Positions 1 to 64,000 of a stretch of DNA of 64,000 nt are shown here, piece after piece. The first letter of the stretch is position 1. Each line of letters begins with the position of its first letter. The DNA lies in contig NW_027117345.1 in the NCBI RefSeq assembly GCF_038025025.1, forward strand, positions 1,240,001-1,304,000, in the 5' to 3' direction. Under the pieces are notes generated by a model. That model was not told the DNA's origin. It did not search any database and worked only from the letters and a program-made list of their open reading frames with translations. Origin of the DNA: Phyllosticta citribraziliensis. Lineage: Eukaryota. Made by a program: the position numbers and the translations under genes.

Positions 1-2017
1 TACACTGCTATACGTTGTCCAGGCAAACCCTATTGTTGGGCAACAAAGTCAGCCTCAGCTACTGGTGGAAACCAAAACTCAAATCGTCTCCACCTACCAA
101 AGAGCGCGACTGGCACCACGATCGCTCCAAAAATTGTCGGGGGTAAACGGTACTCGGGCTCAGATCCACCTGGCTCGCCCCCTTGCTCCTCTCGTTGGCG
201 CACGAGCCGCGCGTAGTTCCTTCTCCACAGGGGGTCGCTCATTATGCCTAGTATCATGCCGACAAACAAGCCCAGGAACGCCAGGCCCACCTGCGACAGG
301 GAGAAGCCGTGGTTGTTCTCGAAGACCAGGGGGAATGCTCCGAAAAAGAGATACAGGATGCCTAGCAGGATCGCGGAGAGAATGTCTAAGCTCAGACACT
401 GCGAATAGCATCAGTCAGCCTGGGCTTGTATAAGCGAGCGCAGAAAGTGGCTTGTCACCCACCATGGGTTCGAAGATAAGGAGCTGGAAGGGTCTAATGC
501 AAGACCACAGCACCGTCTTTGGAATTGATTTGTCCATTTGCTCAATCGGAGCGATCCAAGCGTCATTACCCGTCTCTTGTCGGAGTTTACGAGCCTTGCG
601 GCGGAGCAACGCAGGGTGATACGTCTCGGGCACAAACAGTGTGATCAGGCACAACTGCACCCCGATCCAGATCAACATGACATAGAAGGTCCACCGGAAG
701 TTGCTGTACTGGTTGATGAATCCTCCAACCAGCGGTCCCAATTCAGGCCTTGAGCACATGTGTTAGCAACCAAACTCTCTCAGCCGCAATCTTTCCCCAA
801 GCCTCGACCGTCCGCCATTTGGGAGACGGCTGACCGAGCACTGACAAAACTTGGTCCCTCCCCTTGGCGTGACGGACTTGTACGTCGCAGCTTACAACCG
901 CAAGAGCGTCTCCACCTGCGGGGCTTGACCCTTTGCAGCAAGTCTTGCCAGGAGACCAGCCTCGTGGCCCAGCCCCCGCCGGCAACACTGATTGCTCAAG
1001 CCTCGCAGATCATGGGGAACACGTAGGGGTCCGGGGAGAATGCTTACCCAATGAATGGTGAGGCCGTGTAAATCATCATGGGCGCCGACAGCTCGTGCCT
1101 CGCAAAGCAATCGCCAACCGTCCCACCGGCTACCGATAGGAAGGCACTACCAGAGAATCCGTCCAGAAACCGCGATACCAATATAGTAGCCATGTTCGGG
1201 GCTACAGCGCTAGGAATGACCCATATTAAGAAGAAGGTATACGAGCCCAGATAGACCGCTCGTCGACCATAGAACTGACGCACTATTAGCAAATCGACGT
1301 CTTGACCGGAAGCAGGTGCGGCGGTCAGCGCGACTGCGTCGTCGTACGTACTTCAGATAGGGGGCTGAGGATCATGGGCCCTACACCAAGGCCGGCTACA
1401 AATAGTGACAGGCCTAGCGTGGCCACCTCGCGTGATGTGTGAAACCTTTGCTCGAGATGCTGGTAAGTGCTGGTGTATAGCGAAGACGTGGCCGCGCTGG
1501 AAACATGGTGGTTAGCCCGAGCTCGCTCACGTACACACAAACCACTGCAGCGATGGGTCTATTGGAATTTGGGATTATTTTTGGGGCGTCTGGCTGCGCT
1601 CAGGACTTGGCAGACAGCGCGCACTTACACGCAAAGCGAGCTGGTGGATACAATGATGACGATGAGCCATCTCCGGGCCATGCTCATGTTCCGCGGATTC
1701 TGCACCGTCTTCGAGGCTTCTGAGTTGGGGAGTGTGTCCCAGCCGACTTCAAACTCCTTTTCCGGGTCTCTGCGCGCACTCCGGCTTCTGCTTCTCGTTC
1801 CAGGGGCAGCTCCCTCCTCGTCCCAGTGTGTATATCCATCGCTTGCAGCATAGGAGCGATGCGACTGGACTGGGTGCAGACTGGCGCGGTCGTCTCTGTC
1901 CTCGGGCTTGATGGGCGCAAAGGTCGCATCGCTCTGGCCGCGCGGTGGGCGCTTCTCGTCGTCGATTGGCGAATGGGCGACGGAGCTCGAACTGCTCGAA
2001 GGGTCTGGTGACATCAT
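1..2017 (-). CDS. MFS drug:H+ antiporter (DHA1 family), 3' end runs off the window
   Basis: Exons 2017-1629, 1496-1352, 1274-1048, 748-463, 398-98, 29-1 joined by GT..AG introns with CTRAY branch sites. Motifs: NPRNMS..RRW, SPLSE|FYGRR (MFS motif A), RFLDGFSGSAFLSVAGGTVGD, GPELGPLVGGFI, PETYHP, PEYRLPP. Confidence 0.93.
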
Positions 2018-3845
2018 GAAGCAGCGGGTTTAAGGTTTCTTGGCGCTGACTGGTGGTGCGAAGTCAAAGATCCATCAACGGCGACGACAGCGAGCTTGAT
2101 TGTTGAAGCGCGAAAAAAAAGGCATGGCAGTTCGACAGACATGTCGTGACTGTTTGGATCGCGGGAAAAAGTGGCCGAGCGGAATTCGCCCTGCGACTGA
2201 CGTTTGCACGTTACAAAGCGGCAGCGGTTATTATTTCCTCCTTATCACCGAGAGGGGGGCCCACAATTGAGGCGACGAGTCCAGATGCGATCTGCCGCGG
2301 GGAATCACTTCTCTTTTTCCCAGCCCGCTCTGCCGTCCCTCCTCCATTCCACAACTCCACACTTCTGATGCCACCAAGACGTTTCTTGAACGTCAACGAC
2401 GCTTCTACAACGCTCAAGCTTTGCCAATCCCGTCTGTCGCGAGCATCTTCTGAACAAGCTTTTGGTTCAAGCTTCAGACTTTGGCCAGGGGTCCCCGACA
2501 CGGTCGATCAATTCGACGTCATGGCAGCTAAAATTTGACGTCTGGCCTTCTCTGCCATGCCTTTTTCTCAAGTTGCGAGTGGAAAAATGGCGGAAGGATG
2601 TCCACGCTGACATGGCATTTTGACAGCATGTCAGGGCGCGTTTGCGGTGCTTCGGCGTCAAATCAACGTCAAAAGATCAACGACGGCTCGGACTCGATGT
2701 TGACCCGTTGAACTTGGTCCCGCCGCTCTGGCGCGTCAATACTACATCCTTGTCCATGTTTTTGACGTCTTGAGCAGCTATCCAGCGGTGAACGCATCGC
2801 CCCTGAACGTACCTGGCAATTATTGACGTCGGCGATTCCGCTCCAAAGACTTTGCTCCGCAACCCGAGTTCTACCATTCCATCGGTACCTCCCTCGTTTC
2901 GAAACACGCGGTGAGCCTCTTGCACACCTGTCAAAAGCCCTCCCTGCGCCGCCTGAATATCTTCAGCAGCGCTTCGGACTTATTGGACCCTTGCATGCCC
3001 CGCCTGGCCAACACAGTTGCAGGCGAGTGGGTCATTATTGGAAAATGCAATGGGCGTATGTCGTCGACAAATTCAAAGAAAGCGCACGTTGTTAGGGAGC
3101 CAGAATTGGGGCGCACAAAACGTGCTACGGCATATGCCAGGCCCCACACCAACACCACGTTGGTTGCTCCAAGAAGCCGGCCAAGATAAGGAAACCGAGC
3201 TCAGAGACAATCGTATGCGTCGAACCTGAATAGTATACCGCTCTTCGGCAAACGGCTTGATTTAATCAAAATTCGACCCAAGACATGTTGAAGGATTTGA
3301 GAGGCGCTTGCAATGGCGGCAGCAGGCGCCATGTACTGTACAGCAGCACAGCGTTCGTGTTTCGTGTCTCCCCGCGGGCGCTGTTGATCATCTTCGCCTC
3401 CAGACTTGCGGCTCTCCATACGAGCGCATACCTACCCGTCGGCCACCGTTGCATGTCTTGCCCAAAGCAGAAAGCGGTGCAGTGTAAGGTTCAGCCCCAT
3501 CGAACGGCCAACAACGGTGCGGATACGAAGACGGGACCCGGCGCTCTGGAGCCGAAGCAGGCGACCTCCAATTTGATGTGACGCGCGGGTCCGTCGTCTG
3601 TTTTCTGGGTCCAAAGTCACTATCTACGTCGCTGCTTGCCCCTAACCACCAGAGAAAAAACGACAGGTCTCCCACTCCATTCCCTGGCGGACGCACGTGT
3701 TCAGTAAACCTGCACACACCTAAGCACAAGACAAGGCGGCGACGATCCCTCCGCCGCGAGCGCATTGCATGTACATACATGCCTTACACACCACCACAGA
3801 CTCTCTACCGCGACTAGTTCAACGCGCACGCTTCCGCCGCCCACG

Positions 3846-3881
3846 CCCTGCCATGCCCTGCCATGCCATGTCATGTCATGC
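3846..3881. repeat. Degenerate pentanucleotide tandem repeat (GCCCT/GCCAT/GTCAT)n
   Basis: gccctgccatgccctgccatgccatgtcatgtcatgc read directly. Confidence 0.7.
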
Positions 3882-6800
3882 ACTAGGCAGCCTGAGAGGG
3901 CTGATACGAAAGACGCGCCGCTCGATTCGTCACTGTCACCGACCTCAACCACCAACAAAACTCTCCTTTTCTCTGGCAACGCTCCCACACCGCGCTGCGC
4001 TGCCACTAGGCGCACTGCCGCCCGCCGTCATGACATCGACTTCTCCAGTCCCTGCACACTGAGATGCCTGAATCTGACCACCCACTCACCTGCATACCCG
4101 CTTCAACGGCGCGCCCGCGCATCCACTGATCGTCCACCTCCGCGCGCGCAGCGCCAGCTGGTCGGCCAGGAACGCACTGCCCTACCTGTCCTTCTACATG
4201 GCAACGTGCGTACAGGTCACGCTCTGAACGCCGCGCCGCCGTTGTGGTGGCTGACAGGCAGGCGAGCGCCTCAATCAAGCCCGCCGGCGAGCAAGCTCCG
4301 TCCAGATCAGATCAGCACTCACTCGGGCGCTCAGTGAATGCTTCTATTCGTCCGCGCCATGGCTCCAGGCATCCAGACATCAGACGTGCCTCCACCCGTC
4401 CGCTGGCCCGTAGGCAGGCAAAATGTGACGATCTATCCCTCTCCGTCAATCTTTACATCTGTCAAGCATGCATATACATACAGACAGTACAGCAAATCGA
4501 TACACGCGTACGCAACGGCGGCGAACAAGCAAAAAGCAGACACACAGGCAGATAGACGGGCGGTAAGCCCCTTTGCTGCGCCGAATATCGGACCAGCGCG
4601 CCACCCGTCGAACGAAAAAAATGTGCGAATGGCGAGTGTCTGCGCGCGCGATGACCAGATCAACCCTTCCAACCCCCGAATCGTCCCATCTCGTCTGATG
4701 ACTGCGAATCAGAATCATTCGAGACGATCCTCCACTGCTCTGCGCTGCGCTCGCGCTGAAACTGAAGCTGGCCGCTCACAGTCATGGCGCCACGAGTGAG
4801 CGAGCGAGAGTCCGCACGTGGTAGGATTCTATGCTACCCCTATCTCATGGTCCCCTTCCTTCCACACTATCCGCTCACCAGTTGGCGGAAGCGCATCGTC
4901 TCCTCCCCCAGCAAGCCATCGACCGACGCTCAGAGTGGAATTCTACCAATACCTTCACCTGGGGCGAATAACTCAGTCGCTGCGTCCCCGCTTCCCCATT
5001 TCTGGTCCCTGTCGTCATCGCGTAGGCTTTTGCCACTGCATTGTTGCACCAAATTTCCCATGCGGGCCACCGCCTGTTTTGTCGAGGATACATTGGCGTA
5101 TACTGTTTCGAGGACTGATTGCTGACCGTCGAGTGCATGTAGCCGTGATTGAAACTACATCACTAATTTCTTGCGGGCGGCCACGGGCGATGCTTAGCGC
5201 CGTGGCATCTTTGAAGTTGGGAGACGTGGCGGTCGTCTCCAAGTCTTTTGCTCAATGATGGTGACAATCTGCCACGCTCAGTGATTGACGTGCCAATGCA
5301 CTGCACGAAAGTAGCGCAGGGTCATGAGCCACCATTGTTGAAGAGTGGGCTGATGGGTCTGTGAAAGCAGGAACGTAGAAGGAAGGACTGCGCAGTGGGT
5401 GTCTGTCATGAGAAATAAAACCTTCTGGTGCTGCTGCTACATCTATGGAGCGTTCTTTTACTCCTGCGGATGGAGCCAGGGAGTGGTGGTTTACTGCTCT
5501 TGTTTCTCCTAGGGACTTTTGTCCACTATGGCAGCAGGACCTGGGGAGTAACATTTTTTGAAACCCAGTGGGAGATACTCCAGAAGCAAATGCCTCTCCT
5601 CTGGTCCATTTGTCTGCAGCAACGAGGTCGGCGGAGCACAAGGCCATCGTAGGCAGGTCTTTGGTAGTATGTATCTCCTGCACAGGACTCTACAACCGTA
5701 TCCCTCGACCCCCGTTTGTGCCTTTGAGTAGAGCCCAAACAAAAAGGCGCCGCAATGCAATGTGTTGCGGTCCCCTCAGAGGCGACTGCTCCGATATTAC
5801 TTGAATGGTACGTGGATAATCTCTGATTGCAAAAAAATCTCCTTTGCATCGCGATATACCAAGCCGTTTTCAAGCGACGCCCAGTCAAGGCTTGCTGAGA
5901 CGAATGAGATGAGATGATAGAGAGATAGGCGAGACACAAGCTGCGCAACCTCGAATGAAGACGAAAGACGAGATTCACCCTATATGTTTCCCCCATTTGT
6001 CTGCAGTTTTGAGTCTGTAGCCGGGCCTGTGGTGGGCGTCGCCTTTTGCGCCGATGTCAGGGAGAGGATGAAGTGACAAGTGCGCATTCTTCGACGACAG
6101 GAACTGGCAAGCCATCCGACCACTGCCGCTTGCAAAGGGGATACCTGGCCATGGTTTCTATTCCTGTAGGCGCCGGCGGTTGGAGAGGCACGCGGCTGCA
6201 GAAGCTTCGGCGTCCGCCCCTTTCTCCATGTAGTCGTTGTTTTGGGTTGGCAGCCGGGTCCCTTGGCCGAGACTTAGCGACCTGGAGACTTGGATGTCCA
6301 TGAGCACTTGGTCCAAAGCTAGTGGCAGTGATGGTCGTTGGGCACATGATGTTGACAAGGATTGGTTGTTCTTCCTTGGGGGTTCAAGAAGCGCCCTATC
6401 CTGTGGCCCATTTTTTGCGCCGAGGGTTGCAGCAATGTCTAGGGGTTTCGACGATCGAAAGCCAAGATTCAACGAGCCTCGTGAAAGGTGATTGGCCTCG
6501 TTGCTGCGCGAATACGCAAATTGAGGTCCCGAAGCTAGAGTCGCTGCCCGTCCAGCAAGCGCGTCAGCTGGGTGCGTGGGCGATGCGCAACTTCACTCTC
6601 GACGGCGCTTACGCGTCCCATTGTGCGATGCTTTCGGCTCTTCGAATCTCCGATCGCATGCAACTAGATCTTGATTTTTTTCTCCGCAAAAAGGTTGGGG
6701 AGCCGGGAACTTTTCTAAAAATCAAAAATCTGGTTGATGAAACGGCGGTCCCAGGTGTGTCGCTTGCGTCCAAACGGAACTGTCGTTTCACCACAAATAG

Positions 6801-8876
6801 AAAGCGAAGAAACGAAACACAAAACTTCCGTGAGTGATGGGACAATCAAGATGGGCGATGAGAATCACTCTCGGCTGCAAGTTCTGTGGTCAACGTTCAA
6901 GCAGTGTGGAGACCCTCCCCACGGTTCGAAGGCGGAGACCATCTGTTGATTTTAATTTTTTTCTTCCATTTTTTCTTCAAGCAAATAAGCAGGGTGCTGG
7001 TCAGTTGAAAGTCTCCTTTGCAGAGCTGTCGTCGGCTTGCGGTCGACTGAGACTGGTACATGACTTTCTGTGTCCAGTCGGTGCCGTGAAGCCGCGGCTG
7101 ATACACAAATGCCAATACCTGGAAGAAATTTCGGTAGGGAGACAATAAAGCCCCCGAGCTCGGAATGACCATGTTATTCAAAGGGACAAGATACGATCCA
7201 GGGTCGAGGCATCAAGTCCAGGGCAAAGGGTCGCGAAGAAATGACATCGGTATAGAAGTTTGGCAGCAAAAGATGAACATACCACGCTGGAAAGGAAGCA
7301 GAGAAATGCGCAGATCGGGAAGGCTTGTCACTGAAGATTTTGATGGCATGTCTGGGGAGAAGATGGGGTTGGGTCTGAAGAGTTGAGGTGAGGACACAGA
7401 GGGAGCTGAGTCAGGAAGGCACTGTTTGCGTGATGGTGCCGGCGCCGGCAACACACCCGCCCGCCCGCTCATCGTCTTCCAATCCCACAACCCAAGCTTT
7501 TGAGGCTCCAAGCCAACCTTGAAACAACACCAACTGACGACTGCTTGGGCATCTCGGAGACTTACGTGGTCGACACCCATGCCCTTGGCTCAAACGCGCG
7601 CTCTCTTCGCTGGCAGCTCTAGCTGCTCAGGCCCGCAAACGACGCAACTGCGCCTCGCTTGCCGTCGTCTTTGCTGGCGGCTCCAACACCCTTCGGGTCG
7701 CGCTGTCCTCAACCCCAGAATTCGGCCACCAGCTTGCCAAGCTATCCCAAGATCGGCCGACAGTCGATCCGGGTAGCGTCCTGGCCCGACCCATATGCTT
7801 GTGCTGGAGCCACATCCCGGCACCTCCAACTACCAACCCCCACTAGCTCCACATGTTCTCTACGCGGTCTTTGACATCGGCCGCTCCCAGTGCAACTGGT
7901 CCCTTGAGATCTCCAAGCTCTCTGAGCGTGCTAACCTCCAATCATGTAGGATAGTTTGAACATTCATGACCGGCTCGCTAGACACAGCTCCTTCGGATCG
8001 AAACAAGACCACGGAAATCCCTATAGACTTCTTTCGAGTTCCTCTATGACAGTCCAGCACACGAGAAAACATGATGCTCCGAGCTGGGCCGCCGCCTGCC
8101 GCATTGGAAAAATTTTGAAACGGAACCAACCCCATTTCCATGCTCGCGCAACAAAAGGGTCGAGCAAGAACATGACCTGTACATGTCTTGCCGCCGTTCT
8201 CGCTCGACCAATAGCCTTCACGAGACAAGGATACCGGAACGTCTCCCTTGGGTGACTTGGGGCCTTCTTCGTAACCATGCCCCTTGCCGTCAACTTACCA
8301 GGGTACTTGCGCCATGCACGCTACAAGCTGGACTTTCCGGTCTGAGTACCTCAGGCAGTATCAAAAGTGTGCAATGAGACTCCTGGTCACATTGGGAGCT
8401 GGCAGCTATGTCCGAGTCTGCTTAAAGAATTACTCCCTTGTAATGAAAATTTTCTTTACTCAACCATTGTGTTGCAGAGTTCTGTCCCCCGCGACATTCT
8501 CCTTAGGTAAACAATCCGCCACTGACCAAGTCAATCTGCAACAAGTTGGGATCTATGCATGGGCAGTAGTCCAGCATCGGGCATGCTGGAAACGGCAAGG
8601 TCAACCTGAAATCAGGGCCAGCACCAGTCCGAACTTGCCGCTCATACCTAACCAGAGTACCCCAGATGAGAGACAGACGGCTCGTGACTTCCCCCGTATA
8701 TGTACTGGTAACTCCCGTCCCCCTATGGCTTTGGTGTATGTGAAACTGCAGCTCTGGCCCGTCACGACCGCAACTAAATGGTACACGTTCCTCACTGCTC
8801 TCCGGAGTGATTCCCTTTTTCCTCACCCTACGACAAAAACTTCTGGGCGGCTTTGCTGGACCGAACTACTGGCACA

Positions 8877-11410
8877 ATGGGGGACTCTCGTGGGGACCCT
8901 CAAAGCAAGCGGAGCTCTCGAGTTTTCCTCGTCCCCTCTCCCACTGAATCCGGTGGAGTATTGTACCGACCACTGAGTCCCACTGAGACGGATCCTGCTC
9001 TCTCCAGTCAAGACAACCTCGACGGCATCACTGCTTGTGAGGATGCAAGCCCCCGCCACTCTCAATATTCTTTGTCCTCCCTCGTCTCCCAACTGTATCT
9101 CCCTGAGCATCCAAGGCCGTCCCATGGCGCACACTCGCATCGGGGTTCCTACGTAGCACCGTCCACGCCACTATCCGATGGATCTACACAATGCTCCATC
9201 TCCAGTCCTTATTCGGAGGTAAAGATCCCGGTTACTCCTTTTGGAACCAGCAGGATGAAAAAATCGGCTGATCGATTCGCAGGTCCCCCTGAATGCTAAA
9301 CCAGACAACCGGGCCTCTGCCATTTCCATGGCAAGCAGCTTCGACTTCAAACTGCCCGAAACTGCGTACACCATCGAAAGAGTCCATGTCAAAGATGACG
9401 TCGACAGACTGCCGCGGTGGAAGTTTGTTCTGCACAAGACTTGCCCGCTTTTCACGGTTGGAGCAATCGCGACATACTTTCTGTACTTCTTGTTCCGATT
9501 TGCGTATACGCTCGAGGCTCAACAAAAGTTCGGGAGAGTCTACGTCATGGCGTGGTTTTTCATCGCTGCAGAAATCATGGTCATTGGTATGAACCGATTC
9601 TCAATCGCGGAGAAGTAGAAGGCTGACTTCACCGCAGTTCCGGGGATGTTCCATCACATTTACTCGCTCCTCTCTTTCAAGAATCGCAAGAGGCAAAAGC
9701 TTCGCTTGTATGGCGAGGCTGCACCGACCATTGATGTTATGATCACAACCTGCAAAGAAGACGTCGACGTCGTTCTCGACACGGTTCGTGCGGCTTGCAA
9801 CGTGGACTATCCGAGAGAGCGTTACCGCGTCGTAATTCTCGACGATGGGGGCGATCAGGAACTGAAAAAGGCCATTACTGAGATGGCCATGGACTATCCC
9901 AACGTGCACTACTTTGCGAGGGTCAAGACTCCTGGGGTCCCGCACCACGCTAAAGCGGGCAATCTCATTGCTGGAACAGAATTCGTCACCACCTTGCCCG
10001 GTGGTCCTGGTGAATTCATCGCCGCGTTGGATGCTGATATGATACCTGAGCCGGAATGGCTTCGTGCCCTGATTGGACATCTTCTCCTGGATCCGGACAT
10101 GGCTCTGGCTTGCCCGCCGCAAATGTTTTACAATGTCCCCTCCAGTGACCCTCTTGTGCAGTCTCTGGATGCCTTTATCCACGTCATGGAGGTCACAAAA
10201 GACACTTGTGGCGTTGCCTGGTGTACGGGCTCGGGCTACATCATTCGCCGGTCAGCGCTCGAACACATTGGCGGCTGGCCCACTGGAACTCTTGCCGAGG
10301 ATACCTTCACTTCCAGGTTTGTGGATTCTCAATCATTTCCAACCATGAGAGTTTTGCTAATGATGTAACAGTCTTCTCCTTGGCGCAGGCTTCAAAACCG
10401 CGTACGTCCACGAAGCTCTTCAGTGGGGCACGGTGCCAGACTCCTTTGTAGGCCACCTCAAGCAACGAACGCGCTGGACCCTGGGGACGCTCCAAAGCGC
10501 TATAAAACAGCGCTTCTGTTTGTATGGACCCCTCGTTAAGAAAATGACCGTCCTGCAGCGCGTCTCTGGCCTCATGTTTGGCGTGGATGCCTTTTCTAAA
10601 CTCTTCCTGATCGTCGCGCTCTTCACTATTCCAGTCGTTCTCATTTCAGGGGGAACGCTTGTGGCCTACACCAACGCGACGGAACTGCGCCGGCAGACAC
10701 AACTGGCCTTCATTGCGCTCATGTTCTCCCTTGTCCACGACTGGATCTACTTCCTGCCGTCCGGGTACCGACTGGCGCAGCGAGACTCGGCAGCGATGAT
10801 GTGGATGGCGCCATACCACGCCATCACGGTGTTCCGGAGCTTCATCCTGCCCAAGTGGCTGGGGGGCAAGCCGATGGCGTTTTCGTCGACGGGCAGCATC
10901 AAGGATGAGCTGAACGAGCGCGATCCGGTGCGGCGCGCGCCGCTTTGGCGGCGTCTCAAGGTCGTCGTCATCGACTCACATGCCTGGATCCACCTCTTGT
11001 ACGTCGCATTTCTGCTCGCGGCCGTCGGCGTCAGTACTGCGCGCGCCTTCACCCGCAACGGCGACAATTGGCACCACGCCCTCCTTTACCTGCTCACGCA
11101 TGCCTTCTTCCCGCCCATGCTGTGGGTCGTTACGCTCACAGCCTTCATGGTCCCGCTGTTGTACGCCATCTCCCCGCCCACGGTGCCCGACCGCGAGGAG
11201 CTGCTTGATCGCGATCCCAAGACCGGCGTCGCGCATCCCAAGGAGGAGCGTAAGAGGCAGAAGTGGGGCCGCGGCTCCATCTGGTACGAGGTGCTTTTCG
11301 GCGTCATTACGGTATACACGACAGCCGTCTTCTTGGGCAGTCTGTTCTTTGTCGACTGGAAGGTAGACTTTACATCTGTGGGCGATAATCTGGGGTTTGC
11401 GCCCAACTAG
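8877..11410 (+). CDS. Processive GT2 glycosyltransferase, cellulose-synthase-like (fungal CelA/Tft1-type), ~787 aa
   Basis: Exons 8877-9218, 9283-9586, 9638-10316, 10372-11410 (2364 nt). Complete D,D,D,QxxRW signature: VVILDDG, HHAKAGNL, ALDADM, PQMFYN, WCTGSG, TLAED, QRTRW. Two N-terminal and several C-terminal hydrophobic segments. Confidence 0.93.
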
Positions 11411-12477
11411 CGGCGGCAGAAATGGGAATGGCGAAGGGGCGAAGACAGACGAAGGCAAGACTACTACTGGAGATGGACGGATATGGTGCTGAGCTGTGTT
11501 GTCGTTGTCCACTTTCGAATAGCTGCGATTTTTTGCTCGTTCACAGGTCAGTCCCCTCTAATCGCCCATCTAACTAACACCTCTTGTACTCGACTCCCGC
11601 ACGGAACGCTGGCTTTCTTGGTTTTGCGCTCCCACATGATTTTTGTTGGTCCGTAGCTCAGACTGAACTGCAAGGAAGGAAGCGCAGCATCGAAACATCA
11701 AATCGGAGAGCTTTTGAACTGGAGTTTGCGTCAAGTCTTGTCCTCGTCCCTTGAGGTGATTTCCAAGGTCGAGATCTGTCTTCGCCTCTCAACTTTCTTG
11801 TGCCTCTCAAACTTGCTTTGTGTTGTTGCTCCATGATAATGTTCTTTGCATGATCTCGCCAGGGGTCTCTCTTCTTCGTCTCCCCCAGAAGAGTGTCATG
11901 TGGGAGCGCAAGTCAGGTACTTGAGAGCCGCATGGGTCTGTGTCCGAGGACACTAAGCGGTATCACATCATGCAAACAGGGGTCGGCGCGTGGGAACGAG
12001 TACGGTAAACCAGGGACGTGGGAGAGGCGACAGGGATGGGATGTGGAGAAGGTGAGGGGGCATGCGTGGGGGTTCGGGTGTGGGGATGTGGAGACGAGGT
12101 TGCGCGATGGAGAAGTATGTATGGCACTGGAGCACGAAAGAGAGACAGTACAATGAGGAAAGCGATTTCCGTCGGAAGGTAGAGCGGCATTGAGGAGCCG
12201 TGCAGGACGCTTGTTGCGGTAGAATCCGTCTATGCCTCGGATCCTTTGAAATATATGCCATTTTGGTATGTAATACAATGCTCGTCGTCCTGGGTGCTCT
12301 TTTGAGGTATACCAACCGTAAGGAGACATGTTTTGACCCCCAAGTTGTTGGTGTGGGTATGCAGATGTAGACTTGGCTGCTTGGTGATGCGGTCAAGTGG
12401 CTTTCTGTGCCACTGTTCGATGTGAAAGCCATGAACGCCCGTGATGCCGCTGAAAACAAATCATGGTGTTTCGAGGT

Positions 12478-13272
12478 TCAAGGGCCTCTGAATCTCCAGT
12501 CGTCAAAATCATCAAAGTCGTCTTCCTCATCGTCCTCATCTTCGTCTTCTTCGTCTTTCTGGTTGGCAGGATCAGGTTCTACTGCAGCGCGCGTAGCATC
12601 ATCGCTACCTTGTTCCGTTGTGCGTCGCAAAGCCTCTCGCTGTTCCCGCAGCTTTCGAACCCTTTGCTCCAACTCGTCCATCTCGTCAAACTCTTCCTCG
12701 AGGTGTCGTATGGCGTCTTCTTTTTCGGCTTCCAGCTCTTCTTCCCGCTTGCTTCGCTGTTTACTTTGGTCCTGTCTCGCCTGTGCTGCTAGCTCCTCGG
12801 CCGTCATGGGTTTGGCCTCGATGGTGGCTGCAGCGTTGATAGCGGCCAGTCGCGAGCGTTCTGGCGGAGGTGAAGTGGCGACTTCGCGCTCGAATGCGGC
12901 CCACTCATCCTCGTCAATCTCTGCTGAAGCCGTTGGTTGTGCGTCTTGAGTGGGAGGCTGAGGTGCGGCCGTATTTGGTGCTGGTTGAGATGGAGCAGCT
13001 GGCTCGTTGGCTTCGACGGCGAGGTCCTGCTCGGCTGATACATCGTGCCTGCTCACGCCATCATCGAAGAATCCCTGTGGGAGCACTTCGGATGTCGGAC
13101 CCTTTGCCCGCTTTCGGGCGGCTTCTTCGATTTGGTCGTCGGCGGGCTCGGGTTTGCGCTTCTTGCTAGCGGCGGAAGCTGGCGGAGGGGCTGTCTTTGC
13201 GGGTTTGCGAGTTTGTTGAGGCTGGGAGCGAGCAGCGCGCTCTGCGCGGAGCAAGGATCGGACGTCTGCCAT
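12478..13272 (-). CDS. ZNF830/CCDC16-like nuclear coiled-coil protein, 264 aa
   Basis: Single exon. MADVRSLLR start, LPQGFFD, IDEDEWAAFEREVA, EEEFDEMDELEQRV..LR..RE coiled coil and acidic tail ending DDW resemble fungal ZNF830 homologues. Confidence 0.75.
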   Translation of the reverse strand: MADVRSLLRAERAARSQPQQTRKPAKTAPPPASAASKKRKPEPADDQIEEAARKRAKGPTSEVLPQGFFDDGVSRHDVSAEQDLAVEANEPAAPSQPAPNTAAPQPPTQDAQPTASAEIDEDEWAAFEREVATSPPPERSRLAAINAAATIEAKPMTAEELAAQARQDQSKQRSKREEELEAEKEDAIRHLEEEFDEMDELEQRVRKLREQREALRRTTEQGSDDATRAAVEPDPANQKDEEDEDEDDEEDDFDDFDDWRFRGP

Positions 13273-13951
13273 GGTGGTGTTGAAGACGAAAGGCCGAAGA
13301 GGTTGCTTGGTTATACAAATGGACTGTCCTCGGCGCGAGTCGACGCCAAGCCCGTCCGGGTCAAGGAAGGGTGATCACGTGTGAAGGTGATGACGCCAGG
13401 GTCGCCGAGTGATCCCACCGACAGCCAGGCGCTGCCGGTGCCTCCACTCTTCCCGGCTGCCGAGCACATTTCCATTCACCGCGCAACAACACCTCCGCCA
13501 GCTCAACCACCCACCGATCACCTTGCCGTCGCCTGTCGTCGCTCCTCACCACGCGCGCGCCGGCTCTTCTCCATCGCTACTCCAGTCGCATCTGCCATTG
13601 ACTCGACTTCTTCGCCGTTTCCGTCCACTACAGGCCGGGACGCGCCACTGACCAAGGGCTTAGCTCGGGCACGCGATCGCGCTTGGTCGGCGCACATCAC
13701 GCTACCGACCAGCTTCATTCTGTCGCCTTTGGAGAGTGGAGGACGGGGACCTGTATAGCTGCAGCGACTTGGCTAGTCACCTGGAGCTCGCCGCTTGATC
13801 TTGTGTCGCATCATCGTCATTTCAGTCTTCTGTCCGTAGTAGCATCGCCGTGAAGCCCTTGAGCGAGAGACATATCTCTTTTGAGCCCTCAACGACCGTC
13901 ATCCTGCCCTGCTCAATCTCTCAGTGACGTGTGCTTGTGTCTCGCCGCATC

Positions 13952-16837
13952 ATGACTGGTAAGCACTGCCATGGCGCGTCTTTGCTCGACACTTTTGGCG
14001 TCGTTTGCGCCTCGACCATTCCCATAACCTCTGCTAATCCATCACCTACAGAAGAGATACGTCGTTCGGGCCGCGCCACCAAAGGCCAGCATACCAAGGA
14101 CCGCGACCTGCCCGACACTCCCGTCCCGAAGCGCAAGTCTACCAAAAAGACCTCGAAGCCTGCGAACAAGCCTCAGCCAGAACCCGAGGACGATGGCGAC
14201 GACGATGATGGCGAAGATGACGCCATTATTAGGTGCATCTGCGGCATCGACGACGATGAAGAGGGCGGTCGCATGATGATTTGCTGCGACAAGTGCGACG
14301 CCTGGCAACACAACGACTGCATGGGCTTGACTGAAGACCCAAAGAAACAGCCAGACAGCTATCTCTGCGAGCAGTGCAACCCAGACGGACACCCAGACAC
14401 GGTTGAAGCTATGAAGAAGGGTATCAAGATCTGGGACGTCAGGCACGAAGACAAGAAGACCAAGGGCAAAAAGGGCAAAAAGTCTAGAAAGTCGCGCCAG
14501 AGCGAGATTCGCGCCGTCGTCAGCGAAGAGGCTGCCAGCCCAAAACCTCAACCAGTATCTACTAGCCCTGCGCCGACACCGCAGGCTCCTCCAGCTGCCG
14601 AAGAGCCCGAAGAGCCCGAAGAGAAGACTGCCAATGGGAATTCTGAAGTGAGTGACGAATCCATGACACTGAAACGCAACATGCTGATAAGCCAGGCCAA
14701 GAGCCCTTTAGAGTCGGCTCCGGGTGGCGAAAAGAGACGTGCGGAGACTGGGAACGAGTCTGCGGCCAAACGCCGCAAATCGACTCCCCAGGAAAAGAAG
14801 TCTCCGGAGTCGCCCGCACCTGCTGCCAAGCCAGTCACCATCGATGAACTTCCCGTTGACCGCCAGAGGGCTGCAAGCAAGCTCCGCGGTGATCTTGCAA
14901 AGTTGATCAAAGATGCCTCAAAAGGGGAGTACAGGGTTCCGGATGGAGAGACGCCCGACTCCCTTGGTACCCATTTCGCTCTCCAGATTGAAGATGGCCT
15001 CATGAAACACTTTCCCCAAGGACCCTCTGCCTATGCGCAGCAATTCCGAAACATTGTTGCAAATTTTCCGCGCAACCCGCGACTGTTGACTGGTCTGCTC
15101 GCTGGATCCCTGTCGCCGGAACAGCTTGCTGTCATGTCCGCGCAGGAAATGGCAAGCGAGGAACAGAAGCGACAGGATGCGTTGTTGAAAGAACAAGCCG
15201 AAAAGCAGTCAATCTTGACGAACGAGGAAGTTGTTGGCCCAAGATACCGCAAGACCCACAAGGGAGACGAAATCATCGACGATGCGGACGAGAAAACCGC
15301 TGTCGACGACGCCAGTTTCGATCCTCCTGTTCGTAGGGAGAGTCAAGCAGAAAAGGAGGGCCGTTCCATGAGCCCCCGCGAGGGCGGCAGTCCAATGCAG
15401 GTGGAGCTGCCCGAGCACGTTGACAATGGCAAGCGGCCTCCTCAACTCGACACGTCGGCTCGACGCTCATCATCCAATTTCGACTTGAACAAGGTCTGGT
15501 CTAGTGTGCAGTCGCCGGATGAGAACCACCAACGTGCACCGCAGTTTCGCCACCGACAAAGCTCCGCGCAGCAGCAAGCACCATCTGGACCAGGCGAGGA
15601 CCCAGACATTGATCGTCTGTTGCACGAGGATGAAAACGAAGCTGGAGCTTTTGATGAAGACCCTACCATCAAGTGGCGGGGTGAGATCGCCATGCCTAGC
15701 AGGAACATCAAATTCAAATCCGTGGCTCGTTTCTCTGGTGGAGGCGACGTTGGCCAGGTGATCCCCTATGCCGATTTGATTCCCCAGCCCACGGAAATCA
15801 ACGGACGCATCGAGATGACCAAGACAGAGGACTACATCGTCAACATGCGAGCCAGCCAGGTTCACGACGTTGTCATTTTATCCCTCAGTCCTACGACATC
15901 TGAAGACAGGGCTCAGTACGAAGCAGTCTTCGACTATTTCAACAACAAGAAGGGAAGATGGGCCGTACTCAATCGTGAAAAGGCTCGGAGCGATAGAGTT
16001 CGCGATGCCTACATCCTGCCAGTTTCTGCTGGCGCAAGTACTCTACCTGTTTGCATCGAAATGTTGGACAATGTCACGGTTGAAATCCCCCGGCAAGACA
16101 ACCTCTTGCTTCTCTTACTGGTGGTCAAGACTGGTGATGCAGTCAGCTCATCCCAAGGAACGCCGATCCAAGGCGACGCACCTGGTGCATACGGAACACC
16201 TGGCAGCCATGCTCCAGTACAGGGCGGTGGTGCTCCACAGGCTCCGACACCACACGCTCCGACTCCTCTGAATCATCAACAACCTCCTACCTACCCGCCT
16301 CATCACCAACATCCTGGACCTTCAATCTCACCAATGAACAACGTTCCAGCGTATGGCGGCGTTCCCGGCCAGCAACAACAGCAGCACATCTATCCACCAC
16401 AGCAACATCATCAGCAGCCGTTCCCGCCCCAACAGGGCTACCAGCAATGGCCACCTCATGGCCACAACCAGTTCCCTCCTCAGCAGCAGCCCCAGCAACA
16501 GCCCGGTTACACGCACCCGATGATATCGCAGCAACAGCAGCAATCGCACCAGCAACCGCACCACGGCCCTCCTCAACAACAGCAACAGTCGATTCAACAC
16601 CATTCCCCGCCAGTTCAGATCTCGCCCAAGGTGCTCGAGATGGCGAGACGCGTGCTGGGATCCTTTATCGATGCGCCCACCACGCAAATGATGCTGCGCG
16701 ACGCGGGCGAAGGTATCAACGAGCCCATGCTTGAGGGCATGCGTCAGTTCCTCGAAGACGTGCCTGCGGCGCGCGACAACTACCAAGTCTTTTTGCAGCA
16801 ACTGGGCCAGCGCCGCGGCAGCGGTAGCAGCAGCTGA
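13952..16837 (+). CDS. BYE1: Transcription factor BYE1-like (PHD finger, TFIIS central domain, SPOC)
   Basis: ATG 13952, introns 13959-14051 and 14648-14695. [12 protein letters not shown]-terminus; [36 protein letters not shown] ([16 protein letters not shown]); RKTHKG; SPOC ([18 protein letters not shown]); Q/H/P-rich tail. Confidence 0.92.
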
Positions 16838-18096
16838 GCGGTGCCTTGCACAAATCACACTCAGGGTGAGTGCGCGGTCCTCGTGCACAAAGCCTAGACT
16901 GACTGTACTGTCTGTTTGTCCACGGCGTCATTTTCTTCAACATAATGCGTCTTTTCCTCCCTTCTCCTTCTCGTTGTTGGGTCGTTCCTCTGACGGTGGG
17001 TTTTGCCGGGAACGTTGAATTGGTAGCAGCAATCGCTCAAGCGTCTGGATGGAAAGGGGCTGCTGGATGGAGTGCATCGGTCAGACTGGATGAGGGAGGA
17101 TGAGCACAATAGCACGGCATGAAGTTGGGTTAAGTGATGGGACATGTACGGTTACCATGATGGATGGGGGCGATTGCATTCGCTTTGTATGCTCGTTTTT
17201 GTTTGATCCCTCGTTTGCTCTTTCTCTCGAGCCTCCATGCTGCTCACTCACGGTGGTTTGGTGAGTTCCATCTTCTCAGCTCCTCGGCAAAAAGTTTTCC
17301 TGTTTCTTGTTTACGTTTACTGCGCGCGCGTTTTGCGAGGAGGGAGAGCAGCAGCAGCTGCTGCTAGAGGAGGAGGCTGCAGTGTTGTCCGTCTTATTCT
17401 CTCTCTTTTTTTCCCTAAAAAAATCAAAGTCCTTGTTCTTTCCTCCGATTGTGTGTTGAATTGCAATGGCCTTCTTCCTGAACCATGGGTGCTGTGGTGT
17501 TGTCCTTATTGGCATCCGTGATTACACGTAGATAGGTCAGACAGTTGGGAAAATTGTGCAGAGATTGGTTACATAAACAAGCTGTCCAAAGTGTTTGCGC
17601 CCATATTGGGTGACTATTATTGTGATGATGCGGTCAATCCCTACAGCACCGCAACGATGCCTGAAGAGCTACGTGAGGGACGGGGGTGCCGAACCATTCA
17701 CAGGATTTCTCTCATACTTCATGGTACCGGGGCCAAAAGCAAATTAAGAGAAAATCTTTGACTGCGATGACAATGGAGGAAGTGAATCGAAACACATTTT
17801 CACTGGACGTAAGCCCGGACCGCTGGTCAAAATGTGGGAGTCTTTGAACGGCGTTGGATTTATTTCCTCTATCACCCATCTCAGCCGCGGCAAATCAGCG
17901 CAGGACTCACACGGCTGTCGAGCCAGCTTTTTTCGACCCCGTGGAACGCCCCAAAGCCCGTGAAAGAATGCTGCCCTCGACAACCAGCAGAGTCGTGCAC
18001 TTCTAAATCCAGTGATGGATGCGATTTCCAACGCATGAAGCAGCGCCTAAGCTTTGCACCAAGAGAAAGCGTTTCATAATGTTACAGCCTGTCGCT

Positions 18097-19254
18097 CTAC
18101 AAGGATATCTCGCCCTTCCACATGCTGTCAATGACGCCCAGCCTCTCAACGACGTACTGCCACCTGGGACCGCCGCGCTCCTTCTTCCTGAGGTACTTGA
18201 GGTGCTTTTGCCGCTTGTGCACCAGCAGCCGCAGATTCCGCTTGTTCATCTTGTCCTTGCGCCCGTCGCCCTCCATGTGCCGGACAAGAGTGCGGATCTT
18301 GGCCGTCAGGATGGCGATTTGCACCTCGCTGCTGCCCGTGTCCGGGCCACCGCGCAAGTTCCTCTCTGGGTCCAGGGGCTGGATTCTGGTTCTCGTGGTT
18401 TCGGCGGCGGTGGCGTCGCTGACGACGGGGACCGTGACGTCGTGGTTGGCGGCGTGAGATGATGGCGGCTTGGGCGAGAGCACAAGGTCTGTGTAGTGGC
18501 GGCCAAAGGTCTCGACGCAGCGCCTCACGTTCGCGAGGGTCCTGTCCTTGGAGCTGCCGTTGCGCAGGCTGACGATGCGCTGGATGGCGAGCTCGGCATT
18601 CCTCCTCTTGCGCTCCGTCTCCTCCGGTGTGTCCACTGCGTCGGGAGTGTAGGCGCTGTCACCATTTCGCAACGCATTCGCTTCGTCGGCGGTTTTCAAT
18701 TGTTCTGCTCGGGCCCTTCGCTCGGCAGAAGGCTCGGAGAGCGTGGCTGAAGACTCGAATGACTTCATGACTTCGTCTATGGATAGGAAGTGGTTCAGGA
18801 ATGGTTCCCGCGTTGCCTTGGGGCCTGGAGGAGGTTGGGTTGGGTCCCTTGCGGTCGCTTCGCGCGAGAGTATTTCGCGCGAGAGCATCAAGTTGGTGAC
18901 GGTCTGCTGTTCCGGCAGAGCAGTGTCGAAGGACCTCACAAACGGAGTTTCGAGGCCGCGGACGGGATCGCCGATGGACTTTTGGCGCTCTTCTTGAAGC
19001 TCCTTTTGCCGTGATATATTTGCTGCCTTGGCGGCCAGCACCTGCCCTCGGATGTACGGGTCTCGGTATCGCGCAGCCAGACTCTGCTTCTTGTAGAGTG
19101 ACGTGGTGCTAGAGAAGCTGCGAACAGCGGAGGTGATGGGCGGTGTTGCGGAGGATGCTACGAACCATTGTCAGTGGCATGCGCTCTGAGAGAATTATCG
19201 ACCTGTACCATTGACCGGCTTGAGCCGCAAAGGCAGCACTATTCGGGGAGGCAT
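18097..19254 (-). CDS. MRPS28: Mitochondrial ribosomal protein uS15m, ~368 aa
   Basis: Exons 19254-19209 and 19157-18097. Presequence-like N-terminus (MPPRI..VRSFSST). S15 motif PDTGSSEVQIAILTAKI..KDKMNKRNLRLLVHKRQKHLKYLR. Confidence 0.93.
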
Positions 19255-19507
19255 TGATGCAGGCGCGGCGCTGGAGAATGCACGGCGCTCTCGAGATGTT
19301 CCCGTCGCAGCTGGTCGAGCACCGCGACTTTTCGGCGATGCGGCAAAACCGATCGACCGCTCGGACAATCTGCCGAATATGGCCCGCTAGGCGAGGCAAG
19401 TTTAACCACCACAATTCTGCATCACGACTTTCCTTCGACTGCCAGCGACCCCAGTTCAACTCCACGACCACCAGCGCCGCCCCTCTCCAGCACTCAAGTC
19501 TCTCAGG

Positions 19508-20562
19508 ATGGCTCCCAACAACCTTCCCGCGGCCTTCGCGCCCACCTCCCAGGACATTGAGATGCTCTTGGCCGCTCAGTCCCACCTTGGTTCCAAGAAC
19601 CTCCAGGTCCACATGGAGCCCTACCTGTGGAAGACTCGCCCCGACGGCATCAACGTCATCAACATCTCCAAGACCTGGTAAGCTTCTGAAATCCATTGCG
19701 CGCAAAACAACGCGCTGCCGGCCGTTTGGAACGCGACGTTTCGCGAAGCACAAAGCTTGGTAGCAGCAGCGCGAGTAGATGCGCTCTTCCAAAATCTCCC
19801 AGTCTAACGATTCGTAGGGAGAAGATTGTCCTCGCTGCCCGCATCATCGTCGCCATTGACAACCCAGCCGACATTTGCGTCATCTCTGCCCGTCCCTACG
19901 GCCAGCGTGCCGTCCTCAAGTTCGCTGCCCACACCGGTGCCACCGCCATTGCCGGCCGCTTCACCCCCGGTAGCTTCACCAACTACATCACCCGCTCGTT
20001 CAAGGAGCCCCGCCTGATCATCGTCACCGACCCCCGCACCGACGCCCAGGCCATCAAGGAGGCTTCGTACGTCAACATCCCCGTCATCGCCCTCTGCGAC
20101 ACCGACTCGCCCACCGAGTATGTCGACGCTGCCATCCCCACCAACAACAAGGGTCGCCACGCCATCGGTCTCGTCTGGTGGCTGCTCGCCCGCGAGGTCC
20201 TGCGCCTCCGCGGCACCCTCGCTTCGCGCGAGACCGAGTGGGACGTCATGCCCGACTTGTACTTCTACCGCGACCCCGAGGCCGAGGAGAACAAGGACTC
20301 CGCCGGTGTTGAGGAGGCCAAGGTTCCCGGTGCCGACGAGGTCGGCGCCGCCCCTGTCGAGGCCGGCTTCACCAACGAGTGGGAGGTCTCTGGCGCCAAC
20401 GCGTCCGCCTTCGCCGCCGCCTCGGCCACCGCTGGCGTCGCCGCTGGCGCCTCGTGGGACCAGGACGGTGCCGACTGGGCCGCCAGCTCTGCTCCCGCTG
20501 AGACTGGCAACGCTGGCTGGTCCGCTGACGCTCCTGCCACTGCCACCGAGGGCCAGTGGTAG
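19508..20562 (+). CDS. RPS0: 40S ribosomal protein S0 (uS2), 304 aa
   Basis: Exons 19508-19677 and 19818-20562. [58 protein letters not shown]. Strong C-ending codon bias. Confidence 0.98.
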
Positions 20563-21415
20563 ATTGTTGCTTTGACGCGGCGCAATACCCAACAACCCTC
20601 AAACCCAACAAAAACGCTTGATACCAGGAAAAGGGGCGCGACGAGATCGAGAATCGAAGGCTCTGGCGCATATCAAATCGGTGGGATCGTGTACGGGTAT
20701 CGCAAAAAATATCAAGATTCTGAGTTGAACAACCCCTCTGGCTACGTTACGGTACACATGACAGCAATGTCGGTTTACTCCTCTTTTTTTCGTTGCAGGA
20801 ATCAACCTCGTCTGGCGCTTATGAGGGAAAGATATCCAACCTCTGCTCATACATCCGTCTTGTGTGGGCTGGGTTGGGGGAAAGCCCTGTGCTGGCGATT
20901 TGGGATGTACTTGACCGTCTTCCCATTTCTGCAATGAATGCTATATCAAAGCCACCATTCTGACCCTTCTCAACTGCTAGTGCCACTCGTTTGACTTGTC
21001 CGTCGTGTGAATGCTTTGACGCGTGATTGAAAACAGCCCAGCTTGGTTTTCCTACATGTACTCGCCCACTTGATTAATCATGCACTTTTGGAGGTGGATC
21101 ACTGCAATGCCGCTTAGAACAGGTCTGCCATTGTTCGAGCAAAGTGAACTTTTCCATCACCTAGCCCAGCATCTAAGCCCTCCATATCCCTCTACTATTC
21201 CCCCAAAACGCAAAAAGTCCAAAGCAAATCAGCCCAGACCGATCTCGCCTCCCATACCCAGCCGACCATGCAACTCGCCGCCATCCATGCAATTTGGAAA
21301 GAGGGAGGTCAAAGAAAAAAAAGAGAGATCAGCATCCAACCCAAACGCCTTCCCATCTCCCAATTCCCCAAGTTTTAAACGTAGCGCTCCAGACATAACA
21401 CTGCATCTGCCGCTC

Positions 21416-23043
21416 TTACTCTTCCTCACTCTCCTCACTCTCTTCCTGCTCTGCAGCACTTGCCAGCGCCTGCTCCATCTCGGCCTCGAACTCGTCGGCA
21501 AAATCGCCGTCTTCATCAGCGGCGACGGCAGAGGCAGCGCCGCCGTCCACGCCTTCATCTGCCTCGTCCACTTCAGACGACGCGAGCGCCACGCTGCTAC
21601 TCTCGGGATGAGAGGGCGTTGGCTGTTGGGCCGGGCTCCCCAGATTCATGGGCTCAACATCGCCGTCGACACTACCGTCGGCGTCGGCGTCGGCGTCGGC
21701 GTCCTCGACACCCAACGCATCACGTTCCTCTTCGTGGTCTGAAGCGTAATCCTCGTCCGCAGCAAGTCTCGATTCATTCACCTCTTGCGCGTCGTCGTCT
21801 TCGTCTTGGTCGTCGTTGCCGCCGCCAAAGTCGATGACGTCGGGCACCTCCTTGCTGCCGCGGAAGCTTGGCGTCTGCAGTCGGCTGCTCGGGCTCGCGC
21901 TGTCGGCGGCGCTACGCAAAGAGATGGGACCGTCGCCAACATTCTCGAATGCAAAAGCACTTGGACGCGCGCGGCCGCGTTTGGGGGGGCCACCATCGCC
22001 AAAGTCGATCTGGAGACCGCCTTCGTCATCTGACTCCTCGTCTGATGGAGCAGGGGAATGAGATGTGCGTGAAGAGTCCGTGGTAGATCGAGCAATCGCA
22101 GGAGCTGTCGCCGCGATTGAAGCAACCCGCTCGAGACGAATTGAGGGTGTGTCCTTCGCCTTGGCTTTCTTCGGTGAGATGGTGGACTTCTTGTTTCCCG
22201 GCTTGCTTTTACCTGTGGCAAGAGGTCTGTCCGTCTTCTTCTCGGTAGCCTTTGGCAATGGCTTTGGTGGCTTGGATTGCTGAGCACCCAATAATGGCGT
22301 TGTGCGGGCAGTGCTGCCAGACGGAACACGGAGCGGCGTCCCAGCGTGGCTGTTCGGGCTTGCAAAGCCGTTCGTGTCGACCTGTGAGACCTGATCCAGA
22401 AATCGTCGGAAATCGTATGGGTTGTTTTCTTCCGGTTCGTCAAAATCACTTGCGCCCGCACTGCTTCCTGCTATGCTTTGGGTCTCGGACGCGTCGTCAA
22501 AAAGGCCGTCGTCTTCGAAAGATTCCTCCGTCGCATCCTCGCGCTCCTCCCGAAGTCGTACGTGGGGATATTTGTCCTTGAGCTTGTTGCTATCGGATTC
22601 AAGCGGGGTTGATGTGAGGTTGAAAGCGTAGGCATCGTCGAGCCGCTCCAATGTGCAGCTGTTGGAGTTTGGGTCGAGAAGCAGGACGTAGGTCTTTTTC
22701 AATTCCTTCCTTTGACCCTCGTACTCATACCTTGAGCAATTCCCCTGGTCATCCCTATCTTCGATTGCCAGTGCGAAGTTCTTGCCATTTGGGCTGCTGG
22801 ACGTGGGTTTTAATCGTGTTGTTCGGCGGGGCACTGTTTGTCGGGGCTTGTGATTATCTGCGGCGCACGTCAGAAGTTGAGCAGATCATGTGCAGGTGGT
22901 GAGAGCGCACACTTGACAGTCTTGAATTTGGCCTGTGACGCGCGGGGGTTGGCAAGACGGTCGCTCAGTTTGATTGTGTAGCTACCAGTCTTTGGAGGGT
23001 TTAGCGCTACCTGACCCTCAGCCGACACCTGGGGCGAGGCCAT
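21416..23043 (-). CDS. ELL-associated factor (EAF) N-terminal domain protein, ~524 aa
   Basis: Exons 23043-22911 and 22857-21416. TVK|YNHKP..YEYEG..YVLLLDP..CTLERLD..FNL matches the fungal EAF domain, followed by NPYDFRRFL and an acidic tail ending ESEESEEE. Confidence 0.8.
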
Positions 23044-23684
23044 GGCGGCCAGCGAGCGGAACCAGGGTCCAACGAGCCGGGAAGGGGAGTCGGCAGGCAG
23101 CGTCTGAGGAGAGGGGTGGTATGTATAGACGGCGTGTGTATTTGGTGGGCGATTAGTGAGGGCGAAGGTCGAGAGGTGGATCAGCGGCCGAAAGAGAGCG
23201 GGTCGGAGGTGGGTGACGACGGCGGAGCAGTGAGCCGAAGAAGGGAATGGAGGACGCCAATCGGAAAAACGGGGGGTATCTCGAGACGAAAGAACGGAGA
23301 GCAAGCAGACAAGGGCGCAGAGTAAGGAAGTCGAAGAGGTGTAGGAGGTGAAAGAGGTCGCCGGAGCGGCGTGCGAGGTGAGAAGGATGGGCTGGGCTGG
23401 CTGGCTGCACTAGGGAATACTGCTCAGGGCACCTCAGGTCCCGGCTGGCAGGGCATCGCAGGCGAACGCGGTCAAAGCGTCCCGCGTGCTGTGTCCCGGT
23501 CCGCCCCACTCCACTCCTACATGTCACACAGCAAACTGAACCAAAGACAAACAATGGCAATTGCGCACCCCGTCTATCAAAAGCTCGACGCTGTGAACAA
23601 ACTGACGCCGTCCAAAACAATACTGCAGACCGTTTGCACCATGCTACAATGCCATCCCAACGCCAGCAATGCCCGACTCTGCTC

Positions 23685-26600
23685 CTACTCCCCAGCCTTG
23701 ACCCTCAGCTTCTCCATGCCATCTAGCTGCCGTTTCAGCGCTATCACCGCTCCACCGCTTATTCTCCTGAGACCATCCCTTTTCCCGCCGTCGTTGCCAC
23801 TTTCGCTCTGGGCAACAATGTCCTTTGCTGCATCAATTGCATTCTCCAGCAGCTTCGGCCCGTCTTCTTGGTGGTAAAGCCACTCCATCTCGTGTTTGAA
23901 TGCATCCGGAACGAACTTGAGGCCGTGCATGATGAATCCACGCGCGCGAAAGTATGCCTTTTCGGAATAAAACGCAGATGACAGTGCCGTCTCCTCGGTG
24001 CCCTGACGGACTTCATAACCCGCTTCGTCTGTGGACATGTTAGTTTACAGCATGCGTGCCTCGTCAAGGAAAACTTACTGTAGTATGGCTCCTTCACCAG
24101 CACGAGCCCCATCAACGATACAAGGATCTGAAGTATGGTGCTTTTTGCAGGACTCCAATTTTCATTTCGTTCGTCTGCATGCCAGGTGCCGAGTAAGCTG
24201 AGACAAATCTTGCCGTCCTCGTACAGGTTCGGGTTCACTGGACCAGTGCCATTTGTCCAGCTGTGGAAATACGCTTCGGGCGGCTGCGTAGGGAAATTGG
24301 TGCCGAGATGCAAGTCGATAAGGAAGGGAGCATACTCATAGGGCGTGTCGATCGGTCCAACAATGAGTACGCGGAGGAGGTCGAGCCGGGATTCCCAAGT
24401 GCGCACGAATATGCCAGGAGGCAAAGAGCTTCGCAGAATCTTGTGTTCCTTTTGAATCCGACGCATTCTCTGCTGGCCCAGTTCGCTTTGGCTCGCCAAA
24501 TACTTGTGGTCCTGGGGCGGGTCCGATTCGAGAATGTCGAAGGCTGGCGGCGCATTTGGATACGATGAGAATGAGAACAGTTCTGGGACATGGGTCGCCA
24601 AGGTCGCGTCCGGCTTTACTTGAACGTTTCCTGAAGCCTCCTTTTCCAATTCCATCAGAGGTTGGGCTTCAGGAGTAGTCTTTGACGTGTCGATATCACC
24701 TTCTCCGTGACCACCCATCATGACATCTGCTGAAGAAAGGTCGTCTTCGTCGTCCGTAGCCCATTCGTCATCCTCATTCTCCTCCTCGGCCAGCACGCGC
24801 CTGCCATTCTGATCCGGGTACTCGTACCACATTTCAAAAAAGTCTTGATCTTCATCCATGCTCTCGTCATCTCCCTCATCGTAATCGTCTTCGTCGCCGT
24901 CGACCATTTGATCATGCGCGGCGGCGAGAGCTTCGTCCACGTCGCTACCGTAGGCCAACATGCAACGATCGGGTGATACTTTGACGTCGCGAACAGGATT
25001 TGCAGCACTCAGACGTACTATTACCTGGCCGTCCAAGCAGAGATCGACAACTTCTCCAAACCAATCCACGTTGTCCATTGAATTGCCTTGGCTAGGGGTG
25101 TCATGAATAATGACAAAGTCGCCTCTCCTTCGACTGAGCGCAGATGGCGAATTGATGTCGTAGAGGCTGACTTTCTCATCAGGACCAGATGCGAAACCGG
25201 TTCGCGAGTCAGGCAGCAGGTCGTTGCCGACGAATTTAACAGACGCGTTTTGGAACCACTTGACAGTCGCCATCCGTTCGGTGCCATCCACAGTCTGAAC
25301 AACACCTATCCTGGCAGGCTCTGAATACCAGTCCTCGGAAACTTGATTCTCGGGGTCTCTTTCCTTCTTATCGTTTGTAATCACGACTTCTCCGGGCCAA
25401 ACTTGATCGTCATCGTCGACGGGATCGGGAAGGAGATTGACTGACTTGTCTTCGCTGAAAGAGAGATCTTGCCACTGCACAATGGCAGAGGTCTGCGTAG
25501 TCTGCACAGTGAAAACGTTGGTGTCGTAACCCAAAGTCTCGGTCCTTGGCCGTTTCTTAATGTGAGGAGCGTACTTGACACACGCTCCGGCGAGGTCTTT
25601 GAATCGCACCCGTTGACCGGCGGACAGATCTGGCGCAGTCACCGACAGGGAGGATGAGATGGCAGGCGCATCTGCAGGTGGTTTCTTCATGTTGTCGTAG
25701 ACCCTTACCCGTCCACTTTCAAGCTCATCGAGGCCCAATTCGAACGGAGGTTCGGAGGTGAGTTGACCAGGCACCGTAGGACCGCCCATGCGCCGGGTCA
25801 ACCACTGCACGGTAATGGACACTGTGCGGACTGCGATGACCACACCACCAGGTTCCACGTTGGGGTTGAAGGCTCCAAATATCCACCTTCCCCTGCGCAA
25901 GTTGCCCTTCTTCGTGCCAACATAGTCACCCACCTCGTGCCGCGCCAGCCGGGGATCTACAGGCTCCAGCTCGTCAGGGTTTTCGACGACAACCACGGTG
26001 CCGTTGCTGAGGCGGAGAGTAACCTCGTCGAAGGCATCGTCTATCCTGCCAACCCAGTCGTTGTGGATTATCAGCGCTCCGACGGGAAACTGGCGCAAAG
26101 TCTCGAGTTCTTCTGCTGGGATGAACGAGCGAGGTATTCCATGAGTGTCGTCGCCAACGAGTTTCTCGTAGGAGCCGTGTGAACGAATGCTGTCAACTTC
26201 CGGCCACATGCGGATGGGCGCAATGGTGACGGAGAGTTTGGTTCCGATAACGGTGCCGCTCATTGGACTATTAGCATCGCGCTTGACGATATCGCCAACA
26301 AATATCGACCGGTCTACAATGCTGAGGTGGGCTTCGGCTATGAGTTCGGTGGAGGAGTCGGTTTGCCATGCTACCAAAACAGTCCCGCGTGGCGGCTGCG
26401 CGCAGATCAGCACAACGAAGGCGAGAAACAGGGCATGGGTGCACATACGATTCCGTTCTTCATGAAAGCTCTGAACTTGGGTTGTGGAATCTCCGCATGC
26501 TTCTTGATCTGCACAGGGTAATCGCGCTGAGGGTCTGGGTCGTGTGTGTCCACCTTGAAGAATTCACGTCAACTGGTATTCCAGAGATCGAAGGGTCGAC

Positions 26601-26843
26601 TCGCAAAGGGACGCATAGGCATGTTGATGCGACGGTCGGTAGTTACGTACATCGTGGTTTGTCCTCTATCGTCGGTCAGCGCTCTGCTTTGAATGCGTCA
26701 TCCTAGACAAGCTCTTACATCTACTACGCCAATCAACCAAGGCGTGCCCTTGAGAGAGACGGTGTCTTCGACAAAAATCTGGAGCCTTCAGTGACTATGG
26801 ATACAAACAATCTGCGATGTTTGCTTACTGTAGGCCCAGGCAT
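23685..26843 (-). CDS. UBE2O-like large ubiquitin-conjugating enzyme (E2/E3 hybrid type), ~951 aa
   Basis: Exons 26843-26829, 26778-26719, 26665-26651, 26553-26449, 26395-24079, 24028-23685. UBC domain GIFVRTWESRLDLLRVLIVGP.DTPY..VNPNLYEDGKICLSLLGTW..ILQILVS..KEPYYNEAG. Confidence 0.92.
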
Positions 26844-27200
26844 CGCTGCGTGAGGAGGCTCAGAGACGAACGGCAGACGCAGCGTCGACTCACAAAGCCG
26901 AGTGGTGGGGTTATGCGCCGCGGCGCAACCTGCAGAATGTCGCAACGGGAACCAGGTCGGACAAAGCGGGAGGTGGGTGGGAACAAGTCGTAAAGATAGG
27001 TCTTGGGAATTATGTTCGAGACCGGAGGGAGAGGGCGGATGTAGGGAAGTCCTGGAGGGTCCAGCCGCAAAAACCACGACCGACTTGGTTGAACAATTCC
27101 CGTCTGGGCCAGTCCAGTCACATGCGGCGCCCAAGTCTAGGTCGCACCTCCGCCTCCCACCACCACTGACGCACCTTGCTGACTCCATTGACTAAACACC

Positions 27201-28679
27201 ATGGCCGACCCGCTCTACGACCTCTTGGCCCCCTATTTCGACGCCAGCGATGTCTCCGCCAGGCCCATACCCGCCGCCAATGACCCCACTACCACCGCCT
27301 ACCTTGGCCGTCTCTCGACCCTATCTCTCTCCTCGCTGAGCTCCTCCGAACCGCACTCCCTCGCCCAAAGTTCTGCCTCCGTCGTCCGAAACCTGCAATC
27401 CCTCTCCAAGCGCTCCCACAAATCCATAATATCATCTTCCACGCGGCTGAACACTCTCTCCACAACCCTCCCGCAGTTGGCCACCCACACCGCCGAGCTC
27501 CAAGATGCGCTCCCCTTGCTCGAAAGCTCCAGCGAGGAATTCGAGAAGACATATGGCCGGAATAGCGAAAATGAAATTCTCGACAGGCGGCGAAAGGCCA
27601 TGCTGCTCGCGCGCAACGTGGACCGCGTCGCCGACATACTAGAACTGCCCACGTTGCTCTCGTCTGCAATATCGTCTGCCGGCGGCGCGACGCAAGGTGC
27701 AGGGACCGCGGGGACGAGCGGTCTCAGCAGCGCCAACTACACATCTGCACTAGACCTCCACGCCCACATCAAGCGCTTGCACACGCTGTACCCCAATGTT
27801 GGACTGGTCAGGGAGATTGCGGCGCAAGCGGAGCAAGAGATGAAGGGCATGGCCACGAACCTTGTCGCTAGCCTTCAAGGGCAGGGCATCAAGCTCGCAG
27901 GGGCAATGCGCACAATCGGTTGGCTTCGGCGCGTCGCCCCAGAGCTCGACCAGGCCTGGAGCGCATCGGCAAAGACCAAGAGCATCGGCACCAACGAGGG
28001 GGCGCTCGGCGCTCTGTTCCTCGTCTGCCGTCTTGCAAATCTGCTCGCCATGCTCGAGGCACTCGACCCGCTGCGGGAGCTGGCCGACCAGGAGACGGCG
28101 CGGAGGGTGAATGGCGAGACGGGCAAGGACACGTGGGCGGGAGGCCAGCAGACGGAGCGCTATCTGAAGAGGTACCTCGAGATTTTCCGCGAGCAGAGCT
28201 TCGCCATCATCTCAATGTACAAGAGCATCTTTCCCTCCGCGCTGCCCGCGCCCGGTGCGTCGGGCGATGAGAGCGGTGCAGGCCGGCCTGCCGTTGGAGA
28301 CGATCAGCTCCAGCCACTTCCATCTGCCCTCGCTACTTTCCCGCATCACCTTGTGGAGCTTCTCAGCGAGACCTTGCGCAAATATCTCCCAAACGTCCAG
28401 GATAAGTCTTCGCGGGACTCGTTGCTGACGCAGGTGCTGTACTGTGCCGGCAGTCTGGGGCGCTTAGGCGGCGACTTCGGCATGTTGCTCGCGCTTTTGC
28501 GTGACGAGCTTGGTGGAGACGACGACAGTGACGAAGAGGAAGGCGAGGAGGAATGGGTAGAGGTCATGAAGAAGCATCGGGTGCAGGCGAGCCGGTTAGA
28601 GCTGCTTGCAAGCGGCGTCGGAGCTGGCAGAAGAGATTCGCGGGACTCGCAGCACAAGGAGGTTTCCGCTGCAGGCTGA
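27201..28679 (+). CDS. COG8: Conserved oligomeric Golgi complex subunit 8 (Dor1 family), 492 aa
   Basis: Single exon. AYLGRLSTL, DILELPTLL, NYTSALDLHAHI, YLKRYLEIFREQSFAIISMYKSIF, SLLTQVLYCAGSLGRLGGDF. Confidence 0.92.
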   Translation: MADPLYDLLAPYFDASDVSARPIPAANDPTTTAYLGRLSTLSLSSLSSSEPHSLAQSSASVVRNLQSLSKRSHKSIISSSTRLNTLSTTLPQLATHTAELQDALPLLESSSEEFEKTYGRNSENEILDRRRKAMLLARNVDRVADILELPTLLSSAISSAGGATQGAGTAGTSGLSSANYTSALDLHAHIKRLHTLYPNVGLVREIAAQAEQEMKGMATNLVASLQGQGIKLAGAMRTIGWLRRVAPELDQAWSASAKTKSIGTNEGALGALFLVCRLANLLAMLEALDPLRELADQETARRVNGETGKDTWAGGQQTERYLKRYLEIFREQSFAIISMYKSIFPSALPAPGASGDESGAGRPAVGDDQLQPLPSALATFPHHLVELLSETLRKYLPNVQDKSSRDSLLTQVLYCAGSLGRLGGDFGMLLALLRDELGGDDDSDEEEGEEEWVEVMKKHRVQASRLELLASGVGAGRRDSRDSQHKEVSAAG

Positions 28680-28966
28680 AAGACTGCCACGATTGATGGT
28701 AGCGTCATTCTCCCTGTTGGTCCTAAAGCTATGATATCCCGGGCGAGAGCTCCAGAAGCGAAGACGATGCACGAAGTCACGAAAGGGTTTGGAAGTTGGA
28801 CCAGAAACTGGCCCAGCGCGATGTGGATCGATTGCGAGGACGTTACTCTAGTATCTAGGTAGACTCCATGGAACCAAGAGAAGAAGTCGTGGGAAGGAGG
28901 AATGCCATCAAAAGGCAGAACCTTCCCCCCAATCGTTTGTCCACATCTCTCCAAGCGCGAGCAACT

Positions 28967-29612
28967 CTACGCCTGCACCGCCATCCCCTCCAAATCGACC
29001 TGCGCACCGCCAAAGCGATGAAGATCATGCCTCGCATCCGTAGCCTCACCATCACCCTCAGCAGCAGCAGCAGCATCAACATCCATTTCTCCCTCGTCGA
29101 CAGGGCCCAAGCACTCCCTCACAATGGCGAGCAGCTCCTCCTGCTGGGCCTCGTCGTAGCGGCTGTCCAGCTCCTCCATGATGGTGTCGAGCTCGGCCAG
29201 CGACTTGGGCCGCAGGTTGAAAATCATGAGCAGCTCGGCCTTTTCGATGGCGAAGCCGGCCGCCTTGGCGCGCGTGAAGAGCGCCCGGTACGCGGCGCTG
29301 CTGTAGCGGCCGCGCGCCGCGGAGGAGAGTGGCGAGCTCGCGGCTGTGAGTTGCGATTCGACCTGTGTGGTGTGAACGTTGGTTCAGGGGTTGGAAGGCT
29401 GAGGAGGAAGGGGAGGAGGAAGGGGAGGAGGAAGGCTTGGGAGAGGTGGAGGTGGAGGCACGTACGTCGGTCAGGATGCGGTTGAGGTTGGCAGGCATGG
29501 GACGCGCGCGTCCGGTGCCGTCGGTGCCTTCGTACTCGGCTTTTTGCTCGCGCACGATGTTGAGGACTTCCCAGTTGCTAAGGACTGAAGATGACTTTTC
29601 GAGGATCTTCAT
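28967..29612 (-). CDS. RPC17: RNA polymerase III subunit RPC17/RPC9 (Rpb4 family), ~180 aa
   Basis: Exons 29612-29466 and 29362-28967. MKILE..VLSNWEVL and EKAELLMIFNLRP..AELDTIMEELDSRY..QEELL motifs. Confidence 0.88.
29401..29435. repeat. 12-bp tandem repeat (GAGGAGGAAGGG) x3 inside the RPC17 intron
   Basis: gaggaggaaggg gaggaggaaggg gaggaggaagg read directly. Confidence 0.8.
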
Positions 29613-31192
29613 GGTTGGAAGAGGACCGGGGGCTTAGGCGATGACGAGGTGTTTCTTTGGCGATTGGTGATGTTGGATTGACTGCGTGGGACGCTGTCGA
29701 GAGGCTCTGTAGAAAGTGTTAGGAAGAGCTGTTTGAGGAATGAAAGCATGTTGCCTGATTGAATGTTTTAGACGAGAGTGTGTGTGGATGGACTGGGAGA
29801 GGCTCGCCACAACAATCATAACAACTGTGAGAGATCTGATATGAAAGCGAATGGCAGCATATTGGGTTGCTGCCTCCACTCCTTGGCTTTGGCGCAGGCA
29901 GATTCCAAGAGGAAAGGAGGAGAAAGATAGAAGAGGCGAAGAAAAGTTGTAGAAAGAAGCAACATTTCGGAAGGGCCCCAGTACGTTCAAACATACCTTG
30001 CTCTCTCCTCAAAGGCTCTAAGTCTGCCAGATTCCGCGACACTCTAATGCAGACTCAAAGCCGTGCTGACGGAAAAGAAAGAAATTTCCAAAGTGTTCAG
30101 CAGTCGACGAACAGTAGATGACGCGGTGAAATTTCTGCAGCACAGAAGTCGCTCAATAAATAAGTGATCTGGCTGCGTTGTGATGAAGTCGGCGTTGGAA
30201 GAAAAACATGAGAGAGTCGACCACACGGGTCGGCGGCGATCCGATGTCTGGTTTGGTGTTGAAGGCGGAGGGCGAGTCAAATGGCAAGCTGAGCCGAGAG
30301 CCGGTTCAGTTTGGGAGTTTGTAGCCGGAGTTTCGACGACCTTCCCCAACCTCACCTCTTCTCTTCTCCGACCTGTCAATCCAACCACTGCCTCCATGCG
30401 TATGAATCTTTCGTGGACTTGCCCGCATTCATTGCCGTCGCTATGATCTTTCGCTAGTGCTGTGACGACAGGCTCTCTGGTGCCCTCTTCGCTCTGTGGA
30501 GCCCCTCCGTCACGCTTCAATTTGTCGCCGTTGCCAGAGTCCACTTCCGTCGCTCTTCGCCATCATCAAGACTCCAGGCGCTTTCCATTTTATCTCATGC
30601 AGCGTACCGATTTTTCCATTTCGCATTTCTTGCACGACTTGAGTGCATTCAAGAGCTTGGACAACATCAGGACGCGAGTACGCGTGCATGCAAAGCATGC
30701 TGAAACAGAAGAGATGGCAAAATCAGAGAAAAGGCTCTGCAATGCCATGTTGGCAAACTTGGGAATTACCCAGGATTTCTGCGGTCATGTTCTAAGATGG
30801 CAGTATGGGAAATGACCATCTGGGCGGACTCAGAAAGTGTCAAGGCAGCTTTGTGGTTTGCACTTTACCTGCTTGCGACGCCTGAGGCAGCGGAGGGGCG
30901 AGGGGCCAGGCATGCAGATGCGGTGCGTTGTATCGCGAGAATGGGATGGCGGTGGTCGAGCAAGAGCAAGTGGTGCTGAGGTTGGGACGTAGGGTGTCCG
31001 AGACGGTAAGCCTCAACATATGCAAATTGTGGATGCTGATGAGGCTACAGTAGACTGGGTGAGGTGGCGGGGGCATGGGCGGCGACAGCAACACAAACTA
31101 TCAAGAGGATGGCGACGACGGCGGCGACAACAAACCCAGAGCGGCCCGCCCATAGCAAGTACCGGCAAACCAAGACCGCCTGCGAACTGAGG

Positions 31193-31455
31193 TATATAAA
31201 CTGCAGCCGCGACACCATTCGTATCAGCCGGTTAGCGCAATGGAACAGGACTCAGTCTCAACGCTGTTGCCACCGACACCTTCAAGTGTAAAACCCGAGG
31301 GTGTGTGAGCGTAGGGTTTACGTGGTGCTGGAAGTAATTCCCTAGGCAGCCTAGACTTGAGTTCGACTCCCTCTTGGGGAGGGACGATAGAAGGGTAAGC
31401 GCGTTTCTTTTTGATCTTTCGCGCGATGTCGAGGTTCAATTTTTGTTTCTTGTAG
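31193..31455 (+). ncRNA. Candidate structured non-coding RNA with Pol III-type promoter elements (family unidentified)
   Basis: TATATAAA 31193-31200, A-box-like TAGCGCAATGG 31233-31243, B-box AGTTCGACTCC 31360-31370, T5 runs at 31408 and 31440, five short hairpins. It does not fold as a tRNA. Confidence 0.35.
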
Positions 31456-31709
31456 CTTTTGGCAAAGGAGCGAGCATTCGTTCACCACCACAGCTGCGCT
31501 TAGGGACCTGTCGTCCGCCACCATATTGCGGCTAAGGAGCTATTGCTTTACTCTGTCTACTTTCGTAATTTCTTCTCTTTGGACTACTAGTCTGCCCATG
31601 TCAACGACATCTTTTTCCCTCGTCCTCGATTCAAAACCGAACCTGGCATCCAAGCCATCATCTCTATCCGACATCCCCATGGCCAACTCTCCACTTCGCA
31701 GTGTCCCCT

Positions 31710-32825
31710 CTACTCTTTTCCTGTGCCGCTCGTCTCCTGATTACAATCACTTGTACCGTCCTCCTTCCTCTTCTCTCTTCCCCGGCGCTCCACAGCCGCA
31801 ACTGTCTGGGCAGCCGAGACAGCCGCAGGCGACACGCCGCAACCCGCCCACATGGCATACCACGCAGCCTCGACCTCCGCATTGCCGGCGACAACTGAAC
31901 CCTGCTTCCCCGCATTCTGCTCGCCCTCCCTCTGGACTTTTTCGATGGCGGCGGCGCGCCGTGCTTCCGCCTGGGCGAAGAGCGCGGTGCGCGTGGCTGT
32001 CATGGAAGCGAGCATGTCGGCCGTGGGGCGTAGGTGGGCCGCTCCTGTTGCAGGTGCTTCTCCACCACCACCGGTTGCTGGTGCCGCTGCTGCTGCCGCT
32101 GCAGTGGGAGAAGCGTGAGGGTGTAGAGGTAGCGCTTGTTCAGGCGAGCGGTGATGCTCTGCTGGCGTGGAAGTTGGTGCATGAGGCTGGAATGGTGGCG
32201 GAGTTGCTGCTGCTGCGTGGGCATCGGCCCGTACAGCGTGATGGTGAGGACGGCCGTGAGGATGCGCGAGCAGCAGGTCGATGGGCAGAGATGGCGGAGT
32301 TGGAGAGGCGAAGCGTCCGTGGTGGTGATGGTGCTGTGCGAGAATTGGTAGGGCTCCAGGCGCTGCCGGGAGTCTGTGGTGTGGGTGCTGACCATGTGGG
32401 AGCACAGGTCGTGCGTGGCCTGGGTTAGAGTACTGGTGATGGTGGATAGACGGATTCGGCGTCGTGGTCATGCCGGGATGGCTACGCATAGCAGCCGCCA
32501 TGCCGCTCGGCAGGCTTTGGTAATCGGTCGGAGCTGGTTGCTGTTGGCCGTTGGTGTCCCGCGATGGCGACATGATGGCATGGCGTGGTTCCCACCTGGC
32601 GTTGGTCGCAAACGAGGCAGGATTGACGAAATGAGTCTCGGTCTTTAGGGTGGGCGTGTAGCAGTAGGCGCAACGCAGGCCGTTGTGCTCAGCCTGGGGC
32701 GGAGGACCGTCGGCTCTGGTGTTGTTTGGGCAATTGACGGTGCCGGCGAGCGTGTTGGAGCAGCGCTGGCCGCGGGATTGTGAGCGGCCGCAGATGTTGC
32801 AGGTCCAGTGGTAGGTCCTGCACAT
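31710..32825 (-). CDS. Hypothetical protein with Cys-rich (putative Zn-binding) N-terminus and His/Pro/Ala low-complexity body, 371 aa
   Basis: ATG-started uninterrupted ORF in good context (GCAATG). MC-x6-C-x2-CG-x8-C-x9-C...C-x2-C pattern. No family recognised. Confidence 0.6.
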   Translation of the reverse strand: MCRTYHWTCNICGRSQSRGQRCSNTLAGTVNCPNNTRADGPPPQAEHNGLRCAYCYTPTLKTETHFVNPASFATNARWEPRHAIMSPSRDTNGQQQPAPTDYQSLPSGMAAAMRSHPGMTTTPNPSIHHHQYSNPGHARPVLPHGQHPHHRLPAAPGALPILAQHHHHHGRFASPTPPSLPIDLLLAHPHGRPHHHAVRADAHAAAATPPPFQPHAPTSTPAEHHRSPEQALPLHPHASPTAAAAAAAPATGGGGEAPATGAAHLRPTADMLASMTATRTALFAQAEARRAAAIEKVQREGEQNAGKQGSVVAGNAEVEAAWYAMWAGCGVSPAAVSAAQTVAAVERRGREKRKEDGTSDCNQETSGTGKE

Positions 32826-33702
32826 TGCTGCTGGTGTCGACGACGACGACGGCGGCGGCGGCCATGGTCAAAAGGGTGAGAGCGGCCATATTTGAGGGCA
32901 TTCTGGATAAAGGAAAAGAGGCAAGATTGATGGAAGCTTGGTTTCCTCATTGGGCATTGTGCTGGAGATGCGAGACACGGAGAAGGTGGATTGATGGCAA
33001 GCAAATGGAACTTTTTTGCATTTTTACAAACATCAATGGCGGGCTGGACCGGGAGACAAAGGAAGAGCCGGAGGACGACGTCATGCAGCACGAGATGTTC
33101 ACGCTGGCAATTGGCGGGGGATCTCAGGGAGGGACATGGAGGGCGTCGAGCAGGGTGTGGCGCACGCGTCGCGCGCAGACAGGGTCGCGTCGGGTCGGGT
33201 CAGCAGCGAGGCCTACCGTACACACATACTGTACCTTAGGCAGGCAGACGGGAGGATAGCGGCGGCAAGAGTAGGACCGAGACGACCTGAGACGGGCTGA
33301 GTTGGTTGTTGTACTGTAGAGGTAGACCGGGATGCGGACGGATGATTGTTGTGACTTGGAGCGGGAGAGCGACCGGACGCCAATTGCTGGGCTCCACGGC
33401 CTCTCTGCCACCCCGCCAGCTCATCCCGGCCGCCAGCGGTCTCGACTCGTCCATTGCATTGCCTGCCTGCTGCCTCATCCCACCGTTCCCCATTCGCTCG
33501 ACCTCCCAGTGCATTTTATTCCCTCCTCTCCACGTCGTCCATCCATCCAATCCTCCACTCCCGCTCCATCTCCATCGCCTCCTCCGCCGGCCGGTCGCTC
33601 CGTGTCTTCTCTTCTGCCTCCGGCCCACCTACTTCACTTCCTTCACGTCGCACACGGCCCGTGACGTCGCTCTCGCTCTCCCTCTCCTCTCATTCATTGC
33701 CC

Positions 33703-33764
33703 ATCGCATCGCATCGCATCGCGTCGCGTCGCGCCCTGCGTCCAGTCTGCGTCCAGTCTGCGTC
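33703..33764. repeat. (ATCGC/GTCGC)n pentamer run followed by an 11-bp direct repeat (CTGCGTCCAGT) x2
   Basis: Read directly, upstream of the ATG at 33886. Confidence 0.7.
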
Positions 33765-33885
33765 TTGGCCCACCCGGACACTTCCTCCTTCGGCACCGCA
33801 GTAGCCCGCATTGGCGCCCGCGGCATCCAGTCTGAACCGCTCCAACCGCTCCACCCAGTCTTGCCATATATTTTATTTCCCCTCC

Positions 33886-35861
33886 ATGGATCAGCAGAGC
33901 GTCGCCGGCTTTCCTGATGCGCTGGATCTGCGCCAGTCCCTGCCCCATGACATCGATGAGAGGCCCTCCAAGTCGTCTTCGTCCTTGTTATCTCCACGAG
34001 CCCTGCACTTCGCCTCCCCTGCTCCTCCGGTGCTCGACAAGCATGGGCCATATGCTCACTCCTCCTCGCCGTCTCCGTCGCCGTCCTCACCGTGCAACCT
34101 GCTCCCGCCGCCGTCTCTTCTAGAACCCGCTCCCGACCCATCCTCCGTTCCCGGCCTCGCCCACCAAGCTATCAACACCTCCACCACCTCCACGCCGACT
34201 CTGCTTCTCCCGCGGCCCGACTCTAACCACCTCCACGACCCCCTCGCCGCCAGTCCAGACGCTGCTCACCTCCTTCGCCCATCTCCACATTTTCTGAGAG
34301 CGGGGCACGACCTTCGCCTGCCCTCGTTCCAGCTTCTGGGCATAGCCACTCCACATCCTGACCGCCCGCTAGACCCCGACAACAACACGGACTGCTGCTC
34401 CTCGCCACACCAACCACTGCCGCCGCCGACGACGACGACGACTCGACACTCTGATGCCCCGAGCCCCAAGATAGCTCGTGCGCCGCCCTCGTCTGGCGAA
34501 GCGCCTCCAGACCCTCTGCCCACGCCAAACTCTGGCTCTGCGCTCAAGGACCCAAAATTGGGCGATCACCGTGTCGAGCTCCCCACGCCGCCGCCGGACA
34601 CGGGTACCAAGTTTTGGGCCAACAGTTCCCATGTCCGCAACACCCCAATGGACTCCCCAGCGAGGTCAGATCTGGAGAGGTCGTCGCCTGGTTTTGGTTT
34701 CGCGCCCTCGGCCTCGGCCCAGCAATCAACTTCGTCTGCCCATGACCCATCCTTGCCAGACACCAACGGCTTTGGCTGGCTCAACGGGGGCCTGCAGGCC
34801 ATCAGTAAGGCGTGCACTGGTGCTCGTAACTTCTCAAAAATGCTGACTCTGCCCCAGTGGCCGACATGGTGTCCAGTCGCCTGTCAGACAATTCGGTCAA
34901 GGTCCTTTCTCACGCCCTGCCCTGCCCCTCACCCACTGGCCAGGCATTCCCGCATATAATATACGCCATTCACGACACCATTCCACCCGCCTCGACTGTA
35001 TGGATCAATGTCTTCCACGCCGTTCCCGGCCGCTTCAACATGGCCGACCTGCCAATATCGCCACCGACGACGCCCGGCCCCGTCGTCGGCGGCGAGGACT
35101 ATTTCACGTCCAAAGTGTTTGACAGCGCCGTTCCGCTCCACGATCAAGACGGCGACGCCAAAGTCGCCAGAAGCCCTCGTCCGGTCGTGCCACCCGGCAC
35201 CGTCGACGTGTCCATTGTAGAACGATTCATTCCACCGAGCACCTCATCCGAGCTCGCTGGTCTTTTTTCCGCAACGAGTTCGCGTTCCATCCTGCTCGAC
35301 AGGCTCGTGGAGCTGTCTCCCGACAGAGGCACGCTATTGTTCATCTACCCTACCAAGACCGGCGGCAAGGCATTCATGAACTCATATCTTGGTCCCATCC
35401 TCGATCCCATTTTGCGCGCCATGCACGTCGTACACAACCTCTCGGCAGATCTAGGCGCGTCGCTTGGTCACATGGCAGCAGTCGATCATTTGATGGAATT
35501 TGACGAAATGCTGCGGCTTCTTGAGATCTTTGTGCTGCAGCTCAGCGGCGAGAGCAGCACCCTCGACCGCTTCAATCGAGCCCGCGCCACCTTTGCCATT
35601 GTACATGCTGAGAGACAAAGGGTGAAGCTGGACAGGAAGGTATGGGCGTCAGACTGGTGGATCAAGCAAGAAAAGCCCCGAGTGAGGACCGCCATCAGCA
35701 AGTACTTCCGCCTCGCCCAGAAGCTGCCCGCCGACGTGGAGATAATGCCGACCAACTTGATACAAGAGGTACTCGAAGGTGTCGGTACCAAGCCTTATGA
35801 GCATGGAGGGCCCGAGGAGGGAGTTGAAGTCGGCGTCTTTGTGATCCGACGGTCAAGTTGA
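33886..35861 (+). CDS. Conserved uncharacterised fungal protein, ~640 aa (disordered Pro/Ser N-half, globular C-half)
   Basis: Exons 33886-34804 and 34858-35861, intron GTAAGG..GCTGAC..CAG. Motifs DLRLPSF..LGIA, LPTPPP, VLSHALPCP, WINVFHAVP, DYFTSKVF, IVERFIPP, GTLLFIYPTKTGG, YLGPILDPILR. Confidence 0.85.
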
Positions 35862-36697
35862 TGAGCAGACGGAGACGTGACATCAAGGTCAAAGAGGCGG
35901 AACGAATGATGAAAGCTCCCCATCACACCTTCTTGGAGTCTAGACAGGCCGGGGGATTGGTTGTCGGACAAGGAAATATTTTGAGCCGGACACGAGAGTA
36001 ACAAAGGTCCAGCAGGGATTTGATCGGAGCGTGGGGGGACACCCAAGGTTGTCGGAAGGCGAGCCGCACTCCGACGAAAGATATCCAATCTCTTCATCCT
36101 AGGGATATGCTACCTTATTCTTTGAGACAAGTCGACTCATGAAGTGGCTAGATCATGGACAAGCGGACCGATCAGAGGGCAACAGGAGGCTGGGAATCCA
36201 ACAACTATCAAGGCTGCACTATAGCTTGCTACTTGCGAGCACAACGACTTGTCAATGGCAGCTGATCCTCGACGCTCGAGTCATGAACCTGCCTAGCCAA
36301 GGATTTTTACCTCCAAGGCACACGAGGGGCACAAACGAAGACACAAGACGGAATACGCGGTGCGACGCGTGGTGCGGGTCTCGAGCGGCATCGATCACGG
36401 CTGCCGTCCGTCGTGGCTGGCTCTTGGACGAGTCGCATGGGCACGGCACTACTATCATGGATGGGACCGGCGGGGCCTGGCCTGACTTGGCCTGGTCTGG
36501 CCTTACATACGACGGGCACAGTCGCATGGTGTGGTAGTGGTGGTGGTGGCAGGGATGAATGACAGGCACTGAATTGGATCGGTGATGGACATAATCGGGT
36601 AGATCAAGGTGACAGCGGCAAGGAAGCAAAGGAAGTGCGCGGCGCGCGCGAACGAAAAACACACCACCACACCAATGGCCCCTGCCCTTTTCAAAAT

Positions 36698-36723
36698 CAC
36701 ACACACACACACACACACACACA
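36698..36723. repeat. (CA)13 microsatellite
   Basis: Read directly. Confidence 0.95.
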
Positions 36724-36965
36724 TAAAAGAAAAACTTTGTTTACCTCGCGTTGCCTTGGTCGCTGTTTCTGCGATGCTTTCTCTTCCCGTCTCTCTCTCG
36801 CGCTCTCGCTCTCGTGGAATGCGTCTGGCCAACCAAGATAACCACGACCTAGTGAAGCAGTTGCCGCCATTCGTGTTTTCGGCGCGTCGTCCGTCCACAC
36901 ACAGAGCTGCCCTGGGTCTGATTAAGGTTACGCACCCACGTGTGCCTGAATTGACTTTTATGCCT

Positions 36966-36993
36966 GCCCTGCCCTGCCCTGCCCTGCCCTGCC
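36966..36993. repeat. (GCCCT)5 microsatellite
   Basis: Read directly. Confidence 0.9.
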
Positions 36994-38637
36994 ATGTCCT
37001 GCTCAGCAACGGCGTCCCGCCAGACGATGGACATGGCAAAGTTTAAATAGCGGGCACTTGTTTTTCTCTGGCTCACTGTCGACGCACTTCACCCTTGTTT
37101 TCAGACCACAGTGTAAACTAGGTACCTGTCATGTACTGGGGGTGGCCGAGAGTGGTGGAAGTGGTTGGTGCTTGCTAGGGCCCTCATTCCCCCACTTTAC
37201 ATGTTGCGATTGCTCCATTGCTCCATCTTTGCGTTGCTGGCTGGGCAAGGCAAGGTGTAGTGGCTAGGTATGGTAAGGCGGACTGGCTTGTGGGTCGGTG
37301 AGGGAGTCGAGACATGCTGAGGCAGGCACCTCAGGCAGGTTGACGCCGGCCGGCGCTTCCGCCCGGCTCCGCTGAGGCAGTCAGGACCTGGGAGACATGG
37401 CGGTGCTCGTGGCGCATGGATGAGGGGAGGTAGACGGGCGGTGGTCTGTGGGATGCCGGTGTAGAGTAAAGAAACATGTGTGGGCTGCCATTGCGCGTGG
37501 CTTTCTTCCTGGTGGCGGATAGCTGTCAAGTTGGGTGTTGAGGAAGATGTCAACTACTAGACCAACACTTCTGCATTTCCTGTCATGGCTCTTCCTTAGG
37601 TGCTAGCATGGCTTGTTGTCAACGAGTAGATGGCTCCTACCGCTTGCGCGTCCTACACGAGTGTCAAACAGCTTTTTCGCATTCAGGGCCTGTGTTCGCT
37701 TTGGCTTTTTTATGCAGTGACTGCCTGGATTCCATGGTATTTTTCGCCGTTGTCTCGTTCAATGATTGGCTGGCCGGTTTCCTGGATACATTATGTTTTA
37801 ATGCTCGACATCTATCAGGTTGACTGGTTTCTGAAACCTGTCCGCTGAGGATCTGGAGTGCTGAGAATCGAGTGAATGCTTCCTGTTGACGCCTTTCTCG
37901 TGCTTGACTTCCCTCGGTCTCCTGTGTTCCTCGGCTGGTCGTCTTGCAGGTCGGGATTAGTCAAACAGCTGCGGTTGTGTAGCTGTTTTCGGCACATGCG
38001 ACAAGTTCGGAGACAAGGCGGAGCTGGGGTAGTTGTGGAAACCAAGGGTCCTCGGACGACGGACGAACATCTCTTCTCCCTCTGCATCCTTCGCACGACA
38101 TTGTGGCCGTGGTGCTGACATTTACAACAGCTGCGGAAGCTGCTCACGCCCTGTGCCTGACGAGTTGATCGGAGTTTAGCAGGCGACTATGCCTTGTGTG
38201 GGCAAAGTGTTCTGCTCTATTGCTGCGCGCAGCACGCAATCCGGGGTTATGTGTAAGCAGCCGCCCGCTCATTCGTCAAAGCGGCTTAAAAATCCCTATG
38301 GCATCATCGCACCATTGCCACGAGAGCATTTCGCGATGCGGAGAGCGTCACGCCCTTTGCTCGGCTTCATCCCTTTGGATTAGCAATCCGCTGCGGCGAA
38401 CCAAATATTTATACTGACCTGCTCAGCTTCCTTCAGCCTTCATTCACCGCAAAACAACGACTTCCAGACTACAGCTGCCTACAACCTACAACACCACTTC
38501 CACAACGACTCTTTACCTAGTTTCTCGACGCCAGCGTCCCCAAAGTGAACGCCTTCAAGATCTTGCAAACTTCTCCAGGACTGCTTCCGCGCTTGAAACC
38601 CACCTCTCCAACCAAGGCCTTCCGAACCATCACCAAA

Positions 38638-39567
38638 ATGCCCGTCTCCACCGCCTCGCAACCAACACCGGCACACGAGCTCCCCTCGAGCACCAAATTC
38701 GCGCCCACCACCGCCAAGTCGACCATTGACACCTCGACGCAAAACAACGCCTACTCGGTACCCCGCGGGCCCGTCGCCGCAAAGCTCGCCTTCTATGGCG
38801 GCACCACCGACGGCGCCGACCCCTACAACTACGTCGAAGAGCCACCAGCGGGCCAACCGCAAAACAACCTGAAGGCGGCCGAGCACGACGTCACCATCTC
38901 CGACGTGCGCGGGCACGAGGGCGAGTTCAACATCGACACCAACGCCTTCGCGGCCCTGACGTCGGTCCCGTCAGCCATGCGCCGCGCCGACTTCGACGAC
39001 GACGCGCGCGTCGAGCAGACGTATTACCCGGAGGTCGAGGCGCTGCTGCTGGACCAGGTGCGCGGCTCGCACAAGGTCGTCATCTTCGACCACACCATCC
39101 GCCGCGCGACGCCCGGCGCCAGCCGCGCCCCCGTCATCCGCACGCACATCGACCAGACGCCAAAGGCAGCCGCGGAGCGCGTGCGGCGGCACATCCCCGA
39201 CGCGGACGAGGCCGACGCGCTGTTGCAGGGCCGCTACCGCATCATCAACGTGTGGCGGCCGCTCAACGGGCCCATCGTCGCGCACCCGCTCGCCGTCGCC
39301 GACAGCACGACTGTCGCCGACGACGACGTCCTCCCCGTCCACCACATCTACCCCGACCGCACCGGCCAGACCGCCGCCGTCAAGTACAGCGACGCCCAGC
39401 GCTGGTGGTACCTCAGCGGCATGCTGAACGAGGAGCGCCTGCTGCTGCAGTGCTTTGATAACAAGGGCGGCGCCAGGGTCCCGCACACGGCGTTTGTGGA
39501 CCCGCGGACCCCCGAGGGCGCGCCGGGTCGTGAGAGCATCGAAGTCCGCGCGCTCGTCTTTGGTTGA
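38638..39567 (+). CDS. AsaB/CmcJ/NvfI-like hydroxylase/desaturase (putative Fe(II)/2-oxoglutarate oxygenase), 309 aa from first ATG
   Basis: Single exon. VTISDVRG, YYPEVE, IFDHTIRR, HIDQT (HxD), RYRIINVWRPL, PLAVAD, WWYLSGM, PHTAF, RESIEVRALVF. Confidence 0.9.
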   Translation: MPVSTASQPTPAHELPSSTKFAPTTAKSTIDTSTQNNAYSVPRGPVAAKLAFYGGTTDGADPYNYVEEPPAGQPQNNLKAAEHDVTISDVRGHEGEFNIDTNAFAALTSVPSAMRRADFDDDARVEQTYYPEVEALLLDQVRGSHKVVIFDHTIRRATPGASRAPVIRTHIDQTPKAAAERVRRHIPDADEADALLQGRYRIINVWRPLNGPIVAHPLAVADSTTVADDDVLPVHHIYPDRTGQTAAVKYSDAQRWWYLSGMLNEERLLLQCFDNKGGARVPHTAFVDPRTPEGAPGRESIEVRALVFG

Positions 39568-40281
39568 TCTGAGACGTTCGTTCTTGAATGGACATGGTGG
39601 TGGTGGAAGCAGCAGAATGCGGAAGGACGCGAGACACGCAAAACGGTTCTCGAAGCGGACCTGTACTTGCGTGCTTTTCTCTCTCTGGCTCGGCTACGAT
39701 ACACGCAGCTTTACGACTCTCTCATTTCTTCCCTAGTCTGCTTTTATGATCATTGCCGGCGGGAGCGGTAAAATCAGGGCAGCAATTGGCGTCCCTCCTT
39801 TTTGTTTTCTCATGCAAAATTTAGTACTGATAATTAATTATTCATCAATATCAAACCGTCTTCTCTGCTGCTTGCTTGCTGGTCGCGTCCAGAACGCAAT
39901 GTGACGTGCGACCTTACCTCCCACAGCCCACGCCGACTACGCAGATACTTTCAATGTGATGCCAGCCAAGAGAAAGCAACTCACCATGGAGCGAGCGTCA
40001 AGCTACTGCGACGATCAAGGTCAGTCGACGCTCGGCACGCAAGATGGGTGCGAAGGGTACGATGCACGGGGATGCCGACGACCAAGTCTAGATCCAAAAC
40101 ATGTGATTTGATTCCGCTAGTCTATGCGTACGCCATGCAACGCTGAGAACAGAAGAAAGTGGAAAAGAAACTTGGTGGAGCCGGCAGGACGATGACCAAA
40201 ATGCGGTTTACTATTTATGCTAAGTGAGACTCGAAAGCGAACCTCCCCTTCCCATTCATCAGTCGCCTTCACACGTCACAT

Positions 40282-45246
<4,965 letters not shown>

Positions 45247-45407
45247 CTAGAACGCAGCGGCCAGAGAGTGGAAAACCGGCCAAATGCGGCGGGAAAAAGG
45301 TCGGCCGGGGAAACAGGAGGACAGGTAGCGGATTGATGCTGGCCGTACAAAGGTGTGAGGGTGGAGTGGATATACAGAACTAAGGTGCTAATATTCGGGC
45401 TCTCAGG

Positions 45408-45414
45408 TGAGTCA
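45408..45414. promoter_or_regulatory. Gcn4/CpcA (cross-pathway control) consensus site TGASTCA upstream of ARO1
   Basis: Perfect TGAGTCA 186 bp upstream of the ARO1 ATG. Amino-acid biosynthesis genes are classic Gcn4/CpcA targets. Confidence 0.6.
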
Positions 45415-46636
45415 AAAGTGAGCACACACCAGACTTTCAACAAACTTTCGGAGCCGGATTCGGCGATCGACGTCAGGGATTGCCATGCTTAGCGGGCAGG
45501 GAAAGCTCCCTACCTCCTCCGCTCTCGCATTGTCAACACCACCAAACCAATCACGATAACTGAATTAGCCCCGTTGTAGCTCCATCGTCAATCGACATGA
45601 GTTGATCTCGCGACTGATCTCCTTCTGATCATCGGTAGCCGATGAACCGCTTGCCTTTCGGTACCCGATTACTTCCAGTCGGTGCACCTACGGCTAGCTT
45701 GGACGGCAGTTGGATTTTTGACGTTGGCTTAATCTGTCTATTCACGACTCAAATGGGCACAATTCAAGGCTGATGTTTGTTGGGGTTGAATGATGGTCCA
45801 GATTATGAAAGCCGGTGATAAACCCACCGACTCTGGAGATTGGACACGGCGCAGAGATTGAAAGACCATTTCGTCCCATGTCATTATGAACGATTCAATT
45901 CTCTGCTGGATTTCAGAACCATCAAAGTTGAAAGCCACTGGCCCCTGTAGAGGCCTGAGAACAAGTAACATCCAAAGAGCCCGTGGCAACCACAAAGTGT
46001 GATCTCGGAGATGGTTCCAGTGTCCTCTCTCTTGATCTGTGAATCTATGCGAACTCAGCAGATCTGTACACAGAGCATCTCACCAAAGACGACTTTTCAG
46101 GACACGAAGATGGACTGCCCACTCATCCATCCTAGCCAGCCCGGCTGCAGGGAGTTCGTAAGTAAAAGTACCAAGATGCAGGGCGGGAGAGTTGCATGCA
46201 GGCTGCGGGACCGATTCTCTTTCTGTTCAAGCGCAACGGCGTCGCCAATGGGGAAGGCCAATTTCGCCACCTCGCGTGCCAGAGCTGAAAGAGAACAATG
46301 GAGTGCATCATCGCTTTTGCGGGGTAACCTTGATGACATCGAGCCCATCACGTGTGTGGCTCTAGGAGGCGAATATCACCACTTGACGTGAAGTAAAAGC
46401 ACGAACGCATTGTAAAAAGAACTGGAGATGATTTCCCTTTCCTTCAGCAACACCTAGTTACAGGTGCCCGAGTGCCGCCATAATCAGACCCACACATGAA
46501 CCAATAGAATACTCAGCGACCGTGCTTAGTAAAACTGGTCATCGCGAAAAGCTCAAACGCCATTGCCCAAGCGCCAACGCTAAATCCACAGTTTGATCCC
46601 TTTTCCCTTTTGACGCGCTTATCCGCGAGCCCGCAT

Positions 46637-47437
46637 TCACTCGTTGCCGCCGTTGGATGTGGCCTTGACTGCTCCGTGGCCCACGACACCCTCGCGGTCT
46701 TTCCGCATGCCTTCCATGACTGCGACAAGACCACCTTGACGCAGCCTCTGCAGAACAATTTGCATGCCCTCCTTCGCGTTTGGCTGGCTCTTTTCAGCGC
46801 GTCGGAGGCCAATGAGCTCTATCGAGCGTTGGATGGATGCGGTGGACCAGGATTTGAAGAAACCAGGTTTTGACGGCTCCTCTTCTTCGATCTCGGCTGC
46901 CTTGGCGTCTGCGGCTGCTTTCGCAGCTCTCCTCTTACGGATGTTTTCTCCAATCATGGAGTGAAGGGTGACGGTGGTCTTGACGTCCGTCTTCTCGCCC
47001 GGGAGGAGAAAGCCCTTCATGGCGGCGGTCCTTTGGCCGTGCAAGCTCTCGATGGTGTTGACGGGTCGGGTGAAGACCTGGCGCTCGATGACGCTGAGCA
47101 CACCTGTCCATTCGAGGTTCTGGCTCTCCGTATTCATCCAGCCATCCTTGATATTGACGACGCTGTGCTCGAGAATGTAGCTCTGACTGTCGCCGGTTCC
47201 CGACGCGCCGAGTAACGAGCGTGGAAGGACCTTCAAAGCGGCCGAAGGCAGTTTCGACTTCTTTAAGTGGAGACGGGTGGTGTGGAGCGTCTGAGTCTCC
47301 GGGTCGAAATGGCGGTCGATGACATCGGTGGATAGGACGTGGGTGGAGTAAGGATTGGGATAACGGAGAAAGTAAGCCAGCGTGACGGCGGGGAAAGAGT
47401 AGTCGTAGGTGTAGGAGCTGTCGTAGAATTTCACCAT
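46637..47437 (-). CDS. UPS1: PRELI/MSF1-domain mitochondrial lipid-transfer protein (Ups1-like), 266 aa
   Basis: Single exon. YDYSFPAVTLAYFLRYPNPYSTHVLSTDVIDR..TTRLHLKKSKLP..SYILE..NLEWTGVLSVIE. Confidence 0.88.
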   Translation of the reverse strand: MVKFYDSSYTYDYSFPAVTLAYFLRYPNPYSTHVLSTDVIDRHFDPETQTLHTTRLHLKKSKLPSAALKVLPRSLLGASGTGDSQSYILEHSVVNIKDGWMNTESQNLEWTGVLSVIERQVFTRPVNTIESLHGQRTAAMKGFLLPGEKTDVKTTVTLHSMIGENIRKRRAAKAAADAKAAEIEEEEPSKPGFFKSWSTASIQRSIELIGLRRAEKSQPNAKEGMQIVLQRLRQGGLVAVMEGMRKDREGVVGHGAVKATSNGGNE

Positions 47438-47760
47438 CTTGAGCGTCTGCGCATATTCGAATGAGATGTGTGGGGGGGGGGGGAGGGCGATGAGTTAAGA
47501 AGGAGGAGGGCGGGGGGAGATCAGGTCGCTTCCGTTCGGTTTGCTCAACGCCGGCGTTCCAATTCGTTCTTCCTTCTCATGATGGTCAGTAGACATCGGC
47601 GTCACCGCGCGCCGATCAAAGTTAATCCGGCTTGGCAATGGAACGCGGCGGGGCGTGCCGGCCGAAGTCCCAGCCACAAAAATGTATTGTGGCTTGTCCC
47701 TCGCGGGGTGTGGCTGCTATTCGCGCCGCAAAACAACCATCCCACTCACTTGGTGCTCTC

Positions 47761-47766
47761 TGACTC
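47761..47766. promoter_or_regulatory. TGACTC Gcn4/CpcA core site upstream of TrpRS
   Basis: TGACTC 69 bp upstream of ATG 47830. A hexamer only, so it may be a chance match. Confidence 0.4.
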
Positions 47767-47829
47767 TTGTCCCGTCAAGTCACTGTTCGCGCCGCTCTCC
47801 ACGTCAATCGATCTGGTACTCCATTAGCC

Positions 47830-49305
47830 ATGGCCGAGAAGCAGCCTACAACCTCCACCAGCGAGCCACCCTCTGTTGCGGCCCTATCGCTTGCCGAAAC
47901 TGCCACCGAGGATCCCAAGAAGGCTGCCGTCGAGCAAGAGATCAATCCCTGGGACGTCAATGCTGCTACCGACGAGAATGGAAACGTCCTCGCCTTTGAC
48001 TACGAAGCTGTCTCTCGGTACGGCCCGGAAGCGCTCCACCTCAATGACCTCAGAAGCTGACTTCACTCAGAAAGTGGAACACCAAGCTGATTGACGATGC
48101 CCTTCTCGAGCGCTTCGAGCGCGTGACGGGCGCAAAACCTCATCGCTGGTTGCGCCGCGGTCTCTTCTTCAGCCACCGCGACTTGGACCTCATCCTCAAC
48201 TACTATGAGCAAGGACGTCCGTTCTTCCTCTATACCGGCCGTGGCCCCTCGTCCGACAGCATGCACGTCGGACACACGGTCCCATTCGAGTTTACAAAGT
48301 GGCTGCAAGATGTCTTTGATGTTCCCTTGGTAATCATGTTGACGGACGACGAAAAGGCCCTGTTCAAGGAGAACTTGACATTTGAGGAGACGATGCAGTG
48401 TGCGAGAGACAATGCCAAGGACATCATCGCCATTGGCTTCGACCTGAAAAAGACCTTCATCTACAGCGATCTCAAATTCATTGGATACAACGGTGGTCAC
48501 ATGATGCTCAATGCCTGGGAATTCTCTAAGCTGGTCACATTCAATCAAGTCCGTGGTGCGTTCGGATTTGACGGCAGGTACGTTGCTCCGATGTTGTGTG
48601 CGAGGCTGAAACTGACCCGATTCCAGCACCAACACTGGTCGCATCTTCTTCCCCATGTTTCAGTGCGTTGCAGCTTTTGCGACCTCCTATCCCGAAATCT
48701 GGGGGGACGACCCGAACTCCGACTTCCGCAACAAGAAGACGGCACAGATTCCCTGCCTCATTCCCTGTGGTATCGACCAAGATCCGTACTTCCGTCTCGT
48801 CCGCGAAAACTCGCACCGCATGAAGCATCCCGTCCCCAAACCTGCCCTGATTCACTCCAAGTTCCTTACGTCTCTGCAAGGTGCGGGAGGAAAGATGAGC
48901 GCGTCGATCCCGAACAGCGCCATCTTCATGTCCGACACCCCGAAGCAGATTCAAAAGAAGATCAACAGCCACGCGTTCTCCGGAGGCCAAGAAACCGTCG
49001 AATTGCACCGCGAAAAGGGCGGAAACCCCGACATCGACGTTGCGTACCAGTACATTACGTACTTTGAGGAAGACGATGAGAAGATCAAGAAGCTGCGCGA
49101 CGGCTACAAGGCTGGAGAGATTCTTACTGGTGAAATGAAAAAGGAGTGCATCCGATTGATGCAAGAATACGTCAAGGGCTTCCAGGAGCGCAGGGCCAAG
49201 GTCACGGACGAGATTCTCAAGTCGTACATGGCTCCTCGCAAGCTGGAATGGAAGGGAAACCCCAACCCCAAGAAGCCCGAGAAGAAGGAAGCCGAGAAGA
49301 AATGA
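47830..49305 (+). CDS. WRS1: Cytoplasmic tryptophanyl-tRNA synthetase, ~457 aa
   Basis: Exons 47830-48017, 48071-48577, 48627-49305. LRRGLFFSHRD, YTGRGPSS..HVGH (HIGH), LTDDEK, GIDQDPYFR, KMSAS (KMSKS), AFSGG. Confidence 0.97.
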
Positions 49306-49633
49306 CTAGGTCTTAAGGGACCAAGCCAAGCTGAAAGCGTGACGAGAAGGACGACAAGATCAGAAAATGAAAATAGAAACGGTGCGATGACACCCGTGAT
49401 AGAAAAAAGCTCTTCATCCCCTTGGATTCTTCCTACCTCCACTGCAGTTGCTACCATTTCGGCGACGAGAAAGAGTCACCATCAACTGGCCGTCGGACTG
49501 CCACCTGAAAGCAGAACGTCATCGACTCGCCATTGTTATGATTTTCAGACGTTGATTAGCTGTCTATTGCCTCGATGTTTCGAACCATCTATTATCATTT
49601 CTCGATATGAATGGCTAATAAGCTCTAGTACCC

Positions 49634-50710
49634 TTAAAGGCTGTAATTTTCAAAGAACTCCATGATGACGGCTGCTCCATCATAGCAGGTGGTGTAATTC
49701 CCACTCTTGTCGTCGTCGTTGGCATACGTCGCCGGCCAGGTGTGGTTCAAATTGCTCTCCCAGTAATGCTGAACCACGCCGTCTCCCCAAGAGTACCTCT
49801 CGACCTCGGGGTACCCAGTTCCCTGACAGACGCTGGTAGTCACGTTACTGTCAATTTCGAACCCGTTCCTCTCTACCCAATCATGCAACCAGTCAAGAAC
49901 AGGCGCCGTCTCGCCACGGCCGCCCGGTCCACGGCCGTCGTACGGAATCGTCGTATCCAACTCGCCGTGAAACTCGACGATGGGGATGGGCGAGCGCGAC
50001 GGGTCGCAAGCGGGCAGCGAGTCGTTGGCAGCGCCGAGGACGCCGTAGTAAAAGGCGCCGGAGACGGGGGCGAAGGCGGCGATTTGCGCCGAAGTGGTAG
50101 GGTCGCAGGCGAGCAGGCCGACGAGCCCGCCGCCGTTGGACTTGCCCGTTGCGTAGACGCGCGACGCGTCGATGCAGTAGCTCGACGTTAGGTTGGTGAT
50201 GAGGTCGGATGTGAAGGCGATGTCGGAGATGTTGGCTGGCGCGTCCGGGTCGCCCGTCCATTGGCGAACGCCTTTGGAGTTCTGCCATGCTTTTGTCAGT
50301 CGATGGAAAATGACAGAGAATATAGCATGGCCTGATGTGGGAGTGGATAGGCACTGATCGCTTGGACATTTCTAGGAAAGACCCACAGCTACGCCTTGCG
50401 GGTACACCGCTATAGCACGCGTATTGTACGAGGCATTGGAGAACTGGGACAAATCCTCCTGTTCCGAGGCACTCTTTGTACGGCCGTGGAAAGACAGAAT
50501 GAGCGGCACGGGATCATGTGCCGTGTAATTGGCGGGCAGGTGGATCAGGTAACTTCTTTCAATGCCTCCACTGTATATCGTGACGTTTGTTGAATCAGCG
50601 CCAGGGACCACGCCGTCCGGCAAGTCTTTGCCGCATCCAGTGGATGCTGTTGCTGTGGCCGTCCACGCGCAGACGGCGAGCGAGGCGAGCTGCAGTGCTG
50701 ATAAAATCAT
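49634..50710 (-). CDS. Secreted CE1 carbohydrate esterase (feruloyl esterase FaeC-like / PHB-depolymerase-like), ~323 aa
   Basis: Exons 50710-50387 and 50281-49634. Signal peptide, TGCGK, RSYLIHLPANY..PLILSFHG, AVYPQG, nucleophile elbow GKSNGGG, EFHG..D, NHTWP. Confidence 0.88.
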
Positions 50711-51680
50711 GGTACGACAGAATTGAGGGAGAACAGGGGTAACGTGGGACTGTGACTTTGAAAGAGTGACGGCACAAAAAACAAGTCTCGACGACTTGGC
50801 CCAGCTTTTACATGGCGCTGAGAGAGGCGGCCGTCCGTCCGTCGTCGTAGCGATTGACGGCGGTGGGGGCCGTGGCGCTGCTCCTATGGTTAGCAGTGGG
50901 AACTAGAGCCTGTCCCATCCATCAACGGCGTCTTCGACCCCAAATGCCATCATTACCGGGGGCGGTGAGATGGCGTTTGTAAAGCTGAAGTCCCTGCCGC
51001 ATCTTACAGCCGTTGGTAAGGTACTGACCGTGTCTTCCACAAACAGAGCACGGCCGCGTAAGTAGCCCCGCTCCCAGCTGCCAACGCTAGCTGAGCTGAC
51101 AGCCGTCGCTTGACCGAACGTCACAAACACCATGCGACAGCTCTACTTTGACTGGCTGCCGCTGCCTGCAGATCCAATGGACCAGCTGGAAAAGAGTCTG
51201 AATCTTTGTCAGCGCAACATTAGCAGGTGGGGCGCACAGGGGTGTTTTTCGATTCATGTCACTTGCTTGGGTGCATTTCACAATACCAGGTCATTTGGAG
51301 CAGATCGCCGTCAAATTTGGACCGTTAAGAATCTGCTGCGGACCAAAAAAAAACCATGACTGTGGATGCTCACGTCGCTAGCGATTGTGCCACCGCCATC
51401 ATCGACCGTGGTCAGCGGTCGCCGTCTGTCGTTCCAAGTGCTCAAAGCAACTCGCCCACTCTACTGCCATCGTGGCCCCCACACCCCGTGCTGATCTCCC
51501 GACTGGCCAAAGGCCAAAGCGCAGACGATATCGGTCATCAAGAGCGTGGAACTGCTACACAGGCGTAGCACGGCAAGAAGAGGAGGGAAACGGGCCATCG
51601 AAGAATACGGCAAAGGAGCAAGGACTGTTATCCCTCACCACCCTTTACCGAACACCCACACCCGCCACTGCCCATGCACC

Positions 51681-52798
51681 ATGCGATTGGCTGGAGCACC
51701 TCCATCGTCCAGATTTCTCCTCTTTGTCTTTTCTCTCTGGGTCCATCTATTTTCGCACGCCGTCGTATCCCAAGACACGAGCAGCACCGACTCAAGCTCG
51801 CGCGACTGCTTCTATCCCGACGGCATTCAGTCCAAGGGGCTGCCATGCTTTCCTGACCAAGCCGTCTCGCCATGCTGTGGTCATGGCTTCATCTGCCTGT
51901 CCAACGGGCTTTGCGAGCCGGGGCCAGACCTGCGGCGCACCTACCAGTACAAGATATACAGGTCTGCCTGTACCGACTCGACGTGGAATTCGTCGAGCTG
52001 CCCGCGCGTGTGCATAGGATGTGAGTTGTCTCTACAATGCCTCTACAAAATCAGTCTTCCTTTCCCCTACTCTTCGAGTCGTCCGCCTCGGTTCCTTCGG
52101 CATCAGGTTCATTTGTCATTCCTGGTTAAAAGTAAGAATTGAGTTGACTCGGCTGGATCCTCCGTCCAACAGCCTCCGACAACCTTGAATCGGGTCAAGG
52201 CCTCGCCGCCTGCGGCACCAACGGCAGCTACTGCTGCGGCCGCGGCTACGACTGCTGCTCCAAGGCATCCAACATCTTCAACTACGGCGCTGCCAGCGCC
52301 GTGACCACGCTGCCGTACTCGAGCGCAACCTCCTCGGCTGCGACATCCTCGTCCTCGTCCGCTTCTTCTTCAACCTCTTCCTCGTCATCCAACCACGCAA
52401 TCGCAATCGGCGTCGGCGTAGGCGTAGGAGTAGGCGTTGGTGGCGCCATTCTCGTCTCGGCGACAATAGCGCTGCTGCTGTACCGGCGCCGGCGGCGCAA
52501 AAATGTCCCTTCTCCTGACTCTCCCTCTTCTGCCCCTCGTCCTTCTGTTCTCCCATCTTCTGCGCCGCCTGACCTCCCGCAATCGCCGCTCAGCGAACTG
52601 CATCCTCAATCGACGTCGGAGCTCCCTCCCACGACCAAGGACCTGCCGCAGGAGCTGCACGGCCAGCAGCAGCTGCGCTCGGAGCTTCCTGGCTCTACCA
52701 AGGACCCGGGACCACCGCCGGAGTACTATCCGCTGATGGCGAGGCCGGGGGAGACGGGGGCGCCAAAGATCGCGGCGAGGCATGAGTTGGAGGGGTAG
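51681..52798 (+). CDS. Single-pass membrane protein: signal peptide, Cys-rich ectodomain, Ser/Thr stalk, TM helix, Pro-rich tail (Mid2/Wsc-like architecture), ~321 aa
   Basis: Exons 51681-52020 and 52173-52798. CFYPDG..CC..CLSNGLC..YRSACTDSTW..CP..C..YCC..CC; TM AIAIGVGVGVGVGVGGAILVSATIALLLY followed by RRRRRK. Confidence 0.87.
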
Positions 52799-54061
52799 AA
52801 GGCAGTAATGAGACGTTTGGAAGGGATGGTGACCGACGCATTTCTTTCACATCACCGACGGATTGGCTGGTCTGAGCGACAATCAGGCTTGGGACATCGC
52901 GATACTCATGATCTACGAACGGCTTCATGAGAAGCGGCACACACGACATGCTTGTCGACGGCTAAGCAGCAACGTATGAGATCGACCCAGCGGGCTTTCC
53001 GCAGACGTGGCTGGAGGAAAGCGGCTGCACATCGAGCGTCTGTCTTTGAGAGGTGGCCAACGATCATGAGGGAGTTGGCGCGGCGTGTACATACAATCAT
53101 ACATGAACGCATATACCCAAAGGATTCGCACGGCGAAACTCTAAGAGATTGGAGAGAGGAAGATGGGTAAAGTCACGACTGATGATGGTGACAAAGATGA
53201 GGCTGGTTCAAATGGATCCGCCAATATCTTTGAAGACCTTGTCAAAGTAATAGTCATAATGATGAGCGCGGCATCCCGACACAGAAACATGCATCTTCTC
53301 CTCTTTGCCGATCCGGCAGACCAGCACTCCAACCCAACTCTTCTGCGCCGAGAAACCTCAGACTCGCCGCCACAATTGGCGCCCAAAGGAACAGCAACGC
53401 CCCACCTTGCCTGGCCACGTACTGACTGCTTCGAATCGCCCATCAACATTGTATCAATCACGACAGCCTCGTATCAAGAGCAGAGATAGAGCGCACAGAC
53501 GTCGACACAGCGTGGATACTACAGGCAAAGCCTAAAAGGCAAACATTGGCATAGTGGGGGTATGTGTGTAAGAGTACATGTAGGCAAACGCAACAACGCC
53601 CATTCATAATCGTCAGTCCGACAGGAGGACCGGGCAAATTGAACATATCAAATGACAAGCAAGAAACAAGAGCAGGAAGAAACAAGAAGCGCTTGCTTTG
53701 CAAAAGCGACAAAGAGAAAATCTGTACATGCATCTTCTGACTGTCATCTTATGTCGAGAGTTTGCCTACCCATCCATCCATCCGTCCGTCCGTCCGTCCG
53801 TCCATCCAAAACCCCCCGGTCATTCATGTCCGATTTTTTGTTTTTTTGTTGCCAAATAGTCCCCTCGAGCGAATCAGCGCTCATTCCCCAAAAAAATGGA
53901 AATTTCAGTTGCCTTGGCCCTAATTCTCTTGCCAACCAGGTCTATGTCCCGATACCAAATATGAAAAAGAGAAATGATACTATCCGCAAGGAAACGCTTT
54001 TTCTTTTTCCAACGACGATCATGATCGAATCGAGAGCACCAGCAGCATCATAGCAGTCTCA

Positions 54062-55203
54062 TTATTTGGCAATGCGCTCCTCGTACGCTGCCCACGCCTC
54101 CGTCCTGTACCGCTCCGCCTCTTCGGCTCTGTTATCTGCTTGGACGATGCCTCTCCCGACAATGGCGACGTCACATCCCTTTTCGTAGATGATGTGGCGG
54201 GGGCTATTGTACTGCTGGCCCTTGCCATCGCCGGTGACGGCGCCGTCTTGGCCCTTGGGCGGCAGCTTGATGCCGGGGGTCATGGTCAGGAAGTTGTCTT
54301 CGGGCTCCGAGTTGAGTGAGCGCTGAGCAATGAAGCCCATGACAAAGTCCTTGTGTTCGCGGGCAATTTCAACGGAGCGCTTTGCGTAGGCTTCGTTGAG
54401 TAGGTTGCCGGCAGAGCTCATTTCGGCAATCAGGAGCAGCGCGCGCAAGAAGGGCGTGGAGCCCAGCTGCTCGAGGATCTCCGCGGCGTTGTACATTTCG
54501 CCTTCGCCCTCAATCATGGGCGTCGGTTGGGGGCTGATGCTCTGGGAAATGGTCGTACTTATCGACACGATGCTCTGCTTGCGCGAATCGGCAGAATCAT
54601 TGGCGTCGCCTTCGACCTCGAGCATTGTCGAATCAGAGGTGGTCCCAGTGCCGTTGACGGGCTCGGCGCTGATCTCTGTGTGCACGGATTGGTTGTAGGT
54701 GTGGATCGCTCCAGTGGCAGCCTCTTTGAGCGAGCTCACAATCGCAGGGCCAGGAAGGACGTGGGCATTTGTGATTTCGGCCCAGCGAGCTATGACAAGA
54801 GGACCACTGGTGTACTGCTTCTGGACCGTCTCTGTCGAGAAATTGTGAGTGTCTGCCAACATGACCAGAGGTCTCGATGCTAACCTCCAATGTCGGCGAA
54901 TTTCCTGTCCTCAAAAACCAGAAACTTTTTCCGCTTGGCGATTTCGCGCAACCCTCTAACGGTCCTGTCGCTGAAGTCGCTGAGGGTGTCGGCGTGGGTC
55001 TTGAGCAGACATATCGAGTCGCCCACCTCTTCGGCGAGGTCGAGCAATTGCGCGGTGGTAGCGACATCTGCCGACAGACAGAGGTTCGTCCGCTTGATAG
55101 CAATGAGGCGCAACAGGTAGGCCGTGAGCGGCGAAGTGTGGGGGAGCATGGCACGCTCGATGTAGGACTGGGTCCAGGTGGGATGACGCGGCGGAGGTGT
55201 CAT
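54062..55203 (-). CDS. pyrG: Orotidine-5'-phosphate decarboxylase (pyrG/URA3/pyr-4), ~362 aa
   Basis: Exons 55203-54885 and 54831-54062. KRTNLCLSADV, LKTHAD, catalytic FEDRKFADIG, LLLIAEMSS, MTPG, GQQY, IVGRGI. Confidence 0.97.
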
Positions 55204-56825
55204 GGTTGAGGAGGAGGCGGAGGAGCGCGAAGACGAGTAAGAGGACGACGAGAGGGGCTCCGGGAGGGATTGGAGAGGAGAAGCTGCGAAGGGTCGTGGA
55301 GATATAGCAAAAGAGGGTGGGCTATAGTGTTGTACAGGCTATGCGGCGCGGGAGCTGTGCGGTGCTCAGTGCAAAGAAATTTGGGCAGGGGTGCCGGCGC
55401 CACCGGGGGCGGTCAGGCAATCGCTCTCCACTCTCCACAGTGTGCGTTGCAGCGGCACTCTTCCCTTTGGCACCACTACCCAAGGGAAACATTTTCCCAC
55501 CACCATCAAGGGTCTTCTTGCGACTCCATCCTCGACGCCTGAACCCTGGCTGCCGAGTGGCGACTTTTCCCGTTTCCCGTCTCCATGCGCGCTCGACGGA
55601 AAAGTAAACGTTAAATGCTCCCATCTCCGCAACTCTGACCGGTCCCCGGAATATGCTGGCTGCTGGTGGCAAGTCGCCCAGGCAGTGACGAGCAAAACAA
55701 CTTCAATATTCCGTCGGGTCTCAGGTTTGACCCAGTTCTGGACTGTCGGGTTGTGGGGCAGGTTCCCCTTTTTGTGGACCAAGGGGAGCCCCTGGTACGA
55801 TCCTGTGTGCAGGTCCGTCACTGCAGCCCTGCCTTCAGGTGTACGCCGCCCTTCTGGCCGACGAGAGTCCTCCACTCCACCCCGACTCTGCAGTGTCAAG
55901 CGCCTCGCGAGCCATCAAGGTGGACGTCTAGGGATGGACATGATGAGTTTGAGAGACACTCGCTTGGGTGTGCTCAGCCCCCAGTTTAAGACAGCAATGT
56001 CTGCTCAACGACCTAGCCCTGTGCTGTTCGTGATCGACGTGAATGTCCTGACTTTTCTATAGTTAGAGCCGCCAGAATGAGACGCCATGGCCGCAACTGT
56101 CTCCGCAGAACACGGCGGATCGGTCCGTCAAACTGCGCAAAGGCGAACGAACCATCTCTCAAGAGCCGCATTGCCGTCCAGGGCAGCCGAGATGGCGTCT
56201 CAATTGGATGTGGGAGGCGTTGACAACATGCCATAAGGTATTTCTGGAGTCGACGTAGCCGAGGTGCAACACGGTACACATTGGGAAAGATTCGTGTGAG
56301 ATCATGCAAGGCTACGAAAGTCGAGAGTGGGGAGTAAACAGATCAACGCCTGCGGCTCTGGTTGCTGTTAGCGACATGCAGGTGGCAGGCTGCCAGGCTG
56401 CGGCCACGACTTTTCCAAACTCAACACCACACGTCCTTCGCAGCTACATCGACCAGCAAGAAGCTTCAGATAGGCGCCGAGCACAGATGCCCATGCATAA
56501 ATAGGCAATATGGTGGCATCACGCCCCAATTTATGCCCATGTATCTGTACCTGATTTCTGTATGCTTCTACGGAAGGGCCTTGCAAATTCGCAGGCGTCG
56601 CCGTAAGTCTTCACAGCAAAAGTTAATCATCAACATAATCACGCCGTAGCGCGTATGCTCTGCAACATGTGAAGCATGCTGAAATCAGTCATAGCCCGTG
56701 TCAGTATTTAAGCTACACATGCGCCCGCGCTTCTCTTCCGCCTCCACTCTGAGCCAACTTCCATCAACATCCACATTCCCTCTGCCCACCCAGCCTTGAC
56801 ATTCGCACCTTCGCCCCCCAACACA

Positions 56826-57532
56826 ATGCCTGAGGTTAAGAAGAACTTTTCCGAGCGCGAGATGCAGCTCATGGCGTGCGCTTTCCAGGCCATGCGCAAC
56901 CCCACAGATGTACGTCCCCTCCACTGACAACTGCGCGCATCATTTGCTTTCAACCCACGCGTCTCTGCCTCTTTCGCCTAACCTCACCACCATGATCTCG
57001 CCTTTCCAACTCGAAGATGTAAACGCGGCATCACCTGACTTCCTTTGCAGATCGACTACTCCGTCATGGCCTCGCTGGCCGGCATGTCCAACCCGCGCAG
57101 CGCCTCAAACGCCATGGGAGCCATCCGCAAGAAGCTCAACGCCAACATGCCCGCCGGCACTGCCGTCCCTGGCAGCGGCCCTCGCCCCAAGACTCCCGGT
57201 GGCCGCAAGAAGAAGCGCAACGTCGACGACGACGACGACGACGACGACGAAGACGGCGGCAACATCGAGAGCCCGACCAAGAAGGCCAAGGCCAACGGCA
57301 AGGCCAACGGCAAGGGAGGAGCCAAGGGCAAGCGCGGCGCCATCAAGAAGGAGGATACGCCCGAGGACGACGACAGTGACAACCTGTCTGACGGTAAGCG
57401 AGCATCGCGCAAAGCCGACATGTATTTCTCGAGAAGGACCCGCATGGCTGACTGCAAATGAGAAATATAGAAGAAGCAGTGGCACGCGAGGCGTATGCCG
57501 ACGCTGCCGGCTACAACGACAGCGAGGTCTAG
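56826..57532 (+). CDS. Small fungal Myb-like/basic-acidic nuclear protein, ~162 aa
   Basis: Exons 56826-56909, 57051-57393, 57471-57532. FSEREMQLMACAF..|IDYSVMASLAGMSNPRSASNAMGAIRKKL helical domain, then a K-rich NLS-like stretch, poly-D and SPTKK. Confidence 0.8.
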
Positions 57533-59934
57533 ACAGTTCGGCGGTGCCCGCCTCAGGCTGCCATGGAATTCCATCAGAGGAAGCACAACACGGTCCCATT
57601 TGACCCTGCGGGCGGCATGGTCTTGGTTTTTTCTTCTTCTTCGTACTCCCAATTCGACTCAAGGGATTCGGGTTGGACTTTTTTGCGAGTATGGAGTCTG
57701 GCAACAACGAAAATTGAAAAGGGAGCTGACGGCTACGGCGGACTCGTTCGGGGTTTTCTTCTGGCATGGTTTTATCCAAGCTGTAGGGAAACTGCCAGCT
57801 GGTTTTAGGCTAGATAGCACCTTCTACCATGAGAATTGAATGGCAATGAAAAGATGAGAAAATGCTTAAAGGGTCCATGCATACAGGTTGTCGCGACGAT
57901 TGACGGTCGAGGCAGGAAAAGAGACGAGGTTTTCGAAACGCTCGCACTGCAGGCAGGCCGCACTGCAAGCGTTTGGCTGTCCTGCCGGGACCGTTTGTGG
58001 AGCAAGCACCTCAGCTCAAACCTGAACCGAAGCCCCTTGCACCCCGCAATCCGCACCGCGCCGATCCCCCACACCACCCTCGCACCACCCGGCCACTGCC
58101 CCTCGCTGGCCTCTACTTCTTCGTTTTAATCTACTAACACGACGACGTCGCCAACGCGCAACAACACGCCATGCGCTTCCCGCCAGCAAAGCATCCCACC
58201 GCACCGCCCGCACAACTTTCCTGCGGCACCCCGAGAGCGCCGTTGGTCGGTCTCGTCGACGTCGGTCGCGGCTCGAATCGACTCGACTCGCTCGCACGGT
58301 CCGACTGTTCGACGATCAGGCGTGCCGCGCCGCCGCCATCGCCGTCATCGAGCGGCAGCGCAGTGCTACGAGCAGCTCCCGCTCCTTGCTGGCAGGAGAA
58401 AGACAAGCGCCTGGCTGGTGGCGGTGATGGTGGTGCTCGGTGACCGACAAACGGCCAGAGACGCGGAGGGAAGGCTGGGCGTGCGTTGGTGAAGAGAGTG
58501 AGGAGGCGGACATGGCTTGCTTGCTAGCTGGCTTGAGGTTTTGAAGTCGTGCCAACCAAGCACCGGTCATTCACAGAGGGCTCGGGGAAATCTTTCACCA
58601 AGTGTCATGGTGTCGTTTGCACCAAGCCAGGCGAGGAAGTAAGCTAACGGTAGGTCCTCGGTAGCTACATGGTTGCAGCAATTGGTCTGCACGTCCAGAG
58701 ATGGGTCGGGTGGCTAGCATATAGGGCAAGATGCTTGTCGGGAACGGTCTATTAGCTGCATGCATCCGGGTAGGGCCACGGATAACGAGTAGGCCATGCC
58801 CGTACCTTTTTTCGCGTTGGTCAATCAGCTACCGGACATGGATCAAAGCTGAACTGATTTGAGCTCATTTCGTTGCTGACGGAGGGGAAAGAGAGAAAAA
58901 GCAGCGGCCGAATTCTCATTTGAACAGAGCGAGAAATGAACACTCTCTACCGCCGCATGGACTAATTCGGAAGCCCAATCCATGGTAAAAGCCAAGTAGA
59001 GAGAATCCGAAAACGAGCACACCGAACCTTCTCCCGGCATGGATGAACAAAAATATCTGCAGTACATACCTAGATGCCAGCCTCCCCAGTCCAACCCGGG
59101 CTACGCACTCCCGCCGCCGCCGCGCCAAGGTCAATCACTCGCTGATCACCCTCAAACGACCCGTCTCAATAATCTTTAAGCTCTGCTCTTCCGACAGACA
59201 ATGACGTCACAGCATCGCCATCGGGAATTCGAATTCGAATGCAAGAATGAAGCACGGGCAGCGCGCTTGCTCCAAAGCCACTGCATATGGAATCATGATG
59301 ATGATGAGGGCGAGGATGCGAGATGAGCAGGGGCGTTGCGCGCCAGTGGATAAAGAAGCCTTGTTGCTTTGTTGTCCATCATCTGCTGTGTCTTGATCTG
59401 CTCCAGGAGTGTGAGCATTGTGCGGTTGAAGGACTTATTCGCGGTTCTCCAGCAGCAGACAACAATCGCTATAGTCCGCAGCTAGACAGCAGCTGCCACC
59501 CATCACCAGAACATCTTCGCAAGAGAACTAAGACCAGAGGGGCCGTGTCAGTGTCTTCGGTAGGCATGTCATCCGCGCTTCAGCAGCAGTGACGTCAACC
59601 CAAGCAGCACATACGTAGGTAGCCAACCCGGACATAGGTAGCTCAATGTATGCACTCAGAACGCTTCCTTCCCATCCCCCTAAATGCCCACCCACCCATG
59701 TGACCTGCTTCAGTTGTCGATTGACATGAGGCGGACGAGGGACCCTTCTCCTTCTCAGCGCCCTCCCCGCTCTACAATACCCTCCCTCCCCCACCCCGCC
59801 TTATCCTGCTCTGCCCCATCCCATCCACCCCCCGACCGCCCATCCACGGCGTCCACATCCCTGCCAAAAGAGCGGCACCTTATCCGCCGCACCAGCCCCC
59901 CGCGTCCTGGCTGAGATGGGCTGTTCCGGCCAGA

Positions 59935-60040
59935 CGGCGGCGGCGGCGGCGGCGGCTGCGGTGGCGGAGCGCGGGCCGGTCTCCGCTGTCGTTGCTGCTG
60001 CTGTTGCTGCTGCGGATGGTTCAATGGATGGATGATGGAT
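59935..60040. repeat. Cluster of simple repeats (GGC)n, (GCT/GTT)n, (GGAT)n
   Basis: Read directly. Confidence 0.75.
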
Positions 60041-61131
60041 GGGTGGATTGGTTATGTTGCTGGCAGGCGGACGGGGGGATGGATGGGAATGGGGAGGGTT
60101 GCGGGTTTGGTTTGCTCGGACGACGGAATCGTCGGAGTTTGTCGTGCGGGTGTGTAACATGGAGGAGGGAGAGTTGTTGATGAGATGTGTTTGTGCTATG
60201 CGTACAAGTAAAGACACTTGGACACGTCAGTCGGGAGCGAAAAAGACTGGCAAAACGACCAAGCGGCGCCTCATACGCACCTCAAGGCAGGCACGCGGCA
60301 ATAACTGCTGGATATCAAATCTCTTCTCTTATCCATTCGGTTCGTTCGACACTTACTATCTCCATCTACTACTATGGGGAAATCAGCCCAGATAATCGCC
60401 CCGGGCCTCTGTCCGCGACAGACAGGCTCATGATGAAACAACAAAAACAACTTCATCTGCCATCTTCTCCTAGCCGCTAGGTACTGCTCCTCCAAACCAC
60501 CTACCGGTAACACCGAGGTTGACGCTGCATAACAACAAGACGCACCCAGATTTGATGATAATCCATAAGTCCTACACCGGCCATGGAAACCCCCACCATC
60601 CGCTTCATCGGCGTCGGAAAAGCGCAACGCAATTTGTGTGGATTGGCCTGACAAGATGGGCCACGGTCAAAGCCATTCTCTGAAGACCCAAGTCCAGCGA
60701 CAGCAAGAGCCTGCGAAACAATGACATGGACGGGCTAAGCCTGGTCTGGCCTCTTGCTCAAACTGCCAAGAGGCAATGAGAAGCGGGGACGACGCGGGGT
60801 AGGAAAACGTTGTATGAAAGAAGGCAAGAGAAAAGAAGAACTTTGGGGTATGTCAGTACTAAGCCAAGCAGAAAGCAGAAAACAAACGACAAAACGATCA
60901 AGGACCGGTCATTAAAACGAGTAGCCCAGTCACACTTTGTCAAAGGGCGACAAAAGGCCGGTGACCAGCGATCGTCGGCCCCTTTTCAGAGCGCAACGGC
61001 ACGCCGGTTGGAAAACATGAAGCTCGCATCTCGTCTTTCGGCCCTCTTTTTCCTCCTCTTCTCGCGTGTGAAACAGTAGCCAGCAGTTGAAGCATTTTTC
61101 GAACCAACCGAGCCATTGAGACGAAACCCTT

Positions 61132-63569
61132 TTATCGGAACCGCGCCGTACACCTTCCCATGACCTCGCCCTGGCAGACCAGCTCGGCATTGAATTCGGA
61201 GCCGTCGAGCGTGAGGTAAATGTCAAAGTAGACGCGATAAAAGGTTCCTTGGGGTGTGTCCATGCGCTCAAAGTCCTTTTCAAGATTCTTCCGCGAGAGG
61301 TCTGACGTGAGCGTGACCACTTCCTTTATCCCTGTTGACATGCCATGTAAGTAAGCTGCGGCGTCGTGTAACATGAGTGGGAACTTACTAGGGTCTTTGA
61401 CGTATTCAGGACAGACGTCGTCATCACATGCGTAGAGGATATCCTCGTACATGAGAGTTGCGCCAGGCGCTACTTGGCGGAAAAAGGAGACCTTGACAGG
61501 TTCGCCAATCTTGACTCTTTGACCCTTTTGTACAAAGATTTGGCGGGTGAATTTGCAGCGATCTTTGCCATCCAGAGAAGGCACCCGATACTGCTCGGGA
61601 TGGTGTCCCTCCTTGAACGGCTGGAGGGTGGCCATGAGGTAGTGTCGCCTGGCTACGCGGTGGGTGACGATTCGCTCAGTGATACCAGCGGTAACAGCAC
61701 CCTTGACGATGGCGGCGACCGAGTCCATGGGGCGAACGACCTTGGATTGGAACTGCGGAGGGACGTGGAGCTTAATCTGTTGGAAAAGGTACTCGGATGC
61801 ACCAAAACCGCCTACAACGAGAATATTCTGCATGGCCATTAATCAGTACTTGCGACGGAAAGTTGCAATGCCATACGGGATCTTACGTGAAGTGATCTGT
61901 TTTGAGCCTGGATGGCAATGATCTGGTTGCGCACAAGCTCCAGGATCCGGTTGACGACTGGCTCAAAGCATTGCAGGATTTCTTCGTTTGTAAAGGTCAT
62001 GTAGCCCTCCTCAATGCCTGCCTCGGGGAATTCGGCCTCGATGCCAACGTCAACAGCCCACTTCTGGCCGTTGTTTCGGAAGTCGGCCTTGATTCTGTTT
62101 TCAAAGTCCATGATGCACTTGGCGTAGACTTTTCCGGCCGTCTTGGAGCCATCGGGAAGCTTCATCTTGCGAATCTTGGCACGCAGGATGTTGCTAAAGT
62201 TGCGGTTCAATGCCGTAGAACCGCACGAGTCTCCGGAGCCAGTGGTACACTCCGCGACTGAAAACGGCTGCTCCTCTTCAACCTCGTAGGCAATCAAGTC
62301 CACCGTGCCACCACCGCAGTCAACAATCAGCACAGCGTCGTGCACCTTGAGGTTGAGCAAGCCCGTCTTGGAGCAGAACATGGCCGCCGCTTCGGGCTCG
62401 GAAACCAGCGTCAGACGGTTGTCATTTTCGTCGCGCAGAAAACCAGCTTGAATGGCGGCCGCCCTGGTTGCGGCTTTTCCGGCATCGTTCCAGATGGCAG
62501 GAACAGTGAGGTAGTACCGGATGTTCCGCTCTTCTCTGTTGAATACCTCACCCAAGGTCTTTTGCAAATAATTGCGCATGGCCTGACGGAGGTGGAAGAG
62601 GTAATCGGCGGCAACATCAATCTCGGACTTGCCCGGAGGAAGGGGCGGCAGGTTGATGGGGTCGATGTATGTGTTGCCCGACAGCATCAGCTGCAGCTTG
62701 AACCATTCGACCTTCTGGACCCCTGGCTTGGGATAGCCGGTGTGGGCTAGAGCATCGGCAATATCTGGCCCCCACCCAACGACCTTTTGGTATTGGTCGT
62801 AGTACAGCACCGTCGGGATCTAGCAATTTGTCAGGATTACCAACCAGCCAATGTTCAGCCTTGGGAAAATGGCACCTTGTGTTTTGTCTGGTTTCCGGCG
62901 CCGGGCCACTCGGTGATGATGTCCTCCTTGGCCTCGTTGTTTGTTGCAAAAGCAAAGGCTACACCGGAGAAGGTGGTTCCCTGAAGATGCATCAGTCGAC
63001 GCGAATCCACAAATTCCGTGTGCGTGGCAACCTACAAAGTCTATGCCAACAATCAACTGCGCCTTACTCCGCCCCTGGCCGTCAGCCTCGACTGGAGCCG
63101 GCCTTGTAAAGGATTGAGGACCGGCTGGAGGAGCATTTGGATAGGTAGGGTAGCCCGGGTGCTGCGCGTGGGGAGGGTATCCGGGAGGACCGGCGGCAGG
63201 CTGGTATATCTGGCCCTGCGGATGCGAATAGTGACCCTGGGCGGCGGTGTTGATGGGTGGGGGCGGCATTGGACTCGCGGTGCGACCAGCGTTTTGTTGT
63301 TGGGCGCCCAGGTGCGCGGTGCCAGGTGGAGCAAGCGTGTACGAGGGCGGTCTTCCTGCGGGAACGGAGGGATTGGGGTGGTTCATCGTGGGGAGAGAGG
63401 TCGACGAGGAGCTGCCAGGGTTGGACGGGGATAACGAGCTCGCGCTTCCCGGAGGCGGGGTAGTATTGGTGGCTCCTCCTTGGGCCGCAAGGTTTTGCGT
63501 GGACCGGCGGTGAGAATCTCTATCTCTCGAGAGGAAGCTCTTGAGCCTGGAGTTCATGGAGAGGGACAT
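61132..63569 (-). CDS. Atypical Hsp70 (HSPA12-like actin-fold ATPase), ~736 aa
   Basis: Exons 63569-63036, 62980-62876, 62819-61887, 61827-61389, 61331-61132. IVGIDF|GTTFSGVAFA, LTVPAIW, VSEPEAAA, IVDCGGGTVDL, LVVGGFGASEYL, AIVKGAV. Confidence 0.95.
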
Positions 63570-63832
63570 GGAAGACGAAAAGGAGGACGAGGAGGGAGAG
63601 TAAAAGGGCTGGAGGGGAACCAAGAGGTGGGCGTTTTGGGGGCGCAAAGCGAGGTCAGACGCTCGCTCGGCAGGCAGACGGGCAGGCGGGCGCAGACGAG
63701 GGACGAGTCGAGTCGCCTGGGGCTGCGGCTGAGGGCGACGAAGCAAAATTAGCGAGCGTCAGCCTTGGACGAAGAGACATGCAGGCTCACCTTCTGGACG
63801 GCGTCTGGAGGGTCGAGGGCGGCTGGACGGTT

Positions 63833-63863
63833 GCGTTGCGCTGCGCTGCGCTGCGCTGCGCTG
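63833..63863. repeat. (GCGCT)n pentanucleotide microsatellite
   Basis: gcgttgcgctgcgctgcgctgcgctgcgctg read directly. Confidence 0.85.
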
Positions 63864-64000
63864 TGTCTGGTCTGGCGGAAGGGCAGGCCGTGGGCGGTGA
63901 GGTGTGAGGTGGGAGGTGGGTCGTGAGGTCAGGTCGGCTCAGCTCTTTGATGAAGGAAATGGACGGCTGCGAGGACAAAGGACGACCTGGACGAGGCAAA

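Follow-up and report, generated by a model that had tools for sequence, protein, structure and literature searches.

A five-copy family of tRNA-Lys-like units with RNA polymerase III promoter anatomy in Phyllosticta citribraziliensis: candidate genes for a lineage-specific RNA

Introduction

What does a complete set of RNA polymerase III (Pol III) promoter signals specify when it lies between the genes of a fungus and matches no catalogued RNA family? The question is raised by an element in a 64,000-nt stretch of the Phyllosticta citribraziliensis genome; this whole stretch is referred to here as the window. A preliminary description, made from the letters of the window alone, had offered three options: a Pol III RNA of ~190–220 nt, a tRNA-derived SINE relic or a DNA site bound by TFIIIC. 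In type-2 Pol III genes, the A and B boxes are recognised by TFIIIC, which positions TFIIIB on the TATA box. To our knowledge, the catalogued Pol III repertoire of fungi is short, consisting of tRNA, 5S, U6, SRP and RNase P RNAs, snR52 and a few milRNAs. Of these readings, that of an RNA gene fits best. We give about even chances to the view that the element is one of a small set of gene copies for a lineage-specific Pol III RNA (~175–190 nt) that derives from tRNA-Lys and serves as a protein-binding decoy or scaffold, where we infer both the transcription and the mechanism.

The window is fungal DNA, as indicated by the pentafunctional ARO1, Dor1/COG8 and OMP decarboxylase domains found in it, and its Dor1 protein shares 95% identity with the Phyllosticta citriasiana protein. 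The genome comprises 31.35 Mb in 22 contigs.

Results and discussion

Promoter anatomy and limits of the unit

The TATA box, A box and B box of the preliminary description and its T5 runs at 31408 and 31440 are all present at the positions given there, as are the five inverted repeats that it named. The window has the ordered set of TATA box, A box, B box and T run at a single place, and none of 200 dinucleotide shuffles has it, for a search pattern whose spacings were chosen with the element already seen. The presumed transcription start was placed from the position of the TATA box in the 5S and tRNA genes of the same genome, where a similar TATA-like word is present at 21 of 61 tRNA genes and the same terminator wording is found 3' of tRNA genes. 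The 3' limit of the unit is 31412 rather than the 31455 proposed earlier (Table 1).

The element is intergenic, with the Dor1/COG8 region on one side and, on the other, a 371-aa gene of the opposite strand whose stop is ~300 nt away. This reading frame (31713–32825, − strand), the 3' end of which is turned towards the candidate RNA gene, carries no Pfam domain, and the one relative found is a P. citriasiana protein with 54% identity.

Table 1. Coordinates of the features of the candidate unit and its flanks in the window
Feature	Position	Strand	Remarks
Upstream 21-nt motif	31125..31145	+	69 nt 5' of the TATA box; candidate family-specific promoter element
TATA box TATATAAA	31193..31200	+	33 nt 5' of the base equivalent to tRNA G1; 5' edge of continuous copy-to-copy homology
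TATA-to-start spacer	31201..31225	+	inferred start ~31222–31225
tRNA-Lys(CTT)-like head	31226..31266	+	acceptor 5' strand and A box (31233–31243)
Anticodon-stem remnant in the head	hairpin 31248–31258	+	loop shortened, no anticodon; D-stem 3' strand lost
Helix H1 with apical hairpin H1a	31229..31275	+	31229–31243 pairs with 31264–31275
Hairpin H2	31276..31304	+	7 bp, 15-nt loop
Long hairpin H3, apex variable	31306..31365	+	31316–31358 resembles SRP RNA helix 8 (window and C9 copies)
B box and tRNA-Lys-like T-arm 3' strand/acceptor 3' remnant	31360..31379	+	B box 31360–31370
Hairpin H4, refolded from the T-arm/acceptor remnant	31368–31384	+	
Pol III-type terminator TTTCTTTTT	31404..31412	+	3' edge of the family; T5 31408–31412
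~33-nt dispersed repeat units	31467..31550	+	outside the gene; flank co-duplicated with the C9 copy

A family of five complete copies

The copy-number check suggested in the preliminary description was carried out as a DNA search of the genome with the window copy. It returned five candidates, all of them copies of the element, on contigs C8 (the window copy), C9, C5, C3 and C7, so the element is not single-copy; a second search with the C3 copy as query found the same five loci again. Neither fragments nor truncated copies were found in the two DNA searches, which ignore very common words, and two pattern searches of the genome. A sixth pattern match, on C4, was an 18-nt chance match and was dropped from the family. 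The preliminary description mentions neither the further copies nor the descent from tRNA-Lys nor the upstream motif.

Every copy is complete. The type-2 Pol III layout, with an intragenic A box followed by a B box and an oligo-T run, is found in all five, with a TATA-like word that lies at −40 to −43 relative to the A box, an A-to-B distance of 117–128 nt (~120 nt), an invariant B box and a T5 terminator 47–49 nt 3' of it. Pairwise identity among the copies is 71–93% in the RNA region and 57–94% in the TATA box and spacer (44% for shuffled sequences), and drops to the shuffle level upstream of the TATA box; identity over the 200-nt flanks is 45–51% upstream and 45–58% downstream, compared with 44–46% for shuffles. 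The neighbouring ORFs differ between loci and have no relationship to one another, and their proteins are ordinary, with F-box, Vps15-like, OTU, Zn-cluster-associated, tRNA synthetase and Gryzun domains; the C9 copy is flanked by two weakly F-box-like ORFs. A coding role was rejected, as 10–11-nt indels distinguish the copies. The anatomy and the five-copy conservation support the Pol III RNA option in the form of an uncatalogued type-2 unit of ~185–190 nt, whereas an extension to 31455 is not supported. The Sm-like site that had been pointed out at 31438 lies 3' of the terminator and is lacking at that position in the other four copies.

Beyond the edge of continuous homology, a 21-nt motif sits 69, 90 and 100 nt 5' of the TATA box in the C8, C5 and C7 copies, respectively. 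Ungapped scores were 18 for C8/C7, 17 for C8/C5 and 12 for C5/C7, the maximum among 630 control pairs being 12. The genome holds three exact matches, each preceding a family copy, to a pattern that was built from these same three sequences; none of six inexact matches lies 5' of any family copy. The motif is partial and not significant in C3, is absent in C9 and was not found before the SRP or U6 gene of the genome. The comparison points to a candidate family-specific upstream promoter element.

A dispersed repeat borders the window copy on its 3' side, with 28 matches in the genome compared with 7 for the control, and its units occur in 9 of 36 control loci. These ~33-nt units form short degenerate arrays, several of them with a shared ~25-nt motif in front, and are also found at window position 5445. 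The repeat was rejected as a Pol III element in its own right: it is abundant and dispersed, and 20 of its 28 loci scanned contain no Rfam gene.

Ancestry in a tRNA-Lys gene

When the segments outside the boxes were compared with 44 distinct mature tRNAs, the tRNA-Lys(CTT) variants held the top five ranks, with a best z of 3.3 and none of 300 shuffles as good. The comparison drew on 61 tRNA genes found, of which 60 were used and one, with no B box, was skipped. Because the set is incomplete (63 of 714 candidates scored) and the Lys test is post hoc, having been made after the match was noticed, support for descent of the family from a tRNA-Lys gene is moderate. In the alignment to tRNA-Lys, the acceptor 5' strand and the A box are kept and the D-stem 3' strand is lost, with an insert of ~90 nt before the B box and an extension of ~30 nt before the terminator. 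The family shares with the tRNA-Lys(CTT) genes of the same genome, its best sequence match outside the boxes, the TATA position, the A and B boxes, the terminator wording and the occurrence as dispersed single copies between genes; unlike them, it has the insert and the extension and lacks the D-stem 3' strand and any tRNA call. ARAGORN with introns permitted found no gene in 12 sequences and there was no RF00005 match, in line with the earlier remark that no tRNA cloverleaf is seen; at relaxed thresholds, ARAGORN gave many inconsistent calls. A cloverleaf is not formed, the acceptor and T stems being unpaired and the anticodon loop shortened. An ancestry in 5S rRNA (SINE3) was rejected, as 171–297 of 300 shuffles matched the score of each copy.

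Spread of the copies

Such ancestry is also expected for a low-copy tRNA-derived SINE-like repeat of the AfuSINE2 type, or for a duplicated tRNA pseudogene, which may be transcribed but would have no host function. Either would account for a tRNA-derived head and B box with no cloverleaf, for five dispersed copies and for the lack of homologues elsewhere in the collections searched, which hold few fungal genomes. Target-site duplications (TSDs) can vanish from old insertions; at all five copies the best direct repeats are only 3–7 nt long. An A-rich or simple-repeat 3' tail is absent, and the T5 terminator ends every copy. Of the features of SINE2 elements, the family thus has the tRNA-related head with A and B boxes and lacks TSDs, a homology edge at the start site and tailed or truncated copies. 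Homology that begins at the TATA box and takes in the upstream motif, together with the lack of TSDs, tails, and truncated or decayed copies, is the pattern of the dispersed tRNA and 5S genes in this genome rather than that of a retroposon; a Pol III transcript would not carry the TATA box or the upstream motif, which argues against retroposed spread. The B box, ~120 nt from the A box and behind an insert, and an interior that is constrained and changes in ways that preserve pairs are likewise at odds with a SINE or pseudogene.

AfuSINE2 of Aspergillus fumigatus is a tRNA-related, SINE-like element of 140–493 bp with no cloverleaf and, where numbers are given, 1–5 copies; it is described as having TSDs and boxes that are degenerate, with a LINE-like tail in one case (PMC5063351). 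By that description, the family resembles AfuSINE2 in its relation to tRNA, the lack of a cloverleaf and the small number of copies, and differs in having neither TSD nor tail, in boxes that are intact in 5/5 copies and in homology that includes the promoter. By eye, no likeness to the sequences in Table 1 of that report was seen. Taken together, we consider the SINE or pseudogene explanation unlikely. What stands of the relic option in the preliminary description is the tRNA ancestry; against the rest speak the constraint, the promoter region shared by the copies and the absence of both TSDs and truncation. A selected multicopy Pol III RNA gene appears to fit better than a SINE, and is favoured by homology from the TATA box onwards, by the upstream motif, by the lack of TSDs and truncations and by the paired 5' helices described below.

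Constraint and fold of the interior

The C8 and C9 genes differ by 18 mismatches in 219 aligned bases with no gap, whereas their co-duplicated 3' flank (~120 nt) has 24 mismatches in 121 and 6 gaps (gene versus flank, Fisher p 0.003). Invariant columns are clustered even when the A and B boxes are excluded (p 0.003; 0.02 on gap-free columns), and a model with invariant sites describes the alignment better than one with equal rates (lnL −603.1 versus −609.0). The region of the H1 3' strand and H2 has 32 of its 44 columns invariant; the H3 arms, with 18 of 51, are the least conserved part.

The RNAalifold consensus of the five copies contains four successive hairpins. Pairing was retained in 97% of 200 cells for the 40 pairs counted, with two-sided changes at 4 pairs; the count leaves out 12 of 52 predicted pairs, in the terminal hairpin and in the H3 apex, where the alignment is poor, and is biased towards structure by a fold derived from the same five related sequences. 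H1 with H1a (12+4 pairs) and H2 are 100% paired and unbroken in every copy, with one two-sided change in H1/H1a, where four pairs vary on one side, and one in H2; the H3 outer helix is 93% and H4 92% paired. Folding of the H1+H2 alignment gave z −2.6 on the + strand (1/200 shuffles) and −0.5 on the − strand (60/200), for a region selected afterwards and a null of column shuffles, and forcing H1 and H2 costs 0–2.6 kcal/mol per copy. The fold of the whole alignment is not significant (z −1.4, 15/200). Single copies gave z values of −0.96 for the window copy and +1.22 and +0.44 for paralogues, so that the dense structure of the preliminary description is, for the whole RNA, no better than chance. 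Its individual stems fared little better: AACAG/CTGTT is missing from the consensus fold, CTAGG/CCTAG is disrupted in the closest paralogue, GCGCG/CGCGC has its second arm 3' of the terminator and AAACCC/GGGTTT has no two-sided change among the copies, while TCCCTC/GAGGGA is kept as a hairpin, albeit a variable one. A pseudoknot between the H2 loop and 31314–31319 (87% paired, no two-sided change) is possible but unsupported. Judged from these comparisons, the interior looks to be under selective constraint and the H1/H2 fold to be conserved.

Two further explanations can be weighed against this pattern. If the copies were Pol III pri-milRNA genes, Dicer would cut H1 or H3 to give RNAs of ~21–25 nt that are loaded on Argonaute. 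A nearly invariant 22-nt block on the H1 5' arm would suit such a product, but it overlaps the A box, which accounts for part of its conservation. The family has no long near-perfect stem, H1 consisting of 12 interrupted pairs and the z values of the overall fold running from −1 to +1, and the H3 arms are the part that varies most. In Neurospora, milR-1 to -4 are transcribed by Pol III from intergenic loci that carry TATA-like, A/B and poly-T elements, and a tRNA precursor gives rise to milR-4 (PMC3547838). The family resembles these Neurospora crassa loci, compared by description only, as a set of intergenic non-tRNA genes of Pol III type with the same promoter layout in a filamentous ascomycete, and differs in lacking a long stem of the Dicer type. 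We regard the pri-milRNA reading as distinctly unlikely.

Alternatively, the copies could act as DNA, as sites bound by TFIIIC and TFIIIB that serve as chromatin barriers or organisers of the ETC or tDNA-insulator type, with any RNA being incidental. In favour of this, some of the best conserved parts (TATA box, A and B boxes, upstream motif) are signals at the DNA level, and the copies are located between ordinary genes. A DNA site needs, however, neither a terminator nor a conserved non-box interior with strand-specific, G-U-tolerant pairing, and ETC sites have only a B box, whereas the family has both boxes. The TFIIIC-bound site of the preliminary description leaves the conserved, pair-preserving interior unexplained, and we hold a purely DNA-level role to be very unlikely.

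Resemblance of H3 to SRP RNA

In the window and C9 copies, H3 aligns with helix 8 in this genome's SRP RNA, the C9 copy having an exact match of 13 nt. Alignments as good were obtained with 7 and 3 of 3000 shuffles and with 18 and 19 of 3000 genomic controls for the two copies, and with 0–3 of 1500 controls for H3 alone, for a likeness noticed post hoc among three RNAs, two strands and five copies. The z value is 4.6–5.3 in these two copies and 1.7 in C5, and there is no signal in C3 or C7. In four of the five copies the insert can be aligned in collinear order with SRP RNA, beginning at its position 90, and the 5' part of the insert has no significant match to SRP RNA (678/1500). A profile of the five copies misses SRP RNA, a two-copy profile reaches E 0.4, and the covariance model of the SRP S domain from this genome recovered just a 20-nt piece (E 9.6). 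Compared with helix 8 of fungal SRP RNA (RF01502), H3 of the two copies shares the outer stem, a 3-nt 5' bulge and a GNRA-capped tip; unlike SRP RNA, the copies have a 4-nt insertion and no UGUNR Alu motif, long helix 5 or Rfam match. The symmetric loop of helix 8, which binds Srp54, has an invariant A-C pair and an adjacent G (PMC4605306). The invariant A of this loop is altered in both SRP-like copies.

A common origin of H3 and helix 8 is best treated as an unproven lead, tentative and with the chances clearly against it, and an SRP-related function is less probable than that. One explanation built on it holds that the RNA is a tRNA/SRP chimera, in which the S domain of SRP RNA was the source of the insert and which binds or titrates SRP proteins. 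The match of H3 in two copies and the collinear inserts would be accounted for, but the post hoc choice, the silent C3 and C7 copies, the negative models, the altered A and a canonical SRP gene at another locus (133.6 bits) make this explanation highly improbable. A fuller version, very doubtful as a whole, has two parts: a tRNA-Lys frame that captured the SRP S domain would have multiplied to give five regulated genes under an upstream element of their own, and the chimera, a functional RNA, would modulate SRP or ribosome-associated factors, or serve as a decoy for them, in this plant-associated fungus.

Other RNA classes and homologue searches

No Rfam family reaches its gathering score anywhere in the window, in keeping with the preliminary description, and between 30900 and 31700 the search at E ≤ 10 returned just two chance-level matches; at the four paralogue loci and one chance locus, Rfam yielded nothing real. 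The SRP and U6 genes and 29 5S genes of the genome were located elsewhere. Membership in the SRP RNA family was rejected on the lack of a covariance-model match, a UGUNR Alu motif and a long helix 5, and membership in RNase P RNA on the lack of an RF00009 match on the copies. The snRNA and snoRNA classes (U6, Sm class, C/D, H/ACA) were rejected as well: no Rfam match was obtained, U6 is encoded elsewhere and the boxes are absent from the alignment as judged by eye. Antisense matches to U6, SRP and 5S RNAs were no longer than chance (scores 6–8).

Viral, prokaryote and metagenome collections, which contain little fungal DNA, gave 15 short matches (1 and 0 in viral contigs, 4 and 0 in prokaryote genomes, 10 in metagenomes), none of which scores with the family model. 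In one of the metagenome contigs, the chance match resembles a very short tRNA remnant with A-box/B-box-like parts, followed by an ORF of bacterial appearance. Three sequencing runs contain the stretch or part of it, and the look-up listed no RNA run that does. The literature searched contains no description of the family. In the passages and supplementary text of Li and Breaker 2017 (PMC5640933) that were compared, no motif corresponds to it. A 144-nt 'intergenic structure 2' of Pezizomycotina, reported by Gao et al. 2021 (PMC8216456), may bear on novelty, as may the milR sequences.

A possible mechanism and its implications

In the reading as a family of RNA genes, TFIIIC on the A and B boxes would recruit TFIIIB to the TATA box of each gene, and Pol III would start near 31223 and stop at the T5 run at 31408–31412, leaving a UUU-OH 3' end for the La protein. 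With the D stem, the anticodon and the acceptor stem lost, neither cleavage by RNase P or RNase Z nor charging of the RNA would be expected. It would then persist as an RNP with four hairpins that acts through protein binding, much as BC1, vault or VA RNA do, in the role of a decoy or scaffold; translation-related factors would be the likeliest targets, the binding partner being a guess. The upstream 21-nt motif might render transcription regulated, and the copies would have spread as DNA including the promoter, as would the tRNA and 5S genes that are dispersed in this genome.

Rodent BC1 and comparable RNAs illustrate how a tRNA gene can come to specify an RNA with a fold other than the cloverleaf, with the A and B boxes retained and control elements added upstream. 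By analogy only, the family would likewise be a refolded tRNA gene with A/B boxes and an upstream element; it differs from BC1 in the parent tRNA, the lineage and the anatomy. Should the selected family be real, filamentous ascomycetes would make new RNAs from tRNA genes, as mammals did with BC1, and some of the 'low-copy SINE-like' sequences of moulds would be host genes.

Other Pol III-type loci in the genome

Some further loci came to light during the searches. The genome-wide search for the RNase P RNA family gave no match, and neither did its control search. The U6 gene (C13:588044) is seemingly interrupted after ~75 nt by an intron-like stretch, as seen by eye. A tRNA-model match of 38.6 bits at C9:1169468–1169571, with an intact 5' half and no recognisable B box, may be a further tRNA-derived unit. 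Two near-identical tRNA-His genes (C9:1724559 and C9:1616305), ~108 kb apart, have 54-nt introns and similar 3' trailers.
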